Source of the DNA: Gracilinanus agilis
Taxonomy: Eukaryota
Reading direction: 5' to 3'
DNA: 64,000 nucleotides
NCBI RefSeq assembly: GCF_016433145.1
Contig: NC_058131.1
Span: 159,879,514 to 159,943,513 of the forward strand
Made by a program: the position numbers and the translations under genes. Of the stretch, positions 1 to 64,000 are shown piece after piece. Positions within the stretch are counted from its first letter, which is position 1, and every line of letters begins with the position of its first letter. The notes under the pieces were generated by a model that saw nothing but the letters and a program-made list of their open reading frames with translations, did no database searches and had not been told where the DNA came from.

Positions 1-520
1 GCCGCTTGCTTTATCTTTTAACATTTATGTTGGAAAATAAGATGGAAATAATCTTATAATTATATATTATATTTAATTATATATTATATTATATATGTCA
101 TATTTTATATATATATTATAATAATTACCACCATTGGTAATCATAACTGTGAATGGGAAGGGGTGGACACTCATGTTAACTTGCCTGCATGGTACCACAC
201 TCCCCCTTAGCTCAGTGCTCTGCAGCCTCCCATCTTCCCATTCCCCCTTCCACAAAAACAAAACAAAAACCTTAAAAAAAACCCATCCAAGGGACAGCAG
301 AAGTACTGACTTGAGCCCTCCACAGCCAGTGCAGATTGTAGCTGGGAAGACCTCCAGCACAGATGGATGAGACTTTTTTTGCCCCACTTTCCTACCCAGA
401 CTTGGGGGAACTCAACCTCTAGGAGGCAAAATCATGAGATGAAGTGGGGGGGCTACTGTATTTATATTTTCGACTCTTAGTGCTTGGCACATAAGAAATG
501 CTCAGATGCTTCTTTCTTTC

Positions 521-749
521 NNNNNNNNNNNNNNNNNNNNNNNNNNNNNNNNNNNNNNNNNNNNNNNNNNNNNNNNNNNNNNNNNNNNNNNNNNNNNNNN
601 NNNNNNNNNNNNNNNNNNNNNNNNNNNNNNNNNNNNNNNNNNNNNNNNNNNNNNNNNNNNNNNNNNNNNNNNNNNNNNNNNNNNNNNNNNNNNNNNNNNN
701 NNNNNNNNNNNNNNNNNNNNNNNNNNNNNNNNNNNNNNNNNNNNNNNNN
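521..749. other. Assembly gap or masked N run (others: 7218-7396, 20219-20358, 42690-42788, 52757-52953, 53023-53357)
   Basis: N characters flanked by low-complexity sequence. Confidence 1.
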
Positions 750-769
750 TGAAAGAAAAAAACCCACTT

Positions 770-1103
770 TTCTTGTCTTTGCTTCTGCTAAGGCTTCCTC
801 CTCCAAAGTTCTCCTTCCTCTCTCCCTGTATCTGAATTCTGCAATGTGCAGATCAAGACCCACCTTTTCAGGAGCCTTCCCTAACCACCCCAGTCCCCAG
901 CCATCTCTCCTTCCTCTCACATCTAATGGTAATTACCGGCCTTATACCACTAACCTTGGCACTAAAGCAAAGTGATCTCTTCTTATATTCTTTCCCCAAC
1001 AAGATTGCCAACTCCCTGAGTGCAGGGACCATTCTTCTCTTTCAGAGTGGCTAACACAGTTCTGGGCACATAGTAGGTACCTAATGAACATTTGTCAATT
1101 GTA
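770..1103 (+). mobile_element. L2 LINE 3' end fragment
   Basis: Typical L2 3' tail: ...cctgagtgcagggacc...cacagttctgggcacatagtaggtacctaatgaacatttg. Confidence 0.6.
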
Positions 1104-1638
1104 CTCAGGTGTGCTGGGAAATCACCTTCCTCTCCCAGGCTCTACCATGCACCTGTGGAACGGCAGTAAAAGGGAAGAAGACAGCTTCCAAGCCTTGGAG
1201 CATCCTTTTGACTGCGGGTCAGATCAGTCCTGATCCAAGGCATCAGCTACTCCAATCTGGCTGTTCCTCGGAAGACCGAGGGGCTTCTCTCTGGGTTTAT
1301 ATTCTGGGCTGACCATTGATTAAGCCTTAAATCCTCTGCTCAGAACTAATACCCTCTCCAGCTCGGTTCGTACAGGACAGGTTTGCCACATTAAGATGAT
1401 GAGTTTTTTGTCATTTCCTGAAGTATTTAAGTAGAAGCTGGGCTCCCGTCAGGCGTGCGATAGAGGGGATTTCTGGACTGGGTGGGAGTCTGGACTAAAT
1501 GCACTCTGTGTTGTCTGGAAGATTTCAGTCTGATTTTATCTCTATGTAAAGGGTTCAACCTTAAGTTTCAGTCCCTCCCCCTGCCATTTTCTGCCTGGCC
1601 TCTGGGGTGGGAGTACAGAGGGGGTGGGGGGGGGAAGG

Positions 1639-1653
1639 GGGTCAAGCAGGGCA
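1639..1653 (+). promoter_or_regulatory. DR3 nuclear-receptor element (VDRE-like)
   Basis: GGGTCA agc AGGGCA, two RGKTCA-like half-sites spaced by 3 nt. Confidence 0.35.
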
Positions 1654-3131
1654 TTCTAGGCCAACAAGTACACAAGGGGAACTCTACACAGCCACACTTC
1701 ATCCTCCCTCATCCCTAATGACCACCGAGTCACAGAATGATAGAATTGGGGAGCTGGAAGAAAGCCCCGAGGTCGTCTAGGAGAACCCCCACGCTTCAAG
1801 CGGTCATCTCAGCATTGACCGAAAACAACGTCCAGCGACCGGGAAACCATTCCTTCCTAAGGCAGCACATTCCACTCCCGCTTGGAGAGCTTTTACTTGT
1901 TAGGAAGTTAACGCAAGCCTCGATCTGCCTCTCCCAATCCTCCCCCCACGGCTTCTCACTCTGTCCTCTGGGGCCAGGCAAGAACAAGTCTAATCCCTCT
2001 TCTGCATTACATCCCTTTCTCTGTCATGTCCATCCTTGACCCAGCCTGGGCCCCAGTGACCGGGTGGAGCTGGGCCTCTGGCTCCATGTCAGCCCTCCCA
2101 AGAGCAGCATTCCTTCCGGAGCCCACCCACCCACCATCTTCTCTCAATCCATCCCCTGTGAGGCGGAAGGCCAACTTACCTTCCTGCCCACGCCGGCCTC
2201 CTCTAGCCTCTCCTGTGCCACTCCTCTGTTGGGTTCTCTCTTTTGGTCCTTTCTTGCCCGGCTCTTCCCCTGGGATTTTCTCCTCCTCTGCCTCTCCATC
2301 TCCGGCGGGCTTCCTGGGCCAGCCTTTCTCCTCCATTTCAGACCGTGCTTCCCTCTCTCCTAAGTCTCAGTTTCCCTCCTCCCCGCTCCCCCCACCCACC
2401 CCGTCTCTGTCCTCCATGTGCACAGCACACACATGGCCCTGTTGCTGTATTTTTAGATGCCAGTTTCAGCAACGTAATTAGCCTCTTGTTTCAACACAGT
2501 CTTGGCCCTGGCCAGGGCCAGGTTGTCCTGGCTGGCACTGCCCCACCCTGGGTGGTGAGGGGGGAGAGCAAAGGGGAGGAGAGGAGAATTCGGTCCCATC
2601 CCCCTCCCCTAGCCCTGGGGTCAGAGCTTCCAGCAGCTGACCACAAATGACAGGGCCCCAGAGACCGGCCACCGAGATGCCCACGGCTCGGGGTGTGGTT
2701 GGGGGGGAGCCCCGGCAGGAGGCACGGGGAGGGTGGCTGGTCAGTACGAGGCGAAGCAGCTCGGAATGGAGGGCATCCTCGAGGCAGCTCCCTCTCCCTC
2801 CATTCAACAAACATTTATTAAACGTTTTCCTCCTCTCGGGAGGTTGGGGTGTCTGTTTAGGTGGGGAGAGGGTCATGCTTGGGAAAAGGAAGCAGAATCC
2901 CGCTGGGGAAGTGGAGAGTTTTGTGTCTACCACAGAGCCTTTCTTCAGCATTAAACTCCCTCCTTCCTGACCCATTTCTTCTCCCCCCTCCCCACCTCGG
3001 TCCTGGGGGCTCCCCGGGTAGCCCCCGAGACTCCCCAGCACAGGGGAGGCAGCCAGCCTCAGCTCTCTGTGGGATGGAGGGCTTGGGGAGGCAGGGCTAG
3101 GTGCCCAGACAGCCGCATGTGTAGGAGGGGA

Positions 3132-3147
3132 TGTCCTCGGATGCCCT
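3132..3147 (-). promoter_or_regulatory. DR4 thyroid hormone response element upstream of HR
   Basis: Minus strand reads ggtgg-AGGGCA tccg AGGACA. This matches the recalled eutherian Hr TRE (AGGGCA-n4-AGGACA), about 2.3 kb upstream of exon 1. Confidence 0.7.
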
Positions 3148-3149
3148 CC

Positions 3150-3287
3150 ACCCGGCAGTCCCAGCTCTGACGTGGGTGCCCCCCCTTCCCTGCCCGGATT
3201 AGTGGCAGCTTGGCCTGGCTGTCCGGGGCTGCCCTCCCCCGGGCCAGGGGCTGCTCCAGCTGAGGGAGGCCCGGCTGGCCTGCCCAG
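3150..3287 (+). other. HR: Candidate alternative non-coding first exon of HR (5' boundary uncertain)
   Basis: CpG/GC-rich, ATG-free stretch ending in a perfect donor CAG|GTAAGT at 3287/3288. Confidence 0.45.
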
Positions 3288-4906
3288 GTAAGTGGCTCTG
3301 AGGAAAGGGGTGAAGGTGGGTGGAGCTCCCAAAGGCCCGTATGTTTGTGGCAGTTTCTGTGTTTGTGTTTGTGCTTGTCTGTGTGGGGGTTGGTTCGGGT
3401 CTGTGTCTGGGCACGCCTCTGTTTTGGGTATTGGTCGGCTTGCCTTTGTATGTGTGTCCATTTGTGTATCACTTTTTCCTGCGTGTATCCGTGTCCTTTC
3501 TGTGGGTTCCCACAGTGCTGCTCCACTCTGGGGCCAAGAGCCGATGACCCAACGGCCTTGGGCTGTGGGCTTGGCCCAGGAGGGCCCAACTGGAGCCAGA
3601 ATCAGGGTGGGGTGGGGCTGGGAAGGGGACTCTCGCGGTACCCCATCTCCCCTCCTTCCCAGGTTCTCTAAGAGCCTGCACTGGGAACAGGGGCCCGGAG
3701 CAGCTGGGGTGAAGAGGAGTCACACACCCTGAGGAGAAATGCCTGGCCTGTCAGCCAGGAGTGACCACATCCAGAGATGTGGGAGAAGTGGGGCTCCAGC
3801 CTTCCCAAGAGCCCTCAGTGTCCCAAGGCCCAAACCAAATGCTTCTCCCACTGGTGCCGACTAGCTTGTTGGCTGCTGGTTGGGAGACACCAACAGAAGA
3901 TGTGCAAATCCTGCCAGGACCACTGACCTGTCAGTGCCACCCTCTTACACTCCCTGAAGCTAGTCTCAGGACACTGACCGGGGAAAGCGGTAGAGTGGGC
4001 TCAGGAACAGAGATTCCCAGCTCTCCGTTCTCCCAGTCAGGACAGGTCTATCACAGTCTGGAAGGAGAGGCTATACTACTGGATGGGAATCTGTGTTCAC
4101 ATAGCACAAGCTCTAAAGGGCCCAGCTCCCTCTGGACCAGCCCTCTCCCCAAGCCCCACTCGGGATCCTTTCCTCCTCCAGCTTCTGTCCTCTTCAGCTT
4201 CTCACATTCCTTATTAGGCTGTCTTCTTCCTGGCTCAGAGCTCCACTGATGCTAGCCTGTCTCCAGGGTCCAGAGAAGGAAGCCTGCCCTCTTTCCTTCC
4301 CCTTCCCTCCCACCTGAATTCTCCACTTTGGGGAGAGTAGTTTGCTTTTGTGGGTGGGAGAGGTCCTCACACTCTCTTGGTCCCAGACTAGATAGAGGGC
4401 TGCCCTCTCCAGATCCAGACTCCCTTAAGGGAGTTAAGGGATGGGCAATGGGCGTCCAGGTGAAAGGAAACACCTGTTGAGTTGGTGTATGTGTGTGAAT
4501 CTGTCTGGCTGTCTGTGAACCTGGTTGTGCTTCTTGAACCACCCCCACAGAGGAACCTTGATGCTTCCTTGGGTGGAAGGGTACCTCACTTTCCCATTTC
4601 CTCTCCCATTCTGGGTCCCTCCCTCTGAGCCACTCCCATCAACTGCTCTCCTATGCAGGGCATAGAAGCCCTGGGAACACTGGGGAGAACAGACCCATAG
4701 GATGCACAGCTGGAAGGGACCTTAGAGATCATCCTCTAGTCCAATCCCATCATTTACAAATAAGAAACCAAGAAACCTCAGGGACAGGTCCTGGGGGTAG
4801 ATAATCGAAGGGTCTGGCTAAAGGAGAGAATGTTAGGGGGAAAAGGGGAGGGGGCTGGTTAAGACAGAAAGGTGTCCTTGGGCACAAAAGGAAAAAGGGT
4901 ACAAAA

Positions 4907-4907
<1 letters not shown>

Positions 4908-4986
<79 letters not shown>
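4908..4986. repeat. Compound (TG)n(AG)n microsatellite
   Basis: TG run 4908-4945 directly followed by AG run 4946-4986. Confidence 0.95.
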
Positions 4987-4989
<3 letters not shown>

Positions 4990-5444
4990 TCTCATGACAT
5001 AGGACAGATGTTTCCCATCCTTGACCCCATGAGAACCTGACTGACACTGCCAGCAATGACACTGCCCCTTCCTATCCTGCCCTACCCTGGAGGGGGGGCG
5101 CCCCACCCCATGAATCCTGCCCAGCCCCTCCCGCCCTTTGCTCCAGTTCCCCAGCTTGGCACCTACTAGCGGGGTGCTGCCCGCCTGCCAGGCTCCGGGC
5201 CGGCCCACGGGAGGGTGGGGCCGCTGGGAAGCTGGCACGTTGCCCTGGGGGAGCCTCTCTCAGCAGGCGCCCGGGTGCCGCTGATGGGGGGGGGAGGGGG
5301 GAAACAAAGGACTCATTCTCTGGGTGCGCAGCCGGTGGCATCGCAGGGGCGTTGGCGGAAGCCCCCGGGGGCCAGGAGGGGGCAGGCCTGGGCGGGGCTG
5401 CAGAATCACGGGCTCCTGTTCCCCGCAGGGTGCAGGAGGAGTAA

Positions 5445-5984
<540 letters not shown>

Positions 5985-6047
5985 AGCGCCCCCGACTCCC
6001 GGGGGAGAGAGGGGGTGAGAGGAGCCCGCAGGTCCCAGAAGTGGCTC

Positions 6048-9033
6048 ATGGGGAAGGCGCGTCCGGCACTAGCCAGGACCCCCGCTGCCCTCGAGTCAGG
6101 CCCGAGCAGCACAGGTGAGTACTACCGGTGGGACCGAGCAGAGCACGGCGATCCGGGCTCCAGGGGAGTCCGGAATTGATCCGTCATATTGTCTTGGATC
6201 CATGTACCTCTGATTAGAAAGTTATTAGTTCCCCCCCCCCCCCCCGCAGAGTTCCCACTTTTTTATCAACCCCCTAGAAAACCAGGGAGCCCTGTTTGTG
6301 GCATTCCCACTCCTTACTCTTTTTTTTTTTTTTTTTAATTTCTGGGGCCCTGGGACCCTGCACCCAACTGCTGCTGAGTTCCCTTGGGAAGCAGTGCCAG
6401 CCCCTGGTCACACTGTCATGCTAGTCTCGGTGACACCTGTCATACCACTCTTGGGACTTCCCTGCTTTGCTTGGGAGTTTCCCTGTTTCCCGTGTCTCTG
6501 GTTAAGGGGCCCTCTCCCTGTCTGCTCCTCTTCTAAGGAACATTCATTCCTCCTGGAGTTAGGAAGACCTCACCTAACCCAGCAGGAATGCCTCTTAATT
6601 CTCCTTCACCTTAAGGGCCTCTCCATAGAGATGTCTCAGCTCTTGCAGGAGTAAGGAGTCCTGTGAGCCCAGGGAGGAGGTTCCAGATCCCACCAGCTGT
6701 TCTGGTTCCCTGGGGGGAGCTAAATGGGATAATCTTAGAGGACCAAGAAGAGGCAGAGTTTCTACCTGGCATGGTGTGCCAGGAGAGATGCCAAAGTAAT
6801 GCCTCTAGCCCTACTGTGCATTCCTCCCTAGTTACTCCTTTTTACCAGATACACTTTTTTTTTTACTCCCTAGAGAATGGGACAGGATAAATGGAACAGA
6901 GTTGAGTCTCAGTTTCCTCATCTGTAAAATGAGAGGATTGGAGGTGATGATCTCAGAGGTCCAGGCAGTTTTAACTACTATGCTATGGTCCGATGATTCA
7001 TAGATTCAAGATTTCAAAGCTGGAGGAGGCCTCCCAGACCATTTACTTAAATTTCTTTAACCCAGAGAGAGTACAAAGTCAGGCACTCAATAAGATTCCA
7101 GAAACAGGACTCAACTCTTCTGATTCCCAGTCATGGTTTTCCATAAAAGGTCCCAGCCCTTTCTTCTGGGTTCTTGTTTTCTCTGGGGAGGAGGTCCTGG
7201 GTTCCATACCCTGATGANNNNNNNNNNNNNNNNNNNNNNNNNNNNNNNNNNNNNNNNNNNNNNNNNNNNNNNNNNNNNNNNNNNNNNNNNNNNNNNNNNN
7301 NNNNNNNNNNNNNNNNNNNNNNNNNNNNNNNNNNNNNNNNNNNNNNNNNNNNNNNNNNNNNNNNNNNNNNNNNNNNNNNNNNNNNNNNNNNNNNNNCTCT
7401 GCCTACTTGCCTGTCTGTTTATTTACCTAGCTGTATGTCTATCTATCTATCTGTCTGCCTTTCTCTCTGCCTTTCTATCTCTCTGTCTGTCTGTCTGTCT
7501 GTCTGTCTATCAAACCCTTACCTTCCATCTTAGAGTCAATACTGTGCATTGGTTCCAAGGCAAAAGATGGATAAGTGGGGGTTAAGTAATTTGCCCAGGG
7601 TCACACAGCTCAGAAATGCCTGAGGTCAGATTCGAATCCAGGACCCCCTGTCATTTGGCAGGGCTCTCAATCTGCTGAGCCACCTTGTTGCCCCCAAGAA
7701 CACTGTATTTGGTAGAGAGCATCCAAAGCAGGTATAGATCTAGGCTTTGCTTCTCACTACTTGTTTGCCTGCAGGCGAGTCATTTAAACCCCTCTGAAGC
7801 TCAGTGTCCTCTTCTGTACCATGTGGTTAGACTGCATGTCTTCCACTTTTAAATCTCTGCTTTTCTGTTCTGCCGAACAAGTGTGTGGGGCTGAAGAGCT
7901 CTGCCCAATCCACTCCGTTCCAATCCAATCTAATAAGTATTTATTAAGTGAGGATTAAGTGTAAGGCACTCTGACAGGTGATGGGGATCCAAAGACAAAG
8001 ATGAAACTGTCCCTGTCGCTTACCATTTAACAGAGAAGTACTTAAATAGAGATTTGTGGATGACTAAGGGGGCCAGGAAAGGCTGCTCATGGGGTGGGGG
8101 GTGGCACATAAGATGAGTCTTGAATAAACCTTAGGATTCTAAGAGAAGAAGGTGAGGAGGGAGTGAAGTCCAGTGAAGGGGGACAACCTGTTCAGAATCA
8201 TGGAGGCCGGAGATGGAATGCTGAGTTTGGGGAACAGCGAGTAGCCCAATTTGGCTGGAACAGAGAGTTCACGAAGGGGCATAACGTGAAATAAGCCTGG
8301 AAAGGTAGGCTGGAACCAGACTGGGAATGGCTTTCGATGCTAAGTGAAGGAGTTTTTCATTTGATTTTAGAAGCAACAGGGAACCATTGAAGATCCTTGA
8401 GCAGGGGAGGGGTGACGTGGTCAGTTAGATACACAACCTGACTTTTTATTACCTATTAGTGTAAGGTATTTAGGTTTATAGGCTATTTCCCACAATAATC
8501 AACCACAACTGCATACTAATAAACATGGAATAGGCAACTGAATATAAAAAAATAAAGCAGTTTTTCAATCGAGATAAAATCATCTATATCATTGATGAAT
8601 TATGTTTCTGTTTGTCAGTTTCCTAGTTGGAAGAAACTGATAATACAAATATTTAAAGATGTTAAAAGATACAAAAACAATAATAAAAACAACCTCCAAC
8701 TCCACTCCTTCTGTTCCTACTGGGGTTCTCTGGCTCTGATGGAATATAGCAGGGAGTGGGGGGAGGGAATCATAGGAGGTGGGGAGGTGACTAGTGTTGC
8801 TTCTTCAACCATGGGGGCATCAACATGTCCAGGGTGGGAACCTTAGGGCAGTGTGTGGGCAGGCAGCTTGGTGCCCAGTTGTTGGCTTGTACTTGCCGTA
8901 CCGGTTTGTGCTGCCTCAATGCCGCCAGGGTGGGGCTCTCTTTGTACCAGACAGCAGGGATGCTCAGGTGATGCACCTGAGCCCATGCTTTGTTGGTTTC
9001 ACCACAGGGAACCCCTTTGTGAGAGCCCCATGA
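6048..9033 (+). CDS. HR uORF3, spliced (6048-6114 + 9008-9033), 30 aa [30 protein letters not shown]
   Basis: ATG 6048 is open across the exon 1 donor; after splicing it stops at TGA 9031-9033. Confidence 0.6.
7512..7695 (-). mobile_element. SINE1_Mdo-like tRNA-derived SINE in HR intron 1
   Basis: Reverse complement of ggggcag..ctcag..ggttcgaatctgacctcag..gtgtgaccctgggcaa..gaaggtaagggttt. Confidence 0.8.
7915..8420 (-). mobile_element. L2 fragment
   Basis: caatctaataagtatttattaag... followed by a purine-rich L2 body. Confidence 0.6.
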
Positions 9034-9203
9034 GGGCAGAGGCATCATGGAAAGCACACCCAGCTACCTGCAAGATGCCCCCGCCTGGGAGAAGCCAGCA
9101 TCAGAAAGTAGCATCAGACAGGAGCCAGGCACCTTGCCACAGGGTCCACATCATGGACCACTATGCCTGGGGGAGCCTGTTCCCTTTTGGAGAGGGACCC
9201 TGA
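9030..9203 (+). CDS. HR uORF4, 57 aa, out of frame and overlapping the main ORF start
   Basis: ATG 9030 lies 17 nt upstream of the HR ATG; TGA 9201-9203. Confidence 0.6.
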
Positions 9204-9652
9204 GCACCCCAGACTCTTGGTTTCCACATGGCTTGCCCCATGGCTCAAAGGACCCATTTCCATTCTTGGGGGGTGAGGGGCCCCGGAATGGTGAGGGAAA
9301 GGCTGGATGGTTGGGGGCCAAAGAGGGGCTACGGTGGAAGGAAGCAATGCTAGCCCACCAGCTGGCACTCTGTGGGCAGCCATGCCCACCTCGTCATAAT
9401 CTCCTGCCCCCAGAGCAAGGTGGCAGTCACCCCAAGAATGACCCGTTGCCTTTCCGGCCCTTACATTGCCCCTTCCTTCTGGAGACCAAGATCCTAGAGA
9501 GGACCCCTTTCTGGGTGCCCACCTGCCTGCCTCCTTACTTGGTGCCCAGCCAGCCCCATGATCGGCCTTCTGACTGGCCCCTGGCCCCTTATCCTTGGAC
9601 ATACCTAGGGGCACAGCCCAAGAGCCCTCCTGCTTTCAACTCAGGAAGCAAG
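9047..9652 (+). CDS. HR: Hairless (JmjC nuclear-receptor corepressor / lysine demethylase), exon 2 coding part
   Basis: [16 protein letters not shown]...[13 protein letters not shown]...GSK; acceptor accacag|g at 9007/9008, donor AAG|GTAAGG. Confidence 0.95.
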
Positions 9653-9968
9653 GTAAGGACTTGAAATTGTTAAGAACTCTGCTCAAATTGGGGAGGACAT
9701 AATGAAAGAAACAATTGATTTTCTTGGCCCAGTGAAAACTCTTTCCAGAAGAATTCCATTCAGTTCAACAAGTGTTTATTGAGTGTCCTTCCTTCCCATA
9801 CTAACACCTCTAATTCAGATGCCTGGTCTAGGACCCTAGGATCAGTTTCAAGTCAGCTCACCTCTATAGATCATTCCTTCATTTCCCCAGGTCTAGTCAC
9901 CCCCTTCCATCCTTCTCTATTGAGAACCAAAGTCAGTGCCCAGCTTAACCCCTTTCTTCTCCCTTCAG

Positions 9969-10764
9969 GGCTTTTATCACAAAGATCTAGGCATGCCTCG
10001 CCTGACAAAAGAGATGTTGACCACTGCTGAACCTGGGTTGTTGGGCGTAGCCCCCGGTGGGCATCTTCAGAGAGCTGGGGAGATGGATCAGTCCCTACCC
10101 TACCAAAAGGATGGCGAGTCGGGAGCCAACGGGCGCCAGAACCTTTGCCCGCTCTTGGGAAGGTGCCCAGATATAATCAGCAGCCGGACCCTCTGGCCTA
10201 CTCACCCCCCAGGCTTGGTTCATGCTCTTGGCAGTTCCTGGGTAGTGCCTCGAAATGGGAACCTCAGACACCCCCAACCAGGGTTACCTTCTGGGTTAGA
10301 GTGCCCTTCACCTGGGCAGTCTGTCAGTCAGGTGGGCTGCTGTCCATCCCATCAACCTGCTGGAGATGGGAGTCATAGCCACTGTGGAAGGTGTCAGGCA
10401 GTCACAGAAGGTGGTACTAGTGGAACATCTGGGTCCACTGAAGAAGCTGGCAAGCATCCTGGACCTGGGGCCTGTCCTCCAAGCCACCATACCAAGCTAA
10501 AGAAGACCTGGCTTACTCGGCATTCTGAGCAGTTTGGATGCTCAGCTGGGTGCCCAGGGGAGGAGGTGGGCCCAGCCACTCAGATTGGGTCCCTCAAGAG
10601 GGAGGGAAGTCCTGAGGTGTGGGGAGCAGCTGGTAGCCCAGCCCCCAAGCGTCCAGCTGACTCCTTCCCAGGCAGTGAGGGGCAGGGGGCTGGGAGTTGG
10701 CAGGACACTCTGGAACCACCACTCGGGAGCAAGGCTGAGACGACAGAGCATGATGGCTGGAGAG
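9969..10764 (+). CDS. HR: HR exon 3
   Basis: GFYHKDL...CPPSHHTKLKKTWLTRHSEQF...KREGSPEV..SPAPKRP (NLS-like); ttcag| and G|GTGAGG; 796 nt. Confidence 0.95.
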
Positions 10765-11887
10765 GTGAGGGGGTTGATGAGCTGGGCATGAATGGCAGCT
10801 GGGGCATCTGGGACTTGGGGAATCAGGGCAAGGGCCAGCGGGTGAGGCTTGGGGTGGTGTTCCAGCCCTGTCCCACACTCAGGAGGTCCTTTTCCAGCTG
10901 ATTACTGCACCGTTGTCTAGACTTTTTCCATCTGGATCTTACCAACTCTTGAGACTTCACAGTGCCTCCACTTAGGGCACTCTTCTGCCCACTTCTGGAC
11001 ACTTTTTTTGGTTGGTTACCTGCCACATCACTGTGTTGGAACTGGTATCCTACCTCAACACCAGCCCAGTGCTTTGCCATGGCACTGCCAACCCTTAACA
11101 AAAGAGGGGGCCGTACAACTCTGATGTGGCTCTTTCCAAGTCACCTCGGGGGAGCTTCTGCTGACCCATGCTGTCTGAGCCAGGAACTGTTCCTTCTCTC
11201 TCCCAGCTGAATCATGGACCCCAAGCTGGGACTCTGTGTGCTCTTGACTAATTAGACCATAATGCCATTGCCCTGTGGCTCTCTATCAGCCCCTGGAATC
11301 TCAGGGCCACGCTAACGTCCTCCAACTTTACCTAGGGGATAATTGTTATTTCGGAGTTACAGTCCTCTTCCTCTGTTTTCCTGGATTGTTAGATCTCAGT
11401 GGGATTAAGGTGCCTGAGATGGGCTTATCTCAGCTCCTTCACTATCTGTATTGCTATTCCTGCGATTAGACTCCTCTGGATCTCTCAGATCCCCAACCTA
11501 GGACTCTCCTATCATCTCACCCTACTGGTTCACTCCCAACCACCTTGGAACTCTTCTCACTTCTGGCAGTGGCATCACTTTGCCCACAATGGGGTCTCTC
11601 CAGTTTCTTCACTGGCTGGATCACCACGCTTGTGCTGAGATGATCACCCTTACTCCGTCCTTGGACCCCTGCCTTCCTTCCTCATTCCCTGTTTACAGGG
11701 AATTCCTTTCTGTGGCTCTTCTCAGTTGGTCTGAGAATCATTGCTCACAGAACCTTGAGCTAGGGAGGAGAATAAGTGCTGGGATCACAGTACTGGGAAA
11801 GGGGCTGAAGGGGAAGGGAGGCTGTGATTGGTGACATTCTTTGAGGTAGATCAAAGGAGAGTCTTGAAGGATGTATTATCCCCTCAG

Positions 11888-12038
11888 GATTCCTGGGCAG
11901 CAGGCCTGGCCTTGATGGACTTGAACTCCAGAGTGTGCCTTGCACAGCACTCCCGGCAGGAATGACCCGATGCCAAAGCTGTGCCCTTGGGGAAGAGGAA
12001 GACAAAGGAACGTCTTGTCACTTTCTGAACGTGCGAAG
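11888..12038 (+). CDS. HR: HR exon 4
   Basis: [24 protein letters not shown]; 151 nt; AG|GTGAAT. Confidence 0.9.
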
Positions 12039-12183
12039 GTGAATTTTTGCTGCCTTGTCCCCATCTCCCCAACAACACTTCTCGGGTCTGGGAATCCCCT
12101 TTTCCAAGCTCTGGGCATCCAATTAAATTCTTCAAAGGCTCTTGCCTACTGATCCTTCTTCTTGGCTTCTCCCTGCTTTCCAG

Positions 12184-12374
12184 GTTACCTTCAGGTGGAT
12201 CAAGGATGGCAGAAGGGGAAGCTGGTCATTCTGAGGAGGGCAGAGGCGGCAGGCCCAGTCCAGACACCAAATTGAGCGTGCATCTCGCCAAATACTTGCT
12301 GAATAGCCTGGGAGACAGATTCTGTCGACTACTCCGGAGGGAACGGGAGGCCCTTGCATGGGCTCTTGAGGAAG
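12184..12374 (+). CDS. HR: HR exon 5
   Basis: [27 protein letters not shown]; 191 nt; G|GTAAGC. Confidence 0.95.
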
Positions 12375-13389
12375 GTAAGCAAGAGTTAGTCTCTGGGGCC
12401 ACTGAGGACAAGGAACTTAACTGCTTACTATGTGCCGTAGTAAACAAGTGGAAATGAGGTTACCTTCTAGCTACGCTCGTAGCTACTCTTTTGTTGTTGT
12501 TCAGTCATTTCAGTCACAATTGAATCTTCGTGGCTCCATTTGGAGTTTTCTTGGCAAAGACACTGGAGTGGTTTGCCATTTCCTTCTCCAGCTCATTTTT
12601 GGGAAAACCAAGGCAACCAGGATTGAATGATTTGCTCAACTAGTAAGTATCAGAGGCTGGATTTGATCTCAGGGAGAGGAGTCTTCCTGACTCCAGGCCA
12701 GGCACTCTATCCTAGATCTAGTTCACCTAGCTGTTCCATGTACTGTACTTTGTACCCATAGTTTATATCTACAGTACCCATTTAGGTATATGTTATCTCC
12801 TCTCCTGAGGTCAGGGACTGTTTACACTTCTTTCTTTGTATCTCCTCCATTAGCTCAGTGCCTGGTACAATAATAAATGCTTGGTGCTTGTTGACTGATG
12901 AATATATCTAAGCATATATATGATATACAGCTAACATTTCTGTAGCAATTACTGTGTGCCAGGTACTATGCTAAACACTTTATAATTATTATCTCATTCG
13001 ATCCTTATAACAACCCTTGGAGGTAAATGCTAATATGATCCCCATTTTATAGATGAAAAACTGAGGCAAACAGATTTATGTAACTTACCCAGGATCACAC
13101 AGCTAGTAAGTGTTTGAGGCCGGATTTGAACTTGGGTCTTCCTGACTCCCAGTCCAGTCCTCTATCCACTGTACTCCCCAGATGCCCAAGTAAATACCAT
13201 GTAGTTTATGGAGGAAAGGTAATGGGAAGCTGGAACGATCAAGAAAGGCTTTATATAAAAGGCAGTGTTTGAGTTGGGTCTTGATTAGAGACCTCATAGG
13301 GTCTTGGTTGGCCTCTATCCATTAAGCTTTCCCTTATAAAGTTCGTCTGCTTGTACTTCATACTATAGTCACACAACCAGTCAGCAACC

Positions 13390-13990
13390 GATCTGAAAAA
13401 GATATAAGGAATTTAGTGAATTGCTAGGAACTTGGTAATGTGATGTGATGTGATAGCAATGTGATCATGGAAGCCAAAACATCCATCACAATCCTGAACT
13501 GGTATCCAGTGCAAGAGAGGTCACAATCCTACTGTAGCTGACCCCATTCAGAACATATTTAGGATATCATGTTCTCTTCTGAGCACTACAGTGTGGGAGG
13601 GACACTATTGGCTAGAGCAAAGACAGAAAAGGGGACCAGGATGACAAGAGCATGTCCTACAAGGATTGGTTGAATGAACTGGGGGGTGTTGAGAAGAGAA
13701 TACTTTAGGAAAGACATGATAGTTATCTTGAGGATTTGAAGGGCTCATATAGAAGAGGGATTCAATTTATCCTGTTTATGTCAAGCGGTGGAGAGCTAGA
13801 ATCAGAGGGTAGAAGTGGCCGAGAGGCGGATTTGAGCACAATAGAAAGAACAATTCACTCATAATCATCTGTCTCAAAAATTGAATGGGCGTACTTCAGA
13901 AGACAGTAAATTTTACTTTTACTGGAGACCTTCAAGTAGATCCTGACTGTCCATTTGTTAAGGATGTGTGGAGATAGTTCATCCACCAGG
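13390..13990 (+). mobile_element. CR1/L3 LINE 3' fragment in intron 5
   Basis: CR1-like motifs (aatcctactgtagc..., aaggattggttgaatgaactgggg..., aattgaatggg..., ctggagaccttcaagtag). Confidence 0.6.
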
Positions 13991-14156
13991 CAAAATGACC
14001 AGCTTCATTTCATGATAACACTGTTAAAGTATGCAAACCAAGTTCTATAAAGCTGTGTACCCTGCCCCACTTCCACTTCTCCCTTGTAATATTTATAACA
14101 CTGCTCCTTGGGAGCCCTACTATTCTTGTTTGTATGTTATGGGAAACGAAATAATT

Positions 14157-14400
14157 GGGGCAGCTAGCTGGCTCAGTGGATACAGCGCTAGACCTAAAGT
14201 CAGAAAGACCTGAATTCAGATCTAGCCTCAGAAACTTGTAAGCTCTGGGCAAGTTACTTAACTCTGTTTGCCTTAATCCACTAGAGAAGGAAATGGAAAA
14301 CCACTCCAGTATCTTTGCCAAGAAAACCTCATGGACAGCATTGGCATGACATGGTTGATGGGGTCACAAAGAGTCAGACACAACTGAACAACAACAACAA
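14157..14400 (+). mobile_element. MAR1-like CORE-SINE with RTE-type tail
   Basis: tRNA-like head plus gagaaggaaatggaaaaccactccagtatctttgccaagaaaac...gagtcagacacaactgaacaacaac. Confidence 0.8.
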
Positions 14401-14659
14401 TTAATGAGAAGCAATTATGGAGAGGTTGACAGGGAGCTGGCCTCAGTCAGGATAACCCGAGTTCAAGTCCCTCTTTCATCACACATTGGCTAAGTGATCC
14501 TGGATAAATTGCTGAACCTCTAGGCAACTCTCTACGACTATAAGCAGGGCAGTCTCTTATCTGCATTAGTAGAAGAAGTTTGCTCACTGGGATTTCCCTA
14601 GAATGATGAAATCACTGATCTAAATGAAATAATGATGATAAGAATGACTTTATTTTTTT

Positions 14660-14835
14660 TAAACCCTTAACTTCTGTGTATTGGCTTCTAGATGGAAGAA
14701 TGGTAAGGGTGGGCAATGGGGGTCAAGTGACTTGCCCAGGGTCACACAGCTGGGAAATGTCTGAGGCCAGATTTGAACCTAGGACCTCCCATCTCTAGAC
14801 CTGGCTCTCAATCCACTGAGCTACCCAGCTGCCCC
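14660..14835 (-). mobile_element. SINE1_Mdo-like SINE
   Basis: aaacccttaacttctgtgtattggc...cagggtcacacagctggg...ctgagctacccagctgcccc. Confidence 0.85.
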
Positions 14836-16024
14836 TAAGAATGACTTTAAATGGGATCTCTCCATTGGGCAGCTAGGTGGTATAGTGGATAGAGTACCTA
14901 ATCTGAAATTAAGAAGGTTCCTCTAGGTTCAAATTTGGCTTCAGACACTCACTAGCTGTATGACCCTGGGCAGGTCATTTGTTCCTGTTTGCCTCAGTTT
15001 CCTCATCTGTAAAATGAGCTGGAGAAGGAAATGGCAAACCACCAAGAAAACCTCAAATGGGGTCAGGAACAGTCAGACACAACTGAAATGAATGAAGAAC
15101 AATACCTATACTCTCCTTAGTGTAGCCTTTTGGAGTCCTTAAATCAGAACTGAGCTCATGGTTGAAACTCAATACCCACAGAGGAAACAAAGAAGGGAAA
15201 AAGGGATGACTGTATGAATAACTGAACAAACAGATGCTAGAGGGGGAAGGGAAGGGAACAAGCTTTTTTTTAAGCGCCTACTCTGTGCTAGGCACTGTGC
15301 TAAGTGCTTTACAAATGTTAACTCATTTGGTATTCCCAACAACCCAGAGAGGTGGGTGCTATTATTAGCCTCACTTTGCAGTTGAGATAACTGAAGCAGA
15401 GATCAAGTGACTTGCCCAGGGTCTCACAGTTAGTCTTAGGTGGGATTTGAGGTCAGTTCTTCCTGACTCTCTCCATTGCTCCAATAGTTGTTGATCTTGT
15501 TTGGGATGAATATGAAAGGTTGACCCAGAAGTCAGTGGGAAATGATTAGTTTTTGGCTATTGGGCAGAACATTTTGGAACTTTTGGGCTGCCTTGACTTG
15601 TAGTTAGTTGCTGTTTACTGGTGGGTATCATTTGGAGAGGACAGTTGGCAAGGAGGCAGCCCTAGCACAGTGGAAAGATGGCTGGCTGTGGAGTCTTTGG
15701 ACTTGGGATTAAGTCTTGGCTCTGCTGCTTCATTATCTGTGACCTTGAGGTGACCACTGAATCTCCCTCAGTTTCATTTTCCTCATTTCTAAAATAGAGG
15801 GGAGGGAGGCCAGGGTAATACTAGGCATTTGCCTCCTTCAACAGGGCTATTATTCTAAGGATCAAATGAGAAAATCAATGTCAGTCTTTCCTTAGACTAG
15901 AAAATAATATGTAAACAGAACCTTTGTGAGGCATGGCAAGAGTGGAGGCCTCTTTGCCGAGATTATTGAGATCCCTTTAACCATGTTTCTCATCATTAAT
16001 CGGCAAAGATTTATTTATTTTTTT

Positions 16025-16200
16025 AAACTCTTACCTCTTGTCCTGAAATCGATACTGGTTATCGAGAGACGAACAGTAAGGGCTGGACAATGGGGATTAA
16101 GTGACTTGCCCAGGGTCTCACAGCTAGGAAGTGTCTGAGGTCTCATTTGAACCTAGAACTTCCCAACTCCTGGTCTGGCTCTCTATTTGCTGAGCTGCCT
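16025..16200 (-). mobile_element. SINE1_Mdo-like SINE
   Basis: Same family on the minus strand, about 460 bp upstream of exon 6. Confidence 0.75.
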
Positions 16201-16289
16201 TGACAATGATCTTGAAGAAAAGAAGCTCCCTCCCTATGAGTACATCCCTCTGAGAGTCATAAAGGGCTTTAGAAATGTAGGGTGCCTAG

Positions 16290-16461
16290 TGTAAATATTA
16301 ATAATATGGAAATAGGTCTTGATCAATGACACATGTAAAACTCAGTGGAACTGAGTTGGCTACAGGAGAGGGTTGGGAGAAGAGGAGGGAAAGAACATGA
16401 ATCATGGAATCATGGGAAAAAATTCTAAATTAATTAATCCATTAAACTTAAAAATAAAAAA
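16290..16461 (+). mobile_element. L1 3' end fragment with degenerate TSD
   Basis: ggaaataggtcttgatcaatgacacatgtaaaac...aacatgaatcatg...A tail; flanks agaaatgtagggtgc / agaaacatagggtgc. Confidence 0.7.
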
Positions 16462-16657
16462 AGAAACATAGGGTGCTCTGATCACCTCCTCCTTTCCCTT
16501 ACTCCTCCACCAGGCTTACTGTTTACCTTCATCCTTTGGGCAGGGTGAGATTAGGACCAAAGCCTTTGTCCTCCTAGCCTTGACCCCCCACCCCCAGGCT
16601 GAGTTCTTTGACCAGCTACTAAGTTCTTTGTTTTTATGCCTGCTGTTTTCTCTGCAG

Positions 16658-16822
16658 TGGGGGAGCCTACCCCTACCCCTGTCCCATGGGAAGACCCCAG
16701 TTCCCCAAGGTCCTGCAGCCGCTGCTACCGTGGACTCTTCAACACCCACTGGGGTTGCCCTCATTGCTGTTACAGGCTCTGTTTGGCCTGTGGTCGTGTT
16801 GGGAGGGCCAGGGACACCACAG
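16658..16822 (+). CDS. HR: HR exon 6 (C6-type zinc finger)
   Basis: [26 protein letters not shown]; 165 nt; tgcag| and G|GTATGG. Confidence 0.95.
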
Positions 16823-17098
16823 GTATGGAACCTATGCTTGTATGGGAATCCAGAAGGAGGAGGAATGGGAAGACGGGGTCTGGGCCAAGCTTAAGCCTCT
16901 TCTCCTGCGCTAGCTCCCATGTAACACCGTCTGAGCTAGCTACAGACAGACAGACAACCCTATCAGGAAACGAGTCTGTGACTATGCCCTGCTCAACCTT
17001 CCCCTCTAGTGCATTTTTGCTCTGTAAGAGCTTACTTTTATGATCTTTGTTCCTTTTTGCTCCTTTGACCTCTAAGCTCTCTGTTCCCACTCCAGCAG

Positions 17099-17188
17099 GC
17101 CCTCAGGAGCAGCCCCGGGAGGGATGTGCCCACAGCACTGGGCATATCGCCCACGCTCTGACGTTGACCCAGTTTGTCCCCAGCCAGG
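17099..17188 (+). CDS. HR: HR exon 7 (alternative acceptor at 17096 adds Ala)
   Basis: GPQEQ...LTLTQFVPSQ; tandem CAGCAG acceptor; G|GTAAGC. Confidence 0.9.
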
Positions 17189-17425
17189 GTAAGCCAATGG
17201 GGGTTCCAGGTTTTTGTGACAGGAGCCAGAGGGACCCTCGCTAGATTTCAGGAGGAGGACTCCTCTCCCTCTGCCTCCCAAACTGCTCTTTGATCCTTGG
17301 TACCTCCCGGTTTTCAAGTCTGGGCTGGGAGGAATAAGAAAAGGGGTGGTTCTCTTGCTAGCCCTGTAGATCTTCCTTCTTCCCAATCTCGAGAGGTGAC
17401 TTCCCTCCTTTCCTTCCTCCCTCAG

Positions 17426-17541
17426 CCCTGGCCGAGGTGAGCACCAAGATGCATCAAGTCCGGGCCAAGTTTGACATCCGAGGGCACTGCCCTTGCCAAG
17501 CTGATGCTCGAGTGTGGGCTCCTGGGGAGAGAGGCCAAAAG
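17426..17541 (+). CDS. HR: HR exon 8
   Basis: [33 protein letters not shown]; 116 nt; AAG|GTAAGA. Confidence 0.95.
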
Positions 17542-17896
17542 GTAAGAGCTGAGAGAAGGAAATAGGGATGATTTGGGACAGCCCAAGGGACCTTGGAGTG
17601 GAACTGGGGCAGACTATTCTGGATCTCGAAACTTTTTAACTAGTTTTCTTGGCAGTTGGCACCATGTTGTATGAATTCCCTCTAGGTGCCATCAGTTTTC
17701 ATGGGAGATGGTGATAAGGGCTGGGTGAAAAATGGGCTTTTTTCCCCACATTCTGACCTGGGTTTGGGAGCATTTGGTGGGGGAAGGAAGGATTCATGAA
17801 AGAAATTTTTCCTCATACCTCACACCTCCCTGATCACCTCATTGCTCACTTCTAAGGTTTTGGTTGGGTTGGGGGTGGGTGGGGTGGCTTTGACAG

Positions 17897-17975
17897 AAAG
17901 AGCCAACGGAGAAAACTCCAGCCCCACAACCCTCTTGCAATGACGATGCCCACCGAACCAAGGAAATGAAAGAAG
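17897..17975 (+). CDS. HR: HR exon 9
   Basis: KEPTEKTPAPQPSCNDDAHRTKEMKE; 79 nt; G|GTGAGC. Confidence 0.88.
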
Positions 17976-18255
17976 GTGAGCTCCCCTTCCATCGACTCCA
18001 GAGCTGGTGGGAGAGCCCTGGGTGTGTGCTGGGGGGTGTTGAGGAGAGGACTTTCCCCTAACTGGAGCTCTAGACCTTGAGAGGTCTGTGAGGCCCACAG
18101 AGAGATAGAAGAGGGGGCACAGATATGATAGAGCCACTTTGGGGTGAATTGAGGAGGTTCCTGAGTACTTTTATAGTGTGTTTCTGCATCACTGTGCTCG
18201 TGGGCTGGTGTGACATTCTTGTGGGCCCCTATAGTCCTAGTCTCTATTTCTACAG

Positions 18256-18419
18256 AGGCCACAGACTCCACTGAACCTCCGGGAGAAGCCCAAGGAGGCC
18301 GGGGATCCTTGCCCTGCCCCTCGCTCTGTGAACTTCTGGCCTCCACTGCTGTCAAGCTCTGCCTGGGCCATGAGCGCATCCACATGGCCTTTGCCCCTGT
18401 GACCCCAGCCCTGCCCAAT
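18256..18419 (+). CDS. HR: HR exon 10
   Basis: [36 protein letters not shown] (LxxLL intact); 164 nt. Confidence 0.95.
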
Positions 18420-18650
18420 GTGAGTGCCCGAGGGAAGGTCTCAGGCCTTGGGGGACCAGTAGGGGTAGCCATGGGCTCCGTCAGGTCTGTCTCAACTATT
18501 TGGCTCCATGTTGACAGAAGCTCTGCCTTATCTAAACTTAGCCAGAGCTAAGCACAGGGTAGGTGCTTAGTAGAAGTTGTTAGCATTCCGTCAAGGCAGA
18601 GGAGGGTAGCAGAAGAGGAAACGTGTTGACCCACACTCCCTGGTCTGCAG

Positions 18651-18869
18651 GATGACCGAATCACCAACATCCTGGACAGCATCATCGCGCAGGTGGTGGA
18701 GAGGAAGATTCAGGAGAAGGCGCTAGGGCCAGGGCTCCACAAGGGACTCGGCCTGTCCAGCCCTGCTACTCCACGTGGGCTGCCTTCTCGGGGGGCTCTG
18801 CTGTGGCTTCAGGAACCCCAACCCCGACACAACTTCCACCTCTTCCAGGAACACTGGAGACAGGGCCAG
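18651..18869 (+). CDS. HR: HR exon 11
   Basis: [23 protein letters not shown]...[12 protein letters not shown]; 219 nt. Confidence 0.95.
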
Positions 18870-19096
18870 GTGAGGGTTTACTCTTGGCCACCTTCCCCCA
18901 GCTGCCCCAAGTTCCTTTTTTCCTAAGCCCTGCCTATCTCCTTATAGACAAGGGAGACCCCGTTCCAAATTGGGCTTTCTCCTTAGTTCCCTACAAGTAA
19001 GCTCATATAACCTCCTTCCCTGAGCCCAAACTCCGACCTCTTCTTGGATCCATTCTCCTTTCCTGGTCTCTCTCTCCCTAATTCTCCCCACTGTAG

Positions 19097-19262
19097 CCTG
19101 TGCTGGTATCTGGACTGCAGAGAACCCTGCAAAGCAGCCTCTGGGGTCCGGAAGCCCTTGGGGCACTGGGAGGGAAGGTGCAGGCCCTGAGTCTCCTCGG
19201 GCCTCCTCGGCCTACAGACCTGAGCAGCACTGCTTTCTGGAAGGGTTTCTCCCGGCCAGAGG
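19097..19262 (+). CDS. HR: HR exon 12
   Basis: [26 protein letters not shown]...FWKGFSRPE; 166 nt. Confidence 0.95.
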
Positions 19263-19544
19263 GTGAGTATCTCTGGATGGCTCAAAGGGAGAAGAGGGAG
19301 GACAGAGCCCTGGAGATGGGGATAAGAATTCAGATGAGGAGAGGATATAGTGGAGAGGCCCCTGGATTTGTCAGAAAAGACCTTTGTTTGAATCCTGCCC
19401 TTGACATTTCCTTGCTATGGGACTTTGGCAGTCACCTGACTTCTCTGAAGCTTCAAGTCCTCATATGCCAAATGGGATGAATAGGGACAAATTATGCCAA
19501 ATCTGTCAGATTTCTCTGTTCATAGAAGTTGAGTGGCTGGGCCT

Positions 19545-19743
19545 GGACCAGCTAGGTAGCACAGTGGAGAGAGCATCTGGTCTGGAATCTGGAGGACCAG
19601 GGTTCAAATCTGGCCTCAGATTCTTCCTACCTATGTAACCCTGGGCAAGTCACTTAACCCTGATTGTCTAGTATCCTTGTAGCTTTTCTGTCTTAGAACT
19701 GATACTAAGACAGAAGATAAGGATTTAAAAAAAAAAAAAAAAA
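19545..19743 (+). mobile_element. SINE1_Mdo-like SINE in intron 12
   Basis: cagctaggtagcacagtgg...ggttcaaatctggcctcaga...taagacagaagataaggattt plus poly(A). Confidence 0.8.
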
Positions 19744-20725
19744 GAATGGTAGGGCCTGATCAATACTTGGATGGGAAAACCACTTGGGAATATCAGGTGC
19801 TGTAGATCAAGAGAGAAGCATTTTGGTAGAATGGGTGGAGAGTTGATTGGCCTCAGAATCAACAAGACCCAGGCTCTAGTCCTGCTTCTGACAAAAATAC
19901 TGGCTGTGTGACCCTGGACCAGTCCTTTAACTTCCCAGTATCCTAGGCAACTCTCTAAGACTCCAGGTTGTAGAATAGTTCCAGACTTTGTTGGCAGAGA
20001 GAATTCCCTTTTAGGGTGGTCATGAGGAAGATGCTTTGTTAATATGAAGCATTCTATAAATGGGAACTATCTTCAGTGATGAGGGGAATAGGAAAGGGGG
20101 GATACCTAAGGATAGGATGGATTTTTTGAAACCAAGGCAGAGGGAAGGGGGGAAATGAGGAGCAAAGAAAGGGATGGGAGCAGAGAGAAAGAGAGACACA
20201 CTGAGACAGAGAGACAGANNNNNNNNNNNNNNNNNNNNNNNNNNNNNNNNNNNNNNNNNNNNNNNNNNNNNNNNNNNNNNNNNNNNNNNNNNNNNNNNNN
20301 NNNNNNNNNNNNNNNNNNNNNNNNNNNNNNNNNNNNNNNNNNNNNNNNNNNNNNNNNNGAGTGGGGCACAGAGAGGGAGAGACTAGAAATCATGCTGTCC
20401 TCCCTTAAAAAAAAGATCCCACACTAATCCATTTTGGAAATAATAATGATTTGATGACAAACCAAAACTGTTACACAGTGGTCATAGTGTCAAAGGTCTT
20501 TTAAATTTAACAACATGGAGAAGTTATTATTGCTATCTGTTTAATAGGCTTTAAAGATATTGGTAAGATTTATTTCTGAACCAAAGTTAACTCACTGGTA
20601 ACTTTAAAAAAACAACCCACCATTTTGCATGAGGGTACATAAATTGAGCATTGCAGATACATTACTTACACAGTGAATGAATAGTCCCACTTCCCAAGGC
20701 TAATAGCTTCTTTCTCTTCCCTCAG

Positions 20726-20795
20726 CTCGTCCAAAGCTAGACAGTGGGTCCCTCCTCCTTTTGCATAGAAATCTAGGCGAGCCAGAGGCCAGCAG
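20726..20795 (+). CDS. HR: HR exon 13
   Basis: RPKLDSGSLLLLHRNLGEPEAS; 70 nt. Confidence 0.9.
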
Positions 20796-21004
20796 GTGTG
20801 TATTTGTAGGGAACTCAGTTTTGCCTCTCTTCCACCCTCCCCTGTATTGGCCCTTGCCTGTCTTTTTCTCCTCCTGGACCTTTCTGCCTCTCCCTTATTC
20901 TCAGACTTGGCTTTCTGGGAGCCTACATAGGGTCTCTTGGAAGCAACAATGCTTAGGAGAAAAGTGATGGGTGTGATGAGTCCCTTCTTCTCCCCCCTCT
21001 ACAG

Positions 21005-21135
21005 ATCAGAGAACCTGGCTGCCAGCCTGCCACTCCCAGAATATTGTACCAGCCATGGGAAACTCAACCTGGCCTCCTACCTCCCTCCCATCCCTACCCT
21101 CTGCCGGTTGGAGCCACAACTCTGTGCCTCTTATG
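21005..21135 (+). CDS. HR: HR exon 14 (JmjC start)
   Basis: [26 protein letters not shown]; 131 nt. Confidence 0.95.
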
Positions 21136-21448
21136 GTGAGTCTCTAGGCTCTCTGCCCACAGTCTCTCCTGGTCACAGCCTTTTCCTCATGCCCTATAGC
21201 CCTTCATGCCCACTCAGGACCATCTGCAACTGTGTCCGTAAGCTTTAGTCCCAGGCCTTGATGGGTACTCAAGCCTGGGTTCTGGCAAACTCAGCAATTG
21301 TAGTTTTCACACTCACGATTTCTCTGTGCCCATGTTCCCATGCCCACCACAGTTAAAGGTCTAACTCCAGCCCCATTTCCCTGGGTCAGGTGCCACAGCC
21401 TGGAATTGCCCTGTGCTCTTAACCTTCGCCCACCCCTCCCCATGCCAG

Positions 21449-21568
21449 GTGTGAGCCCACAGCACGGGCACCTGGGGACCAAGAATCTGTGTGTGGAGGT
21501 AACAGACCTCATCAGTGTCCTGGTCCACGCAGAAGCACCAGTACCTACTTGGCACCGGGCACAGAAAG
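21449..21568 (+). CDS. HR: HR exon 15 (JmjC)
   Basis: [29 protein letters not shown]; 120 nt. Confidence 0.95.
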
Positions 21569-21678
21569 GTATATTTCTGTAGCTGGAGTAGAGTGGAATG
21601 AGGTGGTGGGAGGAAGCAGAGAGGTAAAGGGTGGGATCAGCTCTACCCCAACCCCAACATCCTTTTCTCTTCTCTTAG

Positions 21679-21794
21679 AACTCCTGACATGCCTGGAAGG
21701 TGAGGGACTGTGGTCCCCAGGTAGCCAGGTGGGCGCTGTGTGGCATGTGTTTCGGGCACAGGACGCCCAGCGCATTTGTCGCTTTCTCCAGATG
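21679..21794 (+). CDS. HR: HR exon 16 (JmjC)
   Basis: [34 protein letters not shown]; 116 nt. Confidence 0.95.
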
Positions 21795-24700
21795 GTGAGG
21801 AAGGTGGGATAGGAGCTGAGCAGCCCCTTCCTACTTCACCCCACTCCGAAAAATCTCTCTTTCTGGGTTTCATTCCAAAAGTTTGAAATCTCCTTTCTAG
21901 CCTTACCATCTCTCTTCAATCCACAAATATTTTAAGATACCCAATCCAACAGTCATTGTATCAGCCAGCATTTATTAAGAACCTCCTTGTGCCAGGCACT
22001 GCCCTAGGTGCTGGAAATACAAGACAGAAACGAAACAGTCCCTGCCCTCAAGGAGCCGACGGTTGGTTGGGAAAGACAACGTGTACATGTTTATAGATAA
22101 AAATAAATGCAAAGTAATTTGAAGGGAACAGGAAAAGCTTTATAAGGGGAAACTCGAGCAGGTTTTGCGAGAAACCAGGAATTCTTGGAGACTTGAGAGA
22201 AGAACTCAATGCAGAAGGCACAGATAAAAAAAAAATGAGACAGAACATGTGAGGAACAGCAAGAAGACTGATATATATGAGTTATAGAGTATTTATATGG
22301 ATAATTGCACCTTAAAAAAAGAGTAAGGTATAGTAAGGTCAGAAAGGTAGGTTGAGGTCAGGATGTAAAGAGCTTTAAATGCCAGTCAGACACACACTAA
22401 ACCTGTCTGAGGAACAGACAGTAATACAAGGCAGTGTGTAAGTTGGTGCTCTGTTATGTGGTACTATCAGCATTTAGAGAAGGAGGTCATTGAACACCAG
22501 AGTGTTCTGGAAGATTTTAGAAGGTTTCCTCTAAGGATCTTCTCTTTAATTTTGTCCTCAGTATGTGTGAAGCACTCTAGCTAGTACTCTGAACGAGTTC
22601 TGCCTTCTGTCGGCTGAGAACAAGTTAGGCTGGGCGGCCTTCTCCCAGAGCTCTTGATGAGTTCTTACTTGGGGCAGAGGGAAGGTGTATCTAGAGGGTG
22701 ATGGCAGCCCTACCTCAGAAGTGAGGTGAATGTGAGTATGATGGCACTTCCCTACTGAACCGGGCACTGCATCCTGGAGGAAGTGGTCTTTGAGACATTT
22801 CTAGATAAGGTGACTGTGGGAAACAGCTTAGAGGTCAATCTCAACAATCAAGTAAGATGTGGAAACAGGAGTAGGAGAGAGCCAAGGGAAAGAAAAGGTG
22901 CTTGGGGAAATTGAGAAAGCAAAGGAGCCTGCTTCGGTGCTCAACAAAGGGCTGGCTCTCCTGGGGGAAAAGTCAAAAGGCCTTCTAGACAAACCCTGCA
23001 CATACACTCCTTTCTAGGGCTAATTGCTTCTGGTTCTACCCCTGAGGAAGCTAGCCTCGTCTGGGTAGGGCTGTCTGTGACCTAGGACACCTCTGGGCAG
23101 TCCAGGTTCATGTAACGAGGGAGGCAGAACTCCCTCAGAGGCCCATATCCAGTATAGGGCAGGTCCTTGGTAAACTTGGGACTGTGGCCCAAACTCTAGT
23201 ATAGACCAGAATCTTGAGATTGACAGGAGAAGCAAATTAGTTTCCTTGGAAACTCCAGTACTATATTAGTTTCTCTAGAGTCTCTAAAGACTGTAGGGGC
23301 CACGTGGCACATTCAGGCCCACCAAACCCATCACAGGCTCTTGTTAGGCAAAAAATAGATCTTTTGTGAATGGAGAGGAGAGGATGCAGGGTGGGGAGTG
23401 GAGGGTAGAGAGGGAGGCCTTCATCTAGCCTTTGAGCTGCCTAAAACATTGAATCTATAGGGAATGCAAGAATTTAGAGATACAACTGATAATAAAAATA
23501 AATTATCTGGCATTAGGATCATAGAAGGGGAGGCTGGGAAGGACCCTCAGAAGGCATCTAGTCAAGCTCTCATTTTGCAAATGAGAAAACTCAGACCCAG
23601 ACAGGTTGTATCTGTCCAGTGTCATCTAGATAGTAAACAATGGCATCAGGATTTGAAACCAGGTTATCTGACTCCAAATCCAGCATTTCTGGATGTCTGC
23701 AAAGAGCTCTGTATGTGCCCTCTCATTTGCACCCCATTCCAACAATACAAGAATTATGACCCTTATTTGACAGGAGAGGAAACTGAGGCTTAGGAAAGTA
23801 AGTGACTTGGATATGGTCACCCAGCTTGCACATGTCAGAGGGGGGATTTAAAAGCAGGTTCTTTTGGACTCCCTGTCTAAAACCCCAACTGTTCTTCCTA
23901 GCTGCCTCTCGACAAAGGGAGGCATTTATTACAAGTTGTAGGGAAGAAAACTTTCAACTGGAGGATTCTAATTGGTTTAATTGGGGAGCAATGAAATTTA
24001 ACTCAATTAAGCACCTAATATGGTCCAGGCCCTGGAGATAGGACAGCAAAAATAAACTAGACCCTGCCCTTAGGGAGCTAAGGTTCTATTGACTCAACCA
24101 GTATGGTACAGTACAAGTATTTGCATTCCCCATTATTCTGCTGGAGTCCATGAGGGAGAAAAGAAAGGCATAAAGCAGAGTTCTAGTCCTCCAAGGAATA
24201 TCTAATCACAGATCCCCAACCTGATCCAGCGTCCCATCTCTAATATCCCCAGCAAGAGGTCCCGAGCCTTGGCTTACAGATCTCCAGGGTGGGCCCCTAC
24301 TTCCTTCAAAGGCAACCCACTCTAGCTGAAGTGACAGGGCCCACTAGAGAATGAGGTACAATAAAAATACAAGGCAGTTCCCTAAACCCAAGTGCCATAA
24401 GAGCTCAGAGGAAAAGGGAGGATCCCTATGGCCTTGCCTGAAAGACATGGATCAGAAGTTTAAGAGAGCTAGGTGGTATAGTAGAAAGTACTGATCCTTG
24501 GAGTCAGGAAAACTTGCCCTCAGACACTAGCTGTGTGACCCTGCACAAGTCACTTCACTGCTGTCTGCCTCAGTTTCCCCATCAGTAAAATGGAGATAAT
24601 AATAGCTCTTTTCTTTAAACATGGGTGTAAGGATGAAGTGAATTAACGTATGTAAAGTTATTTATAAGTGCTATTATTAGGAAGGCCTTATAGTCATTGC

Positions 24701-25120
24701 CATGAAAGAATAAGGGATTTAAACCAAGGACGTTCCCTATCCTTACCCAGTTTCTGAGTTTTTAATCCCTCCTTCCTTTTTCCTCAGTTTCATTCTCTCA
24801 CATTTTCTGAGCCTATCAACCTGGGCAACCCTCAGTCCTTCAGACTCCCTCTACATCTTGGGCAGGCTCAGGAGATATTGCTTGTCCCCGTCTCCTTTCT
24901 CTTTCAATCTCAGACTCCTTACTATAACCTGAGTGACCAAGTCCTCCAAAGGATCTAGCCTTTGGTAAAATCTATGTTCACAGCATCCTCCTAGCAGCCC
25001 GGGGCCTTTGTCAGTGGGGGGAGGTTGGGTAGGGGAGGAGGCAATAGATTCCTGTGAGCCTCGGATTCTCTGAGGTCCCTTTGACCTCTAACTGTAGGAG
25101 CCTCTGACTTTCCTTGCTAG

Positions 25121-25285
25121 GTGTGCCCCGCTGGAGCAGGCACCCTGGATCCAGGGTCTCCCGGCAGCTGCTACCTGGACACTGCGCTGCGTCGGCGCCT
25201 CCGGGAGGAGTGGGGCGTGAGCGGCTGGACCCTTCTGCAGGCCCCTGGCGAGGCTGTGCTGGTACCTGCAGGGGCTCCTCACCAG
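25121..25285 (+). CDS. HR: HR exon 17 (JmjC; in-frame cassette)
   Basis: [20 protein letters not shown]...[27 protein letters not shown]; 165 nt; donor CAG|GTCTGG. Confidence 0.95.
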
Positions 25286-25966
25286 GTCTGGGCAGGCAGG
25301 ATGGGAGATTGGCCTACTCAGGATAAGAATTAATTTATGACCTTTGCCTAAACTCTACACTTTTCAAAGTGTTTTCATATCCAATATCTCCTTTTATCCT
25401 AAGGAAGTAGGCACAGCAGGCATAGTATTCCTATTTTAGAGCGTAGGAAACAGAGGCCAAGAGTCTCGAAGTGAATTGCTCAAGAATATGGCAAGTGATT
25501 AGGAGAGGAGGGGTGGGAGCCCAAGTACAACACATTTTGTAACCCTTAGAGTGCTGTCTAAATGTCAGAACTATGAATGTTGTACAAATGGGTATGGCTT
25601 ACTAGGAAAAGTGGCATAAGATAATGGAAAGAGCGTGGGATTTGGAGTCCAAAGGATCTGGCCGCAATCCTGGGTTTGCTAATTATTCCCTGTGGGACTT
25701 GACCGAGAGTTGAAACAGATGATCTCTTTAAAGAACTTGCTGGCCCCAGGATGCAGTGTTCAGTGTCCTTTCTATTATACATCTGATTTGAAGATGCTAT
25801 AATATTCCCCTAGTTCTGCTCTTACCCATTTACAAGGTCCTTGCCCCTTAAGAGCAAAATCCAAAGATTAGGACGGGGCACCAGAGTGTTGACCTGGAAC
25901 ATGAGGGGCAAAGAGCATCTTTGCATCCTCCCTATCCCCTTCATATCTCTCTCCTCCCTGGCACAG

Positions 25967-26095
25967 GTGCAGGGGCTGGTGAATTCGGTCAGTGTCACCC
26001 AGTATTTCCTGTCTCCTGAGACCATTGGCCTCTCCATCCAGCTCTGCCACCAGGCACCCAGCCTGCCCCCTGACACCCGCCAGGTTTATAGCCAG
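25967..26095 (+). CDS. HR: HR exon 18
   Basis: [30 protein letters not shown]; 129 nt. Confidence 0.95.
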
Positions 26096-26298
26096 GTAAG
26101 GGCCTCCATCATTGCCCTCTGGTACTGGGGAGCTATCAACCATGGAGAAGATGGCATCTTGTGTATTCAACCCGTGCCAAGGAAGTCTTAAGCTGTGGGT
26201 CCTTAAGGGTTCATGGGTTACTCCTGGATGGAAGAAGCCAAATACCAGAACCCATTATGGAACAGCACTTGATACATCCCCTCTTTTCTCTCCTGTAG

Positions 26299-26361
26299 AT
26301 GGACTGGGCCATATTTCAAGCGGTGAAGGAAGCTGTGGGAACCTTACACGATTCGAAATAG
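26299..26361 (+). CDS. HR: HR exon 19 coding part (stop)
   Basis: MDWAIFQAVKEAVGTLHDSK then TAG; total CDS 3537 or 3540 nt. Confidence 0.95.
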   Translation: MDWAIFQAVKEAVGTLHDSK

Positions 26362-27067
26362 GAGGAAGCCAGTCATTCAGGGTGGGAGGGGAAGCACAGA
26401 TAAGACAAGGCAAACACCAGCATGCCAACTGGGTGTTTGCCACAGCAACTCACCCCCTTGATATCAATTGGGGAAAATGCCAAAAACCTTGGGAATTAAC
26501 CCCATGGACAGCCCTCTGGTCACAAGCAAAGCATGACTTCTCAGGGCACCCTGCCTTGAACTCCCCAGTCAGTACACAGAGTACTGCCAATGCTTACATG
26601 CTCTCTGATACCACTCTACACATATACCTAAGGCTGGCACTGAATGAAGGGTCAGCTCTTCTGATGTGTGTTCTCCCTCCTCTTCTGGTACACAGTCTCA
26701 ATTGCCCACTGGGATCCCAGAGCGAGAAAAACAGTCCTTCTAAGACACCTGGGTGAACTTGGGAAATTAGTCTCACTTGAACTCTGCCACTGCCTTCTTG
26801 CCCTCAGCACTCCACCCTTGCCCAAATCCTCCTCCGTGTCTTCCCATCCTTGATGAATTCCCAGGGAAGTCCTTCCCACCATCACCCTTTGCCAAATGGG
26901 CACTATGAGGCAACCAGATTCTTCCTGATTCTGACTTGCCTTATAGAGGGGCTAAGAGGGCAGGGGATTAGATGGAGGTGAGGGATACTCCAGAGCTTGC
27001 AGGGTCTGCTGGCGGGACCATGGTCTGGGTGGCACTGCCCCTCTCTTCCTTGTGAGTTTGAGTACCC

Positions 27068-27073
27068 ATTAAA
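27068..27073 (+). terminator. HR: Probable HR polyadenylation signal
   Basis: ATTAAA followed by a GT/T-rich stretch (gtttgtgttgttttgtg...), with L2 debris beginning shortly after. Confidence 0.55.
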
Positions 27074-27389
27074 GTTTGTGTTGTTTTGTGAATACTTTCT
27101 GTGTGGTTGGCATTGTTTACAACGTCCACATAACATAGGAGAAGAGGGAAAGATTGAATTCCTTCCTTATGTTGGGGGAAGAGGGAGAAGCTGTGGAGAT
27201 CTTGGGATGGCTCCCAACCTACACATACATCCGTGGCCTTATTCCCAATCATTCCTGGACCAGGTCCTTCACCTGGCTGTTTTATCGTCAAGACTTGAAC
27301 TGACCAAAGGATGGAGCCTTCAATGTTGATGCCAGCATCAAAGACTCAGATGGGTGACCCTGGGCAAACCAGAGCAGTTGATCAAACAA

Positions 27390-28500
27390 TCAATCAGCAA
27401 GTATTTATTAAGCACCTACTATATGCCAGGCCCTGAAGACACAAGGGCAAAAGTAAGAGCATTTTTGCCCTCAAAGAGCTTGCATTCTTCTGGGAGGTAA
27501 GGAGAGGGAAGGAACCAGAGAACTGAGAAGCTCTCTGTTTGAGCCCATCAGTAGCCATAAGTGGGATTATAATCTCTATGCAAATAAGTGCTAGAAAGCC
27601 AGTCCTGGTAGTGCTTCTGACATGGTGAACTGAATGTCCCATAGGTATCTCAAGTTCAAGCTATCCAAAAGAGATCTCCTATATTCCCAAGTCTCACTCC
27701 TCTTCCAAACTTTCTACTATTCAGGGCACCAAGATCCTTCTAGTCATCTAGGTTTGAAACCTTGCTTCCATTTTCAATTCCTTAGTTTCACCCACTCCCC
27801 ATATTTAGTTAACTATCAAACCTTGGCTTTTCCATCTCTATAGTATTTCTCTACTCACAACACTCTAGTTCAAGCTTTCATCAACTCCTGCCTGAATTAT
27901 TGCATTGGTCCTCCTGCCTCAGATTTCTTGGTCACCCCACCCCACCTCAGTAAACTTCAGTGGCTCCCTATTGCCTCTAAGATCAAGTATAAAATACTCG
28001 GTATTTAAAGCCCGTCACAACCCAGTCCCTTTCTATCTTTCTGGCCTTCTTACACATTACTCTCCCATATACTCTACAGTCCAGACATTCTGGCCTATTT
28101 GCTGCTCTTCATGCACAAATGACCCTCCATTTCTCATCTCCTTGTTTTTGTATTGCCTGTTTTCTGTGCCTACAACATTCTTCCTCCTCACCTTCACCTC
28201 TCAGAATCTTTGACTTCTTTCAAGACTCAGCTTAAGTTCATTTTTCTAAAAGAGGCCTGTCTTTATTTCCTGGCAATTAGGGACATACCCTTTAAAATAA
28301 AATTCTCTTGTGACTTAGATCCCTTGGCCTACTCTTTCAGCCCATTTTCCTCACCCTGGATTTACTTGCTTCCATATTCCTCTCTTTGAACCGCTTGACT
28401 GGATTTCTAGACAGCAAGGTCCTTGAAGATGAGAATTGTGTCTTTTCTCAATAGTGCCTTGCACAAATGGGTAGTTAATGATAGCTGTTGAATTGAATCA
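27390..28500. mobile_element. L2 fragments (both orientations)
   Basis: caatcaatcagcaagtatttattaagcacctactat... and a pyrimidine-rich L2 body ending ...caatagtgccttgcacaaat. Confidence 0.6.
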
Positions 28501-29716
28501 AATGAGTGGACCACTTTAATTCATTTTTAATTCATTCATAATTACTTATTGTTGTCTTAGAATATCTGGTTTTCTGACCTTCCAACTGTCCTTCTGACCT
28601 GTGAATTGTCATCCTTGAGTAATCTCTACTATCTGGTTTCTCTTCTCTTGCTCAGTGGCTAGTGTGCACTGATAGAGAAATCACAAAATCAAGCTGATTT
28701 CATCCATTACAAATTCACGTTACATAACCTTGGCTGGGTCTTTGAAGCTACTTGATGAATCTTCTACTCTATCCCTATCTTATTTCCCCTTGGCATGTGT
28801 TTCTAACCATTCTTATCTTCCCTCCTGTCACCTCTTAACCCCACATTAAGAGCAACAGACTTGGCCTTCTCCTTTCTGGAAAATTCAATTGTGTCTGACT
28901 CTTCTTGACCCCATTTAGGGTTTTCTTGGCAAAAATACTGGAATGCTTTCCCATTTCTTTTCCCAGCTCATTTTAGAGATGAGAAAACTGAGGCAGAGAG
29001 TTAAGTGACTTGCTCATGGTCACACAACTAAGTGTCTGAGGCCGGATTTGAACTCGGGAAGATGCATCTTGACTCCAGGCCTGGTATTCTATCCAATTCA
29101 CATTCTGGAAAAGACTGAGGCGATCTGGTGAGAGCTTCTGCGGGCTCCCTTTCTCCAGGCCTCAAAGTTCAGTCTCCTTGTCCACTGACTTCTCCCTGCC
29201 TCCAAGCATAGAAAAGGTAATGCTGTCCTTGATTAAGATTAATCTCTCATTTGAATCTATTGCTCCTTCTTCTAGAACCCTGCTGGAGAAGTCATCCCCC
29301 CTCTATCAAACATCTCTAGTCTCTTCTTCCTCATTGGAGTCAAATCTTTCCTACCTGCCTGCAAATATGTTTTGGTTTTCCTAAACCTCAAAATACCTTC
29401 TGTTGTCCTTGCTTATCCATCTAGCTACCATCCCATTTCACTAGCCTTTACTAGTAAACTTCTGGAAAGGGTGTCTGAAGCCTTCACTTCTTCACCATCT
29501 ACTTTCTCCTCAATTCTTTGTGCCATCTGGTAGCTGAACCTTCATGCTCTCACCCTGTGGCCCAGTGAAATTTTTCCTTTTTTAAAAAACTTTTACCCTC
29601 TGAGGCAGCTAGGTGGACTTCCTAGCTGTGAGATCCTGGGGCAAGTCACTTAACCCCAAAGGCCTGCACCCTTACTGAGTATCAGTTCCAAGGCAGAAAA
29701 GATGTAAGGGCTAGGC

Positions 29717-29924
29717 CCATGTTGGCAAACCTATGGCACATGTGCCAGAGGGGACACTCAGAGCCCTCTCTGTGGGCACGTGTGCCATTGCCCCAGCAAA
29801 GAGTTCACCAGAATTCATTACTAGAAAGCCAGAGGGACTTGTACTTGGGCTACACAAGTTCCCTCCTGTTCTCCACACAGTTTGCAGTTTGGGCCCTCGG
29901 TCTCTAAAAGTTTCACCATCACAG
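29717..29924. mobile_element. hAT/Charlie non-autonomous DNA transposon, OC1 (OposCharlie1)-like
   Basis: Degenerate TIRs ccatgttggcaaacct / agtttcaccatcacag; 8-bp TSD ggctaggc / gtctaggc. Confidence 0.75.
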
Positions 29925-31864
29925 GTCTAGGCCCTGGGAGTTAAGTGACTTGTCAGTGTCACATAGATAGGAAGTTTCTGAGGTCAAATTTGAACCCAGG
30001 ACCTCCTATCTCCATCCACTGAGACACCTAGCTGCCCCTTGCAACATTCGTTTTTAATGGTTTTGTGGGGGCTATTCCTTCCATCCCCATTGTTGTAGTC
30101 ATTGTGTATGTTGTTTTCCTGGCTCTGCTTACTTCACTTTTCCTCAGTTTATAGAATTCTTTCCATAATTCTCTATATTCATCCTATTTGTCTTTTCTTA
30201 CCATATAGTAATACTTCCTATTTTTCTAGCTGCTATGCACTTTTTCCATTGATGGGTCCATCTTTTCTGTTCCATAATGTGGGTCTTCCCCAGGGTTTGT
30301 TCTTGGCTCTCTTCTCCCTAATTCTAATAGGCTTCAACCATCGCCTCTCTGCATACGACTCCCGTGTCTATAACTAATCACTGGCCTCTTTTTCAGAGTT
30401 CTCCACTTGTTATAGAATATACTTTCTTCTGGATGTTCTTTTGTCACTTTGAAATCTACACATCCCAAATGAAATTATTTGTATTTCTCCCTTTCTGACT
30501 TGAGTATTTCTAAAGTCTGTAACACCAATACTCATCCTTTTTCCTGTGCTTAAAACAGAACTAGAGAAATTTAATATTTGTTTAGAAGATAAGCTCATTT
30601 GCAAAACATTACAGAGAAGATTGGTAAGATATTGTGAACAGGCCAGTTAGGTAGCACAGTGCACAGAACATCAGGCCTGGAGTTGGGAGGTCCTGGGTTC
30701 AAATTTGACCTCAAACTCTTCCTGTCTGACCTTGGGCAAGTCATTTAACCCCAATTGCCTAGCTATTGTTACTCTATGTCTTATAATTAATATTAAGACA
30801 GAAGGTAAGAAATTAAATATATATATGTGTGTGTGTGTGTGTGTATGTATGAGCAGCAGCATCTTACCAGGCAGCAAAAAGGAACTGTGGGGGAAATGAG
30901 AATGCAAGAAAAAAAAAAAAAACACCTTGGAACAAGATCCAAATAAGCCAGATGTTCCCCAAAGCATTTGTGTGTAAAACCATAAAAGTGGATGGGGTGT
31001 AGTAAACAACAAATAGCTGCAAAATGAAATATATTTGCCAACCTAATATACTTTAAATGCATCTGAAATATATTTGACTGAATAAAAGTGAGTGCTTTAA
31101 AAAAAATTTGCTCAGCATGGCAGGGTGGGGTTAGTAGGAGGGATAGATGAATTAATGCAGCTACATGATACAGTGAATAGAGGAATAGAGCACTGAGCTG
31201 GAGTCAGGAAGACCTGAGTTTAAATTCAGCCTCAGAAACTTACAAGCTGTGTGATCCTGGGCAAGTCACTTAAACCTGTTGGCATCAGTTTCCTCATTTG
31301 TAAAACAAGCTGGAGAAGCAAACTACTCTATCTATTATCTCTGCCAAGAAACCCCCAAATGGGATCACGAAGAGTCAGATGTGACTGAATGACTAAACAA
31401 GAACAACAAAGGGCCAAGCGCCAGGACTACCAATATGAAATAGAAGCAGTCTCTGTCGTCAAGAAGCTTACATTCTGCTAATGGCATTGCGCTGACTGTA
31501 TCAAGTCTGGAACATGATGGAGTCTTCTAAATAAGACTGTTGGCCAGCCAAAAGAAATGGATAATATAGGAAAAACCAAGTTGATGAAGAACATATGATT
31601 ACCAAAGCAGAAAGGAGCCATCAGGGAAGCCCTGATCAATTTAGAGAACTCCTCAACCAGAGGAGACTAAGGAATGAGGGTCTTTGTTTGGAGACATCTG
31701 CAGATTATTTTCCTATTCAGGTGACACTGTCCACTAATGCCCTACTTAGAGGATGAAGACAACTTCTACAACTGGGATTCCAAGACAACGGTCAGATTGG
31801 GACTCCGGGGGGCATGCTCTTGTGGGAGAAGCCATACCACTCTCTGCTCTGTTAAGATGAGCCA

Positions 31865-31897
<33 letters not shown>

Positions 31898-32439
31898 GTT
31901 TCTTGTTTGGGCTTATTCAAAAGACAGACCAAGCAACTGAGCATCTTTGTATTCTTGAGTGATAAGGGTACACAGTGCCATATGCAATTTCTTCCTCTTA
32001 CTCTTTCCCCCAGGAGCAGTAGACTGGGACTTGGGGCAGAAGTATATAGGAAAAGTAGACATAAGCTTGCATTCTGACTGAGAAAGTAATTCGTGGGCCA
32101 TGTTTCTGAACCCAGTTCCTGTGTGATGGAGGTGGAGTTTGGAATATTCCAAACAGTGTGTCTTTTGCCTCTTTTTGTCTTCCCAAAGCTTAGCACCGTG
32201 CCTGGCACATAGCAGGCACTTGAGTGTTTATTGATTGGATTGTCTTTACATATTTATAATAGGGTTTTTTCTTGCTGTTTCAATGAGGGGAGGAGAGATA
32301 AAAAGAAGAGAATTCAGAGCTAAAATGAAAATAAATTTAATTTTTTAAAAATAGATCATTAGGATGGGTAGCAATCTCCATCACTGAAGAAAATAGCCAC
32401 ACTGATGAAACTGCAGAGCCACGGGAATATTAATTTATT

Positions 32440-32630
32440 ATGAAATACTCTTGGATGAAGAGTCTATTGAATTAATTCATCAGGACATTTTTATCTCCAA
32501 CAGGCACTGCAGCTAGACAATGAGTTGGGCCCAGAATTGAATAGGAGAAAGAAAAAGGCTGGGTTACATTTGGAAAACTGATGTGTCTTCATTACTCTCT
32601 AGTGCCTCCCTGCTGCAAAATCCTTTCAAA
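32440..32630 (+). mobile_element. RTE LINE RT fragment
   Basis: Translates ...DNELGPELNRRKKKAGLHLEN, similar to RTE ELNRRKRAGW.AFGKL. Confidence 0.6.
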
Positions 32631-33129
32631 AGAGATACCAGTAACCTTGTTGTATCCTGAGTCATGTCATTTGCTTCATGCCATTTGCAAACTAGATTCG
32701 GAATCAGAGAACCTTATCTGAAGTTCTGTCTCCACTACTTATTATTACTGGTGTGACCTTGAAGAAGTCACTTCACATTTTTTGCATTTCGATTTCTTTT
32801 ATTTATTTATTTTTTTAAAATTCTTACCTTCTGTCTTAGAATCAAAACTAAGTATTGGCTCCAAGGTAGAGGAGTAGTAAGGGCTAGGCAATGGGGTTAA
32901 TTACTTCCTCAGTCAGAATACACTCTTATGTCTACTTTTCCTATATACTTCTGCCCCAAGTCCCAGTCAACTGCTCCTGGGGGTAAGGGTAAGAGGAAGA
33001 AATTGCATATGGCACTGTGTACCACATAGCTAGGAAGTGTCGGAGGCCAGAATTGAACCCAAGACCTCCTGTCTCTAGGCTCTCAGTTCACTAAACCATC
33101 TAGCTGTTCCCATGCAATTTTCTTATAAA

Positions 33130-35030
33130 ATTGTCTCTATATGCCCATTCCCCAATTGATAGTCTAATGATACAAACAGGCAGTTTTCAAAGGAAGAAAT
33201 CCAAACTCTCAATAGTTTTATGAAAAAATGCTTCTAAATACTAACAAATAGAGAAATTCAAATTAAAACATTCTTTATTATAATTTTATCATAATTTTAA
33301 ATCTTTAAATAAAAAATAAACATAAAAATATCAAAATCGATTATCATCATAATTATCAGTAAAGAGGTTCTACTTCACACTGGTCAGATTGACAATGTTC
33401 TGGCAAGAAAAATGACAATTATTGGAGGGACCACAAGAAAACAAGCACATTAATGTACTGTCCATGGAGTTGTGAATTGTTCCAGCTATTCTGGAAAATG
33501 ATTTGGAACTATGCCCAAAATATAGTATGTATCCTTTAACTTAGCAATACCACTAGTCTATACCCCAAAAAGATCAAAGAAAGGGGAAAAGAATCTATAT
33601 ATACAAAAATATTTAGAGCAATTCTTTTTTTAGTGTCAAAGAACTAGAAAGCAAGGGAGATCCCCATAATTTGACTGAATAACTTATGTTATATTAATGT
33701 AATGGAACATCACTGCATCATAAAAAATAATGGTTTCAAAGGAAAATGAGAAAATTTATATCAATTGATGCTGAAGAATGAATGAGCAGAACCAGAAAAA
33801 AATTTACACAATAATAACAGTGTAAAAATAAATAGTGAAAGACGTAAGAACTCCAGTCAACACAATGATCCACCATGATTCCAGAAGACTGGTGATGAAG
33901 AGACTCATGGACCATCATTTTTCTGATGTAAATGTGGGAATGTATGTTTCTTAAGGATTTATATTTTCTTTTTTTTTCCCCAGGGGAATGAGGAGAGAAA
34001 ACAAATGTTCATCAATCAATTAATTGGCTCTATAAAATGAGGGTGGACTAAATGACCTCTAGAGAAGAAGGAATAACTAGAAGAGAGTGATAGCTAGGTT
34101 AGAAGTCTTGTGGTTATTCACAAAATACATTCCTCATCCAGTCCACCTAGATCCATCTTGTCTTCAAAAGTATCATTGGGACTTTTGTCATGTCATTTTT
34201 ACTGAAATCCAAGAATGTGACTGCTATAGCTTTCCTCTGTTCTACCAGATGAAAAAATCAGAGCTATCAATAATAACATATAATAGATGCAAGGAAGAAA
34301 CCAGTGGAAATGTGTGTTGGCTACTGGGGGATGGGGGTGGATGGGGAGAGAGAGAGCAAGGACATGAATAATGGAATCATGGAAAAAATTTTTCTAAAAA
34401 ATAAAAATAAAAAATAATAACATATAGTAACATGAAGAAAATGTTCTAAATTCCTCTTGATTAGAAAAATGCATATTAAAATAATTCTGAGGTACCATTT
34501 CACACCTATCAGATTGACCCATATGGCAGTAAAGGAAAATGAAAAATGTTGGAGGAGCTATGGCAAAACTGGAACCCTAAGCCATAGTGGAGTTGTGAAG
34601 TGATCCAACATTCTGGAGGACAATTAGGAATCATGTCCAAAGAGCTATAAAACAATGCATATCCTTTGATCCAGTAATACCACTACTAGGTCTATATTCC
34701 AGAAAGATAAAAAAAGGGGGGGGTGGGAGTGGGGAAGGACCTACTTGTACAAAAATATTTATAGCTGCTCTTTTTGTGATGGCAAAGAATTAGAAATTAA
34801 AGGGATATCCATTAATTGGGGAATGGCTGAACAAATTATGGTATATAATGGTGATAGAAACAATTGTTCTGTAAGGAATCATTGATGAATGGGATGGTTT
34901 CAGAAAGAGCTGGAAAGACCTTTATGGACTGATGCAGAATGAAATAAGTAGAACCAGGAAATCATTGCAAATAGTAACAGGAATACTGTGGAATGGCCAA
35001 CTGTGACAGACTTAGCTATTATCAACAATA
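33130..35030 (+). mobile_element. Two decayed L1 3' ORF2/3'UTR fragments (about 33130-33900 and 34420-35030)
   Basis: gaaatgcatattaaaataattctgaggtacca..cacacctatcagattg..., gatccagtaataccactactagg. Confidence 0.8.
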
Positions 35031-35489
35031 TAAGGATCCAGAACAATTCTTTTAAGAAAAATTTTAACAAATTTCCACATAAATTTTCCAAAGCCATATG
35101 ATCCATATTGTCTCTCTTTCTTCTTCTCTCCCCACTCCTGGAGCTGACAAGCAATTCAATCTGGGTTATACTTGTATTTTCATGCAAAACATATTTCCAT
35201 ATTGTTCATTTTTATAAGCAAATAATCTTATAGAACCAAAATCCCAAAACATATACCCAAATAAATAAGTGACAAATCATGTTTTCACCTGCATTTCTAC
35301 TACAATAGTTCTTTCTCTGGAGGTGGAGAGTATTCTTTTTCATAAGACCTCATAATTGTCTAGATCACTGGAGTTAGGCTGCAGATCAAAGCATGCAATT
35401 TTTCAATTTTGGGGGGGGGTTGTATTTTGGGGTTTTGGTTTTACAAAGATTACTCCCTTACAAAAATGAATAATATAGAAATAAAACCC

Positions 35490-38290
35490 CCCCAAAACCC
35501 CTTTACAACCAAAAGCAGAAATGCACAGTTTTAAACCATAATGCAACAAAAATTACATCTAACAACAGAGAAAGAAAACCATAGACCAATTTTCTTAATG
35601 AATATTGATATAAAAATGTTAAATAAAATACTAACAAGGGGATTATAGCAATATATCACAAAGATCATATACTATGAATAGATGGAATTTACACCAGGAA
35701 TGAAAAACTGATTCAATATTAGGAAAACTATTAGCATAATTGACCATATTCATAACAATAATAAGAAAAATCATATGGTTTTATCATTAGATGTGGAAAA
35801 AAGCCTTTGGCAAAATACTGGAAAGCAAAGGAATCAATGTAGCCTTTCTTAAAATAATAAATAGTTTCTATCTAAAACCATTAACAAGCACTATCTATAA
35901 AGAGGATAAGTTAGAAGCCTTCCCAATAAGATCAGGAGTGAAGTGAAGATGTCCGTTAACACCACTATTATTCAATATTGTATGCGAAATGCTAGCTATA
36001 GCAATAACACAAGAAAAAGAAATTGAAGGATTAAAAATAAGCAATGAAGAAAGGAAACTATTGTTCTCTCCAGATGATATGATAGTATATTTCAAGAACC
36101 CTGGAGAAGCAATTAAAAAATTAGTTGAAACAATTAACAACTTCAACGAAGTTTCAGAATATAAAATAAACCCATATAAATTATCAGCATTTCTATATGC
36201 TCACAACAAAACCTAGGAGAAAGAAATAAAAAAAAGAAACTCCATTTAAAATAACTCAGACAATATGAAACATTTGGGAGTCTACCTGCCAAGATAAACC
36301 AAGGGATTATATGATCATAATCACAAAACACTTTTGCACAAAAGCAGATCTAAACAATTCATGAAATACTAATTGCTTATGGATAAGCCAAGTCAATATA
36401 ATAAAAATGACAATTCTACCCAAGTTAATTTACTTATTTGGGACCATATCACTGTAACTAATAAAGAATTATTTTATAGAACTAGAAAAAATAGAAACTA
36501 AATTCATTTGGAAGAACAAAAGGTCAATATTAAGGGAATCAATGAAAAAATGTTAAGGGATGTGACCTATCATTTCCAGATTTCAAACTATATTACAAGA
36601 CTATAATCATCAAAGCAATCTGGTACTGGCTAAGAAATAGAGTGGTGGATCAATGGAATAGATTATAAAATACACAGTAGTAATGACCATTGTAATTTAG
36701 TGTTTGATAAACTCAAAAATTCAAACTTTGGGTGTAAGAACTCAATATCTGACAAAAATTACTAGAACTGGAAAGCAGTTTGGCAGAAACTAGGCATAGA
36801 CAAACATCTCACACCATATGCCAAGATATGGTCAAAATGGATAAATGGTTTAGCCATAAAGGGGATATCATAAGTAAATTAGAGGAACATGGAAATATAT
36901 ATTTGTCAGATCTATGGAGAAGGGAAGAATTTAAGTCTAAACAAGAAATAATAGTATTATGGGAAGTAAAATGGATCATTATGATTACATGAAATTAAAA
37001 AGCTTTCGCACAAACAAAACCAGTGCAGCCAAATTTAGAAGAAAACAGGAAACTGGGAAAAGATTTTTGCAACAAGTTTCTCTTTTAAAGACCTCATTTC
37101 TCAAATATGTAGGGAACTGAGTTAAAATGATAAAAAAAAAAAATAAGAGCCATCTCCCAGTTGATAAATGGTCAAAGGATATGTACAGGCAGTTTTTAGG
37201 AGAAGAAATTAAAGTAAGAGTCACATGAAAAAATGCTCAAAATTACTACTGATTAGAGAAATGCAGATTAAGACCTCTGAGATACTACCTCATAGCTATC
37301 AGACTGACTAACATGACAGAAAAGGAAAATTACAAATTCTGGTGGGGGGATGTGGAAAAATTCGGACACTAATGCAATGTTAGGTGGCACAATGGATAGA
37401 GTGTGGTGCTTGAAGTCAGGAAGATTCATATTCCTGAGTTCAAATTTGGCCTTAAATACTTACTAGCAATGACTCTGGGCAAGTCACTTAACCCTCTTTG
37501 CCTCAGTTACTCATCTGTAAAATGAGCTGGAGCAGGAAATGGCAAACCAATCCCAGTATCTTTACTAAGAAAATCTAAATGGTTTCATGAAGAGTTGGAC
37601 ATGACTGAAACAAGTCAATAGCAACAGTGTATTGCTTGTGTTGTTAACTGATCTAACCATTCTAGAGAGCAATTTGGAACTATGCATTTATTCCCCCAAA
37701 GTCTACAAAATTGTGCATATCCTTTGACTTACCAATACTAATAGCTCTGTATTTCAAAGAGATCAAGGAAAAGAGAAAAGGACCTTTTTGTACAAAGCAG
37801 CTGTTTTTGTGGTAACAAAGAATTGGAAACCGAGGGTATGCCCACTGACTGGGAAATGGTGAGAGAAGCTGTGGTATGTGATATGCTATAAAAAATGACC
37901 AGCAGGATGGTTTCAGAAAAACCTGGGAAGACGAATATGAACTGGTGCAAAGTGGAGTAGAACCAGAAGAACTGTACACAGTGACAGCAATAGTGTAATG
38001 ATTATTAACTGCAAAAGATTTAGCTACTCTGACTAAGAAAATGATATAAGATAATTCCAGGGATCTGTAATGTCCACCTCCAGGAAAAGAACTGATCAAT
38101 TCTGAATACAGAATGAAGCATATTTTTAAAAAACTTTATTTTTATTGTTTTCTTTTGAGTTTTTTTTTGAAATATGGCTAATCTGGAAATATATTTTGTA
38201 TGACTTCACATGTATAATCAAAATCAAGTTGCTTGCCTTCTTAAGGCGAAGGGGAGAGGTCAGAGGAAGAAAAGAATTTGGAACTCAAAC
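35490..38290 (+). mobile_element. L1 ORF2 (RT to 3' end), decayed, with a MAR1 insertion at about 37380-37625
   Basis: LLFSPDDMIVYFKNP (FADD motif) near 36061; RSGVK.RCPLTPLLFNIV. Confidence 0.9.
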
Positions 38291-39919
38291 ATTTTTTTAA
38301 ATGGTTGGTGGAGGCAGCTGGGTGGCTTAGGGATTGAGAGTCAGGCATAGAGATGAGAGGTTCAAATCTGACCTCAGATACTTCCTACCTATATGATCCT
38401 GGGTAAGCCATTTAACTCCCATTGCCTAGCACTTACTGCTCTTCTGCCTTGGAACTGATACACAGTTTGGATTCTAAGGAGAACTCTAAGACATAAGGGT
38501 TCTAAAAAAAGATTGTTTAATTTTTTTTACATGTAAGTGGGAAATATCTCATGAGATAAATTTTAAAATTATTTTTTTAAAGTACCTTAGCAAAACCAAA
38601 ACATCATAACAACAGTATCTGACAACACGGGCACAATATACGCATAGTTTTCCACCTCTGCAAATAAAGCAGGGAGTCACATTTCTCTCAGCTCTTTCCT
38701 GGGGCCAATTTTGGTCATCATAATTACACAATGCTCAGTTTGGTGTGTTTTTTTAATCTTTCCATTTACACTGTTCTAGTCAATAGACATTGTTTTCTTG
38801 TTTTCTCTACTTACTTCACTCTGCAACAATTAATATACCTGGGACTAGAGAAAATGGCAGCCTATTTCTGGAATAATATGAACAGTGAACAGAATGCAGC
38901 TGCAACCCCCCCCCCCAAAAAAGATGTAATTTGCTATGACTGTAGACTAAGTAGGGACATAACTTGCTGGGTGCCCCCAAGAAAGGAATTCAGAGCTGGT
39001 TCGCCAGAGCCTGAAATTCAGCAGATAACCCACAGAAATAACCTTGTTCTATTCTGTCACTTCCAACATAACTGGTGGCACCTCAAACCTCAGAAACAAG
39101 GAAAATTAAAAATCCAGAATGTTCTGCAGTGCTGGACAGTGGAACGCAAGTAACAACTATATTCTACTCATTTTATGATCAACAGCATCAGTCTCTAGAG
39201 CCTATGCAGGAGCCTTTGTTTTTAATATTTTATTTTTTTCCCAATCACATGTAAAAACAATTTTAACATGTTTTTATAAATATTGAATTCCAAATTCTCT
39301 TCCTCCTTCCTTCTTTCCCCTCCTCACTTTCTGAGATGGCAAGCAATTTGATATAGGTCATAAATGTACAATCATGCAAAATATATTTTCATATTAATTA
39401 TGTTGTGAAAGAAAACACAGATCAAAAGAACACAGACACACATACACACACACAAGTTAAAAATAGTATATTTTCTTCTACATTTGGATTCCAGTTCTTT
39501 CTCTAGAAATGGATGGCACTTTTCATCATGAGTCCTTCAGAACTGTCTTAGATTATTATAATTCTGAGAATGGCCAAATTGCTGCTTCTGTGTACTCCTG
39601 GTTCTGCTCACTTCACTTTGCATCTGTGGATGTAAGTCTTTCTAGGTTTTTCTGAAAGCATCCTGCTTATCATTTCTTTTAGGTGCTTAATTTTGGGTGA
39701 TAGGTGAGAGTATAGTCTCATGTGGTAGATGGTGAGATTGACAGATATCTGGGCCAAGAGCCACTGCGCTGAAGACCCAGGTTCAAATTCCACCTCAGAC
39801 ACTATCTAGTTGTAAGACCGTGGTCTGCAGTTGGGGTGGGGTCAGGAAAAATTTTGTGCAAGCGTCAACACTTGAGGAGAACTTTAAAGAAAAGATGTTA
39901 GAGAGGATGGTGCAATTAT

Positions 39920-42900
39920 GCAGTTAAATTACTTAATTTTTATCTCAAAGTTAAAAAAACTAGAAAAAGAACAAATTAAAAATCTCCAATTAAATGCCAA
40001 ATTGAAAATCCTAAAAATTAAAGGTGAGATGAACAAAATTGAATGTAAGAATACTACTGAATTAATAAATAAAACTAAAAGTTGGTTTTATGAAAAAAAA
40101 ACAACAAAATAGATAAACCATTAGTTACTATGATTTTTTTTAAAAAGAGCCGAAAACCAAATCACTAGCATCAAAAATGAAAAGATTATATTTAGCCACT
40201 AATGGAGATGAAATAAAAGCAATGATTAGGAGTTATTTTGTCTAATTGTGTGACAACAAATTTAACAATTCAAGTGAAATGAAAGAATACTTACAAAAAT
40301 ATAAACTGCCTAGACTAACAGAAGAGAAAATAGAATATCTGAATAAACTTATTTTAGAAAAAGAAATTAAACAGGCCACAAATGAACTTACTAAGAAAAA
40401 AGCATTAGGACCAGATGGATTTACAAGTAAATCCTAACAAACATTTAAAGACCATCTAATTCCAATATTAATTATTTAGAACAATTGATAAAAGATTCCT
40501 GCCAAATTCCTTTTATGAAACAAATATAGCACCAACAACTAATCCAAGAAAAGCAAAAATAGAGAAAGAAAATTATAGGCCAATTAAATTAATGAATATA
40601 GATGGAAAAATCCTAAGTAAAATATTAGCCAGGGGACTACAGCAATATTTCACATAGATTATAAACACTATGACCAAAAAGGACTTATATCAGGTCTGCA
40701 AGGATAATACAAGGAAAACTATTAACATAAGATCACATCAATGACAAAAGTAACAAATCATATAATTACATATATTTTCAGGAAAAGCTTTTGAAAAAAT
40801 ATAACCCTCATTCCTATTAACACTTGAAAGTATAGGTATAAGTGGATTTTTCCTTGAAATGATAAGGATAAGTCTAAAGGCACCAGTAAACCTTATCCGT
40901 AACAGGGATGGAAGCCTTTCCCATAAGATCAAGAGTAAAACAAAGATGCCCATTGTCACCTATATTATTTAATATTGTATTAGAAATGCTAAAAATAGGA
41001 GACAGCTGGGTGGCTCAGTGGATTGAGAGCCAGACCTAGAGATGGGAGATCCTGGGTTTGAATATGACCTTGGACATTTCCTAGCTGTGTGACCCTGGGC
41101 ACATCACTTAACCCTCATTGCCTAGCTCTTACTACTCTTCTGCCTTACCTCTTCTGCACTATTGATTCTAAGAGAGAAGGTAAACGTTTTAAAGGGGAAA
41201 AAAATAAATGCTAGCAATAGCAATAAGAGTAGAAAAAGAAATCAAAATAATCAGAATAGGCAAAGAGATAATAAAATATCTCTTTTCACAGATGAAATGA
41301 TATTATATATGGAAAATCCCAAAGAATCAGGTAAAAAACTTAGTAGAAACTATCAATAATTTTAGCAAAGTAGCAGGCTGTAAAATAAACCCACATGAAT
41401 CATCAGCATTTTTATAATTCACCGATAATCCTGCAAGAAGAGATAGTTAAAAATAACCCATTTAAAATATCCATAGATAGGGGAAGCTAGGTGACTCAGT
41501 GGATAGAGAGCCAATCCTGGAGATGAGAGGTCCTGGGTTTAAATCTGGCCTCAGACCCTTCTTATCTGTGTGACCCTGGACAAGTCACTTAACCCTCCAT
41601 TGCCTAGTCCTTATCTTTCTTCTGCTTTAGAACAAAAACATAAAATTGATTCTAAGACAGAAGGTAAGGGTTTTAAAAAAAACCAAACCACAGTTAGAAT
41701 AAAATGCCTAGGAATATGCCTGCCAAAACAGACCCAAGAACCACTTGAACATAATTATAAAACAATTTTATGCAAAAAGAGTTAGATTTAAGTAATTGGA
41801 AGAATATTAATTGTTCATGGGTGGAAAGAGCCAATATGATTAAAATGACAATCCCATCTACACTAATCTATTAATTCAATGCCATCTCAATTAAGTTACT
41901 GAAAAAAATCATTTTATTGAGCTAGAAGAAATAATTACAATATTATTCATCTGGAAGGAAAAAAAGGTCAAGAATATCAAAGGAATTAATGAAAAAAATG
42001 TAAAGGAAGGAGGTCCTGCAGTACCAGTTTAAGAACTATATTATAAAGCAGCAATTATCAGAATTACCTGGTACTGGCTAAGTAATAGAAAAGCTGATTG
42101 GTGGAAGAGAACAGACATTCAACAAAAAGTAGAAAAAGATTATAGTAACCTTGTGTTTGACAAAAATGAAAATCAAAGCTTTGGGGATAAGAATTCACTT
42201 TTTGGTAAAAATTATTGGGAAAACTGGAAAATGGTCTGGCAAAAACAAGATATAGACCAATATCTTACACCATTTACTAAGATAAGAGCAAAATGTATAT
42301 ATGACCTAAGTGTAAAAAGAAATATCATAAGCAAATGAGAAGAATGAGGCACATGTTACCTATGAGATTTATGTATAGGAGAAGAATTTATGAATAAACA
42401 AAAGATAGAAAGCATTGTGAGTCATAAAATGGATAATTCTGAATATATTAAATGTTTTAAAAATTGTACAAATAAAACTAATGTAGCCAAAGAGGAAGGA
42501 CTGCAGGAGAGGAAACATATAAGAAAAACAACTGCTTGAACGCATGGGTCGGGGTGGACATGATTGAGGGTGTGGACTCGAAACTACCACACCAATGCAA
42601 CTACCAACAATTTGGAAATTGGTCTTGATCAAGGACACATGACAAAACTAGTGGAAATGCGCATCGGCCATGGGTGGGGGGAGTGCGGGNNNNNNNNNNN
42701 NNNNNNNNNNNNNNNNNNNNNNNNNNNNNNNNNNNNNNNNNNNNNNNNNNNNNNNNNNNNNNNNNNNNNNNNNNNNNNNNNNNNNNNNGGGGGGGGGGGG
42801 TTTGAAGGGGAAAGGAGGAGCATGAATCATGTAACCATGTTAAAAATGAATATTAATAAATGTTAAAAAAAAACTAATGTAGCCAAGATTAGAAGGAAAA

Positions 42901-43990
42901 CAGAAAATTGAGAAATCATTTTTATAGGCAGTTTCTTGGATAGAGATCTCCTATCTAAAATTTATAGAGAATCTCATCAGATTTATAAGACTATGAGCCA
43001 TTCCCCATTTGATAAATGGGCAAACATATAAAGAGACAGTTTTTGGATGAAGAAATCAAAGCTATGTATAGCTATACAAAAAATGCTCTAAATCAATATT
43101 GATTAGAAATATGCAAATTAAAACAATTCTGAGATATCATCCTCACACCTATTAGACTGGCTAAAATGACAAAAGGGCAAAATGACAAATGTTGGAAAGG
43201 ATGTGGAAAAATGGGGATATTAATATACTGTTGGTGGAACTGCGAACTGATATACTATTTTAGAGAGTAATCTGGAATTATGCTTAAAGAGTTATAAATC
43301 TATGTATATGTTTTGATCCAGCAACACCACTATTAGGTTTATTTCCTAAAGTGATCAAGGAAAATGGAAAAGAATTTATATGTTCTAAAATATTTACAGC
43401 AACTCTCTTTGTGGGGACAATGAACTGGAAATTAGGGGGCTGCCCATCAGTTGAGAAATGGCTAAACAAGTTGTGGCTTATGGTTGTGATGGAATACTAT
43501 TTGCACCATAAAAATTGAGGAGCAGGTTAGTTTTTTTAAAAGCCTTAATTTCTGTCTTAAAATCAATACTGTGTATTAATTCCAAGACAGAGGAATGGTA
43601 AGGGTTAGGCAATGGGGATTTAAGTAACTTGCCCAGGGTTACACAGCTAGAAAGTGTCTGAGGTTGGATTCAAACCCAGGACCTCTGGTCTCTAAGCTTG
43701 GCTCTCAAGCCACTGAATCACCTAGTTGCACCTAAGCAGGTTATTTTTTTTTAAATGGAAAGACCTACATGAAATTATGAAGAGTGAAATGAGCAGAACC
43801 AAGAGAACATTATATACAGCAATAAAAATATTATTTGAAAAATAAATTGTATATATACACCTCCAGAGGAAATACTGATAAACAGAAATAAATAAGTCAT
43901 AGCTTTATATATGCATATATTATGTATCTTTTTGTTAAATGATGCCTTCTTTAATAGGGAGAGAGAAGAGAAGGCTGGAGCTACCTGGAG
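39920..43990 (+). mobile_element. L1 ORF2, decayed, nested in the Gypsy relic; contains SINEs (about 40997, 41480, 43540) and a younger L1 end
   Basis: [11 protein letters not shown]; SLFTDEMILYMENPKES near 41280; L1 3' motifs. Confidence 0.9.
42491..42869 (+). mobile_element. Young 5'-truncated L1 3' end with a perfect 17-bp TSD
   Basis: TSD aaaactaatgtagccaa at 42474-42490 and 42870-42886; CpGs retained; aataaa plus A tail. Confidence 0.85.
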
Positions 43991-44534
43991 ATTTTAATGT
44001 TTACAAACAAACAAATACACACAAAAAAAAGATATGGAGGGGGAGTGCCTTACAGTTCTCATGGGGTGAGGGGTGTCTTTGAAGAAGGAGGTCATTTGGA
44101 TTTATTATAGCATAAAATAAAAGATATGGGAGTACATGAGACAAGGCAGAAACTTAGGGGAAAGCTAGAAGGACATTAGCTAGTTATCATAGTGGATAGA
44201 GTACTAGGCTTGGAATCAAGAAGACCCAAATTGAAATCCTATCTTGGACAATTACTAGCTAAGGGAAGGGAATAAGCACATGCAGCCAGGCACTATGAGA
44301 AGTGCTTTACAAATATTACCTAATTTGATTCTCACAACCCTGGAAGGTAAGTACTATTACTATCCTCATTTTACAATTGAGAAAACTGAGTCAGGCAAAA
44401 GTTAATTGACTAGCCCAGGTTAAGGTCTAGGGTTGGATTTGAATACAGATATTCCTGACTCCAGGTCTAGGTGCCACCTAGCTGCCTCTAGGTATAACTC
44501 TGGGCAGTCACACACCTTAAAATACCGTAATAAT

Positions 44535-45480
44535 TAATGTCAGTTATTTGAAACAAATGTCACCAAGATTAGAAAGAAAGCAGAAAATTTGGGAAAATTT
44601 TTCATAGATATAGTTTCTTGGAAAGAAGTCTCATATCTAAATTATATCAAGAACGTTGTCAAATTTATAAGAACAAGAACCATCTCCCAACTGATAAGTG
44701 GGCAAAAGATATGAACTGACAGTTTTTGGATAAAGATATCAAAGCCATGTGTAGGTATATTAAAATGCTCTAAATCGCTACTGAGAAAAGAAATGCAAAC
44801 CAAATAATTCTGAGGTATAATCTCACACCCATCAGATGGGGTAAAATAACAAAAGGGAAAAATGACAAATGTTGAAGGGGATGTGGAAAAATGGGGACAC
44901 TAATACATCATTGGTGGAACTGTGAACTAATCCAACCATTTTGGAGAGCAATTTGGAATTATGCCCAGAAAGTTATAAAACTGTGTATACCCTTAGAAAC
45001 TCAGCAATCTTGTATTGCTGAGTCTTTTTCCCAAGGAGACCAAGGAAAAAGGGCAGGAACTTATATGTTCTAAAATATTTATAGCCATTCTTTTTGTGGT
45101 GGCAAAGAATCAAGGGGATGCCAGTCAAATGGAGAATAGCTATACAAATTGTGGTATAGGATTGTGATAGAATATTACTGTGCTGTAAGAAATGATAAGC
45201 AAACTAACCTTGGAAAAAGTTGGAAAGAACTAAGTGAAGTAATGAAAAGTGAAACAAGTAGAACCAAGAGGACATTATATACAGCTACAGAATCAATATT
45301 TGAAGAATAACTTGTAAATGTTTACCTCCAGAGAATGAACTGAAAAATGAAAACAAGAAAAACATAATCTATGTAGACGTAGCTGTTTGCCAGATGATGC
45401 CTTGGATGTGTGGGAAGGGGAAGAAGGGTCTGAAATACCTGGTAATAAATTCTATTAATAAAAAATTTTAAAGCATCAAA
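44535..45480 (+). mobile_element. L1 3' ORF2/3'UTR fragment
   Basis: Paralogous to 42880-43990 (MGTLIHHWWNCELIQPFWRAIWNY). Confidence 0.85.
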
Positions 45481-48400
45481 AAAAGCTAGCTCTTTGCAGA
45501 CCTTAAAATGCTATATAAATTTTAGCTTTTACTATTTTAAAGGTTTACTTCACCTGGAATTTAGTCCTTCTAGGAACTTAGTAGGCGTGAAAGTAAATAA
45601 TGTTTTGAGCGAACCAAAAACTGAATCGATGGGCTATTTAGGCCTCATGATAGTCATACAGTTCCCCAATAGTTTGTAGATTAAGTGCAGATCATGGAAT
45701 ACAACTGCAGACCCTGCCCTTCCAGATCTCAATCTGTCAGTCAGGAGTCTGCTGGAACCCCTAGGAGGAGGAAACAGAATTCAGACGAATAAACAAGCCT
45801 TCCTTGTTTTCTAGCTCCCATCCTTATGTTCCAGAGGTGACATCGGAAACCTAAATAAGGGTTAATAGGCCAGAACAGTGTGTCCTCAGAGGAGGTGGAC
45901 ACCATGGTCCTGGTAGGTCCAGAGAAGGCAAACAAACATCTCTGGGTTTTTAGCTGATTGGGACCAACTCCAGCCTCTTTAAAGTACTGGCAGAGTCTGC
46001 TGTAAAGGGTTAGCTCTGTCCCAAAACACCCTGACAATTTATGTCTCCTGTGCAGAAGCTCACAGAGAGCTAGATGATAGGGTTGGCAGAGAGCCTCCAG
46101 GAACCTCCAACTCAAGGGTGGATTTGGATACTCTCCAGAGCCTGAGGAAGGGAAGGATTATCTAAGGAAGAAGCTCAGTATAAGAACTGATAAGCTCTCA
46201 TTGCATGAATAAGGTGAGGAGCATGCCCAGGGAAAAATACACATCATCTAACTCAGGAACTTCCAAACTTTCTGGGAGTTGTTAGCCAATAGGAACATGA
46301 CACTGACTGTGCTGTAGTCTGCATTTCTTATTCTCAGTTGTGGGACAGAATAAGCCTGGGAAAATCAGGATATGAATGGACCATCACTCTTTGAATCAGA
46401 AGCAGAACACTATGTCAAGAATTCAAGATGCCTTGGACTGTCTCCTAGGCAACTGGTGGTTTTCAGTTTGGGGCCTGCACAGAAGGTACCATCAGAATTC
46501 TATGGCAGCAGGGGCAGCTGGGTGGCACAGTAGGTAAAGTGCCAGGCCTGGAGTTGGAAGGACCTGAGTTTAAATCTGGCCTCAGACACTTCCTAGCAGA
46601 GCGACCCCATTTACCTAACCCTTGCTCTCTTAGCATTGAATTGTTCCTGGGGCAGAAAATAAGGGTTAAAAAAAAAGAATTCTGTAACAGAGGAAGATAA
46701 GGAAAGATGGTTTTCATCTGTGCAGTTCTACTAATCTGAATGTATGCCCCTAAGAGATTTCTGGAACTTCTGCCGCTTTTCAGTGATATATGGAAAAAGT
46801 CATTGGTGACATGAATTACTTCTTAGAGGTCCTACTGTGCCTGGATAAACTCATCCACCAAATTTGGAAAGATATTGGAAGAGTATAGGAAAAGATTGCC
46901 AATGCTATTCCATGAAGCTGCGTTTGAATCTGCCATTCAAAAAGAATAAGTTCTATGGTGTGTGGGGTCCAATATGAAGTAATGACCCTGAGAAGGTATA
47001 AAGTATTTAAATGATTGTGTTTAACTGATGGCTACCATTGGAAATATATCAGGAACTCTGTATGCCATTATCTCCAAGCCTTTTAATGAGCTCAAGTTTG
47101 GCTGAACAGAAAGGCAAGATAGTGCCCTAAGCACTCTGGGACTGGTTCAAGATTGTTGGGGTAAGAAATATGAGCAGACCTTTAAGGACTTGGTCAACTT
47201 GTATTGGAGCTGCCTTGTGCAGACTTAGCCAAGCCCCTGTGGGACTTGGAAACATTTTTTTTCTATCAAGAAAGCTATGGTCACTACCAGTAGAGGACTC
47301 CCTGGTGTTGACAGTTATTATTCTACCCACAAATTGACATCTGTGGCACCAAGGTAGTCTGTCACTGACAAATTCCAAGAATATGTTTCTCAGTTCTAAG
47401 TATTGTACAATAATCTGCTGGATGATATTTTGACAAGTGCTAAATTGGATGCCACCTGCCTGAGATAGTAGATACAGCCCCTGGCCATTTATCAATTCAA
47501 CATTCATTATCAGTCAGGGAAGACTAACATGGTGTTCTGTCCTGGAATACTACCCATCAGAAACATTGGTGAAGCCTTGGGAGGCTGCAAAGGTAGTCTA
47601 TTATCTGAAGGGAGGAAGGTTGTTAAGACAAGGGGATACAACAGAGCCTGGGACAGCATCCATAGAGCACAGCCAAGCAGTAAGATGCACCAAGCCAGTC
47701 CTCCCTGTGCTGAATATCTTTGGATGATGGGTAGTGAATGTAGATGTAGGATGAACGTCTCCACAAAATGATCTGGACCAAGAAAAAGGAATATGACCCT
47801 TGGAGACTCACACTTAACTCCCCAGAAACCACTTATCTATTGGAGGAATGCAAAAAATAAATCTGAGTGAGGGGCAGCCAGGGAGCTCAGTGGGTGGAGA
47901 ACCAGGCCTGAAGACAAGAGGTCCTAGATGTCCCTTCTGCCACAGAATTCTGATAGTACCTTCTGCGCAGGCCCCAGACTGAAAACCTCTGGTTGCCTAG
48001 GAGACAGCCCAAGGCATCTTGAATTCTTGACATAGTGCTCTGCTTCTGATTCAGAGAGTGATGGTCCATTCATATCCTGATTTTCCCCAGGTTTATTCTG
48101 TCCCACAATAGAGAGTGAGGGATACAGAATAGAGAACAGTCAATAAGTCATATGTTACTGCTGACTAACAGCTCTCAAAAAGTTCAGAAGTTCCTGAGTT
48201 AGATGATGTGTATTTTTCCTTGGGCATGTTCCTCATCTTATTCATGCAGTGAGAGCTTGTTAATTCTTGTACTGGGCTTCTTCCTCGCCACTTCCTAGCT
48301 GTGTGACCCTGGGCGAGTCACTTAACTCCCACTGCCTATCCCTTACCACTCTTCTGCCTTGAAATCAGTACTTAGTATTGACTCTAAGATGGAAGGTAAG

Positions 48401-49654
48401 GGTTCTTAAAAAACACAACAACTCATGTGATGGAGTGTTGAACTGAACTATGACCCATTCTTCATGGAATACAAGAAGACTATAAGATTAAAAATTAATA
48501 TTCAAATACTCCAAGCATATTTTATAAAATGTATTAATAATAACTTGAAGTAAAAAGAAAATAAATAACAAAAGTAAGAGCCTGAGTCAAGCCAACTTTC
48601 CCAGTCATTCATACAGGGGGAAAAAAGAGAGCCAGGGCAGGGTTACACACAACTATATAGAAATAACATAAGCAGGCAACTCGGGAACAAAAGAGGAAAG
48701 GGATGCTGGGAGATATAGTTCAAAGGCACAAAATTTCTATTTATACAAGATGATTGGTACTACCAAAGCATGCCACAATGATGAACTCTTGGGCCTAAGC
48801 AAAATTCTGGAGGTAGGCTTTTACTGGCTAGGTTCTACCAACCCAGGGGATTTCCAGAAGTATGGGCCCTGCATTCAACGTGTTCCCAGAAAGGTGATAA
48901 ACTGACTTAACTGCTTGCCAGAAGGGCATGTGCAGAAGCAGCAAGGCTTTGAAGCTGGTGTTCACAGACTTCTTGCCTCTAGAAAGGGACAGGAAGAACA
49001 TAACCCACATCTTGCTCAAATTGGTGCTAGCCTTGGCATGTTTCAAGAAGGCTAAAACCACATCCTCAAGGAGACCCACAGCCAGATTGTTTTAATTACA
49101 CCCTGATAAACAGGCCAGGGCTCAGAGGCCTAAGCAGAAAGTTCAATGGAGTCAATACACTCAGTGCAGGCACGCCATGCTACCAAGGACATACCATAAG
49201 CTTCGTTCTTCTTTATGTCGAAGCAAGAGCCTCACAGGCCTATCATCCATCTGTCAGTCAGTCAAAAAACTTTCATTAAAGACTTACTATGTGCTAGGCG
49301 TTAAGCTAAGCAGGAGAACATGATTATAGGCAGAAACAAAGATGGTGCCTGCCCTCAAGGAGCTTATACTCTTAATGGGAGAGGACAACAGATACGAGCT
49401 GAAAGGAGAGAGGGAAAGGCACTCAGGCTGGGAGCCCAAAATAGGAAATGTAGAAAGGCACAAGCAGAGATCGGTGTCTGGAAGCCTTAGATATGAACAC
49501 GTGGAACTCCCAACTAGTCCTTCACTCACATAAGAGATTATTTGAAGGGGGCCTCAGCTCAGAAAAGCTTAGTAGAGGACACATGATGCTCTAATGGTCC
49601 ATGGTCAGGTATTCCAGTCATAGAGCAGAGTTCTATTAAGAAGTCTTGATTGGG

Positions 49655-49858
49655 GGGGCAACTGGGTGGCTCAGTGGATTGAGAGTCTGGCCTAGAGACA
49701 GGAGGTCCTGGGTTCAAACCTGGCCTCAGCCACTTCCCAGCTGTGTGACCCTGGGCAAGTCACTTGACCCCCATTGCCCACCCTTACCACTCTTCTGCCT
49801 TGGAGCCAATACATAGTATTGATTCAAAGGCAGCAGCTAAGGGTTAAAAAAAAAAAAA
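49655..49858 (+). mobile_element. Full-length SINE1_Mdo-like SINE with TSD
   Basis: Consensus-like body, poly(A), flanks aagaagtcttgat / aagaagccttgat; similar copies at about 50771(+), 51836(-), 57199(-), 58256(+) and 61703(+). Confidence 0.9.
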
Positions 49859-52714
49859 GAAGCCTTGATCTCCAGGGAGAAGACACAATCATGGATGGTC
49901 ACCCCATACCAGGTAATTAATGACAATAATAATAGCTATATATTTCATAATATTTGTATTTGATATTCTTACATTTTAATTATGTATCTTGTTTATATAG
50001 CACTTTAACATGAACAAAGCACTTAACCTAGTATCTCAACAACCCAATGAGTTGGGTACTAGTTCTATGCCCCTTTTACAGATGAGGAAACATGAGGCAG
50101 AGAGAGATTAAATGACCTGTCTAGGGTCGAAGAGCTAGAGTCTGCTGCAAGAATTTGAATTTGAGTTTTCCTGATTCCAAGTCCAGCTCTCTCTACTCTA
50201 TTCTAGCACCTAGCTGCCCCGTGTAGTTAGAGTAGATAATTTGCCAGTTTATTAAGTCACTCCAGAGAGTAACTGGGGCCCTTTAAGGGCAATCCCCATT
50301 CTTGCTAGAGAATTTAGGAAGATTCCTTGTAATATGGAACCAAATGATATTGGGAAGATTACAGATCAAGCTATGGATGAAAACAACAACAACAATTCTA
50401 TATTGGTATGGCCTGAGGAATCCTGCCGAGGCTGTCCTGGCTAAAGAGGATGGCTGAATCCAGAAGCTGTCTCCCTTCTTGGCTCCCATACCTTCCTCCC
50501 CCACAGAGCCTGATTCATGAGGTGGAAACAGTGGTTTTCAACTTAGATCATTTATTAGGCCCACAATGAGGAATTCAGGCCAATAAGCCTGAGGATATTG
50601 ACTCACCCCACAGGGCAATGAGAGAGGAGGGTTCAGGTGTGACATGTTAGTGTTGAAGTACAGGGGCTATCAAGCCTGGGACCAGGCTGGCATATGATGG
50701 TCCTGTGGTCATCAAGGAAAGTTCAATACTCGTCTTGTTAGAAGATGCCCATTAACAGTGGGTATATATAGGGGGCAGCTGGGTAGCTCACTGGATTGAG
50801 AGCCAGACCTAGAGATGGGAGGTCCTAGGTTCAAATTTGACCTCAGACACGTCCCAGCTGTGTGACCCTGGGCAAGTCACTTGACCCCCATTGCCTACCC
50901 TTACCACTCCTCTGCCTTGGAGCCAATACACAGTATTGATTCCAATACAGAAGGTAAGGGTTTAAAAATAAATAAAAGTGTGTGCATGATATGCATTTTT
51001 TATGAAAAATCAACATCTGATACAATACCGTGTGCTCGTCAAGGCAATAATTATTTATTAAATAACAATTCTATGCCAGGTGCTGTGCTAAGTGATGGGG
51101 ATATAAAAGGCAAAGATAGTCTCTGCTCCCAAGATACTTCTAATCTAACAGTGGAGACACATCCAAATAACTATGTATAAAGCTTTTTATAGGATAAATT
51201 GGGGGAAAAAAAGTTCAGAGAGAAGGAACTGAACACTGAGGAGACTGGGAAAGTTTATTGCAGACGGTGGAATTTTGACAGAGTCTTGAAAGGTGCCAAA
51301 GCAGTCAGGAGGTGGAGGCAAGAAAGGAGAGCATTCCGGGGGAAAGGGACAGACAGTAAAAATACTGAGTAGAGAGATGGCGTGTCTTGTGCAAGGAACA
51401 GAAAGGGGGCCAATGTAACTGGATCACAGAGTACATGGAGTACATGGAAAAGAAGGAGTAAGAGGACTGGAAATATAGAGAGATCAGGACATGAAGGGCT
51501 TTAAAAGCCAAACAGAGATCCCAAAGGTAATAGGAAGCCACTGAAGTTCATTCAATTGAGGACAATCGCTGACAGCTGAGTGGAAGAAGCATTCGACTGG
51601 GGCAAGACTCAGGCAGGAAGACCCACTGATGGGCTCTTACAATAGTCCAGACTGCACCAAGGTGGTGGCAGTGTCAGAGGAGAGAAGGGGCATGTAAGGA
51701 GAGATGCTATAAAGAGAGAAAGGACAGGACTTGGCAACTAAATGGATAGGGGAAGCAAGAGCAAGTTCAGGATGACATCTAGGTGGGGAGCCTGGCCTCC
51801 TGGAGGGATAATGGTAATCTTTTTTTTTTTTTTAAACCCTTGTACTTCTGTGTATTGTCTCATAGATGGAAGATTGGTAAGAGTGGGCAATGGGGGTCAA
51901 GTGACTTGCCCAGGGTCACACAGCTGGGAAGTGGCTGAGGCCGGGTTTGAACCTAGGACCTCCCGTCTCTAGGCCTGACTCTCAATTCTCTGAGCTACCC
52001 AGCTGCCCAATAATGGTAATCTTAACAGTAATTGGTAAGTTAGGAAGAGGAGAGTGTCTGAGAAGAAGATGAGATGAGATGTCCATTAGACAACTGGCTC
52101 AAGAAACCTAATAAGCATTTACATGCGACATATATTCCATCTACTATATGCAACTCAGCCATAAATTGCTTCTGTATGCTTGAAACTTATGTGAATGGTC
52201 TACTATATAAGATAACAATTGAATATTATATACTACATACCTTTTGATGATCTATATTTCAGGGATAATTAGTATGATTGTATATGTTCACCAAATATGA
52301 TTTGCAGGGAATGAAACCACTTTTACTGTGGGTAGGAAATAATAGGAACGCATGTGATTAAAAAAAACTCCATTTTTGGTAAGACTCTCAAACTCAACAT
52401 GAGGCCTGATTGATGTTCTTAGGACTTCATTTCCCAGGTAAAGCTATGAAACTATGCCTTTGCTGTAGTTGTGAGTGGAGTGGGGTTGGGGGGAGACCTA
52501 CTTCAGGAGGGTGATAGAGACCTCTGGGCAGAAGGAAAAAGTGAACCCACAAAGGGACTGCAGTGATGCTATCCAGGAGATCAGGAGTCTTGACACGTTC
52601 CTGAGACCCCACAGTGCAAGACAAGCAGACATCTGGACTGGAGAAAGTGCTGAGATTGCCTTGGGGTGAAAAATTAAAGCCATAGAAGTTGATGAGATCA
52701 TCAAGGGAAAATTT

Positions 52715-53357
52715 GGAGGGGGGAGGGGAGAAAGAGACAGAAACAGACAGAGAGGGNNNNNNNNNNNNNNNNNNNNNNNNNNNNNNNNNNNNNNNNNNNN
52801 NNNNNNNNNNNNNNNNNNNNNNNNNNNNNNNNNNNNNNNNNNNNNNNNNNNNNNNNNNNNNNNNNNNNNNNNNNNNNNNNNNNNNNNNNNNNNNNNNNNN
52901 NNNNNNNNNNNNNNNNNNNNNNNNNNNNNNNNNNNNNNNNNNNNNNNNNNNNNATAGAGATAGAGAGGGAGATAGAGACAGAGGGAGAGAGAAGGGAGAG
53001 AGAACAAGAAGAGAGGGAGAGGGNNNNNNNNNNNNNNNNNNNNNNNNNNNNNNNNNNNNNNNNNNNNNNNNNNNNNNNNNNNNNNNNNNNNNNNNNNNNN
53101 NNNNNNNNNNNNNNNNNNNNNNNNNNNNNNNNNNNNNNNNNNNNNNNNNNNNNNNNNNNNNNNNNNNNNNNNNNNNNNNNNNNNNNNNNNNNNNNNNNNN
53201 NNNNNNNNNNNNNNNNNNNNNNNNNNNNNNNNNNNNNNNNNNNNNNNNNNNNNNNNNNNNNNNNNNNNNNNNNNNNNNNNNNNNNNNNNNNNNNNNNNNN
53301 NNNNNNNNNNNNNNNNNNNNNNNNNNNNNNNNNNNNNNNNNNNNNNNNNNNNNNNNN

Positions 53358-53438
<81 letters not shown>
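52715..53438. repeat. Purine-rich (GA)n tract with assembly gaps
   Basis: GA repeats around N runs 52757-52953 and 53023-53357. Confidence 0.9.
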
Positions 53439-53440
<2 letters not shown>

Positions 53441-55162
53441 CTTCTAACACTGGAATGGCTCTGCTTCTTGAAGATTGTTTTCCCAGGCTGGCTGATCTGG
53501 TGGGAAGCGGAATGAATTTTTACTTATTTGAGGAGAATGAATCTTGAGATAGATTTTCCTGTAGTCCTGAGCAAATGCTTAGCTTTTGAAAAGCTTATTC
53601 CTGGTCTGATCTGCCAGTAAGGTGCAAACAGTTCAGAGGACTTTTAAAGGTTCCCAGTTGAAGTATGATGGAGTCCCTAATTAGTTAAGGTATACTTATT
53701 CTCCAAATTACCCCACATTGAACCTAGGAATTTGTGTGAATCCGCAAGTTGAAGGGAATACAGGACATAGAGGAAGAAAGGGGGGGGGAAAGAAGGAAAA
53801 AAGGACAGAAAAAAGGAATAGAGGGAAAGTAAGCAAAAAAAAAATGAGAAAGAATGGAAGAAAGAAGGAAAGGAAGAAAGAGAGAAAGAGAAAGAAAAAG
53901 AAGGAAATGTTTTCCCTTCCCAAATTCTGTTATTCATTTTGGTGTTTATCTTAGGCTCTGTCTCATAGGCACTCAATGCCCTGCCCAGACATGATCTCAT
54001 TCATTCTCACCACATCCCTGGGAGGCAGGGAGGAGATTGGGATCATCATCCCCACTTTACAGACAGGAATACCTGAGGCCCAGACACATACAAGGCAAGT
54101 AAGTGGTATTGGTTTGAAATCCAGGCATCCTGAATCCCTGCCTCAGGACTCCCTACTCTTCGTTAATAGGTCAACCCTGGGAATCTTGGAAGAGTCTGAA
54201 TGGGGAAAGAACAGGTGGTAAGCTCTGTAGTGAGCAATCCATTAGTTAATTAATCTTATCAGGAGCACTGAATGAGTACCTACTGTATGCCCAGGCCTAT
54301 GGATGAGACAAGAGAATAGAAGAGGGTCTCTGTTTTCAGGGTGCTCTGAGATACAAGTGCAGGCAGGGAGAGTCTGGGCAAAGGGCCAAGGGAAGAAAGA
54401 CAAGTGTGAACATGGGAATCCTTACTGGCAGAAGCAGCCTTGGGCAGTTACTGGACCAGCTAAGATGGATCAGATGCTTGAGGAGAAGAGAGCACAGAAA
54501 GAGAATGGGGGTGGGGGTGGGGGGAGAGACAGTGATATACCCCAGCATAGACTCTGTCCTGGGCCAACCTACCATTCTATACTGAGTAGACCCATGGGAT
54601 GCAGACTAGAAATACTAGGAACTTTTAAGCAAAAACAGTTTAAAATATTTACTCTAAGGGGCTATCTACTCTTCCCCTTCTTCAATTAGCCATCATTCAA
54701 TTCAACTCAATTCAATTAAACAAGGATTTATTACCTTTAAGTTATTTTTAATATATTTTATATCATAAATATATTTTAAATATTCTTTAAGTCCCACCTC
54801 TGGTACATTAGACAGCTATATTATCTTCCTTTACAATAATCTACATAACAAAGGTTTAAATTTTTTTTCTTCAAATCTGGCTTCAGCTGTGTGATTCTGG
54901 GCAAGTCACTTTACCCCATTGCCTAGCCCTTATGGCTCTTCTGTCTTAAAATTGATACTAAGACAGAGAGTAAGATTTTGTTTGTTTGTAAACCCTTACA
55001 TTCCAACTTAGAATCAATATTGTGCATTGGCTCTAAAACAGAAGACTATAAGAGGTAGGCAAGGGGGTTAAGTGACTTGCTCAGGATTACATAGTTAGGA
55101 AGTGTCTGAGATCAAATTTGAAACCAGGACCTTTGTCCTCCAGACCTGGTTCTCTATCCACA

Positions 55163-55966
55163 TGTTGTGGAGGGCTTGAGGTGATTCCCCAGGGTTTAGG
55201 AAGGGTACCTTTTGCAAGGATGCAAGACTCTGAAACTTAGCTTAAAAATAAAAAGAGAAATTTATTAATTTGGAAGGTAATGTTGAATCTGGCCAGGAGG
55301 ATAGCATAAGTGGAAGCCTGCCTCCTAGGTGGAACAGTATGGATGGAGCGATGTTCTCCCAGATGACATGATTTCTGGGGTCTTTACAACAGTGAAGATG
55401 TGACACTGTGCCACACTGAAGACGTGACTTTAGAGTGGTGTGCACTGGGGCATGGGCAGCAGGGTTTGGTCATCTGACTGGGGTCTGCCTGAAGACATAA
55501 GAGGTGACCCTCATAGTTTAGGGGGCATGACAGGTAGATGTCTTAGATACAACCTGATAGTATCGAGGCATAGCCTGGAAGTGTAACTCTCTGTTGATCT
55601 AAACTTGCAGTGGTTCCCAAACTTTTTTGGCCTACTGCCCCCTTTCCAGAAAAAATATTACTTAGCCCCCTGGAAATTAAATTTTTTTAAATATTTTAAT
55701 AGCAATTAATAGGAAAGATAAATGTACCTGCGGCCATCACCGCTCTCCTGGATCCCTGCAGCACCCACCAGGGGGTGGTAGCGCCCACTTTGGAAATCAC
55801 TGATCTAAAGGATGACCCAAGGAGGCCAATTCTCTCAGGGTCTTATAGGAGTTATCAGATGTTTGGGGTTAGGAGTCACAAGGATAGAAGGGAGCAAAGG
55901 AATTTCCCTGTTTGTAATTTGCCTGAAACACTTCTTTGGTTTTGGAGGTACAATGTCTATGCCACA
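55163..55966 (-). mobile_element. Probable solo LTR inserted in a SINE
   Basis: TG...CA ends; minus-strand AATAAA near 55260; SINE halves on each side (..ctctatccac | ctgagccatctag..). Confidence 0.55.
55608..55802. mobile_element. hAT-type MITE
   Basis: TIRs cagtggttcccaaa / tttggaaatcactg; target-like atctaaac(ttg) / atctaaag. Confidence 0.8.
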
Positions 55967-57397
55967 CTGAGCCATCTAGTTGACCTCAGAGTGAGAATTT
56001 AAAAAAATTTTTTTCAGTGAAAAAAATGAGTAAGCGAATGAGTAAAGATGGCAAAGAACTGATGAGTAATGAATGAATGAATGATTAAATAGGCAAGTGA
56101 ACAAGGAAATTAGGGGATGTGCTCATGAGTAAATATCTGAGTGTGGAAGAATTGCCTTCAGTGGATTTTTATCACCAAGGCCCAGAAGAACTACTCCCAG
56201 AAAATTAAAATAACTTGTAATGTGTTAAGCTATGGTTGATTTTCTCTGAAAATTTTTGGAGAATGGGAAAGGTGCCACAGAGAGAGATAAATAATAATAG
56301 AATTAAGTGCATACAAAACTGGTTGAATGACTGTTCTCCACTTGCACTGACTTCTGCAGTTTAATAGCTACAGGCAAGGGTGTGCTAGTGTTTAACAACC
56401 AACTCTTTGGAGGGGAAAAGAAAAAAAGGACATGGGACACCCTTATAGTTGTAATCTGTATTATTAAGATTTTAGTAAGGTATATGAAAGGTAGGAAGAG
56501 GCCAACTTGTAAATACCAAAGGATTTTATATTTGATCTGGAGGTAACACTGAGCCACTGGATGAGCAAGGGGGTGACATGGTCAGACCTGTTCTTTATGA
56601 AAATAATTTTGGCAGTTGAGTGAAGGATGGATTGGATTGGGGAGAGACCTGAGAGAGGGAAACTACAATTGTCAAGGAGAAAGGTGACGATGACCTGGAT
56701 GGTTGTGTGAATGTAGAGAAGGGGACGTATAAGACAAAGATTGAGAAATAAGAGTTGACAATGGATTGGATATTGGGATGAATGAAAATGAAGAATTAGG
56801 GATGCACTGAGGTTGAGAGCCTGAATGATTGGGAGAATGTGGTAATGTGCTCTGCCCCCTCCTTAATGAATGAATAAATGAATTGTTGTTCATCCTTCTC
56901 TTTTTTCTTTTTGTCTTCCTTCTTTCCTTCCTTCCTCCCTCCCTCCCACCTTTCCTTTCTTTCTTTCATTTTTGTCTTTTTTTTTTAACCCTTACCGTCT
57001 GTCTTATAATACTAAGTTTCAGCTGTAAGGTCTAGGTAATTAAGGTTGTGACTTGTCTAGGGTCATACATCTGGGAAGTGTCTGAGGGCACATTTGAACC
57101 CAGGATTTCCTGTTTCTAGGCCTGACTTTCTATCCACTGAATTCCTGTCTGGTGATATTTTGACTTGTGTATTAACTGGATTGACTGATTGATTGATTTT
57201 TAATTCCCTTACCTTCCACCTTGGAACCAACACTATGTATTGGTTCCAAGGCAGAAGAGTAGTAAGGGCTAGGCAGTGGGGTTAAGTGACTTGCCCAAGG
57301 TCACACAGCTAGGAAGCATCTGAGATCAGATTTGAAACTAGGACCTCCTGTCTCTAGGCCAGACTCTCCATCCACTGAGTCACCCAGCTGCCCCCCA

Positions 57398-57860
57398 TGA
57401 ATTGGATTTAAATGAGGCAGAGTTGCACAGAGTCATCAGCCTCAATCTGGCTTCCAGTCATCCAAGTCCAATGGCCAGACAAAAATCAGGGTGACTTGAA
57501 TTGACCCAAGTTTGCATCTTCCATGTCAAACCAAGCTCAAGGTGCTCCAAAGCATCTGCTTCAGCTGCTTTCATGGCCCTTGGAATAAACTGTTCTCATC
57601 CACCCACTCTGTAGGAGAATCCTTCACATGCTTGGGTTAGACATTTCCCTAATTCTTCACCTGTCAGTTACCCTCAAGCTGGTTTTGCCCATCTGCCCAG
57701 ACAGTTTTCCTGGATGTGGCTGACGTGTGCATGCTTCAGCTTCTTGGAGCCCCAGGGGAGAGTTGGGTAAAAGGTAGACACCAAAGGCAGATGAGTAGAC
57801 CTGAAAAAAAAAAAAACACTCTAGTAGCTCTCACACCTGAGGGACTAGGCCCTTGGAACA
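57398..57860. mobile_element. RTE-related marsupial SINE (WALLSI-like)
   Basis: tgaattggatttaaatgaggcagagttgcacagagtcatcagcctca... recalled family motif. Confidence 0.45.
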
Positions 57861-59339
57861 CCCTATATACCCTCTTCGTAAATAAATAACACATTTATTC
57901 AGTATTTACTATATACTATCTGCTAATGCTGGGGAGAGGGTAGTATAAACTGGAAGCCCGGAAGAGGGGAGGTTTTAGGGGAAAGAAAATTAGTTCTGTT
58001 TTGGACAAGTTGAGTCTGAGATGCCTAAAGGCATTATTACAACAACCCTGGGAGAGAGGTGCTCTTCTGCTCCTGGTATTTCAAATAACAAGAGAAGTAA
58101 AATGACTTGAGGTGGGGATTTATTTGGAGGGCAGAAGACAGCATTAAAGGTGAACTGGTTTAACTATAGTGTAAAAACTAGGAAAGAAGGTAAAAAAGGC
58201 CATAGTACTGGCTGAGGGAATGAGGCCTGCACTGTAGACTAAAGTGAGGAAGAAGGGGCAGCTGGATAGCTCAGTGAATTGACAGTCAGGCCTGGAGACA
58301 AGAGGTTCTGGATTCAAATGTGGTCCCAGACACTTCCTAGCTGTGTGACTCTGGGCAGGTCACTTAACCCCCATTGGCTAGTCCTTACTGCTCTTCTGCT
58401 TTGGAGCCAATACACAGTATTGATAAACAAACAAACAAACAAATAAATAAAGTGAAGAAGAGAAGGTTTAAGAGGGGTGAAGCTTAGGGACAGGTGGAAA
58501 GAGAGGTTTTGGTCTGATAGGAGAGTTTCAAAGTTCTGGTATAACAAACACTCAAGAGTGAGGATGGGATCAGAGCTACACCCAGAATTTGACCTTGTGC
58601 TATTTTAACATTTTTAATCAATGATTTGGATGAAGGTCTAACTAGTTTGCTTATCAGATTTGTAAATGGCAAGGAGTTGGGAGGGAGAGGGGTTGGGTGA
58701 CAAGAACTGAGATCCTATTTATGGGATTTGGACTGAAGCAATGATTTCATTGATATAGTGAACTCCCAAGAGGAGGAAACTCCCTCTGTTCAAAGAAAGT
58801 CAGCTTTGAACTCAGTCTTAGAGAGCCTCCTGGAACAACTTGCCCAGGTTCCTTCCGCTAATTTGTGTCAGAAGGCCTTAAATAATAATAATAATAGCTT
58901 GCATTTACATTACAAATTTGCGTTTGCAAACTCTAAGGTTTGCAAAGTATTATCTCAGAACCGTTGGAGTCAGAATATAGATCAAAGCATACTATTTTTC
59001 ATTTTCGTTTATTTGGTTCTGATTTTCTGAGTATTCTCTTATAATAATGAACAATATGGAAATAAGTTTTGCATGACAATACACATATAACCCAGATTAA
59101 AGTAGTTACTGTCTCTGGGAGAAGAGAAGGAAGGGAAGGTAGACAATTAGAAAACTTATGTGGAAAATTATTACATGTAACTGATAAAATAAAGTATTTT
59201 AAAAAAAAGAAAAAAGAAAAAAACAAATATGATCTCATTTGATTCTCAAAACCCAGAGAGGTAGGTGCTATATTACCTACGGTTTAGAAATGAGGAAACT
59301 TGGGCAGGTAGAGGTTAAATGACTTCTCCAGGGTTACCT

Positions 59340-59993
59340 TCTTTTAACTTGGAAATAACACAACTACCAAAGTAGTCAGAAAAACCAAGTCTTTATAATC
59401 AGGAAAGGGATAAGTCCAATATTTGGCCCTTTACTCAGAGTCCAGTGCCAAAACTTTCTACACCCTGGGACTGTGGGGACATTACCCCTGGGAGTGACAC
59501 CACGCTAGATGACCGCTCCAAAGAGCCATTAAAGTGGGAAGCTTCCATGCCTTTCTAAGGGAACGTGCGGACTGAGGAAGAGAAGGGATAGTTATTGGCT
59601 TTACAAAGGTAATAAAGGAAAAGGAGGAAATGAGGAGTCCCAGACGGGAATAATAGTGACGCACTGATGCTTTACAATGGACATAAAAGGGAAAAGCCCT
59701 GCAGGCTGGGCTACCTACCTAAGTAAAGGACTTTGGCTTAAGGGGAGAAACCATTGGGACAAAAGAGATACTTAACACCTTTAAGTTAGCCATCCCCACT
59801 TAAACTACTTTAAGGTCTATCGTTATTCGGAGTCCCGTGAAGTTGGACTTTCCCTCAGGGAGGAACTCTTAGGAGACAAGACCAAACTTGAGGCTTTCAC
59901 CTTCAAGCTAACTAAACTAGAGGTCATTAAATCTTACTAGGTTACAAGTTTGGGGGCTTCTAGATTCCTCCTTGACACTTCTTGGTATCGACA
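59340..59993 (-). mobile_element. Probable solo LTR inserted in a MIR
   Basis: About 650 bp non-SINE/LINE block ending ...tcgaca, with MIR sequence interrupted on both sides. Confidence 0.5.
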
Positions 59994-60339
59994 GGATTTG
60001 AATAGTAATAAAAATAATAGCACCTTAAAATCTGCAAAGTACTTTACAAATATCTCATTTGATCCTTACAACAACCCTGGGAGGTAGGTGTAATTATTAT
60101 TATTCCCATATTATGGATGACATAGAAGTTAAGTGACTTGGACAAGGTCACGCAGAAGGAATTGAGGATGTTTAGCCAGGAGTCGGAAGTGGTTTGGGGG
60201 TGGAGGGGGGGTGACGTGGGTTGCGTTCCAGCATCTGAAGGGCTAAGTCATAGAAGAGGGGCTGACTCTGCTCTGCTTGGCTCCAAGGAGGCCAAGAAGG
60301 ATGGATAAGACACGCCACTGGGTAGTACTAGTAGGGGTC

Positions 60340-61150
60340 CCCAAGAAGGGAATGCGTGCGTGGCAGCGTCGGACAGTAATGTGAGGGGGAGGGGCGGAGG
60401 CAAGAGACGGGAGAGAAAAGGCACCGCTTTTTTTGTGACGTCACCTCGGTGCCGCCCCACACCTCACTCCTCCTTCCCCGTGGCTATGTGACCTCACTGA
60501 CCATATCTAGGGGGCGGTTACATCAGCACGCAGCCGCCGAAGGGAGAAGCGAAGGGGCAGCACGAGCCGGACGGAAGTCTGAACGGTCACTGCACGGTCT
60601 CGGCTCCTTTAAGAGCAGACTCCACCTCCTTGTTCCTGCAGGCCAACGGTGGGGCCTGAACGGAGTGACGTCATAATAGCGAGGGCGGGGGGAGGAGGAG
60701 ACACTCCTGGGGTTCCAGAGAGAGGCGGGGCCGGAGGCGGCAACCTGACCAGGCCAGGCCAGGATCTATCCTCCTCCTCCTATTCCCCTCTCACCCAGCC
60801 CAGCCTCGGCCTTTCGGGGCGCTGACTCTAACCTTAACCCTGACCTTGACCTTGGCCTCCTTGATTCCTTGGTCCCCGGCTCCAGTCTGTCCTGTGTGTT
60901 CCGCCGGGGCGGTTTACTTCTAACCCGATTTTTCCACTTCTCTTCCTACGGATCCACCTGTCCCTCTGGTCCGGAGTCCCTGCCCCACCCCAACCACTCC
61001 CCTCACGTGACCCAGTCTGGTCCCCACCCTCTGGGTCCCCGCCTGTCCCACCTCTCTCCATCCCTGTATCCTTCCCTCCCCCGCTCTTCACTCGCAGTCC
61101 TTGCCAATGGCATCCTCAGGCCTGGCAGGGGATCTGAAGGCCGTGCTGGG
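60340..61150. promoter_or_regulatory. NUDT18: NUDT18 CpG-island promoter
   Basis: CpG-rich; TGACGTCA at 60436-60443 and 60666-60673; GC boxes near 60683 and 60724; CGGAAGT ETS-like site near 60572; TCACGTGA 61003-61010. Confidence 0.8.
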
Positions 61151-61268
61151 GGGCCAGGGGCTGCCGGTGCTGGACTATGACTCTGTGCCCTCAAAGGGCC
61201 CACCTGTGCCTGCACAGCTCAGGAAGAATGTCTCCTATATCGTGCTGGCTGTCTTCTTCAACAACCAG
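61107..61268 (+). CDS. NUDT18: Nudix hydrolase 18 (8-oxo-dGDP phosphatase, MTH3), first coding exon; remainder not found in the window
   Basis: MASSGLAGDLKAVLGGQG...PVPAQLRKNVSYIVLAVFFNNQ matches recalled human MASEGLAGALASVLAGQG...RLRKNVCYVVLAVFLSEQ; donor CAG|GTGAGA; HR-NUDT18 synteny. Confidence 0.9.
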
Positions 61269-62104
61269 GTGAGAGGCAGCCAGGACCCTGACTCTAAAGG
61301 CCTTTGGGACCCAGACACAAAAAGATCCTAGAGCCCGGACCTTTCTTAATTTATGGGCTTGGGAAAGAAAGATCACCCTTTATTGGCAGGGTGGTGACTG
61401 GACAATCAGGCACCGTTTTCATTTCAACAAAACAACATTTTATTAAAGTTTGACAGCAAAGAGATCTAATACTCACCCCAAACATTTGTTGAATGTTTTC
61501 TAAGTCCTAGGCACTGTGCTAACTGCCACAGGGGATGGAGAATTCAATTCAACGTTTATTTATTAAACACTGACTGTGTTGTGTGCTAAGGAGGCAGATG
61601 AGAAAAAAGGCACAATCCCTAACCACAAGGAACTCACAAGCCAGCACATGCAAGTTAGAATATAATAAATGTATAGGAAAGATCCAGATAAAATGCAAAG
61701 AGTGGGGCAGCTGGGTAGCTCAGTGGAGTGAGAGTCAGGCCTAGAGACAGGAGGTCCTAGGTTCAAACCCAGCCTCAGCCACTTCCCAGCAGTGTGACCC
61801 TGGGCAAGTCACTTGACCCCCATTGCCCACCCTTACCAATCTTCCACCTATGAGACAATACACCGAAGTACAAGGGTTTATTAAAAAAAAAAAATGCAAA
61901 GAGAAAGCCTCCCGACTGGCTTCTGAGCTGGGTCTTGAATAAAGGGAGAAGCCTTAGCAATTGTCCTGCTGTTCAGTAAGGATTTATTACAGAGACAAAA
62001 AGACAAAACAGTCCCTGCCTTCAAAGGGTTTATTTTCTATTGGGGAAATAAATGCTTATTGAACTGATATGGGGGGTGGGGTGGAATAGGCCTTTTTATC
62101 CCCC

Positions 62105-62470
62105 TTTACATGTAAAAATAATGACAATTGCTCTCTGACATTTTGGATTCAGATTCTCTCCCTCCCTTCCTTTCTTTCCCTCCCCCTCCCCCAGGTGGTA
62201 AATAGTCTGATACAGGTTATTCCAGTGCTTTTGTGCATTACATAGTTCCATATCACTCATGCTGTGACAGAAGACATATCACATATACAATAAAAAACAT
62301 ATGAAGGAAATAAAGTGGAAGATGGCATGCTTTGGGCTGCAGTTAGACTCCACCAATTTTTTCTTTGTCTGTGGACAGCATTTTTCTTCCAGAGTCCCTT
62401 GAGGGATGTCTTGGAGATTTGCTTTGCTGATAATAGTTTAGTTCTTCACAGTTGATCATCATGCATATTT
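62105..62470 (-). mobile_element. L1 3' end fragment
   Basis: Reverse L1 tail (tttacatgtaaaaataat...ctccctcccttcc...tccatatcactcatgctg); similar ends at about 35040, 38535, 39220 and 58985. Confidence 0.7.
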
Positions 62471-64000
62471 CTAGAAAAGGCATTTTTAAGCCCCCACTAT
62501 GTGGCTATGTGTTAATGCTTTACAAGTTTCATCTCATTTGATCCCCACAATCCTGGGAGGTAAGTACTATCATTACCCTTATTTTACATTTGAGGAAACT
62601 GAGGTAAAGGTTAGATAAGATACTTGCCCAGTGTCCTACATAAGTCTCTGAGGTCAAATTTGAACTCAAGTCTTCCTGACTCCAGGCCTAGTACTTGTTT
62701 CACTTTGCCATCTAGCTGCCTCAAGGAGAGGAGAATTAATTAAAGATTATTTAAGTTTGCAACTTTGTGTGGCTGGGAGGTTGGTAGTATCATTAACAGA
62801 AATAGAGAAGTCAGGAAGAAAGGCAGGTTTTTCTTGAGGCAAGATGATGAGTTCAGTTTGGGTCACACTGACTTTGAAGCCATGACAGGACATCTTGATA
62901 TGGGAGGTATCCAGCAGGCAGATGGAAGTCCTGGATTGGCATGCAAGGGAGGAGTTGAATCTGGAGATAAAGATTTGGGAGTCATCTGCCTTGAGGTGAA
63001 AATTGAAGCCATGGGTGTTGATGAGATCATCAAGGGAACGTTTGTAGAAAGACAAAGAGGCAGATACTGAGAGAGGAAAAGACTAGAAGGGAGGGAGGGA
63101 GAGGGAGAGACCGAGAACAGGAGAAAGAAGAGAGAGGGAGGGAGAAAGTCAGATACTGAGAGAAAGAGAAGGAAGGGAGAGAGACAGAAGAGAGAGATGG
63201 GTGGGGGGATGAAGGAGGAGAGATTCAGATATGCAGAAAGAGAGGAGAGAGGGGTAGATTCCAAGAGAAAGAGACAGGCAGATAATAAGAGACAGATGAG
63301 AGAGAGGAGAGAAGAGACTAAGAGTACTGAAAAATATTCTAAAAGGAGAAAAGTGAGGAGCCTTTTCTTACCACCACCCCCCACCCCCCAGGTGTTTTTA
63401 AGCAGCTGGGAAAGGAGCTTCCTGAGAGAGAAGATTAGAAAGTGACTGATCAAAAGGCAAGTTTAGAAGTATGTATTCTTTCTAAAGAGGAAAAAAAAGA
63501 ATAGTTTGAGGACATAGCAGAGGTAAAAAAAGGGTTTTGAAGTTAAGGGGAGACCTGAATGTGTTTGTAAGTAGAAGCAGTCAGGAAAGAGGGAGAGCCC
63601 AAAGATGGGAGAGTTTACATTTGAAACAGGTCCTGAAGAAGGTAGGAGGAGATGGAGTAAAGGGCGCAGATGGCCAGAAAGGGAGCCCATGTCTTCCTCA
63701 GAGACCAGAGGAAAGGAGAAGGATATAGGCTGTGAGACAGACTTTGAGGTGTGAAGGAAGGGAGTTCAGGGAAGTTTCAGGCAGATTTCACCTCCTACTT
63801 GACTGAGAAGATTGAGGCCAACTACTGACAGTGAGTGGGGTGAGAGTGGAATTGGGGGTTTGAGGAGAAAGGAAGTTGGGAATACTTGGGGAGGGGAATA
63901 TGATTTGGAATCAGTAAAAATATGCAGAAAAATTGTCATTCATCCAGGGAGGGCTCAGTTAAGGTTTATTGGCATACATTTCTAGGACCTCATCTGGACA

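What the first reader, a model, noticed from the sequence alone, without database searches (positions are those of the whole stretch)
38830..50500. Collinear fossil Ty3/Gypsy retrotransposon hidden under L1 and SINE insertions
Seen on the + strand in order: decayed zinc knuckle (38932), protease LDSGTQVT with an intact Asp codon (39135), protease C-terminal part (SSHPY..EEVDTMVLV..LIGTNSSLF, about 45810-45990), RT (46421-46850, YLDD decayed to CLDK), RNase H (47319-47530), integrase HHCC region (CHND..GFYW..CIQR, about 48770-48880), core (LVFTDFLPLE; HPQGDPQP) and a probable C-terminal LARNLG..EP near 50310. Known: PR-RT-RH-IN order and these motifs typify vertebrate Gypsy elements, which are extinct in mammals but gave rise to PNMA, RTL/SIRH and related genes. 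Inference: an unusually complete pol relic that the ORF track misses, useful for reconstructing a donor lineage.
Basis: partly seen in the sequence, partly recalled or inferred. Interest (0 to 1): 0.7.

Follow-up and report, generated by a model that had tools for sequence, protein, structure and literature searches.

The report
Dead PNMA-lineage Gypsy retrotransposon fossil
This is a broken, likely functionless jumping-gene copy in an opossum genome, one of dozens there, and its closest intact relative found is a sea-turtle element of the lineage that likely gave mammals their PNMA capsid genes: real and datable, but mostly an ordinary fossil.

Summary
The fossil is real. Pfam misses it frame by frame, but its RT piece hits Gypsy polyproteins at E=2.5e-12. 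A sea-turtle Gag-Pol (P0051, Barthez clade, PNMA-type capsid) aligns collinearly from zinc knuckle to integrase C-terminus over 38902-50336 (score 547, controls 49-64). The copy is dead: about 20 stops and 28 frameshifts, most catalytic aspartates lost, no capsid, no LTR found, and no purifying selection against its ortholog in a second species (5 of 35 changes synonymous, 28% expected). It is not unique. The genome holds 29 better-scoring RT relics and at least 60 capsid matches. Among 38 copies this one ties first for domain count but ranks 21st by score. New details: an inverted 363-nt duplicate of the RT start; loss of the dUTPase-like segment shared with another copy; two capsid families genome-wide, one containing PNMA-MS1. 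Membership in Dfam MamGyp-int could not be tested.

The parts
38902..39022 (+). Gag tail with decayed CCHC zinc knuckle (P0051 287-330)
   Evidence: score 46, 0 of 100 shuffles; weak
39060..39206 (+). Protease N-terminal half, catalytic Asp codon at 39135
   Evidence: tblastn E 1.9e-7; profile 29 bits; 0 of 100
39215..45520 (.). Block of nested repeats splitting the protease: common repeat 39215-39694, L1 ORF2 piece about 39880-44034 with SINEs inside, second L1 3' piece 44517-45488
   Evidence: weak RVT_1 at about 40565-40819; L1 pieces 67-74% alike; repeat counts; subfamily names recalled
45810..46075 (+). Protease C-terminal half
   Evidence: block 45889-46075 is 57% identical; 0 of 100; start at 45810 read by eye
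46076..46122 (+). Short junction where the turtle element has a dUTPase-like segment: about 50 nt instead of about 380
   Evidence: same shortening in copy L034
46114..46507 (+). Pre-RT linker and RT N-terminal part; first RT catalytic Asp lost
   Evidence: E 1.8e-10; 0 of 100
46510..46680 (+). SINE inside RT with a decayed target-site duplication of about 15 nt
46690..47102 (+). RT C-terminal part and thumb; YLDD box decayed (CLDK at 46838)
   Evidence: score 124, 0 of 100
47150..47531 (+). RNase H (strongest 47271-47531); catalytic acids lost
   Evidence: E 3.2e-12; profile 38 bits
47870..48410 (+). SINE interrupted by the inverted duplicate
47923..48285 (-). Inverted 363-nt duplicate of 46165-46522 (linker, RT start and first 12 nt of the upstream SINE), 87% identical; replaces about 17 nt of its host SINE with 3-5 nt microhomologies
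48765..48889 (+). Integrase HHCC region, decayed
   Evidence: score 50, 0 of 100
48937..49244 (+). Integrase core with an internal deletion of about 53 codons that removes the second catalytic Asp
   Evidence: none of 12 other copies tested lacks the whole segment, one lacks about half
49253..50215 (.). Repeats inside the integrase: L2-like piece from 49253, SINE 49654-49860, MIR-like piece 49938-50215
   Evidence: 5, 159 and 50 hits in unrelated loci, both strands; the names L2 and MIR are recalled, not tested
50229..50336 (+). Integrase C-terminal part (P0051 1586-1625)
   Evidence: score 45, 0 of 100; profile 2.8 bits vs control -6
50669..50728 (+). Probable end of the pol frame (P0051 1787-1806)
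   Evidence: 10 of 20 identical, 1 of 100 shuffles; tentative

Best explanation
This is one decayed, likely functionless insertion of a Ty3/Gypsy retrotransposon of the PNMA-capsid (Barthez) lineage, likely inserted in the Mesozoic and since cut up by later repeats. Shown: collinear zinc knuckle, protease, RT, RNase H and integrase; closest intact relative found is a turtle element; dozens of sister relics; presence in two other species; neutral change. Inferred from the family: an active master made one Gag-Pol polyprotein (the turtle proxy is a single 1827-aa frame), copied its RNA with RT/RNase H and pasted this copy with its integrase. The copy then likely lost capsid and LTRs and took L2/MIR-like, L1 and SINE insertions. 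Later a template switch likely copied 363 nt of the RT start, inverted, into a SINE 1.4 kb downstream. It would make no protein today.
For: phmmer on 1.84e9 proteins: 26 hits at E<=1e-3, best 2.5e-12, a 24-member sea-turtle cluster. Relatives carry PNMA, RVT_1, RT_RNaseH, Integrase_H2C2 and rve. Whole alignment 547 vs 49-64 for 6 controls; ten pieces each beat 100 of 100 shuffles. P0051's start reads nearly the same as the 'Chrysemys Barthez gag/pol' in the PMC3670739 supplement (by eye). Turtle is the best of six references for 24 of 24 relics under turtle, fish and frog guides. Sister copies link the PNMA capsid to the same protease or RT (L080, L096, L108, L155). Ortholog in organism B is 91-94% identical with frame-breaking indels, and one collinear contig exists in organism C. 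5 of 35 scored changes are synonymous vs 28% expected under neutrality.
Against: No Gypsy Pfam hit in single frames and no useful PDB hit for the RT piece. Zinc knuckle, HHCC and both C-terminal pieces are weak. RT-tree support is poor (relic clade 0.80; stem with turtle and alligator 0.16), and rows were projected on the turtle guide. With the alligator guide turtle wins 18.5 of 24. The neutrality count uses 35 of 82 listed differences, one species pair, RT region only. No LTR, primer site or target-site duplication was found, so insertion by retrotransposition is inferred from the family.
Confidence: 0.9

Rival explanations
1. A decayed endogenous retrovirus pol, which has the same domain order.
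For: The genome has many ERV pol copies; order PR-RT-RH-IN is shared.
Against: The long relatives scanned are Gypsy polyproteins, three with a PNMA capsid. Window RT is 47% identical to turtle Gypsy; the ERV-like row L132 is 31% and at most 26% to any relic.
Confidence: 0.02
2. Two or more independent Gypsy fragments lying side by side (for example the zinc knuckle and protease start are a separate insertion 6.6 kb upstream).
For: 6.6 kb of other repeats separate the protease halves; about 10-30 residues at the join are not securely aligned.
Against: Same strand, strict order, no overlap in protein coordinates (413 then 434-447) across all pieces; such relics are rare genome-wide (tens to perhaps hundreds in 3.7 Gb).
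Confidence: 0.04
3. An exapted sequence: a domesticated protease or RT exon, or a regulatory or hairpin RNA element formed by the inverted pair.
For: Retained in three species; the inverted pair could base-pair if both arms are transcribed (not tested).
Against: Stops and frameshifts throughout, catalytic residues lost; indels and no synonymous excess against organism B; arms have drifted to 87%.
Confidence: 0.04

Closest known systems
Barthez-clade Metaviridae of turtles (P0051, Caretta caretta Gag-Pol, 417-member cluster; 'Chrysemys Barthez gag/pol' of PMC3670739)
   Same: Domain order and sequence: 40-47% identity over 750-1030 aligned residues; best summed score of 105 long homologs
   Different: Turtle frame is intact and multicopy; this copy is dead and lacks capsid, LTRs, the dUTPase-like segment and part of the integrase core
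MamGyp-int / MamGypLTR (Repbase human Gypsy family; source of the PNMA2 gag per bioRxiv 2023.02.09.527862)
   Same: Same lineage. By eye the MamGyp-int capsid start is 37 of 52 identical to P0051 and 27 of 59 to PNMA-MS1, so it sits nearer the turtle-like family B
   Different: No pol or LTR consensus was available to compare; the window has no capsid; membership untested
Gypsy12_DR-related gag remnants and PNMA-MS1 of marsupials (PMC3789554)
   Same: 12 opossum and 19 tammar gag pseudogenes reported; here 60 capsid matches and one intact 458-aa PNMA-MS1 frame
   Different: That study searched with Gag only; this finding is the pol side
Gypsy-30_AMi (alligator; closest Repbase proxy for the PNMA ancestor in PMC11011659)
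   Same: PNMA-capsid lineage; alligator RT fragments group with turtle and relics
   Different: Proxy has a dUTPase; none of 10 relics tested shows one, and two lack the space for it

Membership tests
Ty3/Gypsy (Metaviridae) | pol order protease-RT-RNase H-integrase | tested here: met
Ty3/Gypsy (Metaviridae) | RT closer to Gypsy than to retroviruses | tested here: met
   P0051's best PDB match is Ty3 Gag-Pol
Ty3/Gypsy (Metaviridae) | Flanking LTRs, primer site, polypurine tract, target-site duplication | tested here: inconclusive
   No non-SINE direct repeat among the 20 largest of 55 families shown; no shared flank with other copies; decay or deletion cannot be told from absence without an LTR library
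Barthez clade (defined on RT/RNase H trees in PMC3670739) | RT groups with turtle/crocodilian Barthez elements | tested here: met
   24 of 24 relics closest to turtle under three guides; tree agrees with weak support; clade label from a by-eye match to the paper's supplement
Barthez clade (defined on RT/RNase H trees in PMC3670739) | PNMA-type capsid gag upstream of pol | tested here: inconclusive
   Not in this copy (scores 39-52 vs shuffles 50-55; profile negative); present and collinear in sister copies
Gypsy-30_AMi-type PNMA ancestor proxy | dUTPase between protease and RT | tested here: not met
   About 50 nt where the turtle element has about 380; not filed under this family
MamGyp-int / MamGypsy2-I (Repbase, Dfam) | Nucleotide match to the family consensus across pol | not testable with these tools
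   No Dfam or Repbase library on hand; the name MamGypsy2-I is recalled
MamGyp-int / MamGypsy2-I (Repbase, Dfam) | MamGypLTR flanks | not testable with these tools
   No LTR library; no LTR found de novo
sushi/chromovirus (donor of PEG10, RTL/SIRH) | Best relatives with sushi-type capsid or chromodomain | tested here: not met
   The capsid families found in scanned relatives are PNMA and PNMA_N, with only weak Retrotrans_gag hits and no chromodomain

The most novel reading that the evidence does not exclude
Opossum genomes keep an undescribed, multi-subfamily pol record of two PNMA-capsid retrotransposon families: family A, the donor of marsupial PNMA-MS1, and family B, sister to the living turtle element and like MamGyp-int. 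This copy belongs to a dUTPase-less sublineage missing from repeat libraries. That would date Barthez activity in marsupials, overturn the published 'absent in Theria' entry, and make single versus independent origin of marsupial and placental PNMA genes testable from the donors. The short distance to the turtle element might even reflect turtle-mammal transfer.
Probability: 0.3. Interest if true: 0.6.

Novelty: new member of a known kind. Interest (0 to 1): 0.35.

Why it matters
The single copy matters little: it is dead and more decayed than the median of the 38 compared. The collection it led to matters more. PMC3670739 Table S2 marks Barthez elements as absent in Theria, not even as remains, although its main text allows rare fragmented fossils. 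PMC3789554 catalogued only gag remnants. Here one genome yields at least 29 further RT relics and two capsid families, one containing PNMA-MS1. The two papers disagree on whether marsupial and placental PNMA genes share one domestication; donor-family trees could test that. Three searches aimed at marsupial Gypsy pol or MamGyp relics found no such description, but repeat libraries may already annotate these loci.

Tried and rejected
Single-frame Pfam on 27 translations: only weak L1 RVT_1 and two chance hits. PDB search with the RT piece: nothing under E 0.7. Capsid upstream in the window: none. LTR search by direct repeats and shared flanks: none; the 50200-50765 stretch finds only itself in the genome. 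Tether between RNase H and integrase, dUTPase-like segment and integrase residues 1496-1580: not above shuffles. Small blocks under score 45 (for example 44269-44325, 49597-49659) were treated as filler. Assigning the window to capsid family A or B by third-position identity or shared residues: no clear signal. PF17917 census: swamped by ERVs. IQ-TREE timed out, FastTree used instead. Host gene: no convincing family in 100 ORFs scanned with Pfam, a weak Neuralized hit was not supported, and the Atlas gave no usable hit for two long ORFs. Sequencing runs: no RNA holder listed. The SINE and duplication junctions were not dated in other species (one search gave no data). Gentles 2007 (PMC1899126) is not held, nothing seen. 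No placental PNMA sequence came back, so the capsid tree lacks them. Earlier findings: nothing returned.

Full report
Observation. The motifs are at the stated places. A direct search reverses this. The RT piece 46331-46900 hits 26 of 1.84 billion proteins at E<=1e-3, best 2.5e-12. The best hit is a multicopy sea-turtle protein. Of nine hits scanned, all have RVT_1, three have a PNMA capsid and three have integrase domains. A full-length relative, P0051 (Caretta caretta, 1827 aa, 417 members), has the highest summed score of 105 long homologs. Frameshift-aware alignment gives 547 against 49-64 for four shuffled proteins, reversed DNA and another window region. Ten pieces from zinc knuckle to integrase C-terminus each beat 100 of 100 shuffles, a tail piece at 50669-50728 beats 99, and the tether, dUTPase-like and integrase-gap segments do not stand out. 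'LARNLG' at 50310 is out of order against the family and is rejected as a motif, though the region is integrase C-terminus.

Anatomy and damage. The relic covers P0051 residues 287-1625 over 38902-50336, perhaps to 50728. The alignment counts 21 stops and 28 frameshifts, some of them in filler blocks. The protease Asp and the first integrase Asp are kept. The first and third RT aspartates and the RNase H acids are lost, and a deletion removes the second integrase Asp; none of 12 other copies tested lacks that whole segment. No capsid lies upstream in the window and no LTR was found. About 6.3 kb of L1 and other repeats split the protease, a SINE with a target-site duplication splits RT, and common repeats that I recall as L2 and MIR sit inside the integrase. 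Between protease and RT about 50 nt stand where the turtle element has about 380 nt with a weak dUTPase match. Copy L034 has the same shortening, and the DNA aligns across it (63% over 299 nt, score 117 against a null maximum of 50), so the loss was likely inherited from a master element.

Family in the genome. The host is a didelphid opossum, inferred from an intact PNMA-MS1 frame 94% identical to that of Monodelphis. The turtle RT finds 29 Gypsy-like relics in the top 30 rows, each with stops; the window's RT is not among the 150 rows scored, the rest being ERV-like. PF14893 finds 60 capsid matches, a lower bound. Over 20 kb around each of 37 other copies (less on three short contigs), the window ties first for domains at least half covered (6 of 8). 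It ranks 5th by aligned residues, 21st by score and 24th by identity. Those comparators were picked for strong hits, so they lean toward better preservation. Local DNA identity to other copies is 59-74%.

Placement. An RT tree of 67 rows (6 of 30 RT loci and one plant protein dropped for short coverage) puts 27 relics, the window included, in one star-like clade (0.80) with the turtle and alligator sequences; the deeper support is poor. Because rows were guided by the turtle protein, I repeated the alignment with other guides. Turtle remained the closest of six references for 24 of 24 relics with fish and frog guides, and 18.5 of 24 with the alligator guide. The start of P0051 reads almost the same as the 'Chrysemys Barthez gag/pol' in the PMC3670739 supplement (by eye). 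A capsid tree splits 26 relics into family A (10, with PNMA-MS1, support 1.0) and family B (16, support 0.95, sister to turtle at 0.90); each relic was aligned to its best guide, which can sharpen such a split. The window cannot be assigned to either.

Age and function. Organism B holds the RT-RNase H stretch at 91-94% identity with frame-breaking indels, and one contig of organism C runs collinearly with pieces 82-100% alike. That is far above paralog identity, so these are likely orthologs. Run X1 may be this DNA's source and is not counted. Of 35 scored differences (from 40 of 82 shown), 5 are synonymous against 28% expected without selection. Window-to-relic distances are 0.71, 0.55 and 1.09 at codon positions 1-3. 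The third-position excess suggests masters diverging under selection before each copy died; this was not calibrated. About 0.3 substitutions per site per copy, at a recalled rate of 2-2.5e-9 per year, gives roughly 120-150 million years. The inverted duplicate would be about 30 million years old on the same rough clock.

Mechanism. The best reading is a dead insertion with no present function (0.9). The life cycle is taken from established Ty3/Gypsy biology; the order of nested insertions is read from nesting; the template switch is inferred from the junctions. Rivals are an ERV (0.02), adjacent independent fragments (0.04) and exaptation (0.04).

What is known. PMC3789554 (parts 2 and 4 of 5 and passages; supplement not read) lists gag remnants in opossum and tammar and argues for insertion after the marsupial-placental split. 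PMC3670739 (passages, section 13, supplement passages and one table part; one supplement file not searchable) argues for one therian exaptation and marks Barthez as absent in Theria. PMC11011659 (passages and supplement passages, file cut when stored) names Gypsy-30_AMi as proxy, with a dUTPase. bioRxiv 2023.02.09.527862 (passages) derives PNMA2 from MamGyp-int. PMC5753468 (passages) lists MamGyp-int. PMC9004415, PMC4408412 and PMC4350176 (passages) add that Gypsy protein fossils occur in mammals. Searches showed no paper on marsupial pol relics of this lineage; subscription papers and repeat libraries were out of reach.

Verdict. A real fossil and a new member of a known kind, interest 0.35. 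The locus is wide but heavily decayed and not unique. The family-level picture is the more useful lead, with a 0.3 chance of being undescribed.

Noticed in passing
window 46165-46522 (+) and 47923-48285 (-): 363-nt inverted duplicate, 87% identical, sitting inside a SINE with short microhomologies at both joins; looks like a templated insertion by template switching, younger than both SINEs.
   Followed up: partly
L062:1048-2424 (G000:C1 near 540.606 Mb): Intact 458-aa PNMA-MS1 frame, 94% identical to the Monodelphis domestica protein and 73-76% to six Australian marsupials.
   Followed up: yes
L064 (G000:C2:327414020-327414340): 127-aa open capsid frame that groups with PNMA-MS1 on a short branch (0.12); likely a recent duplicate, perhaps like the reported PNMA-MS2.
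   Followed up: partly
L063-L091: Capsid relics split into two families: 10 with PNMA-MS1 (support 1.0) and 16 sister to the turtle element (0.95); 26 of 29 relics used, 30 of 60 matches fetched; DNA similarity clusters agree.
   Followed up: partly
L034, L044, L048, L124, L127, L133, L140, L141: A tighter, probably younger RT subfamily with third-position identity 54-78%, against about 35-50% between groups.
   Followed up: partly
L155 (G000:C2 near 380.85 Mb): Another wide relic, capsid to integrase C-terminus, lacking RNase H; capsid scores nearer turtle (97) than PNMA-MS1 (56).
   Followed up: partly
L016-L033 and many rows: Many endogenous-retrovirus-like pol frames of about 1195 aa without stops, so a young ERV family is abundant in this genome.
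   Followed up: no
window about 42495-42880: A short G-rich piece resembling an L1 3' end (recalled) nested in the older L1, flanked by a direct repeat of about 17 nt read by eye.
   Followed up: no
window 2001-6000 and 60001-62000: GC- and CpG-richer stretches (CpG o/e 0.28-0.41); no host gene was identified.
   Followed up: partly
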